A stretch of 32,766 bases of DNA from contig CAYIBO010000002.1 of the NCBI GenBank assembly GCA_964361545.1, forward strand, positions 1 through 32,766, in the 5' to 3' direction. The position numbers were made by a program, and so were the translations under genes. Positions 1 through 32,766 of this stretch are shown here, piece after piece. The notes under the pieces are model-generated. The model was given only the letters and a program-made list of their open reading frames with translations, made no database searches and had not been told where the DNA came from. This DNA comes from an uncultured Candidatus Bathyarchaeia archaeon (GTDB taxonomy: Archaea; Thermoproteota; Bathyarchaeia; 40CM-2-53-6). The stretch's first letter is position 1; each line of letters begins with the position of its first letter.

Positions 1-22
1 AGGGGTAAGATTCAGAGTCCTC

Positions 23-289
23 ATGACGACAAAGGATCATGAGACGAGACAAAGATTGGCGGAGGTCAAGACACTGGGCATGGAAGTCAGGCAACCCAAG
101 GAGGACTGGTACCCCGTAAGAGGGACACTTGGCGACGATAAGGAGCTGGTATTCCTAATCTGGACCGCTAGAGAAAAGGATATCCAACGGGCCAAGTACT
201 TCAGGCCTCACTACTCGAAAAACCCCGGAATGATCAGGGTCTTCGCTGATGCCTTTGAAAGGCGATGGGAAAAGGCCAAGCCAATCTAG
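23..289 (+). CDS. hypothetical protein, possibly the 3' part of a gene running off the window start
   Basis: ORF from the track. The frame stays open back to base 2 (GVRFRVL precedes the Met). I recognise no family. Confidence 0.3.
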   Translation: MTTKDHETRQRLAEVKTLGMEVRQPKEDWYPVRGTLGDDKELVFLIWTAREKDIQRAKYFRPHYSKNPGMIRVFADAFERRWEKAKPI

Positions 290-316
290 CCCACGCTGTC
301 AGACCAACTAGCCACC

Positions 317-1237
317 CTATCTACGGGCGAGTTCCATCCCTAAGACAAGGGACGTAAGGAGCTGGTTTAATGGAGTCGGGATCTTGTGCCATTTCCCGAG
401 TTCTGTTATGGCTCCGTTCAACTGCAGAATCTCGGTCGGTTTCCCCTTTTCCACATCCTGGAGCATAGACGACCTGTTAGAAGCCGTGGCCTTGAGCACT
501 CGCGACAGCAACTTGCTCGGGTCATCTGGTTCCAGCCGAATATCTGTGGCCTTGCTAACGGCGACGCCCTCACGAATTACGTCTAACATCACTTCCTTCA
601 ATCCTGGGACATCAACTAACGCACCATTAGGCAGATGGGTGAGGGCTGAAACAGGGTTGACAGCAGAATTCACGATTGTTTTGCTCCATATTACACCCTG
701 GATGTTGCGACTCACAACGGTCTTGATGCCCGCCCTTCCAAACACCTTCGCAATCCCTGCGCAACGTGTCGAAAGCATAGCATTAGGTTCTCCGACCCAA
801 GTCTTGCCCTTGCCGGTGTGGACGACATCCCCGGGTCCCACCAAGAACGATGCCTCGGTTGTCGTGCCTGCTAAAACGTCCTCCCGCCCGAAAACCTTGC
901 TGAGTATCTCGGCATTGCTAAGACCGTTCTGAACGGTCAAGATTACCGACCCTGCATCGATGTTAGACTTGTGAAGCCGAGCGGCCTCCTCCGTGTCATA
1001 GGATTTCACTGTGAAGATTACTAGATCAACCTCTGATAGATCAGCCGGTGAAAGTTCAGCGGAAACACGAGTTTTGATTGTTGTGCCGTTGAGTTCGCGA
1101 ACCCGGACGCCCTTTCTTCGGATCATGGCTACTGCTGATGGATCGCGATGAACAAGTGTGACACCATTTCCCACTTTCCCCAAGAGTGCACCGAAAAGAC
1201 AACCGATGGCACCTGCCCCGATTATTCCTATGCGCAA
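317..1237 (-). CDS. panE: 2-dehydropantoate 2-reductase (ketopantoate reductase, ApbA/PanE family)
   Basis: N-terminal Rossmann motif MRIGIIGAGAIGCLFG. Length of 306 aa fits the family. It lies immediately downstream of panB on the same strand. The start codon is TTG (reverse complement of 1235-1237). Confidence 0.85.
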   Translation of the reverse strand: MRIGIIGAGAIGCLFGALLGKVGNGVTLVHRDPSAVAMIRRKGVRVRELNGTTIKTRVSAELSPADLSEVDLVIFTVKSYDTEEAARLHKSNIDAGSVILTVQNGLSNAEILSKVFGREDVLAGTTTEASFLVGPGDVVHTGKGKTWVGEPNAMLSTRCAGIAKVFGRAGIKTVVSRNIQGVIWSKTIVNSAVNPVSALTHLPNGALVDVPGLKEVMLDVIREGVAVSKATDIRLEPDDPSKLLSRVLKATASNRSSMLQDVEKGKPTEILQLNGAITELGKWHKIPTPLNQLLTSLVLGMELARR

Positions 1238-1242
1238 GTGGT

Positions 1243-2124
1243 CTAGTGCTTCCGACGCGAACTCAATAAGACTCTCTCGCCCTTATCCATCTTGAAGGAG
1301 TGACCTTCTTCAGGGAAGAGCCCTTTACGAACATCATCTGAAAAACGTTGCAGAGCCTCCTGAATGGCACCAGCCAGATCTGCATATCTCTTTGCGAACC
1401 GAGGGGTAAAACGAGGATACAGGCCAAGTATATCATGTAACACCAGCACCTGTCCATCGCAGAATCTTCCCGAGCCTATTCCTATGGTAGGAACGGAGAC
1501 CGCTTCAGTAATGGCTCTAGCAACTTCCTCGGTTATCATTTCGAGGACTATCCCAAAGGCTCCGGCCTCTTCGAGAGCTTCAGCGTCACGAATCAGCCTC
1601 TCCCCTACTTTGGCAGTTTTTCCTTGGACTCTGTAGCCGCCTTGAAGAGTGGCCGTCTGCGGTGTTACACCGATATGTCCTAGCACTGGAATCCCCACGT
1701 CCACAATGGCCTTTGCTGTGGCGGCCATTTCTTCTCCTCCTTCGATCTTAGCCGCCTCCATCCCTCCTTCTTTCACAAAGCGTCCTGCGTTTCTTATGGC
1801 GTCCTCCTTTGATGCCTGGAAACTCATGAAGGGCATGTCCGCAATCAGCAGGGGCCGGGCGGCACCGCGCCCAACAGCTCTGCAGACTGGAAGTAGCTCT
1901 TCCACAGTCACCGGAATTGTGCTCTGGTATCCCAATACTACCATTCCGTACGAATCACCCACGAGGATGGAATCGACGCCGACAGTATCTGCTAAGAGTG
2001 CTGTTGGATAGTCGTAGGAAGTGACCATTACAATTCGGTGCCCTTCAGACTTCATTTTCAGAAAGTCTGCCGGTGTGACTTTCTTCCCCTCCTCAGAACC
2101 CTTTGCGTTCAACTTCTCAACCAA
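1243..2124 (-). CDS. panB: 3-methyl-2-oxobutanoate hydroxymethyltransferase
   Basis: Blocks VMVTSYDYPTALLAD, VDSILVGDSYGMVVLGY and GHIGVTPQ are typical of ketopantoate hydroxymethyltransferase. TTG start. The 5' end overlaps the upstream gene by 16 nt. Confidence 0.92.
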   Translation of the reverse strand: MVEKLNAKGSEEGKKVTPADFLKMKSEGHRIVMVTSYDYPTALLADTVGVDSILVGDSYGMVVLGYQSTIPVTVEELLPVCRAVGRGAARPLLIADMPFMSFQASKEDAIRNAGRFVKEGGMEAAKIEGGEEMAATAKAIVDVGIPVLGHIGVTPQTATLQGGYRVQGKTAKVGERLIRDAEALEEAGAFGIVLEMITEEVARAITEAVSVPTIGIGSGRFCDGQVLVLHDILGLYPRFTPRFAKRYADLAGAIQEALQRFSDDVRKGLFPEEGHSFKMDKGERVLLSSRRKH

Positions 2125-2810
2125 CCTCGAAGATAATGAATAATCTCTCGGGTCGCCTCGACTAAGTTCTCTCGGTTGTCGAATTCCGATGCAATTCTCT
2201 CCAGCGTTGTCTCGGGGACATGCTTGAGAACCCTTACTTGAGAGATGAGAGCAGGAAGGGCTCTGACGACATTGTCCACGATTGTGACAGAGGCAATTCG
2301 AGACGTGCGTGATAAAGGATTCAGATCGACGGCGATTACGGTCTTGCCAAGGTTTCTTAGCGCCGCGGCTCTATCTCCATCTTCAAGCGGAACGAGGACA
2401 ACATCAGAGGCTTTGATCCCGGAAGGGTCCACTTCTGCTCGCCTGCTTGATATTCCCGGGATTTTCGCCGAGGCCCCTGCGCCCACTCCAAGGACTTGGC
2501 GAACACCATTCCGCCTTAGCCATGAGGCGATTCTCATCTCACGCTCTTTCGTACGATGAAACAGGTTGACCTCTACCTTGGCAGGAACCATGGATGCTAG
2601 TTGCGAGATCTCTCGGAGAACCAAGGCGGCAGCATTACCGTTTACCGATATTACTGGTGCTTCCGCCGTGAGGAGATGGGCTGCGGCAGCTTTGATTGCG
2701 CTCCTCGCTGAGAGAAGGGTCCTTTCTCCAAGTAAGTAGTCGAAAGCCTCACCCCTTCCATGAGCCAGTAGCCCTTCAGGGACCACGATTCCCATCGACA
2801 TTCCTTTCAC
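2109..2810 (-). CDS. archaeal phosphopantothenate synthetase (4-phosphopantoate--beta-alanine ligase)
   Basis: Blocks AHGRGEAFDYLLGE, VISVNGNAAAL, VLVPLEDGDR and AVDLNPLSRT match my memory of the Thermococcus kodakarensis PPS family. Coordinates follow the first canonical start (GTG 2810). The conserved HPRFESLRIRELL segment lies upstream in the same frame, so the true start is probably CTG at 2867 (see findings). Confidence 0.85.
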   Translation of the reverse strand: MKGMSMGIVVPEGLLAHGRGEAFDYLLGERTLLSARSAIKAAAAHLLTAEAPVISVNGNAAALVLREISQLASMVPAKVEVNLFHRTKEREMRIASWLRRNGVRQVLGVGAGASAKIPGISSRRAEVDPSGIKASDVVLVPLEDGDRAAALRNLGKTVIAVDLNPLSRTSRIASVTIVDNVVRALPALISQVRVLKHVPETTLERIASEFDNRENLVEATREIIHYLRGWLRS

Positions 2811-2863
2811 GAGAAGCTCCCTTATCCGAAGGGATTCAAATCTAGGATGGGTTTGGGAAACGT

Positions 2864-3763
2864 TCAGAGTAGATGAGCTCCTTTGAGGGAAATCTTGCTC
2901 AGGGTTGGAACAAGTCCCGCACCCCTCATTACCCGTGCGGCAGCCGGGGCTCGATCCTTGTGGACCACCGAAAACGCCCCTTCACCGATCATTACCATAC
3001 TGGAAGATATTCCCGCGTCATCCATCATTTTCAATAGTCGTCGCAAACGAGGCGACATTAGGTTCAAGCAGTCTGCGAAAGACCTCGAGAATGAGACAAA
3101 TGTCTCGGTCCGGGGTTGTCTCAAAAGCCTGCCAACAAGATCCTTCCCGCAAATGTTGACACGGGCGCGCAGACTAGGCCTAGCAAGGATACCGGGCGTG
3201 TAGATCGGACCGAAGCTGGCAGAGACGACTCTGTCGAACCTCGAAAAGGCTAGTCTTCGGACCTTTCCCACCCCAGGAGCTCCGGGCTTCAGACGCACGA
3301 CAAAACCTCCTTGGAAGACAGAGGTGACAGTTCCAAGACCGGTCTTGCATTTCACCTCGGCCGCGTGGGCGGTCCGAGCCGCTTCTAGCTCGGTGACCGG
3401 ATTCCCCAAAGCTTCGTTGAGTGCAAGAGAAAGTCCTAATGCGCAGGCTCCGCTTGTCCCATAGCCCGCGCCCACAGGAAGTCGGCTTCGATGTGATACT
3501 TTGACCTCCCTGGTCTCTCGCCTAAGGTACTGTGCGACGACGTACTCCGAAACGGTCGGATTCCTCAATGGTCTGCCGTTGAATTCGACTTTGATGCTTT
3601 TGCGGACAGCTTTCCGAACGGATACAGCAGTAATGACACCTCTCTCAAGACTGACCCCCGCCCCTGTGGACCCCACTCTCGCAGGGTCCTGCTGTTGATC
3701 GTGTATGCTGAAGAATCCTGTAATGTGGCAGGGAGAATAGCAGATGGTCTGTGCAGGCAACAC
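2864..3763 (-). CDS. pantoate kinase (GHMP kinase superfamily)
   Basis: GHMP motif PVGAGYGTSGACALG and N-terminal SPCHITGFF. It is directly upstream of PPS, as expected for the archaeal PoK/PPS route. GTG start. Confidence 0.8.
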   Translation of the reverse strand: MLPAQTICYSPCHITGFFSIHDQQQDPARVGSTGAGVSLERGVITAVSVRKAVRKSIKVEFNGRPLRNPTVSEYVVAQYLRRETREVKVSHRSRLPVGAGYGTSGACALGLSLALNEALGNPVTELEAARTAHAAEVKCKTGLGTVTSVFQGGFVVRLKPGAPGVGKVRRLAFSRFDRVVSASFGPIYTPGILARPSLRARVNICGKDLVGRLLRQPRTETFVSFSRSFADCLNLMSPRLRRLLKMMDDAGISSSMVMIGEGAFSVVHKDRAPAAARVMRGAGLVPTLSKISLKGAHLL

Positions 3764-3896
3764 GGTTCCACAGAAATATCAGAAAGAGCGGTAGACTTCC
3801 ACGATTCCAAACTATTCTGTGTCCGGCTCTGAAGACTTTAAAGTGAGAGAGCACGGCTGGGTTTGCACATCTGCTTAGACCCTGGATAGAGCTATC

Positions 3897-4940
3897 GTGA
3901 AAGGTCTCATACTCGCTGGAGGTTTTGCGACAAGGCTGAGACCTCTTAGCTGCTCCAAGCCCAAGCTTCTGTTTCCTGTTGTCGGGGTCCCTCTCATCGA
4001 CCTGATGACCGCATGGTTGAGGGAGGGCGGGGTCCGAGAGGTGATTCTTGCAGTGAACCATCTTTCGGAACGACTTCGGCTGGAGGTTGGAGAGAGGAGG
4101 TTGGGCTCCAAGATTAGGCTTTTAATCGAAACAGAACCGTTGGGAACAGCCGGCCCAATACGTCTGGCGAGGAGGTTCTTGGACGCTGACGAACCGTTTG
4201 TTGTCGTGAACGGGGACATCGTCAGTGACATCAACCTCGGGGAGATGGCGCGGGCGCATGGCGAGCATTCCGCACTTGCAACCGTTGCCTTGGTAAGTGT
4301 CTCAGACCCGATACAGTATGGTTCTGTGACTCTCACCCCGGATGGGCGGATCGCCAAGTTTACAGAAAAGACACCAGCACGTTCCAAGTCCACTCTGGTG
4401 AATGCCGGAGCCTACGTTCTCAGTCCAAGGGTCTTGGATTTCATACCGCCCAGCGGACCAGCTAGTCTTGAACGGGCTGTGTTTCCAAGACTTGCTGAGA
4501 TGGGTGTCATATGGGGCTGGAAACACAGTGGGTATTGGTATGACATCGGGAGAATTCCTGGGTATGTGAAGGCTAACATGGAGATTCTAAGAAAGTCGAG
4601 AATGAAGGCGACTCCTGCTTTAGAGGGTCCTTGGATTGGCAGGAAGGCCGTGCGACCATTCCACATAGGGAAAGGATCTCATGTGCAGAGCGGGGTCCGG
4701 TTAGGTCCAAATGCAATACTGTCGGAAAGAGTTCTGGTTGGAGAGAAGTCAAGAGTAACCGACTCGATTATCTTCGAGGATACTGCGATTGGCGAGAACT
4801 GCATCGTGGAGGGGGCTCTGATCGGTGAGAGGGTCGTCATCGGCGAGGATTCTAAAATCGGGAAGGGAGCCATTGTAGCGGGACAAATTTCCGTACCAAA
4901 AGGTTCCATCATCAAGGAGAACTCGGTCATTCTAACCTAA
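3897..4940 (+). CDS. sugar-1-phosphate nucleotidyltransferase with C-terminal left-handed beta-helix domain
   Basis: N-terminal MKGLILAGGFATRLRPLSCSKPK (the G-x-G-T-R-L NTP-transferase signature). The C-terminus carries hexapeptide-like repeats (IGENCIVEGALIGERVVIGEDSKIGKGAIV). GTG start. Confidence 0.82.
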   Translation: MKGLILAGGFATRLRPLSCSKPKLLFPVVGVPLIDLMTAWLREGGVREVILAVNHLSERLRLEVGERRLGSKIRLLIETEPLGTAGPIRLARRFLDADEPFVVVNGDIVSDINLGEMARAHGEHSALATVALVSVSDPIQYGSVTLTPDGRIAKFTEKTPARSKSTLVNAGAYVLSPRVLDFIPPSGPASLERAVFPRLAEMGVIWGWKHSGYWYDIGRIPGYVKANMEILRKSRMKATPALEGPWIGRKAVRPFHIGKGSHVQSGVRLGPNAILSERVLVGEKSRVTDSIIFEDTAIGENCIVEGALIGERVVIGEDSKIGKGAIVAGQISVPKGSIIKENSVILT

Positions 4941-4948
4941 TCGAGTCA

Positions 4949-6340
4949 GTGGGAAAGACTGAGAGGTCGGTTGGAAGCTTGAGCGTGCCACGATTGTTCG
5001 GTACGAACGGCATACGAGGGTTGGCTGGAAGGGAAATTGGTGCTGAGTTCGCCTTCAAGCTAGGTTGCAGCGCAGCCGTCTTGTTTCGACGTGGTCGAGT
5101 ATTTGTCGGCTGGGATGGTAGAGATTCAAGCCCGATGCTCTCGGAGAGCGTGTTGGCTGGCCTGCTCTCTCAGGGTGTTGATGTTCTGGATGCCGGTATG
5201 ATAACGACTCCTGCTCTGCAGTTCTTGGTCAAGACTATGTCCGCGGCGGGAGGTATCATGGTTACGGCAAGCCACAATCCTCCAGAATACAACGGGTTCA
5301 AGATCATAGATTTTGACGGAATTGAGATTCCTCGGGAAAAGGAGGAGAAAATTGAGAAGCTGCTACACGATGATCGCTGGAAGACTGGGAGAGAGACAGG
5401 TTCTAGGCTTAAGCCAGAAGGATTGCTCGAAACGTATCTGGACCGTTTGAAGGACCAATTTGGCCGAGAGACGAAGACGTTTGGGGGGTTGAGGGTGGTT
5501 GTGGATTCAGGGAACGGAGTATCAGCTCTTACCACGCCGAGGATTCTATCACTGCTGGGCTGTGATGTTGTTACTGTGAACGACAATATTGATGGCAGGT
5601 TTCCAGGGCGCCCTTCGGAGCCAAGGCCTGAAACACTGTCCATGCTTTCAGGCTTGGTGCGAGAGGAGAGGGCCGACATTGGTATCGCTCACGATGGTGA
5701 TGGGGACAGAGCACTCTTCGCGGATGAATCAGGGAAGGTTCACTGGGGGGACAGAACCTTTGCTTTGGTCGAAGACGAGGTGCTTAGGGAGAGTAAGGGC
5801 GGGAAGGTGGTGACGCCTCTGAACTCATCGATGGCTGTGGCTGAGATTGCTCGTCGGAGAGGTGGGAGGTTGATCCTGACGAAGGTTGGAAGTATCTACG
5901 TGTCACGGAAGATGGTTGAGATAGGGGCGGTGTTGGGCGGGGAGGAGAATGGAGGGATATTCTATGCGCCGCACCATCCAGTGAGGGACGGGACCGTGGC
6001 TGCACTTCTGGTTTTGAAGGCGATGGTGAGGAACAAGATGCCGTTGTCGAAGCTGCTCGGGCGTCTGCCGAGCTTCTTCATGGCTAAGGAGAAATTTCCC
6101 TGCCGGGACGACGCACAGAAGAAGCGTGCGATGGCACGGTTGAAAATCATGCTTGTGAAGCGAGTGACGAGCAAGCTGGACGGGGTCCGCGTGGATTTGA
6201 AGGATAAAGGATGGGTTCTTGTGAGGCCGAGCGGGACAGAGCCTCTAATACGGCTGTATGCGGAGGGGCGAACCGAACAGCATCTCTCGGATATTGTGAA
6301 CGAGTTCAGGCCTATGGTCTTGCAATCGTTGAAGGGTTAG
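4949..6340 (+). CDS. phosphohexomutase (phosphoglucosamine mutase / phosphomannomutase family)
   Basis: Active-site loop TASHNPPEYNGFK, metal loop GIAHDGDGDRA, and GEENGG and RPSGTEP blocks. The start may be GTG 4949 or GTG 4985, which gives MPRLFGTNGIRG. Confidence 0.9.
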   Translation: MGKTERSVGSLSVPRLFGTNGIRGLAGREIGAEFAFKLGCSAAVLFRRGRVFVGWDGRDSSPMLSESVLAGLLSQGVDVLDAGMITTPALQFLVKTMSAAGGIMVTASHNPPEYNGFKIIDFDGIEIPREKEEKIEKLLHDDRWKTGRETGSRLKPEGLLETYLDRLKDQFGRETKTFGGLRVVVDSGNGVSALTTPRILSLLGCDVVTVNDNIDGRFPGRPSEPRPETLSMLSGLVREERADIGIAHDGDGDRALFADESGKVHWGDRTFALVEDEVLRESKGGKVVTPLNSSMAVAEIARRRGGRLILTKVGSIYVSRKMVEIGAVLGGEENGGIFYAPHHPVRDGTVAALLVLKAMVRNKMPLSKLLGRLPSFFMAKEKFPCRDDAQKKRAMARLKIMLVKRVTSKLDGVRVDLKDKGWVLVRPSGTEPLIRLYAEGRTEQHLSDIVNEFRPMVLQSLKG

Positions 6341-6571
6341 GCTTCTTTCCGGTCTTGGGGTTTTGCGTCTCGGGACACTGTTGATTTACCCCCTTTTCTG
6401 AAGGGGTGCTTTTGCTCGCGGATGTTCTGGGCGTTCTTGGCTGTTTGGGGGAAATGGGCTTGAAGGGGTCTGGCGGAACCCTGGAAAACCCCCGGGTCTC
6501 AGCATGGTTTCAGGGTGGTTGAGATTCCCCGGCGCATTTTTGAGATTCGGCTTGTTTTGGAGAATTTCGAG
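6341..6571. repeat. GT-rich intergenic element, copy A (apparent paralog of 22590-22835)
   Basis: By-eye ungapped match of about 24/32 nt. It is anchored on CCCTGGAAA (6479-6487 vs 22735-22743) and GC(A/G)TGGTTT 23 nt downstream in both copies. Looser similarity and recurrent GGGTCTG words lie on both sides. This was not computed rigorously. Confidence 0.4.
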
Positions 6572-7993
6572 TCAGGGTCTGCCGGTTGAAAGGTATGTGA
6601 AGCCGGCTTTCTCACAATCCTTCCGTGACAGAGTGTTCCTGGTGTCGAAGAGAACCGGGTTTGGCCGCATGAGACGCCGTAGCGTGCGCAGTGGGGCTTG
6701 GTGGAACTGGTTATGGTTCGTGGTTATGAGAACGCAGTCGGTGCCGGACACGGATTCAGTCATTGACCGGGCCGACTCGTAGGTTCTCCCTTCTACTGTG
6801 ACTTTGGGCACGAAGGGATCGTATACCCTCAGGCTCATCCGGGTTCTTCTCAAAAGCCTGAGAATGTCGAGGGCGGGGCTTCGCCTGGTGTCCCTGACCT
6901 CTCCCTTGTAGGAAAGACCCCACACAACTACAGTACTATGAGCAGGGTTCTTCCCGGCTTCCTTCAGAGCCTGCAGCACGCGATCTACCACGTGGCGCCG
7001 CATCCATACTGTTCACCACGCTTGCGGCAGATACTAACCGGAGGGGAAGGCCAACCCTTCCGGGCCTTGTACACCAGGTAGAGCGGGTCCTTGGGAATGC
7101 AATGACCACCAATCCCAGGCCCAGGGTAGTGAGGCATGAACCCGAAGGGCTTAGTCGCCGCGGCACCGATGGCCTCAATGAAATCCACACCCAAGACTTC
7201 GTGTAGAACGCTCAGCTCGTTGACAAGAGCGATATTCACATAACGGAAAATATTCTCCAAGATCTTAGCGGCCTCAGCAACAGAAGGACCGCTGACCTCA
7301 ACAACGGAAGCCCTCAGGATCGCCTTGTAGAAAGCGGCACCGAGCTTCGTAGAGGCGGGTCGACCCCTCCCACCACCTTGGGGATATCCTTCACACTATA
7401 TCGCGGATTGCCATAGTCAATACGCTCAGGCGAGTATACCAAGGCGAAGTCCCTACCCGCCTTCTTGCCTCCCTTCTCGAGAAGGGGCCGCAGAACTTCT
7501 TGAGTAGTCCCTGGATAGCTGGTGCTCTCGAGGATCACCAGTTTGAACTTCTGAAGAAACAGGGAAAGGTTCCTAGCAAGGATTTGACATAACCGAGGTC
7601 AGGCTCTCCCTCCTTGGAGAGGGGAGTGGGAACACAGATTATGACTACATCCGCGTCCCCGGCACCTTCACGCAGACGCGTCGTGGCTTTGATCCTGCCG
7701 GCCTTTACGAACTCGGGCAGAAACCGCTCGCTGTACTTGTCCTCGACGTAGCACTCCCCAGAGTTGACCTTGCGAACCTTCTCTTTGCTAACGTCAACAC
7801 CGACAACTGTGAAACCTGCCTCCGCTGAGGCGACAGACAGAGGCATCCCCACATAACCAAGACCGACAACGCAAACTCGAGCGACCCTGGAACGTATATT
7901 TTCTAGGAGAGAGTTCGGCGCACTTTTCAGGACTATTTCCTCCACGCTTTCTTTACCGCAGACAGAATCTTCACCGTAGGGTCCTCCATCCAC
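6572..7993 (-). pseudogene. UDP-sugar 6-dehydrogenase (UDP-glucose/GDP-mannose dehydrogenase family, WecC/Ugd-like) interrupted by four 1-nt frameshifts
   Basis: Four consecutive ORF fragments (7535-7993, 7314-7538, 6985-7260, 6572-7003), plus a short stretch in the 6936-7190 frame, together read as one full-length dehydrogenase. The segments are [91 protein letters not shown] and VVVWGLSYKGEVRDTRRSPA. Frame changes are near 7578-7586, 7350-7360, 7052-7060 and 6998-7010. Confidence 0.8.
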
Positions 7994-9000
7994 GCCAGAA
8001 GCTTTCTCCCCTCTTGCCTCTGCTTTTCGAACTTTTCCGGACTGCTGATTATGTCCGGGACCCTAGAAGCGATCCTCCGGGGAGAACGAATAGTATCCAC
8101 TAGCCCAAGGTTCTCAAGGTATTTGATGTAAAGCGGCTTCTCGCCCGGGAAACAAGATATGGCTGGAGTTCCCAGCAACGCAGCTTCTACAGTCATGGTC
8201 CCGCCAGAGCCTACGAAAGCTGAAGAATGCGCTATGAGACTGGTTGCGTCGATTATGCGATCCAGGACCTTAACCTTCCCACCGAATCTCCTTCTGATGA
8301 CCGGAGCCTGGAGACCATACCGAGTCGAGACGACTATTTGCAGGTCCATTCGCAATCTCAGGAGTTCCTCGATAACAGGCAGGATAACTGGTGCTCGGTC
8401 TGAAGCGCTACCCATGAGGTACGAGGCAAAGGCCTCTTCCGTCCGAAGAAACACGATGGGCCTGTCAGGGTCCAGCCCTAGTTCGGCAAGAACCCTGCGA
8501 CTTGGCTTGTGGCGTTTCAGCCACGCCGAAGGGTCCAGTGCCCTATATCGGACAATGCCCCTAGCACCGAAAGCCTTCCACACGGATGCTTTGATTATCC
8601 AAGGTGAACAAACGGTGACCGAAAGCGGAATCGTTAATCGGGCCACCATCCAAGAATGGGGGGAATCATTGGCCGCCACATGAGGAATCCCAAGACCAAA
8701 TGCCACCCGGGCTGCTTCCGGAGACGAAAACGATACAGCGACATCAGGGTCCCAACTATTCATCAGACTTGCAAGCTTCACTACCCTATCGCCACTCGCT
8801 ACCAGCTTTCCAAAGGGAGCCCCGCCGCCGTGCTTCCCAACCACTTCGTAGTGTAGCTTCTTGAAGCGAAGCGCTTGTTCAGCCTCCCTATACAGGCGGG
8901 TAGTAATCAGCACCTGGTGTCCTTCAGCTTTGAAGACATCATGAAGTGGAGCGAAGAAGAGAGCCTGTTTGGGTGTTAGAATGTCAATCCATACTTTCAA
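7933..9000 (-). CDS. DUF354-family protein (GT-B / UDP-GlcNAc 2-epimerase-like fold, function unproven)
   Basis: The N-terminus MKVWIDILTPKQALFFAPL...GHQVLITTR...VVGKHGG matches my memory of archaeal DUF354 proteins. TTG start (reverse complement of 8998-9000). It lies directly upstream of the dehydrogenase pseudogene on the same strand. Confidence 0.7.
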   Translation of the reverse strand: MKVWIDILTPKQALFFAPLHDVFKAEGHQVLITTRLYREAEQALRFKKLHYEVVGKHGGGAPFGKLVASGDRVVKLASLMNSWDPDVAVSFSSPEAARVAFGLGIPHVAANDSPHSWMVARLTIPLSVTVCSPWIIKASVWKAFGARGIVRYRALDPSAWLKRHKPSRRVLAELGLDPDRPIVFLRTEEAFASYLMGSASDRAPVILPVIEELLRLRMDLQIVVSTRYGLQAPVIRRRFGGKVKVLDRIIDATSLIAHSSAFVGSGGTMTVEAALLGTPAISCFPGEKPLYIKYLENLGLVDTIRSPRRIASRVPDIISSPEKFEKQRQEGRKLLAWMEDPTVKILSAVKKAWRK

Positions 9001-9038
9001 GACGCAGCTCCACTAACAGACAAACCGTCGGGAATGTC

Positions 9039-9049
9039 TTTAGATAAAA
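9039..9049. promoter_or_regulatory. A/T-rich TATA-like element in the divergent intergenic region
   Basis: TTTAGATAAAA is the only A/T-rich block between the divergent starts at 9000 (minus) and 9087 (plus). It lies about 38-40 nt from each. Confidence 0.3.
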
Positions 9050-9086
9050 GATGAGAGTAACGTGTCGCTAGTTCGCGTCTTGAATT

Positions 9087-10562
9087 TTGCAGGACGCTAT
9101 TAGTGGTAATGGATTATTGTGTCCATGTGGTGCAGCTAGCAAACTCGTCGCCTTCCCTGGTACGACTTTTCAACAGACAAGTAGCAATCGGTTAAGCGAC
9201 TCAACAAGAAGAGTCGCGGTTTCCCGAGCGGAGAGAGCAGAAATTCTATCTCACAACTCGCAAGATGCTACGAGAAGCCTTGCCATATTGGGAAGCCAGC
9301 CCGAAGCACTCCTAATGGCAGTCCTCTTCGCAGAAGCAAGAGTTCACACATACCTTGCAGGACCCTTCGAAGGGTCCAGCGAGAGAAGCCTGGGAAGGGC
9401 CTGGGACGAGGCTCAATGGCTACTCTCTCTACACCGGAAGAACGGCACAATCAGACAAGCCGCCGACGTGAGAGACCTGCCTCTCTCTGATATTGAGGAC
9501 ATCGTAGTAGCGGGGCACGCAACGAACCAACGTGAAACAGGCGACCTAGAGAGAGTGGTCAGGGATGTTGCAAAGAATCTGCAGAAAAACAGCAATCTCA
9601 CCTTCACTGGCCTCTGTAGGCCAGGATACACGCTTGAAACCATCGGGGAAACCGTCAGAAAATACAGCGGTCTCTCGATAGGAAGCGAAGTGGGCCTCTG
9701 CTACTCGCCACTCCTCTGGAACGGTGAGCCTCTACATGCCTTCAGAGAAAGACCAGCGATTATCGCAGGGATCGGGGACAAGGCAGTTTCTCATGTTCAA
9801 GACGTTTTTCTGCGAATCTTCCCGACCATGACGACGACATCCAAGGTCAACGCAGCAGAGGCAGCGGGACTGTTCACTCCCATATACAGAGACGTTGTGG
9901 GTGCCCTCCAACTAGAGCTGGCCAACATGTGTGAAGGTGAGCGAGTGGACTATTCTGATGCGATAGATCTATGCAAAGCCTTTGGTTTGCACAATCTTGG
10001 AGTCCCTAGAACCACCCCTGCCAGAGACGCTCTCGCCAGCCAAATAGCAATCTCCTCAAACCGCAACGGGTGGAACTCACACCTGATTAGGGCAGCAAGG
10101 CGAGTGAACGAACATGCACACACGCAGATTCTCATAATGATCAAGAACGCGCTGGCGCGATGTGGCAGACGAATGAGACATTCGAGAATCGCAGTCCTAG
10201 GATTGCATGGACTACGCCCCTCTACAGGAGCGAGACACGAGCCTCCGCAGATACTTCAGACCCTTGAGCGGAGAGGGGCCATAGTTTCCCTCTATCCCGG
10301 AGAGATCCCGGTTGCTAGTCTGAATGGCCTCGCTGAGAGCATAACAGTCGAGAAGACCATTTCCAAGGCTGTTCAGAGAGCCAACTGCGCCCTGATAGCC
10401 CTTGAAAGGCCCGTAGAAACGGAACTCAATCCGCAAAGGCTGGCTTCGGAAATGACCCGGCCGGCTGCAATCTGCGACCTGACACGGGTTATGGAAGCTT
10501 CAAATGTGGAACGGGCAGGCCTCTTCTACACTTCAATCGGAAGAGGCAGCCCGGAGGCATGA
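9087..10562 (+). CDS. divergent UDP-glucose/GDP-mannose dehydrogenase-family paralog lacking the NAD-binding and catalytic motifs (putative pseudoenzyme)
   Basis: It aligns by eye along its whole length with the neighbouring dehydrogenase, but GxGxxG is replaced by ILGSQPEAL. VPTP becomes AGHAT and ESTxxPGTT becomes TGLCRPGYT. SPERI becomes [13 protein letters not shown] becomes TTPARDAL, and the UDP-binding R-E-S-P becomes HEPP. TTG start; the N-terminal 60 aa are uncertain. Confidence 0.6.
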   Translation: MQDAISGNGLLCPCGAASKLVAFPGTTFQQTSSNRLSDSTRRVAVSRAERAEILSHNSQDATRSLAILGSQPEALLMAVLFAEARVHTYLAGPFEGSSERSLGRAWDEAQWLLSLHRKNGTIRQAADVRDLPLSDIEDIVVAGHATNQRETGDLERVVRDVAKNLQKNSNLTFTGLCRPGYTLETIGETVRKYSGLSIGSEVGLCYSPLLWNGEPLHAFRERPAIIAGIGDKAVSHVQDVFLRIFPTMTTTSKVNAAEAAGLFTPIYRDVVGALQLELANMCEGERVDYSDAIDLCKAFGLHNLGVPRTTPARDALASQIAISSNRNGWNSHLIRAARRVNEHAHTQILIMIKNALARCGRRMRHSRIAVLGLHGLRPSTGARHEPPQILQTLERRGAIVSLYPGEIPVASLNGLAESITVEKTISKAVQRANCALIALERPVETELNPQRLASEMTRPAAICDLTRVMEASNVERAGLFYTSIGRGSPEA

Positions 10563-11500
10563 AACGTGTCAACGCAGGCGTAATAGGAACAGGTTTCTGG
10601 GGCGAAAACCAGGTCAGAGTACTCCGACAAAGCCGGGCCTGCAACCTCCTCGGAATCTGCGACACTAGTGAGAAGCGTGCTCGAGAAGTAGGCTCAAGGT
10701 ACGATGTGCCCTGGTTCACGGACCTTCAGAAATTTCTGAGAACTCCGGGGCTCCAAGCAGTAACGGTCTGCACTCCGACCCATACGCATCTCAAAGTGGG
10801 CCTCAGCGCTCTCGAAGCTGGGAAAAACGTTCTCGTCGAGAAGCCGATGACGGGAGAAGAGAAGGCTGCAGAGAGGCTCATCAGTGCAGCCCGAAGAGGC
10901 GGCCTGAAACTGCTGGTGGGCTTCATAGAGCGGTTCAACCCAGGCGTGGGAATGGTCAGGAAAATGCTCGAGAGGAGGGTCGTTGGCGAGGTTATCATCG
11001 CCACAGGACGAAGAGTGGCCCGCTGGCCCGTCCGAATAGGGGATGTTGGGGTGATCAAGGACACGGCGATACACGATATTGATGTCATGAGATATCTATT
11101 GGACGAAGACGTGTCCGCGGTATATGCCCAGACCGGTTCACTCAAGCATTCTTTCGAGGATTACGCGGAAATCGTGTTGCGCTTTGGCGGGGGCACAACC
11201 GGGTTTATAGACGCTAACTGGCTCACGCCGCGCAAGGTCCGGACCCTCATAATAACAGGAAGCGAGGCGACAATAAACCTCGACTACATAACCCAAGAGA
11301 TAACCGTAGAGGACTCAGAGAAACTCACCAAGCCTCACGCTAAGTGGGACGAGCCATTGCGCTTGGAGCTGGAACACTTCCTCGAAGCGGTAATGAACGA
11401 TGCGGACCCACACCCGTCGGGGGAGGACGCATTGGAGGCAATACGGATATGCGATGCGGCTTTGAGATCGGGCAAGAGTCGACAAGTCGTCAACGTGTGA
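10559..11500 (+). CDS. Gfo/Idh/MocA-family NAD(P)-dependent oxidoreductase (WbpB-like sugar-nucleotide dehydrogenase candidate)
   Basis: N-terminal VNAGVIGTGFWGENQVRVL Rossmann motif and the VLVEKPM (EKP) motif. The ATG overlaps the upstream stop as ATGA at 10559-10562. Confidence 0.85.
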   Translation: MKRVNAGVIGTGFWGENQVRVLRQSRACNLLGICDTSEKRAREVGSRYDVPWFTDLQKFLRTPGLQAVTVCTPTHTHLKVGLSALEAGKNVLVEKPMTGEEKAAERLISAARRGGLKLLVGFIERFNPGVGMVRKMLERRVVGEVIIATGRRVARWPVRIGDVGVIKDTAIHDIDVMRYLLDEDVSAVYAQTGSLKHSFEDYAEIVLRFGGGTTGFIDANWLTPRKVRTLIITGSEATINLDYITQEITVEDSEKLTKPHAKWDEPLRLELEHFLEAVMNDADPHPSGEDALEAIRICDAALRSGKSRQVVNV

Positions 11501-11556
11501 TAGTCACCTACACATTCAGCTAGAATTAGACTTATCAGGCTCCACGAAATCTCCTG

Positions 11557-11841
11557 TTGAAGAGTGATAACATGAAGAGACGGTTGATGGACATCCTCGC
11601 CTGCCCGATAGACAAGCACTATCCACTGGACCTTCACGTCTTCGAGGAGAAGGACGAAATCGTGGAGGGAATGCTGGTCTGCTCAGAGTGCGGACGCTGG
11701 TATCCGATCATGGACGAGATCCCACAGCTCCTGCCAGACGACCTTCGCGAGGCCAAGCCGGAACTATCTTGGCTGGAGAAGTGGAAGAACAAGGTTCCGC
11801 AGAAGGTGCTGACAGAAGGGAAGCCGTTTACGTTACGATAA
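11557..11841 (+). CDS. Trm112-family small protein
   Basis: LMDILACPIDKHYPL ... LVCSECGRWYPIMDEIPQLLPDD is the typical Trm112/DUF343 pattern. ATG start. Confidence 0.7.
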   Translation: MKSDNMKRRLMDILACPIDKHYPLDLHVFEEKDEIVEGMLVCSECGRWYPIMDEIPQLLPDDLREAKPELSWLEKWKNKVPQKVLTEGKPFTLR

Positions 11842-11847
11842 TGCTAG

Positions 11848-12609
11848 TCATGAGGTTCTGATCGGGACCTCCGGAAGGTCGTACCAACGCTTCTTCTCTC
11901 CTATAGCATCCCTAAGCTTCCATTTCAAACTCTTAGGGACCTCGTCAATGGCCCTTAGGAGCTTCTCGATTCTAGCTCGGATGAGATGCTCAGATGAAGG
12001 GTCCAATTCGTAACGAGAAAGAAACGCCGGGATCTTGTTCAGGGTGAGTGTAACGGTCTTTTGAAGACCCCAGTCGCTGGAACAGAGGCTTGCTATGTAA
12101 CCAGCGTCAATAACCTCCCTCTGGGAGGGTGCGATAGTCATCTCGGCCTCGTGATCGCTTAGAATGGCGATCAAGTCCCGAATGTCCTTCTCGTTGGCTT
12201 CGACGATCTGAAGCTTTGTGAGTAACAGGTCGGTAATTGGGATAGTGAACTCGTCTAGGATAAGCCTCTTTCCAATGGGCAGAACATGGCACATCTTGAA
12301 AATCTCTAGGAAAACATCTACAGATCGCTTGTTAGCTGGATCATCGTAAATTAGCCTCGTCTCCCCGTGCAGCGCGTTGAACCTCTGGTTGGGCTCGTAA
12401 CCCAGATCAGTGAGGAGTTTCCGAATCAGGCGACCCTGTTTCTGTGTTCCGAAGAAGTCTAGGTCAGGATAGTTTCTCTGGAGTTCCCGGTGGGACGCAC
12501 TCGGACAGTGGTACTTCACAGCGACGCCTCCAAAAAGCCTCAGGACTATTCCCCTTGACCTTGCTTCGTCAAGAATACGTCTCGCTTCGTCTGCTATTGG
12601 TGCTTCCAA
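11848..12609 (-). CDS. uncharacterised nucleotidyltransferase-fold protein
   Basis: Minimal NTase signature LRLFGGVAV ... YPDLDFFG (hG[GS] followed by DxD). The rest is helical, and I see no recognisable HEPN Rx4-6H motif. TTG start. Confidence 0.5.
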   Translation of the reverse strand: MEAPIADEARRILDEARSRGIVLRLFGGVAVKYHCPSASHRELQRNYPDLDFFGTQKQGRLIRKLLTDLGYEPNQRFNALHGETRLIYDDPANKRSVDVFLEIFKMCHVLPIGKRLILDEFTIPITDLLLTKLQIVEANEKDIRDLIAILSDHEAEMTIAPSQREVIDAGYIASLCSSDWGLQKTVTLTLNKIPAFLSRYELDPSSEHLIRARIEKLLRAIDEVPKSLKWKLRDAIGEKKRWYDLPEVPIRTS

Positions 12610-12652
12610 ACTTCAGAACTTTGTCCTAGAAAATGCCCCCAAGTGATCATGC

Positions 12653-12721
12653 GTACTTAAGCATCGTCTAACTGCCAACATGAATGTCCACCGACGCACG
12701 GTAGTCGTAACGTAACTTAAG
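12653..12721. promoter_or_regulatory. two GTA(A)CTTAAG boxes in a divergent promoter region
   Basis: GTACTTAAG at 12653-12661 and GTAACTTAAG at 12712-12721. The second ends 28 nt before the TTG start at 12749, and the first is 44 nt from the minus-strand start at 12609. CTTAAG fits a weak archaeal TATA (YTTAWA) in either direction. Confidence 0.3.
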
Positions 12722-12748
12722 AACCGGGGAACGACTGGGACAAACAGG

Positions 12749-13690
12749 TTGGTAAAGACAAGGATCATTTTCGCCTCCGACTTTCATGGTAGTGACATAG
12801 TGTGGAGGAAATTTCTCAATTCTGCATCCATGTTCACCGCAGATGTTCTCCTTATGGGGGGTGACATGACCAGTAAGGTCATGGTTCCCATTGTCAGGGG
12901 GGATGGCTCCTACACGACGAACTTCAAAGGAACTCAACAGACAGTTGCTGAGGACGGGCTCGTTCAATTGAAGAAGAAGATTCGCCAACACTGTTACCTT
13001 CCATACGTGTGTACTCCACAGGAGCTTGATGAACTCCACAAGAGCGAGATGAAGGTCGAGAAGGTCTTTGAGCAATTGGAAGTGGAGATGCTCAAGGAAT
13101 GGTTATCTCTCATTCCCCAGAAGGCCCCGAACACAAAGGTGATTTTTCACCCTGGCAACGATGACAAGTTCGCCTTAGACGCGGTGCTAAAGGAATCTCC
13201 CCGGGTGACTTTCGCAGAAGAATCAGTGGTCGAGTTTGACAGTGTTCACGAAGCAGCGTGCTGTGGCTGGTCTAACCCTACGCCTTGGAACAGTCCCAGG
13301 GAGTGTACGGAGGAACAGCTGTTGGAGAAGTTGGAGCGGACGATTTCTATGCTAAAGTCTGTCCAAACATCGTGTTTCTGCTTCCACGTCCCTCCTTACA
13401 ATTCTACGATTGATATGGCACCGAAGCTGGACCCTACTCTGAGGCCTGTATACGAAGGAGGAAGACCAGCATTCATTCCGGTCGGGTCAGTCTCAGTAAG
13501 GAAAGTCATAGAGAAATACCAGCCTTTGCTTGGGCTCCACGGACACATTCATGAGAGCCCAGGCCTCGTGAACATTGGCAGGACACAATGTATCAACCCT
13601 GGCAGCGAATACACGGAAGGGATTCTGAAGGCCTACGTCGTTGAGCTGGAGGACGGAAAGGTTAGGCGGCTTCAACGACTCGAAGGCTAG
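12749..13690 (+). CDS. calcineurin-like metallophosphoesterase
   Basis: Motifs in order: IIFASDFHGS, LLMGGDMTSK, FHPGNDD, GLHGHIHES. TTG start; motif I begins at residue 10, which leaves no alternative start. Confidence 0.8.
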   Translation: MVKTRIIFASDFHGSDIVWRKFLNSASMFTADVLLMGGDMTSKVMVPIVRGDGSYTTNFKGTQQTVAEDGLVQLKKKIRQHCYLPYVCTPQELDELHKSEMKVEKVFEQLEVEMLKEWLSLIPQKAPNTKVIFHPGNDDKFALDAVLKESPRVTFAEESVVEFDSVHEAACCGWSNPTPWNSPRECTEEQLLEKLERTISMLKSVQTSCFCFHVPPYNSTIDMAPKLDPTLRPVYEGGRPAFIPVGSVSVRKVIEKYQPLLGLHGHIHESPGLVNIGRTQCINPGSEYTEGILKAYVVELEDGKVRRLQRLEG

Positions 13691-14132
13691 ATGACGGCCT
13701 TCTCCCCGAAATAACCCCCTGAACAAAGTTCCGAAACTCCTGCGGACGAGCATTAGTCTGAGAAATGGGGAGGTCCAGGAATTCCTCGTCTGAGGACTTG
13801 TAAAGCCTCAAATTGGGCCGTCCATACTGGTCGAGTCTTATTGACACCGTCCTGTAGCTTCTCCAATTCCCTTGTGCAATCTCCTTGCTGCCCTTACGAA
13901 GGACGAACGTTGTCTCATCGAACCGAATTTCAACGTGGCTCTTCTTCAGGTAGAGAAGCCTACCGATCGACAAGCCGATGGGAAAGGCGGCACTGAGTGC
14001 TACAAGTCTAAGAGGACTTTGAGACATTCCAGAGCTGATTAGGCCGATGTTGATGGCTAAAGCCACCAGTAGCACAAAGGGAGAGCTGTAAGCCAACAGT
14101 ACTGATATTTGGGTTCTAGTCAACGTTTTCAC
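13662..14132 (-). CDS. membrane protein: two N-terminal TM helices plus a PH-like (bPH-type) soluble domain
   Basis: Hydrophobic segments ISVLLAYSSPFVLLVALAINIGLI and LRLVALSAAFPIGLSIGRLLYL are followed by a beta-rich domain. GTG start overlaps the upstream gene by 17 nt. The 3' end overlaps the convergent phosphoesterase by 29 nt. Confidence 0.5.
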   Translation of the reverse strand: MKTLTRTQISVLLAYSSPFVLLVALAINIGLISSGMSQSPLRLVALSAAFPIGLSIGRLLYLKKSHVEIRFDETTFVLRKGSKEIAQGNWRSYRTVSIRLDQYGRPNLRLYKSSDEEFLDLPISQTNARPQEFRNFVQGVISGRRPSSSLRVVEAA

Positions 14133-14640
14133 GGTTTAGCTTCCTCAGTAGCTTCTTCAATCCTAAGTGCTTCCCGATGCTCCGGCCTACCTGATTATTG
14201 CTGAACACTGTCTGTGCCGATGAAGTGCTCACCACTGCGAGGCCCAACTCCCTCCTGTCGTATCTCGAAACGAAAGCAACGGTAGACGCCGGGAGTTCCA
14301 TGTCAGAGAATAAAATCAACCAAGACCAATGAAGTCCTTCCCTTTCGATAGCCTGTGATACGATTTCCATCTTCCTACGAAGCCTATCCACAGTGAACCG
14401 CCCAGCCCTGCCTTCGTCACAGCAAAACAGGGAGACAGAGTAGTCTGGCAGAGCGGTCCATGAGAAGAATCTTGAAAGGAAGAGCCCTCTGTTTCTGGTC
14501 CTGCCCTTAGCCAAGAGGCTGAAAACGGTGTCCCCTACTCGCACATCCCGAAAGAACTCATTAAGGTCCGCTATCAAACGAGCTCGTCCCTGGATAAGGT
14601 CGAGTTCGAGACTATCAATGATAGTGTCGACCCCGGTCAT
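14116..14640 (-). CDS. hypothetical protein (174 aa)
   Basis: The first canonical start downstream of the permease stop is the ATG at 14640. A TATA-like box precedes it. No family is recognised; there is a weak PD..DEG-like stretch (ALPDYSVSLFCCDEGR). Confidence 0.45.
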   Translation of the reverse strand: MTGVDTIIDSLELDLIQGRARLIADLNEFFRDVRVGDTVFSLLAKGRTRNRGLFLSRFFSWTALPDYSVSLFCCDEGRAGRFTVDRLRRKMEIVSQAIEREGLHWSWLILFSDMELPASTVAFVSRYDRRELGLAVVSTSSAQTVFSNNQVGRSIGKHLGLKKLLRKLNRENVD

Positions 14641-14663
14641 CGGAGCAAAGTGGTCGTTTCCAA

Positions 14664-14672
14664 GGAAATAAG
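14664..14672 (-). promoter_or_regulatory. TATA-like box for the 14640 gene
   Basis: The minus strand reads CTTATTTCC, ending about 24 nt upstream of the ATG at 14640. This is consistent with a leaderless or near-leaderless archaeal transcript. Confidence 0.35.
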
Positions 14673-14739
14673 CTGATCGGCCGGGCTTCCCATAGCGCCT
14701 ACAAAATCGCCAAAGGGAGATGGTAATGTCCGAAGGAGC

Positions 14740-14746
14740 AAAAAAA
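14740..14746 (-). terminator. oligo-T tract (T7 on the minus strand) after the permease gene
   Basis: A7 on the plus strand equals T7 on the coding strand, about 32 nt downstream of the permease stop at 14778. Oligo-T runs are the established archaeal termination signal. Confidence 0.5.
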
Positions 14747-14777
14747 CGGAGGATTCGAAGGGGTACGAAGGCGTTGC

Positions 14778-16550
14778 TTATTCTGGCGGGATCTGTGCGA
14801 AGATTGTTGCGTAGTTCACTCCGGGACGACGTCGATGTACTATGTAAATCACCATACCAATGACGGCGAGGATGATGACGAACCACAGTCCCCACAGCTG
14901 GTCAAAGGTCCTCGGTGCTCCGAGGTTGAAGTCACCTGCCGGTGCGAATAGCAATTCGTAGTCGATGAACAGGTTCGCTATCACCCCAGCTGCTCCCAAA
15001 AGTACCATCCCCCATTTTCCACCCGGCTTGTACGGAGCAGTATCAAAGATCTGGCGTTTGCTAGCTCTCAGCGGGAGGATGACGAGGGACAGGGTGAAAA
15101 GCGTGAAGAATAGCGCATCTGCAAGGTCTGTAATTCCCACTCCGCCCACGCTTCCCAGTGTACCTTGGAGGACAAGGTTGCCTCCCGGATTCCAACTCTT
15201 ACCTGAATCGAAGACACCGGACTCCGTGGCTAATCCCAATGTCGCGACTACTCCGGTAGCTATTACCGCATTGATTGGAGAGTGGAACCTGTCGTTGACA
15301 TTAGCGAGCGGACCTGGAAGAACCCTATCAAATGACATGGCGAAGAGGATGCGGGAAGCAGTCAATATGAACGGGGGGATGTCGTTGGCTATCCAAAAGA
15401 CACCGAATACAACAAGTAATACGTTAAAGTCCTTCAGGCCGATGCCCGCCGCTACCAGTCCAGCCACTGATGTGGTCCAAAGGCCCACATCGGGCAGTCC
15501 GACACTATCCAAAGATGGTGCCCCAATCGAACCACCATGGGACATGTAGCTCCATGCCGACAAGAGCGAGTACTCTTTGCCGTCGACTGTGACACTAGCT
15601 ATTCCTTTCAGAGCTCCGGCCGCGGCGGAAGATACGGCAATGTACAGTGCAATGATAAGGAGAGTTGCTATTATGACAGCCTTCGGTATGGAGCGATTGG
15701 CCTCCTTGACCTCCCCCGCCACGAACGTCGAAGCTGCATAGCCAATGTAGGCAAAGTAGGCACCTATGAGAGCGGTCCCGACTGCCCCCCAGTAGCCTCC
15801 TACTGCACCCGCTTGGTCCTGAATCGCAACTACCGTAGAAGGCAAAGTACCTGTTGCGTTTGTGGCCGCGTCCACGTACTGTTGAGCAGAGACTCCAGGA
15901 AAGAGTGTGCTTAATCCATTTGTGATAGTGGTCGAGTTGGCTTGGCCCAAGAGTCCGAACACGAAGAACGTAAGAACTGCAGGGATCCAGAACATTACCT
16001 GAAGAAGCATCCCGGTGAGCTTAACACCGAACACACCGACTATCGTGAAGGCAATGACCAACAGTAGTCCCACCGAGAAGAGAAACACGTCGCGCGATAT
16101 TCCTGCAGGGGTTGTGAAGCCGGTTCCGAAGGCGATAGGCCCCATGATGAGGTAAATTCCTTCGAATACTGCGACGGCGATGATGCCAAATGACCAAGCT
16201 ATGCTAAGAAACTCTAGCCAGGCTCCAGTGAATCCCCAGAATGGCCCGACGATTCTCGAAATGACCACGTAACCGCCGCCTGATCTAGGCATTGCGGCGG
16301 TGAGGACGGCGATGGCTAAGACCGACAAAAGAATGGCGATTCCTCCGAGGATGAAAGCCATAGTCATTGGGCTGATGCCCGCAATGTACTCGTTCTCGGG
16401 GAGCGGGGCCAGCCCAGTAAATTGGAAAACGCGCTTTTGCCACCCGAGTCCTACGACGTTGGCGATAACGATGATGATCGCAGTGATGAAGCCGATTTCT
16501 CGTACTAGCCCAGTTGCTTTTCTTACGAATAACTTCTCTTCTACAGCCAA
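14778..16550 (-). CDS. APC-superfamily amino acid/polyamine permease
   Basis: 590 aa with at least 12 hydrophobic segments. The N-terminal region (RKATGLVREIGFITAIIIVIANVVGLGW) is typical of APC transporters. TTG start. Confidence 0.85.
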   Translation of the reverse strand: MAVEEKLFVRKATGLVREIGFITAIIIVIANVVGLGWQKRVFQFTGLAPLPENEYIAGISPMTMAFILGGIAILLSVLAIAVLTAAMPRSGGGYVVISRIVGPFWGFTGAWLEFLSIAWSFGIIAVAVFEGIYLIMGPIAFGTGFTTPAGISRDVFLFSVGLLLVIAFTIVGVFGVKLTGMLLQVMFWIPAVLTFFVFGLLGQANSTTITNGLSTLFPGVSAQQYVDAATNATGTLPSTVVAIQDQAGAVGGYWGAVGTALIGAYFAYIGYAASTFVAGEVKEANRSIPKAVIIATLLIIALYIAVSSAAAGALKGIASVTVDGKEYSLLSAWSYMSHGGSIGAPSLDSVGLPDVGLWTTSVAGLVAAGIGLKDFNVLLVVFGVFWIANDIPPFILTASRILFAMSFDRVLPGPLANVNDRFHSPINAVIATGVVATLGLATESGVFDSGKSWNPGGNLVLQGTLGSVGGVGITDLADALFFTLFTLSLVILPLRASKRQIFDTAPYKPGGKWGMVLLGAAGVIANLFIDYELLFAPAGDFNLGAPRTFDQLWGLWFVIILAVIGMVIYIVHRRRPGVNYATIFAQIPPE

Positions 16551-16904
16551 AGTTTCACCGTTTGCTGTAGAGGGTTCTTTTCCGCTTCAGAATTGATTTA
16601 AGGCTTTGCAATGACTTCAGCCGGTTGAGAACGGCTCGAATATTGACAGTATCGAGGTTTGCTTCGGATATGATAACAAATTTACCATTCCTACTCCGAA
16701 TAATCAAATCTCTCTACCGTCGCTTTCAACTTCAAGAGGGACCCGGAGGAGCCATTCCAAACTACGGGGACTGTTCCACTGAGCGACAAGGTTGACGAGA
16801 AGCTAAAGCGGCGGGAAGTTCGGTACGACAGAGAACGGCGAGTTAGAATAAAGTGGAGCGAAGACACCGAAACTCTGGAAGAGGTCTTCGATCGCAGAAC
16901 GATA

Positions 16905-17555
16905 ATGACAGTTCTCAAGATGCTCAACACCGGAAAGCTCAGGGAGCTCCACGGGGTGCTAAAGTCCGGCAAGGAAAGCCGAGTTTACCACGGCATAGAT
17001 TCCGAGGGCGGGGAAGTCGCGGTCAAGATTTTTCTCACCACTTCCGCGATCTTCCGCCAAGGCCGACTGAAGTATCTCCAGGGAGACCCTAGGTTCAAGG
17101 AGGTCCAGCACGATACAACTTCCCTAGTCGACCAGTGGGCTTTGAAGGAATTCTGGAACCTCCGTCTGGCCAGTGACGCTGGGGTAGAGGTCCCAACCCC
17201 AATCCATGTGGAGAAGAACGTGCTTCTCCTGAAATTCATCGGAAGAGAGGGAATACCGGCCCCGCTCCTCCGCGATGTCAAACTCCAATCCCCTAAGGAC
17301 TGGTACAGGAAGATAGTTGAAATGGTTAAGCAACTGTACTCCAAGGCCGGCCTGGTTCATGGGGACATTAGCGAGTACAACATCATGATCCCAAACGGCT
17401 ACCCGGTACTCATCGACTTCGGACAGGCAGTCTCGAAGGAACACCCCGAGGCACGCGTTTTCCTGGAACGCGATATCTCTAACCTAAACCATTATTTCCA
17501 AATGCTCAAGGTGAGGACCCGCTCATACGAGAAGATCTTCGGAGAAGAGAACTAG
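16905..17555 (+). CDS. RIO-type serine/threonine protein kinase (Rio1-like)
   Basis: Blocks LKSGKESRVYHG, VAVKIF, LVHGDISEYNIM and LIDFGQAV. Coordinates use the first canonical start, but the Rio N-terminal helix (EEVFDRRTIMTVLKML) and more continue upstream in frame back to 16704. See findings. Confidence 0.85.
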   Translation: MTVLKMLNTGKLRELHGVLKSGKESRVYHGIDSEGGEVAVKIFLTTSAIFRQGRLKYLQGDPRFKEVQHDTTSLVDQWALKEFWNLRLASDAGVEVPTPIHVEKNVLLLKFIGREGIPAPLLRDVKLQSPKDWYRKIVEMVKQLYSKAGLVHGDISEYNIMIPNGYPVLIDFGQAVSKEHPEARVFLERDISNLNHYFQMLKVRTRSYEKIFGEEN

Positions 17556-18145
17556 TGACAGAAACCCGAACCGCTGCAATAATCCCCAAGGATAGGATCG
17601 GCGTACTCGTAGGTCCCAAGGGCTCTGTTAAATCGCTAATTGAGGAGAAGCTTTCTGTCGCATTGTCAATTGATAGCGAATCGGGGTCGGTAGATATTGG
17701 CCTAAGGCCTGATGCTTCCGACCCGGCAAACGCCCTCAGGGCAAAGGACCTGGTTTCGGCGATTGGGAGAGGATTCTCTCCGCAGCGGGCTTTCGCCCTC
17801 TTCAACGAAGACAATTCGCTCGGCATTATTGACCTTCACGACTTCTTCGGAAAGAACGAGTCCGAAATCAGAAGAGTAGATGGGAGAATCATAGGAAGAG
17901 AGGGCAAGACGCGCAGGATCATTGAAGAGTTGACGGGGACGCTGATTTCAGTCAGCGGCCACACTGTTTCGATAATAGGAACCTTTGAAGCAGTTTCAAA
18001 TGCGAAAGATGGACTGGAGAAGCTGATTAGCGGAAGACAGCATGGCACCGTTTATAAGTTCCTAAGAAAGAGGAGGGCGCAATTCAAGAAGGAGAAAGCT
18101 TTAGGACTGTGGGAAGGCTCACCAGGCCCATCAAGGAAAAAATGA
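17555..18145 (+). CDS. KH-domain RNA-binding protein (archaeal Dim2/Pno1-like)
   Basis: Two KH-like units (IGVLVGPKGSVKSLIEE and GRIIGREGKTRRIIEELTG). The conserved archaeal Rio1-KH gene pairing is present. GTG start overlaps the Rio1 stop by 1 nt. Confidence 0.8.
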   Translation: MTETRTAAIIPKDRIGVLVGPKGSVKSLIEEKLSVALSIDSESGSVDIGLRPDASDPANALRAKDLVSAIGRGFSPQRAFALFNEDNSLGIIDLHDFFGKNESEIRRVDGRIIGREGKTRRIIEELTGTLISVSGHTVSIIGTFEAVSNAKDGLEKLISGRQHGTVYKFLRKRRAQFKKEKALGLWEGSPGPSRKK

Positions 18146-18173
18146 CCTCAGCAGACCTCTTGGACTGTGGTCC

Positions 18174-20051
18174 ATGACAGTCGCTGAAGTCTTCCAAGAG
18201 ATCAGTGCGGCTGACTTCTTCTACCGCAACCGAGACATCGCCGGATTCACCAATCCAACTCGGGCCATCTACTCCTCAGTCCGCGAACTCGTCGAGAACT
18301 CGCTTGATGCATGCGAAACGATCGAGACTCCACCGGACATCTACCTGAGAATCTCACACGAGTCGGGACCATTAGACGGACCCGGAACCTACACACTGAG
18401 AGTGGAAGACAACGGAATCGGGGTCCCGGCTGAAGTAATCCCGTCAGCTTTCGGCCAAGTTCTCTACGGGTCGAAGTACAAGCTGAGACAGACGCGGGGC
18501 ACCTTCGGGCTAGGAGGAAAGATGGCCATACTCTACGGCCAGATAACCACACATTCGGAAGCTAGAATCGTCTCCAGCACGAGTCCAAGAGAGAAGGTGA
18601 CGGAGGTCATATTACGCATAGACATACAGAAAAACAAACCCATCGTCCTAAGGACCAAGCAGCATTCGAACAAGAAACGATGGCGAGGCACGATTATCGA
18701 AATCAAAACCGAGGCTGACTGTGTACGTGCAATTCCAAAAATTCTCGAATACTTGAAACAAACAGCCATCATCGTACCCTACGCTAACATCACCTTCGTC
18801 GACCCCCGCGGCAGGCTCTACCGATTCCTCAGAGGAACGACCAGGGTGCCCAAGGCGCCTGAAGAGACACTGCCACATCCGTACGGCGTCGACGTTGAGA
18901 CCGTTCAAAGGATGCTAGAATTCACGAAGGCACGCACGCTACGTTCTTTCCTGACGACGCATTTTCAGAAGATAGGTAGCACAACGGCCCAACAGTTTCT
19001 CAATCACGCTCGTGTGGAATCCCTCAAAGCCGTAGCGTCAAAATTGGGACTCGACGTTAGGGCGATATTACCTGGAGAAAACAACAAAGGCCCGAGGGAA
19101 GCGAGTGAGAAACCAGTCGCAGAGCAGGAGGCGAAGAAGCGGAGTACGGCGACCGACGGGGAGGGCAAGAAGGGTGCTGGAACAGAAGGAGAAAGCGAAA
19201 CCACCACAAGAAACGCAGTGAGGGGGAGAGAGAGACCGAGAGTAGGGAAGCTTTCGCTTGACGAACAGGCGAAGATACTCGAGAAGGAGATTCGAAAAGC
19301 CGGAGGCAAGATTGAAAGTAGGGCATTCTGGCAAGAAAAGAATCCTAGCAAGCTTACTCCTGATGACATAGTGGAATTCGTCAACTCAGTAAAGACCTTC
19401 GAAGGCCTTCATGCTCCCGACCCAAGTTGCCTCTCGCCCCTAGGCGAGGACCTACTGGCCACTGGCATAAGGAAGGAACTCGAGCTGACCAATGAAGATG
19501 TCAAGGCTGGTTCGACATTTCTGGTGACAAGGCAGCGAGAACCCTCCACGTACTCAGGATTCCCATTCATAGTGGAAGTTGGACTGGCATGTTCGAAGCA
19601 GATCCCGACCGAGGGAGGAATTCTTCTGTTCAGGTTTGCGAACAAGATTCCACTGCTCTTCGACGAAGCCAGTGACGTGTCGTGGAAAGTCGTCAACACA
19701 CTGGTCGACTGGCGAAATTACAGGGTCGTCCCCCGCGAGACCCCACTAGCAGTCTTCGTCCATGTGTGTAGCACCAAGATCCCCTACAAGACTGTTGGGA
19801 AAGAGTTCATCGCGGACAGACCTGAGGTGGAACACGAGATTCTTAACGCGATTAGAGAGGTTGGAAGAAAACTGAAACTATACCTCTCAAGACGGGAACA
19901 CCTTGAACAAGAGAAAAAGAAGCTTGATGTTTTTGGAAGATACCTGCCGAAGGTAGCCGAATTCTCAACCAAACTCTCAAAGGAGAAGAAGGTGCCCGAT
20001 GTCAGCCCCCTACTCAACAAGGTGAGGAAATATGGTGCGGAAGAAAAGTAA
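18174..20051 (+). CDS. top6B: DNA topoisomerase VI subunit B
   Basis: GHKL ATPase blocks: ELVENSLDA, EDNGIGVP, SKYKLRQTRGTFGLGGK. Transducer-domain blocks are also present. It sits directly upstream of top6A and overlaps it by 20 nt. Confidence 0.93.
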   Translation: MTVAEVFQEISAADFFYRNRDIAGFTNPTRAIYSSVRELVENSLDACETIETPPDIYLRISHESGPLDGPGTYTLRVEDNGIGVPAEVIPSAFGQVLYGSKYKLRQTRGTFGLGGKMAILYGQITTHSEARIVSSTSPREKVTEVILRIDIQKNKPIVLRTKQHSNKKRWRGTIIEIKTEADCVRAIPKILEYLKQTAIIVPYANITFVDPRGRLYRFLRGTTRVPKAPEETLPHPYGVDVETVQRMLEFTKARTLRSFLTTHFQKIGSTTAQQFLNHARVESLKAVASKLGLDVRAILPGENNKGPREASEKPVAEQEAKKRSTATDGEGKKGAGTEGESETTTRNAVRGRERPRVGKLSLDEQAKILEKEIRKAGGKIESRAFWQEKNPSKLTPDDIVEFVNSVKTFEGLHAPDPSCLSPLGEDLLATGIRKELELTNEDVKAGSTFLVTRQREPSTYSGFPFIVEVGLACSKQIPTEGGILLFRFANKIPLLFDEASDVSWKVVNTLVDWRNYRVVPRETPLAVFVHVCSTKIPYKTVGKEFIADRPEVEHEILNAIREVGRKLKLYLSRREHLEQEKKKLDVFGRYLPKVAEFSTKLSKEKKVPDVSPLLNKVRKYGAEEK

Positions 20052-21135
20052 AGGCACCATAAAGGAGAGGAAGAAAAGGGTTCTCGCGTCCCTGGAGGAC
20101 CAGGGTCGAAAAGTATACCGTCAACTCCTGAAGGGGGAATTCCCCCATTTCAAGATCCCAAGCAGGTCTGTGTCAAACATAGAGTATGACGAGAAAACGA
20201 GGCAATACATCCTTGGAGAGGGGGAGGTTAAGCGAAGCGCCCGAAATGTAGGACAGATACGGCCATTCACTCAACTTCTCTGGACGGCGATGTTTGCCGA
20301 CGAACTTACACATCAGAACAAGACCAGTACTCTGCGGGACGTGTTCTACTCTGCACAAGCATACGAAATGGACTTCCAAGACCAACAGGAGAGCGACAGC
20401 CTAATCACAGATCTGGAGACAGTAACAGGGTTCTCCCGAGAAGACTTCAAGATATATCCAGAGGAGAGAAGCGCGATTTTCGGAGACCTGACCATCGAAT
20501 ACACGATTCCAGGTTACGAGGGGAGACGTCTCAACCTCACTTCTCACCCTGACGGCGTCTTGATTGGTCCCGCACTGACCACAGCTGAGTTCGTCCCGCC
20601 GGATAAGAGGAAGGTCGACAAAGTAATCGCGATTGAGAAAGGCGGCCTCTTCACAAGATTCATCGAAGAAAGGGTTCACCAGCGGTTCAAAGCGGTGCTC
20701 ATTCATACAGCCGGTCAAGCGCCTAGGGCGACAAGATTCCTCTTACGCCGTCTCAACAAAGAACTCGACATTCCGGTCTACATTTTCACAGACGGAGACC
20801 CGTGGGGAATGCACATTGCAATGGTCATTATCTCCGGCTCCGCCAATGCTGCCCACCTGCGAGACCTCAACACCCCTGATGCTATCTGGGGAGGAGTATG
20901 GGCCACCGACATAGTGGACTACAAACTGCCCAGCGACCCCCTGACAGATCTTGATGTGAAACGGTTGAATGAGCTTGAGAAGGACCCGAGGTACGCAGGC
21001 GACCTTTGGAAGAGGGAGATCGATACATTTCGAAAAATCCGGAAGAAATCCGAACAGGAAGCATTCAGCCGGTACGGTCTTACCTACATAGTCGACGAGT
21101 ATCTGCCCAAGAAGCTGAAACTCAAGTCCAACTAA
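20032..21135 (+). CDS. top6A: DNA topoisomerase VI subunit A (Spo11 family)
   Basis: Blocks LRDVFYSAQ and VIAIEKGGLF, and the Toprim block IFTDGDPWGMHI. Confidence 0.93.
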   Translation: MVRKKSKGTIKERKKRVLASLEDQGRKVYRQLLKGEFPHFKIPSRSVSNIEYDEKTRQYILGEGEVKRSARNVGQIRPFTQLLWTAMFADELTHQNKTSTLRDVFYSAQAYEMDFQDQQESDSLITDLETVTGFSREDFKIYPEERSAIFGDLTIEYTIPGYEGRRLNLTSHPDGVLIGPALTTAEFVPPDKRKVDKVIAIEKGGLFTRFIEERVHQRFKAVLIHTAGQAPRATRFLLRRLNKELDIPVYIFTDGDPWGMHIAMVIISGSANAAHLRDLNTPDAIWGGVWATDIVDYKLPSDPLTDLDVKRLNELEKDPRYAGDLWKREIDTFRKIRKKSEQEAFSRYGLTYIVDEYLPKKLKLKSN

Positions 21136-22400
21136 ACATACTGCTCAAGCCCAACAGGATTTGTGTTTCCTCTCGCAAGGGGCTGCTTGGAAAAGTCCAT
21201 TCTTCCATAGACACCGTCATAACCCGGTTCCACGAAGACTTGATCATTTCGAACCTTCAGAATTGCCTGCGCAAGGTCAGCACCGGCTGAGTGAGCGAGC
21301 TGGTCGTAGGGTGCGTCCAGCATCACGGAGTATTCGGAACCGAATCTCTTCGTCAGCGCGTCGTAGGTCTCCCAAACTTGGGATGAGGCTGGATTCTCTT
21401 GTCCTATGACGACTCCGATAATTTCTGATAACGGCAACAGGTGATGATACCCAACCGCGTTCTCAGGCGTGAAACCAGGGGGTCTATCCGCAAGCTCTTC
21501 AACCCTCTCTTCCACCCCTCTAGTCATCTTCTTTCCGCAACTGGGGCATTTGTCACCGACCTTTCGAGCCTCTTGGGCAGACATGGAAATCTGGCAAGCT
21601 CGATGGCCAGTCCAGTGGTACTTGCCATATTCCGGCGAAGTCTCTATCGTGAACAGGAAGCGTCTCGGGTCCTTCGCCCTTATCGCGCCTACGACATTCT
21701 CATATGTCACCTCTTCCAGGTCGAAAACATTGGCTTCTCTGCCCAATCTCCAAGGCCAAGCAGAGTGGGCGTCAGAGTTCGAGACAAGGCAGAATCTGTC
21801 AAGCTGGGAAAGTCTCCAGTTCATAGGCGGGTCTGAAGACATGCCCGTTTCTAGTGCGAAGATTCTGTCGACTCGTTCTTGGTAGCAATCAACTATGGAG
21901 TCGAAACCGCTGTTCGAACCAAAGAGGCTGAACCAGGGAGTCCAGGCATGAGCAGGAAAGACAACGCACTTGGAATCGGCTTCGAGCACTTCATCCACAA
22001 GCTCCATGGCAGACATCTGAAGGGTGGGCCTTCCGTCACTGCTCAGATTGCCAAACTTGGACAGTCGGTCGCTCACAACCGCCGAAGACTCGATAGACGG
22101 GGCGAGAAGACAATGGTGCACCCTTCTGGATTTCTCCCCGAAGACGTACGTCGTGTTCACCTCACCAGTGAGCATGTAAAGTGTGGACGACATGCCCTTG
22201 AGCACGTACAGCCCGGAGCCTTGGGACTCCTCAAGGTTCCTTGAGAGCTCCTTTCTCCAGTCAGGATGAGTGAAGTCCCCAGTTCCGACGATTCCAAGCC
22301 CTTTGATCTTTGAAAACCGGTTTAGGTCGTGGAGGTTCATGTTCTGGCTTGTGGCTCGGCTGTAGGGACTGTGAATCTGGAGGTCAGCGATTATTCGCAT
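21132..22400 (-). CDS. endonuclease Q (PHP-domain nuclease with zinc ribbon)
   Basis: Blocks ADLQIHSPYSRATS, GTGDFTHPDW, RRVHHCLL, SSDGRP, PAHAWTPW, SNSDAHS..LGRE, GKYH, CPSCGKK and GVEERVEELADR follow the order I remember for Pyrococcus EndoQ. Confidence 0.8.
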   Translation of the reverse strand: MRIIADLQIHSPYSRATSQNMNLHDLNRFSKIKGLGIVGTGDFTHPDWRKELSRNLEESQGSGLYVLKGMSSTLYMLTGEVNTTYVFGEKSRRVHHCLLAPSIESSAVVSDRLSKFGNLSSDGRPTLQMSAMELVDEVLEADSKCVVFPAHAWTPWFSLFGSNSGFDSIVDCYQERVDRIFALETGMSSDPPMNWRLSQLDRFCLVSNSDAHSAWPWRLGREANVFDLEEVTYENVVGAIRAKDPRRFLFTIETSPEYGKYHWTGHRACQISMSAQEARKVGDKCPSCGKKMTRGVEERVEELADRPPGFTPENAVGYHHLLPLSEIIGVVIGQENPASSQVWETYDALTKRFGSEYSVMLDAPYDQLAHSAGADLAQAILKVRNDQVFVEPGYDGVYGRMDFSKQPLARGNTNPVGLEQYV

Positions 22401-22530
22401 TGGAGAGCGTCCTGAAAGCCGGGCTCGAAGTGGCTGAGCCTCGATAAAAGCGTGTTAACGTAAGTGTCGCACAATGAGAGGTTGTTGTTCTTGAGCGTGT
22501 ATAGCGTCTGGTCCCGGCAACCGTTGCCAT

Positions 22531-22839
22531 CTATACTGCCTCATCTTCCGGAAGAGCCGACGGGTCCGTTGGAATGAAAACTATTCGAGTCCTTTCGGGA
22601 CTCACGGGATTTGTCTCGCGCGAGTTGGTTGCATAGTCTTTTCCGGATAGTGGACGAGTTGCTGGTCTGGGTCTTTTTCGGGCGAATTTCACGGGTCTGG
22701 ATTGACTCCGGGCGTTTTTCCGGGTCCTGAAGTTCCCTGGAAAGTTGCCTGTTCTTAGCGTGGTTTGAAATGCGCCGCTTGGAATTTCAGAATCTGGGCT
22801 GATTCTTCGTTGTATTGCGAGGAGCACTCTGCAAGCCAT
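22531..22839 (-). CDS. candidate basic Arg/Pro-rich protein (102 aa), third ORF of the mini-operon
   Basis: The ATG at 22839-22837 overlaps the RHH stop as TGATG. However, the sequence is low-complexity, and the coding strand is C/A-rich, which suppresses stop codons. Coding status is therefore uncertain. Confidence 0.3.
   Translation of the reverse strand: MACRVLLAIQRRISPDSEIPSGAFQTTLRTGNFPGNFRTRKNARSQSRPVKFARKRPRPATRPLSGKDYATNSRETNPVSPERTRIVFIPTDPSALPEDEAV
22590..22835. repeat. GT-rich element, copy B (apparent paralog of 6341-6571)
   Basis: See copy A. Both copies share the same orientation, anchors and spacing. Confidence 0.4.
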
Positions 22840-22994
22840 CACTTGCAGTATCCTTCCCGCTCCCTGAGCCAGTCCTCGCAGATGACCCTGACCATCTCCT
22901 TCCGGGTCCTGTGATACTTGCGAGCTGTCTCGTTCAGCTTTTTGACCAGCCTTTCGGGCAGGTCCGTAACGATTTTTCGCGTTTTGATGGTCAA
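22839..22994 (-). CDS. ribbon-helix-helix (CopG/Arc/MetJ-like) DNA-binding protein, 51 aa
   Basis: Hand translation gives MTIKTRKIVTDLPERLVKKLNETARKYHRTRKEMVRVICEDWLREREGYCK. This is the classic RHH layout: beta strand KIVTDLPE, then helix, turn, helix. It is below the 60-aa cutoff of the ORF track. The TTG start shares TTGA with the upstream small ORF. Confidence 0.6.
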   Translation of the reverse strand: MTIKTRKIVTDLPERLVKKLNETARKYHRTRKEMVRVICEDWLREREGYCK

Positions 22995-23074
22995 AACCTC
23001 GCGAAAGCCCTGACCTGAGCCTTACAGGCCAGAAGACCTCCAAGAACGCCACCTGCCAATCCTAACCAGAGCAT
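22991..23074 (-). CDS. candidate 27-aa hydrophobic peptide (MLWLGLAGGVLGGLLACKAQVRAFARF)
   Basis: ATG at 23074. The TGA stop overlaps the RHH TTG start (TTGA at 22994-22991). An A/T-rich box sits 27 nt upstream. There is one predicted TM-like segment. The ORF is very short, so this is speculative. Confidence 0.25.
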   Translation of the reverse strand: MLWLGLAGGVLGGLLACKAQVRAFARF

Positions 23075-23100
23075 TTTCTGATCTGCGAGCTGGATAGGCC

Positions 23101-23107
23101 AAATAAT
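23101..23107 (-). promoter_or_regulatory. TATA-like box for the mini-operon
   Basis: The minus strand reads ATTATTT, ending 27 nt upstream of the ATG at 23074. That spacing is expected for a leaderless archaeal mRNA. Confidence 0.3.
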
Positions 23108-23117
23108 GCGTGGAAGG

Positions 23118-23466
23118 CCCCTATAGGGGGTGAGGGTGGCCTGTTTCGCGAGCCATCTCCCCCGGAAGCATACTCATCCCCCTAGAGGGAGAGGGGTGGG
23201 GGGTCAAGACCGCCAGCGCTCCAGCCAAGGATGGACAAGACCCTTCTTGGCCCGCAGATCGAGGAGTAGCTTGGCCAGGGCTTCTGCCACCAGTCGAAAG
23301 TCTCAGTCCTCTCCTTCTCCTGGATTCCGCTTAGAACAAGGCGCTCCAGGACCCTTATCGCTGATAGGTACCCCCCTGGGGGGTCTGTTGCTGCTTCTTA
23401 CGAGCTAGGACCTACCCCCCATGGGGGACCATGGCGGGGGGTCTGTGGTCTGTTGCTACTTCACGA
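23118..23466. repeat. cluster of C(4-6)-N(1-4)-G(4-6) palindromes plus an imperfect direct repeat
   Basis: Palindromes: CCCCTATAGGGG (23118-23129), CCCCCTAGAGGG (23178-23189, imperfect), CCCCCCTGGGGGG (23371-23383) and CCCCCATGGGGG (23416-23427). Direct repeats: GGGGGGTCTGTTGCTGCTTCTTACGA (23378-23403) and GGGGGGTCTGTGGTCTGTTGCTACTTCACGA (23436-23466). Confidence 0.65.
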
Positions 23467-23813
23467 TCCCCTTAGGGTGTTTCCTCCCCAACGAGACTTT
23501 TACCTGGAATTATCGTCGGATTTGCCAGTCTCTGCTTCCTTCCTGGCGGGTCTCTTGTATTCGCTGAACGAGTAGCCTCTTTCCGAAGATTGGCCGATAA
23601 GCAGTACCCCCGCTGAGACGGTATACCATCCCGTTATCGATCACCAAGAAAAGAGACGCCCCTCTCCCTCAGCCTCATTCTACTCTCACTGTTATTGTAC
23701 CTCTCCGGGCCTTACGGATTGTACTCGGCTACCTTGTAGCCTCCGCATGGCGGCCATCAGCTTTCGTCTCTCTCGGATTTTCTACCGGCCGCAGCCGTTT
23801 GGAGATCCCCTGG

Positions 23814-23820
23814 TTAAATA
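23814..23820 (+). promoter_or_regulatory. TATA-like box upstream of the APC-USP permease
   Basis: TTAAATA lies 46 nt before the TTG start at 23867. It is followed by two copies of CCGGAGTCT (23822-23830 and 23849-23857). Confidence 0.3.
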
Positions 23821-23866
23821 GCCGGAGTCTACAACGCCCCCGACCTAACCGGAGTCTGGTCGTACA

Positions 23867-25774
23867 TTGGGCGAGGAAGAGCAGTCCCTCAAGAGGGACA
23901 TTGGCTGGTACGGGTCCTTCTCCATGGGTTATGCTGATGTTGGCGCGAACGTGTTCATAGCCCTTGGGCTGGTTGCACTCTATGCTGGCGGAGCTACGCC
24001 CATCGCCTTTCTGGTAGCATCAGTAACCTATGTGGCCACAGGGTTGGCCTACGCTGAGCTGGCCACCACATACCCCTATGCTGGCGGAGCTCAAGTATAT
24101 TCCATGAAGGCCTTCAACGATCTAGGAGGCTTCGTCGCCGGTTGGGCGGTAATGCTAGATTACACAGTCGACATAGCGCTCTTCTCTCTGGCCGCGGCCG
24201 GTTACCTAAGCTACTTCCTGCCGACGAACATTGTGGACCCAAGCAATCTCAGGACACTCGGGATGCTCGCAGTAGGACTTGTCCTCTTTCTGCTTCTACT
24301 AAATGTCACAGGAATCAGAGGATCCTCCAAGTTTAACGAGATTCTAGTTGCGGTGGGAATCTCGGTGCAAAGCATTGTCCTCGTTGTGTCTCTCGCCCTT
24401 CATTTCGATTGGAACCTCTTCCTTTCACAGCTCCTTAGCCTGGGCGTAAATCAGCCCCGCCCCGGCATCGACTATCTTCTCCCTGTCCACCTGACCTTCC
24501 AGAATTTCATCTACGCGGCCACTCTAGCCATGGCATCCTTCATCGGGATAGAGTCGATCGCACAGGCTGCGGAGGAAACTAAGAAGCCCTACCGGTGGAT
24601 TCCACGCGCCAACAAACTCTCGATCATCTTCGTCCTTATCTTCACAATTGGATTGTCGATCGCCGGAGTAGGGGGCATAGGAGCAGAGGGTCTCGTGCAG
24701 AATATCCACAACCCTGTAACTGCCATGGCGCAGACGATACCGTCAATCGGATTTCTACTCGCGCCAATCGTCGCTTTCACCGGCTTCGCGCTCTGTTACG
24801 TCTCAACAAACACTGGAGTAATCGGAGTTTCAAGGGTCTCCTTCTCTATGGGACGGTACAGACTTCTACCACAATGGTTCTACAAGGTGCACAAGACATT
24901 CCGAACCCCAGTAAGGGCCATTCTGATATTCGGAGTAGCCGGAGCCGCGCTTTCCCTCACAGGGAATCTCGAGCTTGTCGCTGATCTCTACAACTTCGGT
25001 GCTCTCTTATCCTACATCATGGTCAACCTTAGCCTAATCATCCTTCGGAACACAGAGCCCGACACGTACAGACCTTGGAAGGTTCCAGGCGAGATCAATC
25101 TCCGATTGGGCCAGCGTAGAATCATTATCCCCGCAATCAGCGTAATCGGAACAATCAGCTGTACATCCATCTGGCTCTTGATTATTATCTTCCACCCAGC
25201 CGGGAGGTTGCTCGGAGCGTCCTGGCTCCTAGTCGGATTAGCCGGGTTTCTAGTCTACAGAAAACTCCACTCTTTACCAATCATGTCCAAAGAGGGTGGT
25301 AGACAAATCAAGCCAAGTGGCTATGTCATGAATGCCCTCGCTCTTGTCAGGACCCCGGAAGACCCTGATGCCGTCGCCCAAGCGCTATCGAGAGCGTTGG
25401 ACCCACGCTTCAACCTCACCCTCTTCAACGTCATAGACCCAGCATTAGCGACTCCAAGGCCGGGGGAATTCGGACACTACGACTACCTGAAGAAGCTGGA
25501 AGACGCTGAGAAGAGCGACTTGGAAGACATCGCAAAACGACTGAGAGATGCAGGATTCAAGTGCCAAGCGAGGGTAGCTGTTGGCTCTCTGTTCGAAGTG
25601 CTCCGCCAAGAGGCCGAGTCTGAAGCCAACGATGTAATAGTGCTGATAAAGCGAAAAGCAGCGAAAGGGGACGTGGAGAAGGAGAGGATCGATTCCGCCT
25701 ATGCAGCACTCTCCAGATACCCCGGCAAGCTCATGGTTGTCAGGCGAGTGGAGGTACGCGGTAGACGACGGTGA
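23867..25774 (+). CDS. APC-superfamily amino acid permease with C-terminal USP-like cytoplasmic domain
   Basis: The N-terminal ~480 aa are polytopic (AYAELATTYPYAGGAQVY is APC-typical). The C-terminal ~150 aa (ALALVRTPEDP...NDVIVLIKRK) is USP-like. The start is uncertain: TTG 23867 or ATG 23924. Confidence 0.85.
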   Translation: MGEEEQSLKRDIGWYGSFSMGYADVGANVFIALGLVALYAGGATPIAFLVASVTYVATGLAYAELATTYPYAGGAQVYSMKAFNDLGGFVAGWAVMLDYTVDIALFSLAAAGYLSYFLPTNIVDPSNLRTLGMLAVGLVLFLLLLNVTGIRGSSKFNEILVAVGISVQSIVLVVSLALHFDWNLFLSQLLSLGVNQPRPGIDYLLPVHLTFQNFIYAATLAMASFIGIESIAQAAEETKKPYRWIPRANKLSIIFVLIFTIGLSIAGVGGIGAEGLVQNIHNPVTAMAQTIPSIGFLLAPIVAFTGFALCYVSTNTGVIGVSRVSFSMGRYRLLPQWFYKVHKTFRTPVRAILIFGVAGAALSLTGNLELVADLYNFGALLSYIMVNLSLIILRNTEPDTYRPWKVPGEINLRLGQRRIIIPAISVIGTISCTSIWLLIIIFHPAGRLLGASWLLVGLAGFLVYRKLHSLPIMSKEGGRQIKPSGYVMNALALVRTPEDPDAVAQALSRALDPRFNLTLFNVIDPALATPRPGEFGHYDYLKKLEDAEKSDLEDIAKRLRDAGFKCQARVAVGSLFEVLRQEAESEANDVIVLIKRKAAKGDVEKERIDSAYAALSRYPGKLMVVRRVEVRGRRR

Positions 25775-25784
25775 CGTTCCCGAG

Positions 25785-25811
25785 CTAAGATTGTGATTGC
25801 ATCAATCTTAG
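25785..25811. promoter_or_regulatory. perfect 9-bp inverted repeat (CTAAGATTG-N9-CAATCTTAG)
   Basis: It begins 11 nt after the permease stop (TGA 25772-25774) and about 45 nt upstream of the TATA-like box of the next gene. No T-run follows it, so it could be an operator or a hairpin terminator. Confidence 0.4.
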
Positions 25812-25853
25812 TCAGCAATTCCGACCGGCTCACCATTAGAGCTGGCCCTCGGG

Positions 25854-25861
25854 TTTATCTA
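25854..25861 (+). promoter_or_regulatory. TATA-like box for the RAM-domain gene
   Basis: TTTATCTA ends 27 nt upstream of the ATG at 25889, which is leaderless spacing. Confidence 0.4.
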
Positions 25862-25888
25862 CCGAACTCCCAGTTTGTTCGAAGAACC

Positions 25889-26161
25889 ATGCCCAGGGAT
25901 GTTCGAGTTTTCCTCAACCTGTTCGTCGAGTCAAAGGAGCTGGAAAGAGTCACGGAGAATCTCACTAGGCTCCCAGAAGTCACAGACGTGTTCGAGGTAA
26001 CGGGCGAGTACGACATAGTTTGCATGCTCAAAGTAGAGAATATCCTCGCGTTTCGCGAGCTCCTAAAGAACAAAGTCTTGAAGATTAGCGGCGTGAAAAG
26101 CACGGTTTCTTCCGTGGTCCTCTATACTCACAAGAGGGAAGGAAAGCCGATAGCAGAATGA
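25889..26161 (+). CDS. stand-alone Lrp/AsnC ligand-binding (RAM) domain protein, 90 aa
   Basis: VFLNLFVESKELERVTENLTRLPEVTDVFEVTGEYDIVCMLKVENILAFRELLKNKVLKISGVKSTVSSVVL fits the AsnC-type effector domain. No HTH is present. I shortened the track ORF (25793) to the ATG that has the TATA box. Confidence 0.7.
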   Translation: MPRDVRVFLNLFVESKELERVTENLTRLPEVTDVFEVTGEYDIVCMLKVENILAFRELLKNKVLKISGVKSTVSSVVLYTHKREGKPIAE

Positions 26162-26634
26162 GCTCTGGACAGAGCAATCAGCAACCCACCAAGATACTCC
26201 TTCCCGTCTCTACTTTCATCGACAAGAACCGCCTTTTCAAAGCACTGCAAGTTCTCGCCACTCTCAAAGACCCGCTCATCGTCCTCTTCCGAGTCTTAGA
26301 AGTCCCGCAGAGAACAAACCCCTTGGACCCGGATTTGTGGAGGGACGATATTAGGAAGGCGGAGGATTTCCTGAGCCATTCGGCGGGCTGGCTCAAAACC
26401 GAAGGATACAGGGTTGAAACCAAAGTCGTCACCGCAAGAGACACAGCTGACGGAATAATCACAGAGGCAAACAGCGGCGGCTACACTGTCGTCTTGATGA
26501 TGAAACGCCGAATTAGAAGCGGCTGGGCGAAAATCTTTCACAGAAGCACCAGCGAGGAAGTCATACGTTACGCGAACCCGCTGGTTTTGACATTCCTGGC
26601 TGAGCAACCACTGGGAGAAAGAAAGCCTAAATAG
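26158..26634 (+). CDS. universal stress protein (UspA) family
   Basis: USP-like layout: KILLPVS..., GYTVVLMMKRR..., STSEEVIRYANPLVLTF. The ATG overlaps the upstream stop as ATGA. Confidence 0.75.
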   Translation: MSSGQSNQQPTKILLPVSTFIDKNRLFKALQVLATLKDPLIVLFRVLEVPQRTNPLDPDLWRDDIRKAEDFLSHSAGWLKTEGYRVETKVVTARDTADGIITEANSGGYTVVLMMKRRIRSGWAKIFHRSTSEEVIRYANPLVLTFLAEQPLGERKPK

Positions 26635-26735
26635 CATGATTCCGGGTCTTGCTGCCTCGCTGAGGAATGATCCCACATGGGTGAACTTCTTCCACAAACT
26701 CCCGTTCCGTAGCCACCCGCTGCTCCGCACTTCCA

Positions 26736-26740
26736 GGAGG
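26736..26740 (+). promoter_or_regulatory. Shine-Dalgarno-like GGAGG upstream of proS
   Basis: GGAGG lies 8 nt upstream of the ATG at 26749. Confidence 0.5.
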
Positions 26741-26748
26741 CTCTGTCG

Positions 26749-28194
26749 ATGAGCACAAAGGAGCTAGGCATCACTGTAAAAAAAGACGAGAATCTATCGG
26801 AATGGTATACTCAAGTTGTCACAAAGGCTCAGCTAGCAGACTATTCCAGTGCCAAAGGATTCATGGTTCTGATGCCCCATGGCTTCGCCATATGGGAACT
26901 GATCAAGGAGTATTTCGACAAGAGAATAAAGGAAATTGGACACAAGAACGCCTACTTCCCCCTCCTAATTCCCGAGAGATTGCTGAAGATGGAGGCTGAG
27001 CATTTCGAGGGCTTCACTCCCGAAGTCTTCTGGGTCACACATTCAGGAGACAACGAACTAGGCGAGCGGTTAGCCGTTCGTCCGACATCAGAAACAATCA
27101 TTTACGAGTCGTACAGTAAATGGGTTAAGAGCTGGCGGGACCTCCCGGTTCTCATCAACGTGTGGAATTCGGTTGTAAGGGCCGAGATCACCTCTACCAG
27201 GCCGTTCCTTCGAACTACAGAGTTTCTCTGGCAGGAAGGCCACACGGTGCACGCGACAGAAGAGGAGGCGGAGAAGGAAGTGATGACAATTCTTGACATT
27301 TACACTCGGCTGGCTGAAGACCAGCTTGCCATACCCGTCCTAGCAGGCAAGAAGACAGAGCGGGAGAAGTTCAAGGGCGCGGTCTACACCACGACCTTGG
27401 AGGCAATAATGCCTGATGGAAAAGCAATCCAGATGGGAACATCCCACCATCTGGGCCAGAAGTTCTCAAGACCTTTCGAAATCAAATATCTGGGAACTGA
27501 TGAGAAGGAACATTACGCTTGGACTACTTCCTGGGGAGTATCTTGGCGGCTAATAGGAACCATGATCCTCACACACGGCGACAACAAGGGGCTGATCATC
27601 CCCCCCAGAATAGCACCCATACAGGTCGTCATTGTACCCATTCTCTACAAGGAAGAAGACAGCGAAAACATTCTGAAGGAAACGAGACACCTTGCCTCAA
27701 CTCTCGAGAAATGTGGCATCAGAACCTACACGGACGACCGGACCCAATACACTCCCGGCTGGAAGTACAACGAATGGGAGATGAAAGGCGTCCCCTTGAG
27801 AGTGGAGATAGGTCCGAGGGATGTCAAGAGCAAGCAAGTAACGGTTGTGAGGCGAGACACGGGCGAGAAATCTACTATCCCTCGCTCCTCAGCAGAAGAT
27901 AAGATGGAGAAGTTGCTTGACGAGATTCAGGAGTCCATGTTCCAGAGGGCGAAGAAGTCGATGGACCAGCTTACCAGCAAAGCCGAGGATATGGAATCCT
28001 TCAACCGGACACTGGAGGAGAAAGGCGGTTTCATCAAAGCCTTCCTTTGCGACGATGTGATATGCGAGGACCAGATAAAGCAGGAGACAGGGGCCACCGT
28101 AAGGCTGGTCCCATTCCAGCGGAAGGAAACAGGAAAGTGCGTCCACTGCGGGACCGATGGGTCACAGATGGTCTATTTCGCAAGGTCATACTAG
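26749..28194 (+). CDS. proS: proline--tRNA ligase (archaeal/eukaryotic type)
   Basis: N-terminal NLSEWYTQVVTKAQLADY, class II motifs (FRTTEFLWQEGHT, MGTSHHLG), and the C-terminal zinc-binding tail CVHCG...YFARSY. Confidence 0.95.
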   Translation: MSTKELGITVKKDENLSEWYTQVVTKAQLADYSSAKGFMVLMPHGFAIWELIKEYFDKRIKEIGHKNAYFPLLIPERLLKMEAEHFEGFTPEVFWVTHSGDNELGERLAVRPTSETIIYESYSKWVKSWRDLPVLINVWNSVVRAEITSTRPFLRTTEFLWQEGHTVHATEEEAEKEVMTILDIYTRLAEDQLAIPVLAGKKTEREKFKGAVYTTTLEAIMPDGKAIQMGTSHHLGQKFSRPFEIKYLGTDEKEHYAWTTSWGVSWRLIGTMILTHGDNKGLIIPPRIAPIQVVIVPILYKEEDSENILKETRHLASTLEKCGIRTYTDDRTQYTPGWKYNEWEMKGVPLRVEIGPRDVKSKQVTVVRRDTGEKSTIPRSSAEDKMEKLLDEIQESMFQRAKKSMDQLTSKAEDMESFNRTLEEKGGFIKAFLCDDVICEDQIKQETGATVRLVPFQRKETGKCVHCGTDGSQMVYFARSY

Positions 28195-29099
28195 CTTAGC
28201 GACTTACAAGGTCTCACCCTTCCGTAGACCCAAGCTGAACGGCGAAACAGCTCCCACCTAGACAAGCGAAACTTTGCGAGACCACGGCCTCGGAGCATCA
28301 TAGATGCGAACGCTGACCCCACACTTCCAGCCCAAACGGGGTCTCTTGTGAATAGGAACGTGGCAAGCCAGCTTCCCACAAAACCGTCGCCCGATCCCGT
28401 AGGATCAACGGCTTCATCCTCAGGGTACGAAGGAATAATGAACCTGCCGCCCTTCCCTGTTGCAAGAATTGTCCCCTCACGGCCGAGAGTGACCATTGCA
28501 AATTTAGGTCCCCTAACAAGCAATGCTTCCGCCTGGTCCAAGGGGTCCTTCTTAGCAGTCAGTACACGAGCCTCTTCCCGCGACGCCTTCACTAGGTCAC
28601 ACATGCGGAGAATCGGATCGAGAGGTCTCGAAACAAGTCGGACAGAGCCATCTCCTCTAGGAGCGCGGATCAGTCCTTGAATGTCCAAGGACATGAAGCG
28701 ACAATGACGACGGACCAGTCGGGCAAGTGCATGTTTGACTTCACCGAATACGGGGCCGAGATGTGCCGCTTGCCAGTGCCCCTCGACCGTATCGACGCTA
28801 AGCCCGCTCCCCGGCTGAAGTATTCGAAGCTTGCGAGAAGCATTCCGGTAAGTGAGCCTGAACCGAGTCGATGGAGCGCTGATGCTCCTTACGGCACTAA
28901 CATCAATTCCCTTGTTCTTCAACCAAGCTAGAGTATCCCTCGGGTAATCTGGGCCTATGTTTGCCACTACGCTGACGTCAATGCCAAAGTAGGCAGAGGT
29001 GGCTGAAACGTAGAGTGCTGAGCCTCCAGGGGCGAACCTAACAACACCATTGCCTTCTATCTCGTCCACTGTTAGGTTACCGAAAACCGCTGCCTTCAA
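28191..29099 (-). CDS. PfkB-family carbohydrate/nucleoside kinase
   Basis: N-terminal MKAAVFGNLTVDEI and C-terminal DPTGSGDGFVGSW (the PfkB DxTGAGD signature). TTG start. Confidence 0.8.
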   Translation of the reverse strand: MKAAVFGNLTVDEIEGNGVVRFAPGGSALYVSATSAYFGIDVSVVANIGPDYPRDTLAWLKNKGIDVSAVRSISAPSTRFRLTYRNASRKLRILQPGSGLSVDTVEGHWQAAHLGPVFGEVKHALARLVRRHCRFMSLDIQGLIRAPRGDGSVRLVSRPLDPILRMCDLVKASREEARVLTAKKDPLDQAEALLVRGPKFAMVTLGREGTILATGKGGRFIIPSYPEDEAVDPTGSGDGFVGSWLATFLFTRDPVWAGSVGSAFASMMLRGRGLAKFRLSRWELFRRSAWVYGRVRPCKSLS

Positions 29100-29188
29100 C
29101 CCTGTTCGCCGTCTGTGTAGCGTGTCTCAAGACCACGGGAAGAGATTAGTAGTAAGGCTTCACAGGGCGGGTAGGGATTTGAAGATAG

Positions 29189-29461
29189 ATGACGAAGAAG
29201 CGTAGGTCCAGAGGTCGCAGCAAGGGTGGAAAGGGTCGGAGCGAGCTGGTACAGTGCACCAACTGTGGGATGCTGACACCACGGGACAAGGTCAAGAGGG
29301 TATCATCCTGGGTCTCGCTGGTGGAGCCTTCTCTTGCCAAGGAGCTGAGGGCGAAGGGAGCATACATTGCCCGTCAGCGTGTGATGAAAAACCTATGCGT
29401 GTCCTGCTCAGTTCACTTCGGCGTCACCAAGGTCCGGGCCAGAGAAGAGAGACGCCTCTAG
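29189..29461 (+). CDS. rps26e: 30S ribosomal protein eS26
   Basis: MTKKRRSRGRSKGGKGRSELVQCTNCGMLTPRDKVKR...CVSCSVH is the eS26 pattern. Confidence 0.9.
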   Translation: MTKKRRSRGRSKGGKGRSELVQCTNCGMLTPRDKVKRVSSWVSLVEPSLAKELRAKGAYIARQRVMKNLCVSCSVHFGVTKVRAREERRL

Positions 29462-30072
29462 ACCCCGCACTTCTTCCCCGTTCCTGACACGGCAGAACCG
29501 ATCCTGTAGACGCGTTCAGCTACTGTCACCGAGGCTAGGACTGCTATCAACAGCACTCCCCAGAACAAAGAAGCGGGATACAACGGCTGGAGAATCGTCG
29601 CAACTAGCAATATCAGGAGTCTTTCTGGACGCTCTGCAATTCCCACACCCTTCATAACAATGCCTTCTGCCTCAGCTCGGGCACGCGCATAACTTATCAT
29701 GAAGGAAGCTGACAACACCCATAGTGCCAATCGGAAATCCACAAGTCCCCCAGCTGCGAGGCCTGAATAGAGGAGTAATTCTCCGACCCGGTCAAGGATA
29801 CTGTCGAGGATGCCTCCCATTTTGGACACTAGCCCATACCGTCGCGCCATCGCACCATCAAGCGCATCAAAATAGCTGGCAAGCAACAATGCAAGGACCG
29901 CCCCCGCCTTTTCCAACCCGGAACGAAGGCCATCCAGATAGAAGAGAAACGTGAGCAGGGCTAGCGCGAACCCAAGAACCGAAACGGAGTTCGGGGACAG
30001 ACCAGCCCTCTTGAAGATACCTGCTGAGGACTCGAAGAATCCCTCCACTAGGTGCTGTATTCTGGAAAGCAT
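29458..30072 (-). CDS. CDP-alcohol phosphatidyltransferase family protein (archaeal polar-lipid headgroup synthase)
   Basis: Motif DALDGAMARRYGLVSKMGGILDSILDRVGE, i.e. D-x2-D-G-x2-A-R...G-x3-D-x3-D. I shortened the track ORF (30306) to the ATG at 30072, because the extension overlaps the divergent small gene. Confidence 0.8.
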   Translation of the reverse strand: MLSRIQHLVEGFFESSAGIFKRAGLSPNSVSVLGFALALLTFLFYLDGLRSGLEKAGAVLALLLASYFDALDGAMARRYGLVSKMGGILDSILDRVGELLLYSGLAAGGLVDFRLALWVLSASFMISYARARAEAEGIVMKGVGIAERPERLLILLVATILQPLYPASLFWGVLLIAVLASVTVAERVYRIGSAVSGTGKKCGV

Positions 30073-30172
30073 GGGGGCCCCAGCTCTGCCTCCCGGGTCT
30101 TTTAGAGGGTTGTGATTCAGCACGCGAAACTTTCTTTTACAGACCTTTGGGCCCTCAACCAAGGCCGCTGTC

Positions 30173-30379
30173 ATGGGAAAAGTTGCTAAGGGCGTAAAGT
30201 GTACCGTCACAGGGTGCTCAGAAAACGCGATTAGGTCAATATCGCCAGAAGACATCTCCAAAGCTGGTCTGAAAGTGTCCTCGCAGGGCAGAGGGTATCT
30301 CTGCAAGAACCATTACAAGGAGCTCAAGAAGAAACTGCGCAAAGACAAGAAGATTGAGCGTTGGAGGATGATGCCTTGA
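30173..30379 (+). CDS. small basic protein with C-x4-C...C-x2-H putative zinc site (68 aa)
   Basis: MGKVAKGVKCTVTGCSENA...YLCKNHYKELKKKLRK. The stop overlaps an in-frame TTG of thrS as TTGA. No family is recognised. Confidence 0.5.
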   Translation: MGKVAKGVKCTVTGCSENAIRSISPEDISKAGLKVSSQGRGYLCKNHYKELKKKLRKDKKIERWRMMP

Positions 30380-32226
30380 GATTGCTCCTAATACATGCGG
30401 ACCGGTTCGAGTACGAAGCCAAACAGAAAGCAGTCAAAGAGCCGGAGCCCGTAGATGTCTCGATGAAAAGGGGTGCTCTTGAAGACGGGCTCGTAGCGTT
30501 CTGTACCGTCGAGAAAATAGACGAAGACGCGCCCGAGAGCGTAGTTGAGAACGCGGCGAGTTCAATAGACGAAGTGTTGGGCTGGCTAAAGACCAAGCGC
30601 GTAATGGTGTACCCCTACGCACATCTTTCCACGAACCTCGCATCCCGGGACCCAGCCATCAAGATTCTCAGAGGCCTGGAAGAGAATCTGGCAAGCAAGG
30701 GATACGAGGTTAGCAGAAGCCCATTCGGATGGTACAAGAGCTTCACGATAACCTGCAAAGGTCATCCCCTCTCCGAACTTTCCAGAACAATTACGCCGCA
30801 AGCTCAGGCAAAACAGACCGTCACAACTCTCAAGACCGAATACATGGTCATGGATCAAGAGGGGAATCTCCATAACCCGGAAAGCTTCCAGTTCAAACCG
30901 GGACAGGAAGAACTCCGTTCCCTGGTAGAGAAGGAGGCGCTGAAGAAGGGACTGACTGGGGGAGAACCGCACTTCCTTGAGTACGCCCGCAGATTCGGAA
31001 TAGAATGGGAGTCCTACGCCGATGTGGGCCAGATGAGGTTCGGTCCAGAGGCCACGCTGGTAATGGACCTATTGGGCGAGTATGCTAACCAGGTCATCAG
31101 AAGGATAGGAATCCCAATACTCAACGTGAAAGGCACGAACATGTTCGACGTAACTGTCAAGCCGATCAAGGAACATCTGCAGCTCTTCGGGTCCAGAGCC
31201 TACGAGGTCAAGGTGGACGATAGGACCTTCGTACTTCGGTATGCGGCGTGCTTCCAGCAATTCTCCATGGTCAAAGACTGGACCCTCAGCTATCGAAACC
31301 TGCCGTTCGGCACCTTCGAGGTGGCAGACAGCTACAGAATGGAACAGAGCGGGGAACTGCTCCTCTCATTCAGGCTCCGCAAGTTCCTCATGCCGGACCT
31401 CCACATCTACCTCAAGAACCTAGAAGAGGCTATTGACGTTGGAAGGAGAGTTCACAGGGTCATCTACGAGGAGGTCCGCAAACTCGATAGAGAATACGTC
31501 TCCCTCTACAACACAACGCGTTCCTTCTTCGAAAGCCACAAGAAACTCTTCCTAGAACTTGTCAAGGTTGAGAAGAAGCCCGTACTGCTCAACTTTGTTC
31601 CAGAAGGCATCTACTACTGGGTCCTAAACGTGGAGTACAACATCATCGATGACCTTGACAGGCCACGGGAGATAGGAACATTTCAGATAGATGTGGGGAA
31701 CGCGGAGCGATTCGGGATCAGCTACGCCAATGAGAAGGGAGAGAAGGTCTTCCCAGTAATCATTCACACCGCTGTTCTCGGCGGCCTAGAACGTTTCCTC
31801 TTCGCATTGCTAGACTCGGCCGTTCGCCTTGAGAGGAAGGGCAAGAAGCCGATGCTGCCAGTCTGGGTTTCTCCTGTTCAGGCCAGAATCATTCCCGTCG
31901 CCAAGCAGTTTGTCAAGCCTGCTTTGAAGCTCCTGGCGCAGCTGGAGGAGGCTAGCGTACGCGCGGATCTAGATGAAAGAAGCGACACGATACAGAGCAA
32001 AGTCAGAGAGGCGGAACTCAGCTGGGTCCCCTACATCCTAATCTACGGCGAGAAAGAGATCAAGACCAAGAAACTCTCGATACGATCCAGAGCGGAAGCC
32101 AAGGAGACTAAGATGACCATTACAGCGTTTCTGAAGAGCATTGGCGAAGAAACTGAAGGCTATCCGAGGAGAGAGCTAACCTTCCCAACAATCCTAAGCC
32201 AGCGTCCGGGCTACAAGCGAATCTGA
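30361..32226 (+). CDS. thrS: threonine--tRNA ligase, archaeal type with N-terminal DTD-like editing domain
   Basis: LRLLLIHADRFEYEA is the archaeal editing-domain N-terminus. Class II catalytic blocks (FRLRKFLMPDLHIY, IHTAVLGGLERF) and the anticodon-binding domain are present. The likely true start is TTG 30376, giving MRLLLIH. Confidence 0.93.
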   Translation: MEDDALRLLLIHADRFEYEAKQKAVKEPEPVDVSMKRGALEDGLVAFCTVEKIDEDAPESVVENAASSIDEVLGWLKTKRVMVYPYAHLSTNLASRDPAIKILRGLEENLASKGYEVSRSPFGWYKSFTITCKGHPLSELSRTITPQAQAKQTVTTLKTEYMVMDQEGNLHNPESFQFKPGQEELRSLVEKEALKKGLTGGEPHFLEYARRFGIEWESYADVGQMRFGPEATLVMDLLGEYANQVIRRIGIPILNVKGTNMFDVTVKPIKEHLQLFGSRAYEVKVDDRTFVLRYAACFQQFSMVKDWTLSYRNLPFGTFEVADSYRMEQSGELLLSFRLRKFLMPDLHIYLKNLEEAIDVGRRVHRVIYEEVRKLDREYVSLYNTTRSFFESHKKLFLELVKVEKKPVLLNFVPEGIYYWVLNVEYNIIDDLDRPREIGTFQIDVGNAERFGISYANEKGEKVFPVIIHTAVLGGLERFLFALLDSAVRLERKGKKPMLPVWVSPVQARIIPVAKQFVKPALKLLAQLEEASVRADLDERSDTIQSKVREAELSWVPYILIYGEKEIKTKKLSIRSRAEAKETKMTITAFLKSIGEETEGYPRRELTFPTILSQRPGYKRI

Positions 32227-32253
32227 ACAAGGCTGACAAGCCGGGGCAACTCA

Positions 32254-32261
32254 TTTATATT
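32254..32261 (+). promoter_or_regulatory. TATA box candidate
   Basis: TTTATATT ends 31 nt upstream of the TTG start at 32292. Confidence 0.4.
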
Positions 32262-32291
32262 CAGACCTTTGATGACCCGCGCTGACCGCTC

Positions 32292-32576
32292 TTGAACAAA
32301 GACCAGTCCTATGGCGGACTCATATTCGTAGTATCAGTATTGATAGCTCTCGGATACTTGTTTGGCCTTACCAGAGCTGATTGGCGGACATGGTTGGTCG
32401 GAGTACCCGTTGTTCTAGCGGTTTTGGGAATACTGGGCATAACAGCCTGGATAGGCTGGACCATGCTCACAACACCACCCCCTGCGCCCTTGGAAGCCGA
32501 TATTGGTCTCCCCAGCACTAGCTCCAGTACAACTTCAGCCGATGCTGGCTCGAAGTCTGAAGAGAAAAAAGCCTAG
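32292..32576 (+). CDS. small membrane protein (two TM helices, Ser/Thr-rich acidic tail)
   Basis: Hydrophobic segments GGLIFVVSVLIALGYLFGL and LVGVPVVLAVLGILGITAWIGWTML. TTG start preceded by the TATA candidate. Confidence 0.45.
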   Translation: MNKDQSYGGLIFVVSVLIALGYLFGLTRADWRTWLVGVPVVLAVLGILGITAWIGWTMLTTPPPAPLEADIGLPSTSSSTTSADAGSKSEEKKA

Positions 32577-32679
32577 CCTTCCCCTTCCTGACGCATCGTA
32601 ACTCTTTCTCATTCCTGAAGGTTACAACATACGTAAGCATCCCAGGACAGTCTCCAATCTCACTCTTCGGTGCTACAGT

Positions 32680-32766
32680 ATGAGTGAGGTAGGAATAGAG
32701 AAGGTCGTTACGGAGATCAACGGGTTCCGCCAAAGACTTGCCATGCTCAAGGAAGAGTACACCCGT
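32680..32766 (+). CDS. 5' end of an unidentified gene running off the window
   Basis: The ATG at 32680 opens MSEVGIEKVVTEINGFRQRLAMLKEEYTR, with no stop before the window end. It competes with an antisense ORF (32518-32733). Confidence 0.25.
   Translation, partial: MSEVGIEKVVTEINGFRQRLAMLKEEYTR

Follow-up and report, generated by a model that had tools for sequence, protein, structure and literature searches.

The window analysed here, a stretch of 32,766 nucleotides from an uncultured Candidatus Bathyarchaeia archaeon, contains a gene cluster that is found class-wide in the Bathyarchaeia in the order GlmU-GlmM-DUF354-X-Gfo-Trm112. The open reading frame (ORF) at 9087-10562 fills the slot that we denote as X. 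The genes of the cluster and the features of X considered below are:

3897-4940, forward strand: GlmU-like nucleotidyl/acetyltransferase, a UDP-GlcNAc supply gene of the cluster
4949-6340, forward strand: GlmM-like phosphohexomutase, also a UDP-GlcNAc supply gene of the cluster
6572-7993, reverse strand: canonical WecC/UGDH-type paralog, motifs intact, in four frame pieces in the present assembly
7933-9000, reverse strand: DUF354 protein, divergent from X, with a model of pLDDT 91
9087-10562, forward strand: X, a dead UGDH/WecC-fold protein ("deadC type"), longest ORF 491 aa from a TTG start
9087-9266, forward strand: N-terminal extension of X, unconserved, pLDDT below 50
9279-9338, forward strand: former Rossmann beta1-loop-alphaA, LAILGSQPEALLMAVLFAEA, GxGxxG replaced by GSQPEA
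9852-9896, forward strand: former catalytic helix, AAEAAGLFTPIYRDV, Lys replaced by Gly261 and Asn by Pro265
9996-10055, forward strand: former catalytic Cys loop (canonical GxGGHCxPKD), now LGVPRTTPARDALASQIAIS, without Cys
10200-10247, forward strand: former UDP-binding block (GlaYKg..DtRrSP), now GLHGLRPSTGARHEPP, placed by alignment
10440-10547, forward strand: hyper-conserved C-terminal tail of X, LASEMTRPAAICDLTRVMEASNVERAGLFYTSIGRG, 80% mean pairwise identity
10559-10562, forward strand: ATGA stop/start overlap of X and Gfo, seen in the sequence and at ortholog loci
10559-11500, forward strand: Gfo/Idh/MocA oxidoreductase (Gfo), 313 aa, best family NF040723
11557-11841, forward strand: Trm112-like small zinc-ribbon protein, a constant neighbour of X and Gfo class-wide

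The canonical paralog is intact in relatives, where it encodes 451-456 aa. The model of the DUF354 protein is nearest to the non-hydrolysing UDP-GlcNAc 2-epimerases (TM 0.75-0.77), and a search of the literature on DUF354 returned nothing relevant. The best family match of Gfo is the archaeal UDP-GlcNAc 3-dehydrogenase family NF040723, at 313 bits, short of the 450 bits set as equivalog cut-off.

The ORF of X had been described at the outset as long and uninterrupted, and a frame of 491 aa is indeed present. The conserved core of the protein spans residues ~62-488 (nt ~9270-10550), and the ~60 residues ahead of it are disordered and show no conservation. In the closest relative, which is 96% identical (L038), two 1-nt indels and one stop fall within this 60-residue extension, which is probably either not translated or without function. 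The in-frame starts in the N-terminal region are TTG 9087, TTG 9117, TTG 9288 and ATG 9315. The true start of the protein probably lies at about 9231 to 9288, an interval in which TTG 9288 is the sole canonical start.

The initial annotation had also ascribed to this protein the three-domain layout of a sugar dehydrogenase, and the AlphaFold2 model (pLDDT 79.7, pTM 0.77) and Foldseek agree on it. The model contains a Rossmann N-domain, a helical dimerisation domain and a Rossmann-like UDP-binding C-domain, and its full-length Foldseek matches include 3g79, 4r16, CalS8 and UGDHs (E 1e-25 to 1e-19), with a target-normalised TM of 0.76 to 4r16, the UDP-ManNAc dehydrogenase of P. horikoshii. The family model TIGR03026 covers residues 113-462 with a score of 83.7 bits, where the cut-off is 189.8; active-type relatives score 380-415 bits, other dead X proteins 252-268. 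Pfam finds a weak match to the C-domain (22 bits vs 30), the N-terminal and central NDP-sugar dehydrogenase domains go undetected, and no further Pfam or NCBIfam family matches X. We regard the homology of X to the NDP-sugar dehydrogenases as real but eroded.

We checked the motif replacements in HMMER and MAFFT alignments, which concur with the initial annotation that GxGxxG has become GSQPEA and RESP has become HEPP. The counterpart of GLGYVG is G69-SQPE-A74, with G-x-x-P-E-A as the family signature; two of the three glycines of the NAD-binding loop are gone, the Asp that ends beta2 in active enzymes is G92, and a conserved Glu73 stands at the N-terminus of the pyrophosphate-binding helix. 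The AE..K...N motif of the catalytic helix reads AEAAGLFTP. Residues 309-320 are the counterpart of the GGHC(I/L)PKD loop and contain no Cys, so that the reported loss of the Cys block stands, although the register given for it was 2-3 residues off, without consequence. The cysteines of X are at positions 12, 14, 177, 205, 282, 296, 359, 434 and 463, with none across 297-358. Where D.R.SP is expected, X has R383-HEPP, and the UDP-binding RxSP is gone. An intact GxGxxG and catalytic Cys located elsewhere in the protein had been named as one of two findings that would overturn this picture; profile alignments of X find neither anywhere in it. The sole G.G..A match, G228-IGDK-A233, was considered as a displaced nucleotide loop and rejected: it sits in a non-conserved 'GG' turn that ends the N-domain.

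That X might still be an active NAD-dependent dehydrogenase, working through displaced residues, strikes us as very improbable. In its favour, no part of the fold is missing, and a Cys that is 80% conserved, C296, lies about 19 residues upstream of where the catalytic Cys used to be. Such an enzyme would, however, have to function after the loss of the GxGxxG glycines and the beta2 Asp, with Glu73 heading the pyrophosphate-binding helix, and after the loss of the Lys, Asn, Cys and RxSP alike, and its TIGR03026 score of 84 bits compares with the 380-415 bits of active-type relatives.

Orthologs with the same degenerate motifs and the same pairing with Gfo are abundant. More than 150 were found (153 matches), at 41-96% identity, and a search of 1.84 billion representatives sorts the family into six 50%-identity clusters of full length, with fragments besides. 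Among orthologs, dN/dS is 0.07-0.25 (NG86; 46 pairs with dS below 1.6), which indicates purifying selection; the values are 0.03-0.06 for Gfo and 0.06-0.10 for the DUF354 protein and the canonical UGDH. Neutral evolution or frequent disruption of the orthologs was the second finding named beforehand as fatal to the claim, and the claim withstands this check as well. One could suppose that X is a decaying pseudogene whose frame stays open only because ribosomes must traverse it to start Gfo, and a dN/dS 2-3 times that of Gfo, frame breaks at 2 of ~30 ortholog loci (L034 and L037) and a long stem branch (2.45 substitutions per site) could be read in this way. The same dN/dS nevertheless reflects constraint at the amino-acid level, 38 columns are invariant among orthologs down to 40% identity, the fold is predicted with confidence, and no stops occur in true-ortholog matches (430 bits or more) among the 301 genomes searched. 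Pseudogene decay is largely refuted already, and we give it hardly any credence. Because X has no intact motifs and its orthologs share these losses under purifying selection, it is, on the evidence of its sequence, a maintained pseudoenzyme in soil Bathyarchaeia and not a decaying gene, as the initial annotation had supposed.

Constraint in X no longer centres on the old active site; it has shifted to the C-terminal domain, and chiefly to the last 37 residues (452-488). The catalytic loop, with a mean pairwise identity of 62% in Cys-bearing X proteins, is at 37% the least conserved segment of the dead X family, whereas the C-terminal tail has gone from 48% in Cys-bearing X to 80%. Of 102 positions conserved in active-type proteins (at least 85%), 28 are kept in the X family, 58 are no longer conserved, and 16 are conserved but changed, examples being K to G261, T to H144, D to G92 and G to A74. 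The newly conserved residues concentrate in the C-domain (R364, S401, E422, E455, P459, S472, N473 and V474), and the tail is a candidate new functional surface. The long central helix (residues 254-284) is also well conserved. The nearest known system is the archaeal UDP-N-acetyl-D-mannosamine 6-dehydrogenase of the WecC type (4r16 from Pyrococcus horikoshii; NF040825, within TIGR03026), which is the best sequence match of X in both the PDB and NCBIfam. The two share the full-length three-domain fold, collinear central helices and a C-terminal '..D....G..Y..GRG' end. They differ in that the NAD fingerprint, beta2 Asp, Lys/Asn/Cys and RxSP are replaced in X, that X scores far below the cut-off, and that its conservation is inverted, with a variable active site and a fixed C-terminal tail.

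In a phylogenetic tree, the X lineage is separated from the canonical paralogs with an SH-aLRT of 100, and identity to the canonical paralog is about 18-25% per domain. These two results speak against an origin of X by recent duplication of the frameshifted dehydrogenase next to it, and we reject that origin; X is a separate, old lineage. In sister genera g3 and g4, the orthologous X slot retains GLGWMG, Lys, Cys and RxSP, and X is dead in further families as well (f17, f18, f20 and f32). In the Cys-bearing X proteins the loop reads GGHCLPVYPY, with the usual Asp and Glu missing. When the tree was left free, the family of the present X and the remaining dead X proteins formed one group (SH-aLRT 99); the stem measures 2.45 substitutions per site, and this is a likely case of long-branch attraction. 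Vertical descent from a Cys-bearing X of the same taxonomic family was not rejected by an AU test (p-AU 0.35). Catalytic death at the orthologous X locus has possibly occurred in two or more lineages (f17/f18/f20/f32 on the one hand, genera g1/g2 on the other).

The stop of X overlaps the ATG of Gfo at 10559-10562, as initially reported. A 4-nt (A/T)TGA overlap is present at all 28 ortholog loci that could be scored, i.e. those with a readable X-Gfo junction, and in most X-Gfo pairs class-wide. Genes for X proteins that keep their Cys have it too, so it does not mark the dead form in particular; it is an ancestral feature, older than the loss of the X motifs.

We favour, with a probability of roughly 45%, the reading that X is a maintained pseudoenzyme that degenerated from the UDP-ManNAc/GlcNAc-type 6-dehydrogenase of the cluster, itself ancient, and would now serve as a non-catalytic subunit co-made with the Gfo 3-dehydrogenase-like protein. 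In g1 and g2, dehydrogenase activity would come from the canonical WecC-type gene, which often directly follows DUF354. X would have been kept as a non-catalytic subunit, held at a fixed ratio to the oxidoreductase by the 4-nt stop/start overlap, and its reshaped C-terminal domain may bind Gfo and stabilise or regulate it. The idea of X as a scaffold or regulatory partner is weakened by the ancestral age of the overlap, which is found also with active-looking X, and by family f32, which has no Gfo ortholog and yet keeps a dead X that evolves under purifying selection (dN/dS about 0.12). A 99% complete f32 genome (G077) has no match to Gfo at E<=1e-10, and in another (G090) the best match is 36% identical and sited elsewhere. 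An adjacent Gfo is also missing from about half of the Cys-bearing X genes.

It is possible, if on the unlikely side, that the X lineage had a second, non-catalytic function older than the loss of catalysis, for instance as a subunit that the overlapping Gfo, or the UDP-GlcNAc module, requires for its structure or its activation. Such a function would account for the retention of the gene, instead of its loss, after each catalytic death. If true, X would be the first case described in nucleotide-sugar metabolism of a pseudo-dehydrogenase that acts as a subunit, with a natural series from active to fully eroded forms.

We also weighed a role independent of Gfo, in which X is neofunctionalised and its remodelled cleft binds a new ligand. 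X would then take part in the synthesis of a UDP-GlcNAc-derived glycan, either by sensing or regulating it or by catalysis through a new mechanism. This would account for the class-wide linkage to GlmU/GlmM as well as for the retention of X without Gfo in f32. In f17 and f32, X points the same way as GlmU/GlmM and is packed closely against them, GlmU and X overlapping at one locus (L074), and in three near-complete genomes (G008, G288 and G090) a dead X is the only full-length member of the family. The cleft has invariant residues (H144, Y206-P-L-L-W211-x-G-E214, E258, N341, D464 and R486), and the 16 conserved-but-different positions lie in former active-site loops. Yet no segment is less conserved than the former catalytic loop, the loss of both the NAD and UDP fingerprints leaves no obvious ligand, and X resembles no other Pfam or NCBIfam family. 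On balance, we think such a role unlikely.

A dead subunit could instead modulate an active one of its own family, with X heterodimerising with the canonical WecC/UGDH through the central dimerisation domain. The precedent is the trypanosome prozyme (PMC6221367), a paralog without catalytic activity that forms a heterodimer with S-adenosylmethionine decarboxylase and activates it. The conserved central helix would fit this arrangement, and a canonical paralog is present in genomes of the g1/g2 type, often immediately beyond DUF354; of the five with none beside DUF354, four encode one elsewhere. It is harder to reconcile with the f17 and f32 genomes, which have a dead X and no full-length canonical paralog, or with the present genome, whose sole canonical paralog is split into four frames. 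Translational coupling to the canonical paralog was never seen, and the per-domain identity between the two proteins is only about 18-25%. We consider this arrangement improbable. Like the prozyme, X is a full-length dead homolog of a metabolic enzyme, under selection and with a presumed protein-protein role; unlike the prozyme, its candidate partner under the preferred reading is an unrelated oxidoreductase and not an active paralog, and at a single orthologous locus the dead form has arisen, or has been kept, in several lineages.

WbpA and WbpB catalyse steps of the Pseudomonas aeruginosa pathway to UDP-2,3-diacetamido-2,3-dideoxy-uronic acid, and their counterparts in Methanococcus maripaludis are MMP0353 and MMP0352. 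As with WbpA-WbpB, a UGDH-family gene (X) immediately precedes a Gfo/Idh/MocA gene and is coupled to it; the best match of the latter is NF040723, below the cut-off. Unlike WbpA, the upstream member is predicted to be incapable of acting as a 6-dehydrogenase; the aminotransferase and acetyltransferase lie outside the X cluster, and Gfo reaches 313 bits of the 450 required. A further point of resemblance is a DegT-type aminotransferase, encoded elsewhere in the present genome. We considered whether a glycan cluster surrounds it and rejected this, the gene standing alone beside a thermosome gene. The related archaeal enzyme MMP0352 was active alone as a recombinant protein, according to the legend of Supplementary Figure 1 of a preprint (bioRxiv 10.1101/2023.03.18.533286). 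Its activity without a partner counts against the preferred reading.

Our literature search found no description of a conserved dead or Cys-lacking member of the UDP-glucose/GDP-mannose dehydrogenase family, and searches on pseudoenzymes together with UDP-glucose dehydrogenase, and on archaeal UDP-GlcNAc 3-dehydrogenase, returned nothing relevant beyond the activity of MMP0352. Pseudoenzymes are well known among kinases, proteases and a few metabolic enzymes. The orthologous X position offers a graded series, from active-looking proteins, through proteins with dead catalytic and UDP motifs that still score above the family cut-off, to fully eroded ones, and this series is useful for studying transitions from enzyme to non-catalytic subunit. 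The hosts are uncultured, yet the proteins of the X cluster can be expressed heterologously, which makes the partner hypothesis directly testable. At least one source pipeline (JGI) names X proteins 'UDP-N-acetyl-D-mannosaminuronate dehydrogenase', and reconstructions of Bathyarchaeia cell envelopes and glycans that trust this name are wrong at the X step.

X is the UGDH-family slot of a Bathyarchaeia gene cluster, GlmU-GlmM-DUF354-X-Gfo-Trm112 (3897-11841 in the window; loci L040-L087 elsewhere). The cluster is kept in most families of the class, with Gfo and DUF354 present in some cases and absent in others, and with Trm112 almost always adjoining X or Gfo. The window genes considered here are:

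9087..10562, forward strand: X, a 491-aa ORF with a TTG start in the ORF listing
10559..11500, forward strand: Gfo, a 313-aa ORF whose ATG overlaps the X stop
7933-9000, reverse strand: DUF354, divergent from X (model pLDDT 91)
6572-7993, reverse strand: canonical WecC/UGDH-type paralog with intact motifs, in pieces at 7571-7879, 7356-7577, 7057-7362 and 6635-7003

The junction of X and Gfo reads GGAGGCATGAAAC. Against X, TIGR03026 (NDP-sugar dehydrogenase subfamily) scored 83.7 bits over residues 113-462 (cut-off 189.8), the second-best family, the archaeal UDP-ManNAc dehydrogenase NF040825, reached 48 bits, and Pfam returned the UDP-binding domain alone, below threshold. Gfo is clearly a Gfo/Idh/MocA protein, with the archaeal UDP-GlcNAc 3-dehydrogenase NF040723 as its top family (313 bits, cut-off 450). 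An AlphaFold2 model of X built with 36 orthologs (pLDDT 79.7, pTM 0.77) has the full UGDH architecture beyond residue 61, with residues 1-61 disordered. Its top Foldseek matches in the PDB are exclusively NDP-sugar dehydrogenases, namely 3g79, 4r16 (target-normalised TM 0.76), CalS8, and UGDH from bacteria, archaea and human.

The initial annotation described X as a dehydrogenase paralog with every functional motif replaced, and this proved correct, both in alignments (HMMER pairwise and profile alignments to 4r16, 3g79 and Cap5O; MAFFT with canonical relatives from the same loci) and in a comparison of conserved positions. In X, GLGYVG has become G69-SQPE-A74, the Asp ending beta2 G92, VPTP AGH144A, YSPER YSPLLW, AE..K...N AEAAG261LFTP265, GGHC(I/L)PKD a Cys-free loop (residues 309-320), and D.R.SP R-HEPP; its cysteines lie at 12, 14, 177, 205, 282, 296, 359, 434 and 463. 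At 102 alignment positions with at least 85% conservation in active-type members, the window-X family retains 28, mainly Gly, Pro and core residues, has fixed another residue at 16, and varies at the other 58. With its fold kept and its catalytic and cofactor residues gone, X fails five of the six defining features of NDP-sugar dehydrogenases. It would be very surprising if X, for all its retained fold, were still an active dehydrogenase; judged from its sequence, it behaves as a pseudoenzyme. In the literature searched, we found no description of an inactive member of the NDP-sugar dehydrogenase family.

A homology search with X returned 153 proteins; the 120 of these that were listed are 41-96% identical to X and mostly ~435 aa long, and two of the listed records carry the NCBI names Bathyarchaeota/Bathyarchaeia. 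JGI names the homologs 'UDP-N-acetyl-D-mannosaminuronate dehydrogenase'. GxxPEA, AEAAGLF and the Cys-free loop are common to all 36 aligned members, which share 38 invariant columns, so orthologs with identical degenerate motifs, which the initial annotation had suggested seeking, do exist. A search of 1.84 billion representative proteins placed six full-length clusters (at 50% identity) and some fragments in the family proper, all with 233 bits or more; the next matches score at most 194 bits. Among 301 genomes sampled from the class, matches of at least 430 bits were confined to g1 and g2, two genera of family f1 (19/19 for g2), and had no internal stop; the remaining genomes scored at most 219 bits. 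The 23 GTDB-representative loci are titled as soil Bathyarchaeota/Bathyarchaeia MAGs, four of them merely as Crenarchaeota or 'archaeon'; two titled as bacteria are probably mis-binned. Across 46 ortholog pairs with dS <1.6, dN/dS of X (Nei-Gojobori) was 0.07-0.25 (0.205 at dS 0.08 between the window and locus L038); the values were 0.03-0.06 in Gfo and 0.06-0.10 in both DUF354 and the canonical UGDH. Two of ~30 loci have a single frame break in X (L034:6983-6987, L037:6519-6545), reflecting either assembly error or occasional real disruption. The family is under purifying selection and is not in neutral decay; the earlier view of X as maintained rather than decaying thus holds, given these ratios and the lack of stops in the high-scoring matches.

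Several observations make the real start of X uncertain. The first 60 residues, besides their disorder in the model, are not conserved among orthologs; L038, the closest relative (96% protein identity), has two 1-nt deletions in the DNA matching this stretch, and in its frame a stop lies 34 codons upstream of the TTG equivalent to window 9288; and no in-frame ATG, GTG or TTG occurs between 9117 and 9288 of the window. Translation would begin either at the TTG at 9288, at the cost of beta1, or at a non-canonical codon near 9231-9245. Instead of 491 aa, the actual protein has about 425-443.

Outside g1 and g2, the X slot holds another UGDH-family gene. In 29 surveyed loci, which cover g3 and g4 (sister genera in the same family), the remainder of the order, and families f16, f23, f27, f29 and f31, X has GLGWMG, Lys, GGHC(L/I)P(V/L)(Y/N)PY and ETRxSP (Cys-bearing X). 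In 18 loci of families f17, f18, f20 and f32 it has neither Cys nor RxSP, the Lys is mostly lost and GxGxxG is partly decayed (other dead X). TIGR03026 scores step down from 415 for canonical proteins through 380 for Cys-bearing X and 252-268 for other dead X to 84 for the window-X family. In a maximum-likelihood tree all X stand apart from the canonical paralogs (SH-aLRT 100), and the stem of the window-X family measures 2.45 substitutions per site. The free tree joins this family to other dead X (SH-aLRT 99), and grouping it instead with the Cys-bearing X of f1 was not rejected by an AU test (p-AU 0.35); catalysis may have been lost once or several times. The window-X family, from uncultured organisms, is robust, carries a wrong annotation in public data, and belongs to a natural series running from active to dead forms.

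The Cys-bearing X (L040:6803-8314, L041-L044, L048-L067) are themselves atypical, with GGHC(L/I)PVYPY where PKD is usual (Asp to Tyr/Asn), YSPIRA where YSPER is usual (Glu lost), and often Thr for the catalytic-helix Asn. By these residues, they may be other than ordinary four-electron dehydrogenases.

Every ortholog locus of the window-X family with sequence on the relevant side has the order divergent DUF354, X, Gfo, with Trm112, GlmU and GlmM nearby. In 28 of 28 scorable loci, an ATGA or TTGA contains both the stop of X and the start of Gfo, so that the Gfo/Idh/MocA pairing first noticed in the window extends to its orthologs. Most pairs of Gfo with a Cys-bearing or other dead X show the (A/T)TGA overlap too, so the coupling is an ancestral trait and does not belong to the dead form alone. 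That the X ORF is kept merely for this coupling is highly improbable, as its dN/dS is not that of neutral decay. In pairwise comparisons of soil-MAG loci (L018/L020, L016/L020, L021/L023), dS differs several-fold between the X-Gfo and DUF354-UGDH sides of the locus (0.16 and 0.09 versus 0.67 and 0.94 for L018-L020), a pattern suggestive of a recombination breakpoint in the divergent promoter region.

Canonical proteins and Cys-bearing X are conserved most strongly in the central domain and catalytic loop, at 62-89% mean pairwise identity, and their C-terminal tail is ordinary (48-56%). The window-X family is inverted: the catalytic loop has 37% and the tail (452-488) 80% identity, and newly fixed residues cluster in the C-domain (R364, S401, E422, E455, P459, S472, N473, V474). 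Constraint has relocated, and the conserved tail and newly fixed residues suggest that the former UDP-binding domain has gained a new functional surface. We favor, at a probability of roughly 45%, the reading that X is a non-catalytic subunit of Gfo, which would be produced at a constant ratio to Gfo and would contact it through the C-domain of X. The gene pair is like WbpA-WbpB and MMP0353-MMP0352, the Methanococcus maripaludis counterparts, except that the first member is dead in X-Gfo. Counting against or limiting the subunit reading, a dead X persists in f32, which has no ortholog of Gfo, about half of the Cys-bearing X genes stand without Gfo next to them, and the related MMP0352 enzyme works alone, according to bioRxiv 10.1101/2023.03.18.533286. 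A ligand-binding or regulatory role independent of Gfo, for which the f32 case leaves room, is possible though rather unlikely.

In many g1/g2 genomes a canonical WecC-type gene (451-456 aa) lies directly behind DUF354, overlapping it by a few bases in L001 and L016, abutting it in L039, and overlapping it by 61 bases in the window according to the ORF caller; where it is not behind DUF354, it was found elsewhere in four of five genomes checked. It is intact in relatives, and its four-frame split in the window reflects either real frameshifts or assembly errors. The window's genome (89% complete) has no family member besides this paralog and X. A prozyme-like partnership of X with the canonical dehydrogenase seems doubtful. 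The DUF354 model is nearest to non-hydrolysing UDP-GlcNAc 2-epimerases (TM 0.75-0.77 to 7vz6 and 7vza) and also matches the WbpI-type epimerase 8sy0, with GT-B glycosyltransferases ranking behind UDP-GlcNAc 2-epimerases; a PDB sequence search with the protein gave no match. Going by its model, DUF354 may supply the cluster's epimerase activity. In the simplest history, GlmU and GlmM would supply UDP-GlcNAc, DUF354 would act on it as epimerase, and X would have been the original 6-dehydrogenase; in g1/g2 a second, canonical dehydrogenase would have taken over and X would have lost catalysis. This displacement history fails for f17 and f32, since in their near-complete genomes G008, G288 and G090 the dead X is the sole full-length family member. 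Dead X is under purifying selection in these families (dN/dS 0.15-0.18 in f17, 0.12 in f32).

Dead-X genomes also encode a short, 286-aa UGDH-like protein (L091:1558-4013 in G008 of f17; similar in L092) with GLGEVG, Lys and GGHC and without the C-terminal UDP-binding domain; in L091 its gene adjoins a hexapeptide acetyltransferase and a DUF354 gene. The one clear DegT/WbpE-type aminotransferase of the window's genome (contig C8 of G000, 15288-16358; L090:8253-9374), a second match being marginal, stands alone beside a thermosome gene, outside any glycan cluster, and could accept the 3-keto product of Gfo.

Follow-up and report, generated by a model that had tools for sequence, protein, structure and literature searches.

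A solitary ribbon-helix-helix gene upstream of endoQ in a Bathyarchaeia chromosome, a probable remnant of a mobile-element replication operon

The region upstream of endoQ in the chromosome of an uncultured Bathyarchaeia archaeon was originally predicted to hold a mini-operon of three small overlapping genes, which would encode a hydrophobic peptide of 27 residues, a ribbon-helix-helix (RHH) protein of 51 residues and a basic protein of 102 residues. As judged by comparison of sequences among relatives, only the RHH gene is real. It is fairly probable that this gene encodes an orphan CopG-like regulator left from the replication operon of an archaeal mobile element. The locus brings to light a small RHH family that had no name so far. 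Its more distant members are tied to primase-helicase elements in environmental contigs, and one copy has survived alone on a chromosome of Bathyarchaeia, from which few mobile elements have been described.

The window, by which we mean the whole stretch of 32,766 nucleotides that was analyzed, contains endoQ (22400) and an APC-USP permease gene (23867) separated by a gap of 1.47 kb that holds the RHH gene (Table 1). All elements of the predicted layout are present: three ORFs on the minus strand, the TTGA and TGATG overlaps between them, the ATTATTT box and the palindrome GGCAACCGTTGCC. Overlaps of 4 nt do occur elsewhere in the window, as had been pointed out (e.g., 10559/10562 and 26158/26161); an overlap of the TTGA type would carry little weight, since it needs only a base other than C before a TGA stop codon. 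The gap lies at a synteny breakpoint: in L001, the closest genome, the stretch upstream of endoQ is only 107 nt long and a homolog of the gene at 25793 directly adjoins endoQ, and in L094 and L095 the permease gene has upstream neighbors other than those in the window. Of the stretch with the three ORFs, a module around the RHH gene is what the relatives L081, L085 and L154 have in common. Exact look-ups of the RHH protein, endoQ and the ORFs of the gap returned no exact record as such.

Table 1. Positions of the features in and around the gap between endoQ and the permease gene
Feature	Coordinates	Strand	Remarks
Conserved endoQ upstream region	22401..22514	-	part of 96%-identical block common to L081
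Strain-specific 312-nt segment	22515..22826	.	body of ORF102
Palindrome GGCAACCGTTGCC	22516..22528	.	edge of strain-specific segment
102-codon ORF (ORF102)	22531..22839	-	from vestigial coupled ATG into strain-specific sequence
Public 170/173-aa gene calls	22531..23052	-	starts TTG 23043 or GTG 23052; wrong frame
Conserved RHH module	22827..23021	-	gene, ~27 nt leader and ~12 nt past stop including vestigial coupled ATG
RHH gene	22839..22994	-	51 aa, TTG start, TGA stop 22839-22841, CopG/ORF56-like
27-codon ORF (pep27)	22991..23074	-	straddles conserved-module boundary
ATTATTT box, proposed TATA element	23101..23107	-	27 nt before pep27 ATG
C/G palindrome cluster	23118..23427	.	possible operator or iteron array
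Conserved non-coding core	23250..23700 (about)	.	~3% divergence vs L084
TTAAATA, probable permease TATA box	23814..23820	+	APC-USP permease start 23867; inferred

The 51-residue protein has the RHH fold of the CopG/Arc/MetJ superfamily according to structure prediction, and the assignment of the middle ORF to RHH proteins has been borne out by a family profile, by Pfam matches of family members, by an AF2 model and by Foldseek. The model (pLDDT 89.9) consists of an extended N-terminal segment and two helices (residues 14–26 and 31–47); the strand is absent from this monomer, as expected, because it pairs only in the dimer. The best Foldseek matches in PDB are those to CopG (2cpg and 1ea4; TM 0.74–0.87, rmsd 1.2–1.4 Å over 43–44 residues), pRN1 ORF56 (2k9i and 3ft7) is also matched, and nearly all of the top 50 PDB matches listed are RHH proteins (CopG, AmrZ, ParD, Arc, omega, NikR, PutA and RHH-type antitoxins). 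When the family profile is compared with PDB, the best match is 4me7_E, a MazE/EndoAI antitoxin (E 7.9e-7), and chains of the CopG family follow at E 0.03–0.4. Fifteen of 18 family members match Pfam RHH_1 (PF01402) at the reporting limit of E ≤ 0.1, the best at 6.8e-9; the protein of the window alone scores 16.5 bits (E 0.008), under the 20.5-bit cut-off. The protein is a putative DNA-binding protein. The family is small, since it has only 28 representatives at E ≤ 1e-3, 11 of them at ≤ 1e-10, among 1.84 billion.

The RHH protein is conserved in relatives: homologs have identities of 33–98%, and the gene is under purifying selection, with a dN/dS of about 0.04–0.06 (dN 0.084 and dS 1.99 against L085). 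The RHH frame alone is free of stop codons with low omega in the homologs; the other frames have stops or an omega of 1 or more. The module listed in Table 1 is the only portion of the gap that blastn finds at all in L085 (block 23006-22839) and in L154 (23021-22832), and in L081 (23021-22827) it is the only shared part of the gap upstream of the endoQ-proximal block, which resumes at 22514. Within the chromosomal lineage, the estimate of selection rests on five substitutions, four synonymous and one non-synonymous, that separate the window from L081, a relative with 96% identity in the flanks. For the same pair, the dS of the RHH gene (0.145) is close to that of endoQ (0.165), so that the two genes have been inherited together. 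Against L154, which is 92.6% identical at the nucleotide level, there are seven synonymous and four non-synonymous changes (omega 0.14). Since the gene is thus under purifying selection at the pace of its host, it probably persists as a repressor on its own. In L084, the gene appears to be damaged, with a 12-nt in-frame deletion, the replacements L16P and W42R and an omega of 0.35, and therefore the gene is not indispensable. This damage, together with the patchwork of indels and replacements that distinguishes the flanks from strain to strain and the loss of any partner gene, would suit an inert relic, recently orphaned, functionless and decaying but still undisrupted in the strain of the window. 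We regard this as unlikely, though it is the alternative that survives best, because the substitutions against L081 and L154 are those of a constrained gene, the dS equals that of endoQ, and the ORF is unbroken in the window, L081, L086 and L154.

Members of the RHH family sit beside replication genes. Among environmental homologs that are more distantly related, a 4-nt overlap joins the RHH gene to a gene for a PrimPol/D5 primase-helicase (two loci) or an AAA ATPase (one locus). In L082, the RHH gene (1288-1467) overlaps that of an 818-residue protein with Prim-Pol, Zn_ribbon_DnaG, D5_N and DUF5906 domains; L091 has the same arrangement with a partner of at least 683 residues that shares 64% identity with the PrimPol protein of L082. 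In L093, the overlapping gene encodes an AAA_16/AAA_22 ATPase, and an AbrB/MazE-like gene lies upstream. Another contig of the family, L088, bears a phrog_10048 protein (E 7e-34). The nearest relatives with sufficient flanks have no replicase beside the RHH gene: in L085, the RHH protein of which is 85% identical, the coupled ORF is an unrelated one of 103 residues and of no recognized family, and in L154 a 138-residue ORF of no known function lies nearby and endoQ is absent. The case for descent from a replicase operon therefore depends on the relatives of 55–64% identity.

In the window, the RHH gene does not lie directly upstream of a replicase gene, and tblastx and tblastn with the proteins of the L082, L091 and L093 elements, applied to the gap and to the whole window, found neither a replicase nor a remnant of one, the RHH gene being the only match. 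Since this feature is absent here and present in those three elements, we class the locus as a relic, rather than a member, of a pRN1-type module. In the whole window we found no integrase, no att repeat, no tRNA and no remnant of any other mobile-element gene, and the plasmid, phage and viral databases PLSDB, INPHARED and IMG/VR gave no match beyond chance 16-mers. The suggestion of a plasmid- or virus-derived cassette pointed to the right neighborhood, as shown by the PrimPol-helicase, the AAA ATPase and the PHROG-family protein on contigs of the family; a three-gene operon is not supported.

The probable history is as follows: originally, the RHH gene would have headed a replication module, translationally coupled by the 4-nt overlap to a replication gene, which is that of a PrimPol/zinc-ribbon/D5_N/SF3-helicase protein at two of the known loci and that of an AAA ATPase at the third. 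By analogy with pRN1 orf56/orf904, the RHH protein would, as a dimer, occupy an operator within the promoter of its own gene, repress the replication operon and thereby set the copy number. In a Bathyarchaeia chromosome, the replication gene would then have been lost, which would have orphaned the RHH gene between endoQ and the permease gene and left the TGATG junction as a vestige of the former coupling. At present, the solo RHH protein may autoregulate its gene and may silence incoming related elements.

Next to the RHH gene, the gap contains an unusually conserved non-coding core. It diverges from L084 by only about 3%, compared with 9–14% in its flanks and a dS of 0.14 for the RHH gene. 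In and beside it lie C/G palindromes (CCCCTATAGGGGG at 23118-23130, the imperfect CCCCCTAGAGGG at 23178-23189, CCCCCCTGGGGGG at 23371-23383 and CCCCCCATGGGGG at 23415-23427) and a 16-nt direct repeat with copies from 23382 and 23447, the second of which runs to 23462, just beyond the range of the palindromes. Every match of CCCC-N0-6-GGGG in the 32.7-kb window falls in this cluster, and the palindromes and repeats are mostly retained in L084. CCCCTATAGGGGG, the palindrome nearest to the RHH gene on its upstream side, is a candidate operator. The palindrome at the edge of the strain-specific segment, GGCAACCGTTGCC, was considered as a terminator and rejected, as no T-run follows it and palindromes of the 6-1-6 type occur at the frequency of chance in the window (nine observed, eight expected).

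It has been considered whether the orphan RHH gene and the 450-nt core together form a domesticated regulatory unit, in which the core, kept from the lost primase-helicase element, may serve as an array of operators or iterons or be transcribed into a non-coding RNA. Such a unit, if real, could give immunity against related elements, and the core is the only part of the locus that might be new in this sense; nevertheless, we think it quite doubtful. The core contains no coding-like ORF, the substitutions of the gap against L084 show no 3-nt periodicity, and ten stop-to-stop ORFs of 52–101 residues, chosen from the 32 in the gap that have at least 35, gave only noise in a Pfam search for overlooked protein genes. 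Searches for known RNAs, with Rfam at gathering thresholds on the window and at E ≤ 10 on the gap and with a tRNA scan, gave nothing usable. An SRP RNA was considered since CCAGGAAGGAAGCAG resembles the helix-8 motif, and was rejected for want of an Rfam match and of a complementary strand. The z-scores for folding of the core are -1.15 and -1.10 on the two strands, and RNAalifold found no compensatory pairs, with only two sequences available. The permease gene was tried as a route to more relatives of the core and given up, as its best homologs are 74–75% identical and have different upstream regions. In a weaker variant of the same idea, ORF102 could have arisen de novo, very recently, as a gene that uses the vestigial coupled start codon.

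It is improbable that the RHH protein now serves endoQ as a local regulator, or that its gene shares a transcript with endoQ, which lies downstream on the same strand. Strand and adjacency are retained in the window, L081 and L086, and the matching dS values indicate joint inheritance; however, a conserved regulatory pairing finds no support, since no RHH homolog lies near any of the 80 endoQ loci compared from other species, which belong to Bathyarchaeia and to other archaea. In addition, L001 has only the above-mentioned 107 nt upstream of endoQ, L154 bears the same RHH gene without endoQ, and the distance between the two genes differs between the window (438 nt) and L081 (331 nt), with unrelated sequence in between. 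Moreover, endoQ retains a conserved upstream region of 114 nt of its own, which, with a TTTTAT box read from the sequence (22449-22444, 44 nt ahead of the ATG start codon), is probably its promoter. On the other side of the gap, the TTAAATA motif is the probable TATA box of the permease gene; a related element, CTGGTTTAATACCACC, is kept upstream of the permease gene in L094 and L095.

We now turn to the three-gene operon of the original prediction, a cassette of membrane peptide, RHH protein and basic protein that would be coupled by overlaps and would act as a toxin-antitoxin or other regulatory system. The ORFs and overlaps do exist, the best PDB profile match of the RHH family is an antitoxin, and L086 keeps all three ORFs, which says little at 99.7% identity to the window. 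Nevertheless, this reading is very improbable, since both flanking ORFs lack conservation already among relatives of 88–96% identity. ORF102 is most likely not a gene but the strain-specific 312-nt segment read by chance from the vestigial coupled ATG. This segment is found only in L086; L081 carries an unrelated 143 nt in its place, and L084 and L154 share the L081-type sequence. Among 5.8 billion protein clusters, the sole match to ORF102 comes from the same strain (P0005, 99% identity). Its codon score (-0.012) is below those of all 75 true-gene chunks of 100 codons (mean 0.212, sd 0.077, minimum 0.006), and ORFs of 100–170 codons often occur inside real genes or on their opposite strand; endoQ alone has three antisense ORFs of 121–138 residues.

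Similarly, pep27 is not a gene but an ORF that happens to cross the boundary of the conserved module. Its first 53 nt, the N-terminal two-thirds, are missing from L081, L085 and L154, and its changes against L084 (0.5 synonymous, 10.5 non-synonymous) and its codon score (-0.049) are not those of a gene, so that purifying selection is not seen in its relatives. The proposed ATTATTT box is split in L084 by a 12-nt insertion, and ORFs of 20–30 codons are abundant, with 75 ORFs of at least 20 residues within 4.5 kb. Neither ORF102 nor pep27 matches anything in Pfam, PHROGs or PADLOC, no toxin or defense family included, and the coupled partner of the RHH gene is a replication gene at the three distant loci or the unrelated 103-residue ORF in L085, never a recognized toxin; the toxin-antitoxin idea is thus not supported, and both ORFs should stay out of annotation. 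We also considered the +1 frame upstream of the RHH gene as a lost N-terminal extension, since it shows eight synonymous and three non-synonymous changes against L084. This was rejected: two of the synonymous changes precede the stop codon of that frame, and the frames are fused in L084 by a 35-nt insert that has TCAAAACG repeats at its borders and is absent from the outgroup L085.

The description of the region as unannotated was right in that the RHH gene itself is uncalled, but public gene calls do exist there: a 170-aa ORF (P0065) and a 173-aa ORF (P0005 and P0064), in each of which ORF102 is fused to the +1 frame over the RHH gene. The chance is negligible that this ORF is a true gene with the RHH frame as its shadow. 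No other ORF in the gap is as long, and three public assemblies have it as a gene call, but its frame contains one or two stops in every RHH homolog compared and has an omega of 1 or more, L081, L084 and L154 lack its C-terminal 102 codons, its codon score is 0.001 and it matches no family. The public calls are therefore in the wrong frame and hide the genuine 51-residue gene.

How does the orphan regulator compare with known RHH systems? Type II RHH antitoxins (MazE/EndoAI 4me7, ParD 6xrw and the CopG-family antidotes) have the same fold, and the RHH gene of the window likewise is small and heads an overlapping gene pair. However, such antitoxins typically carry a C-terminal extension for binding to the toxin, whereas the protein of the window is essentially a bare domain; no recognizable toxin gene adjoins it, no pair is conserved in relatives, and the identifiable partners of the family are replication proteins. 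The best structural match, CopG (RepA) of the streptococcal plasmid pMV158, is the prototype of plasmid copy-control RHH proteins and is about equal in size (45 residues against 51) with about 20% sequence identity. CopG natively heads the cop-rep operon. Its plasmid is bacterial, replicates by the rolling-circle mechanism and has RepB as initiator; no replication gene adjoins the RHH gene of the window.

The closest parallel in gene arrangement is ORF56/ORF904 of pRN1 from Sulfolobus islandicus, in which a small RHH gene lies directly upstream of a PrimPol and SF3-helicase gene, as in L082 and L091. The orf56/orf904 operon is cotranscribed, and ORF56 is a transcriptional repressor and copy-number controller (PMC4234260). 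ORF56 is co-expressed with the replication gene. Structural alignment reveals no sequence relationship between the two proteins beyond the fold (17–18% identity). The hosts also differ, Sulfolobales for pRN1 and Bathyarchaeia for the window, where the RHH gene is chromosomal and solitary, without a replicase. The locus is in this respect a modest addition to the familiar theme of CopG-like repressors of replication operons and orphaned regulators of mobile elements.

The gap between endoQ and the permease contains one genuine, mis-annotated gene, which encodes a CopG/ORF56-like ribbon-helix-helix protein (RHH), and the two ORFs flanking it are chance reading frames. The original prediction had placed three overlap-coupled small genes here, proposed as a toxin-antitoxin-like or plasmid/virus-derived operon. 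Topoisomerase VI subunit A, endoQ and the APC-family permease with a Usp domain have been confirmed in the window by Pfam or homology. The window endoQ shares 70% identity with its counterpart in MAG BA_24 (L001), the closest endoQ genome, and 50-60% with those of many other Bathyarchaeia. In BA_24, a homolog of gene-25793 directly adjoins endoQ (window 22401-25792 compared with L001 5619-6001), so that, compared with BA_24, the gap and the permease together represent an insertion or a rearrangement. At two loci with a 75% identical permease (L094 and L095), the permease is still followed by homologs of gene-25793 and gene-26158, in that order, the genes upstream of it differ from those of the window and the intergenic spacer measures 200-240 nt. 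The gap is thus located at a synteny breakpoint. Elsewhere in the window, the topoisomerase VI subunit A ORF is overlapped by the ORF upstream of it, presumably that of subunit B, and it also overlaps, 3′ end to 3′ end, the convergent endoQ ORF. Homologs of endoQ with 49-55% identity also lie on contigs of MAGs labelled bacterial (L043, L074 and L076; Acidiferrales, 'bacterium' and Saccharibacteria), which are probably mis-binned archaeal contigs.

Features in and around the gap (coordinates of the window)
Feature	Position	Strand	Remark
Overlap of subunit A ORF with ORF upstream	20032-20051		20 nt
Overlap of subunit A and endoQ ORFs	21132-21135		4 nt, convergent
Gap	endoQ start 22400 (-) to permease start 23867 (+)		1466 nt
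endoQ upstream region	22401-22514		114 nt, conserved; TTTTAT box 44 nt before ATG
Strain-specific segment	22515-22826		312 nt
ORF102	22531-22839	-	102 codons
Public gene calls	22531-23052	-	P0065, 170 aa (NCBI); P0005 and P0064, 173 aa (ENA); wrong frame over RHH
RHH	22839-22994	-	51 aa
27-aa ORF	22991-23074	-	
CCCC-N0-6-GGGG palindromes	23118-23130, 23371-23383, 23415-23427		
Imperfect palindrome	23178-23189		
Direct repeat	23382-23397, 23447-23462		16 nt
Non-coding core	~23250-23700		

Among 5.8 billion protein clusters, four RHH homologs were found at 64-96% identity, and a metagenome scan has added at least four further loci, among them L086, a copy of the whole locus at 99.7% identity. 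A profile run exhaustively against 1.84 billion representatives has retrieved 28 proteins at E <= 1e-3, 11 of them at <= 1e-10; the family is real but narrow. A codon-level comparison with L085 (85% amino acid identity) gives dN 0.084 and dS 1.99, and there are four synonymous and one non-synonymous changes relative to L081, a 96%-identical locus with endoQ, and seven and four, respectively, relative to L154 (92.6% nucleotide identity). The two alternative frames over RHH contain stop codons in almost all homologs (the public 170-aa frame in five of five), and in each comparison their omega is higher than for the RHH frame, being at least 1 in most. Strong purifying selection is thus confined to the RHH frame. 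Relative to L081, dS is close for RHH (0.145) and endoQ (0.165), so that RHH, on five substitutions only, has been inherited with the chromosome since the strain split; omega is 0.06 for RHH, from these five substitutions alone, versus 0.13 for endoQ, and constraint on RHH would have been at least equal to that on endoQ over this period. The copy in the 88%-identical L084 has a 12-nt deletion, L16P, W42R and omega 0.35, which suggests that RHH is decaying in that lineage.

The window RHH alone scores 16.5 bits against Pfam RHH_1, below threshold. At the family level, 15 of 18 members match RHH_1 at the reporting limit of E <= 0.1 (best 6.8e-9), and the family profile matches RHH chains in the PDB, with EndoAI/MazE (4me7_E, E 7.9e-7) at the top, followed by CopG-family proteins. 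In a confident AlphaFold model (pLDDT 89.9), an extended N-terminal segment precedes two helices, at 14-26 and 31-47. CopG gives the best structural matches to this model (2cpg and 1ea4; TM 0.74-0.87, rmsd 1.2-1.4 Å), and nearly all of the other matches listed are named RHH proteins, among them ORF56 (2k9i and 3ft7), the copy-control protein of pRN1. Homologs, selection in its frame and fold thus bear out the middle ORF as an RHH gene. The frame of ORF102 extends upstream over RHH as a 173-codon ORF, and since the public calls are in this wrong frame, the genuine RHH is absent from those gene sets.

Neither flanking ORF is supported as a gene. L081, 96% identical over 1968 nt including endoQ, has an unrelated 143 nt in place of the strain-specific segment; L084 and L154 have the L081-type sequence, and therefore the window's 312 nt represent a minority state. 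Similarity among the strains ends about 12 nt past the RHH stop, and they share there only a TGATG(G) junction, the same position as the replicase start at the distant element loci L082, L091 and L093. Besides this replacement, ORF102 has a database match in its own strain only, none in Pfam, PHROGs or PADLOC, and a codon-usage score (-0.012) below the minimum (0.006) of 75 true-gene 100-codon chunks from the window (mean 0.212, sd 0.077). As for the 27-aa ORF, its first 53 nt lie outside the conserved module, which starts near 23021, in DNA that differs in L081, L085 and L154; in L084, the only relative retaining the ORF, 11 substitutions resolve into 0.5 synonymous and 10.5 non-synonymous. 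The ATTATTT box proposed upstream is present in the window; in L084 an insertion of 12 nt interrupts it. Among strains, the RHH 5′ flank is a mosaic of small indels (L084 ~850-950; L154 1-120): in L084 a 35-nt insert between TCAAAACG repeats fuses an upstream frame to RHH to give a 75-aa protein (P0003), and L154 has an L084-type piece together with an L081-type leader.

All features named in the original prediction do exist where it placed them, but most are no more than chance. Palindromes of the 6-1-6 type such as GGCAACCGTTGCC occur nine times in the window versus eight expected, a TTGA overlap would require merely a non-C base preceding a TGA stop, a 4.5-kb stretch has 75 ORFs of 20 aa or more, and ORFs of 100-170 codons that are not genes are common, with three (121-138 aa) antisense to endoQ.

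Could RHH instead be a partner of endoQ? Across 80 endoQ loci from other species, no RHH homolog lies close to endoQ, and the window endoQ has its own conserved upstream region; hence a dedicated partnership is unlikely; read-through transcription may occur between the two genes.

In the rest of the gap, no Rfam family, tRNA or recognisable protein fragment was found. All CCCC-N0-6-GGGG palindromes of the 32.7-kb window fall within 23118-23427, with a fourth, imperfect one and, beside them, the direct repeat GGTCTGTTGCT[G/A]CTTC. A minus-strand pyrimidine run, CCCCCCACCCCTCTCCCTCT, ends adjoining the imperfect palindrome and is loosely similar to the C-stretch upstream of orf56 in pRN1 (PMC4234260). 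The core diverges from L084 by about 3%, versus 9-14% in its flanks and 0.14 at RHH synonymous sites. It has neither a coding-like ORF nor an Rfam match, its folding z-scores (-1.1 on both strands) are unremarkable, and the two sequences, too few to judge covariation, have no compensatory pairs. Possible readings of the core are an operator or iteron array, an RNA that belonged to the lost element, or simply a tract of recent recombination.

RHH is most likely the solitary survivor of a mobile-element replication module. In tblastx of the gap against all element loci only 22839-23021 matches, and the element proteins match nowhere in the whole window. The proposed plasmid/virus link has held up, as RHH relatives adjoin PrimPol-helicase or AAA ATPase genes. 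In L082 (64% identity), the gene for an 818-aa protein starts in overlap with the RHH stop; this protein combines Prim-Pol, a DnaG-type zinc ribbon, D5_N and DUF5906. In L091 (55%), RHH overlaps the gene for a homologous protein of at least 683 aa, 64% identical to the L082 protein. In L093 (61%), RHH has overlapping neighbours on both sides, an AbrB/MazE-like gene upstream, 67% identical to an L082 gene, and an AAA_16/AAA_22 ATPase gene downstream. L088 encodes a protein of the viral family phrog_10048 (E 7e-34). These loci, with L087, L090 and L092, are related environmental elements; they have the common order AbrB/MazE-like gene, RHH, replicase, and three have a small CxxC...NHxxWC zinc-finger ORF immediately upstream of RHH. 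There is more variety among the closer relatives: in L085 the overlapping ORF is an unrelated one of 103 aa, and L154 has an uncoupled, helical-looking 138-aa ORF (434-850) downstream of RHH, without a Pfam match, and no endoQ within 1.3 kb of its RHH copy. The L154 locus may represent another genomic setting of RHH, or an element that is more intact.

In pRN1, orf56, encoding an RHH transcriptional repressor that controls copy number, is cotranscribed with orf904, encoding a PrimPol-helicase (PMC4234260), and this replication operon has the same gene layout as the RHH-replication gene pairs of the family elsewhere.
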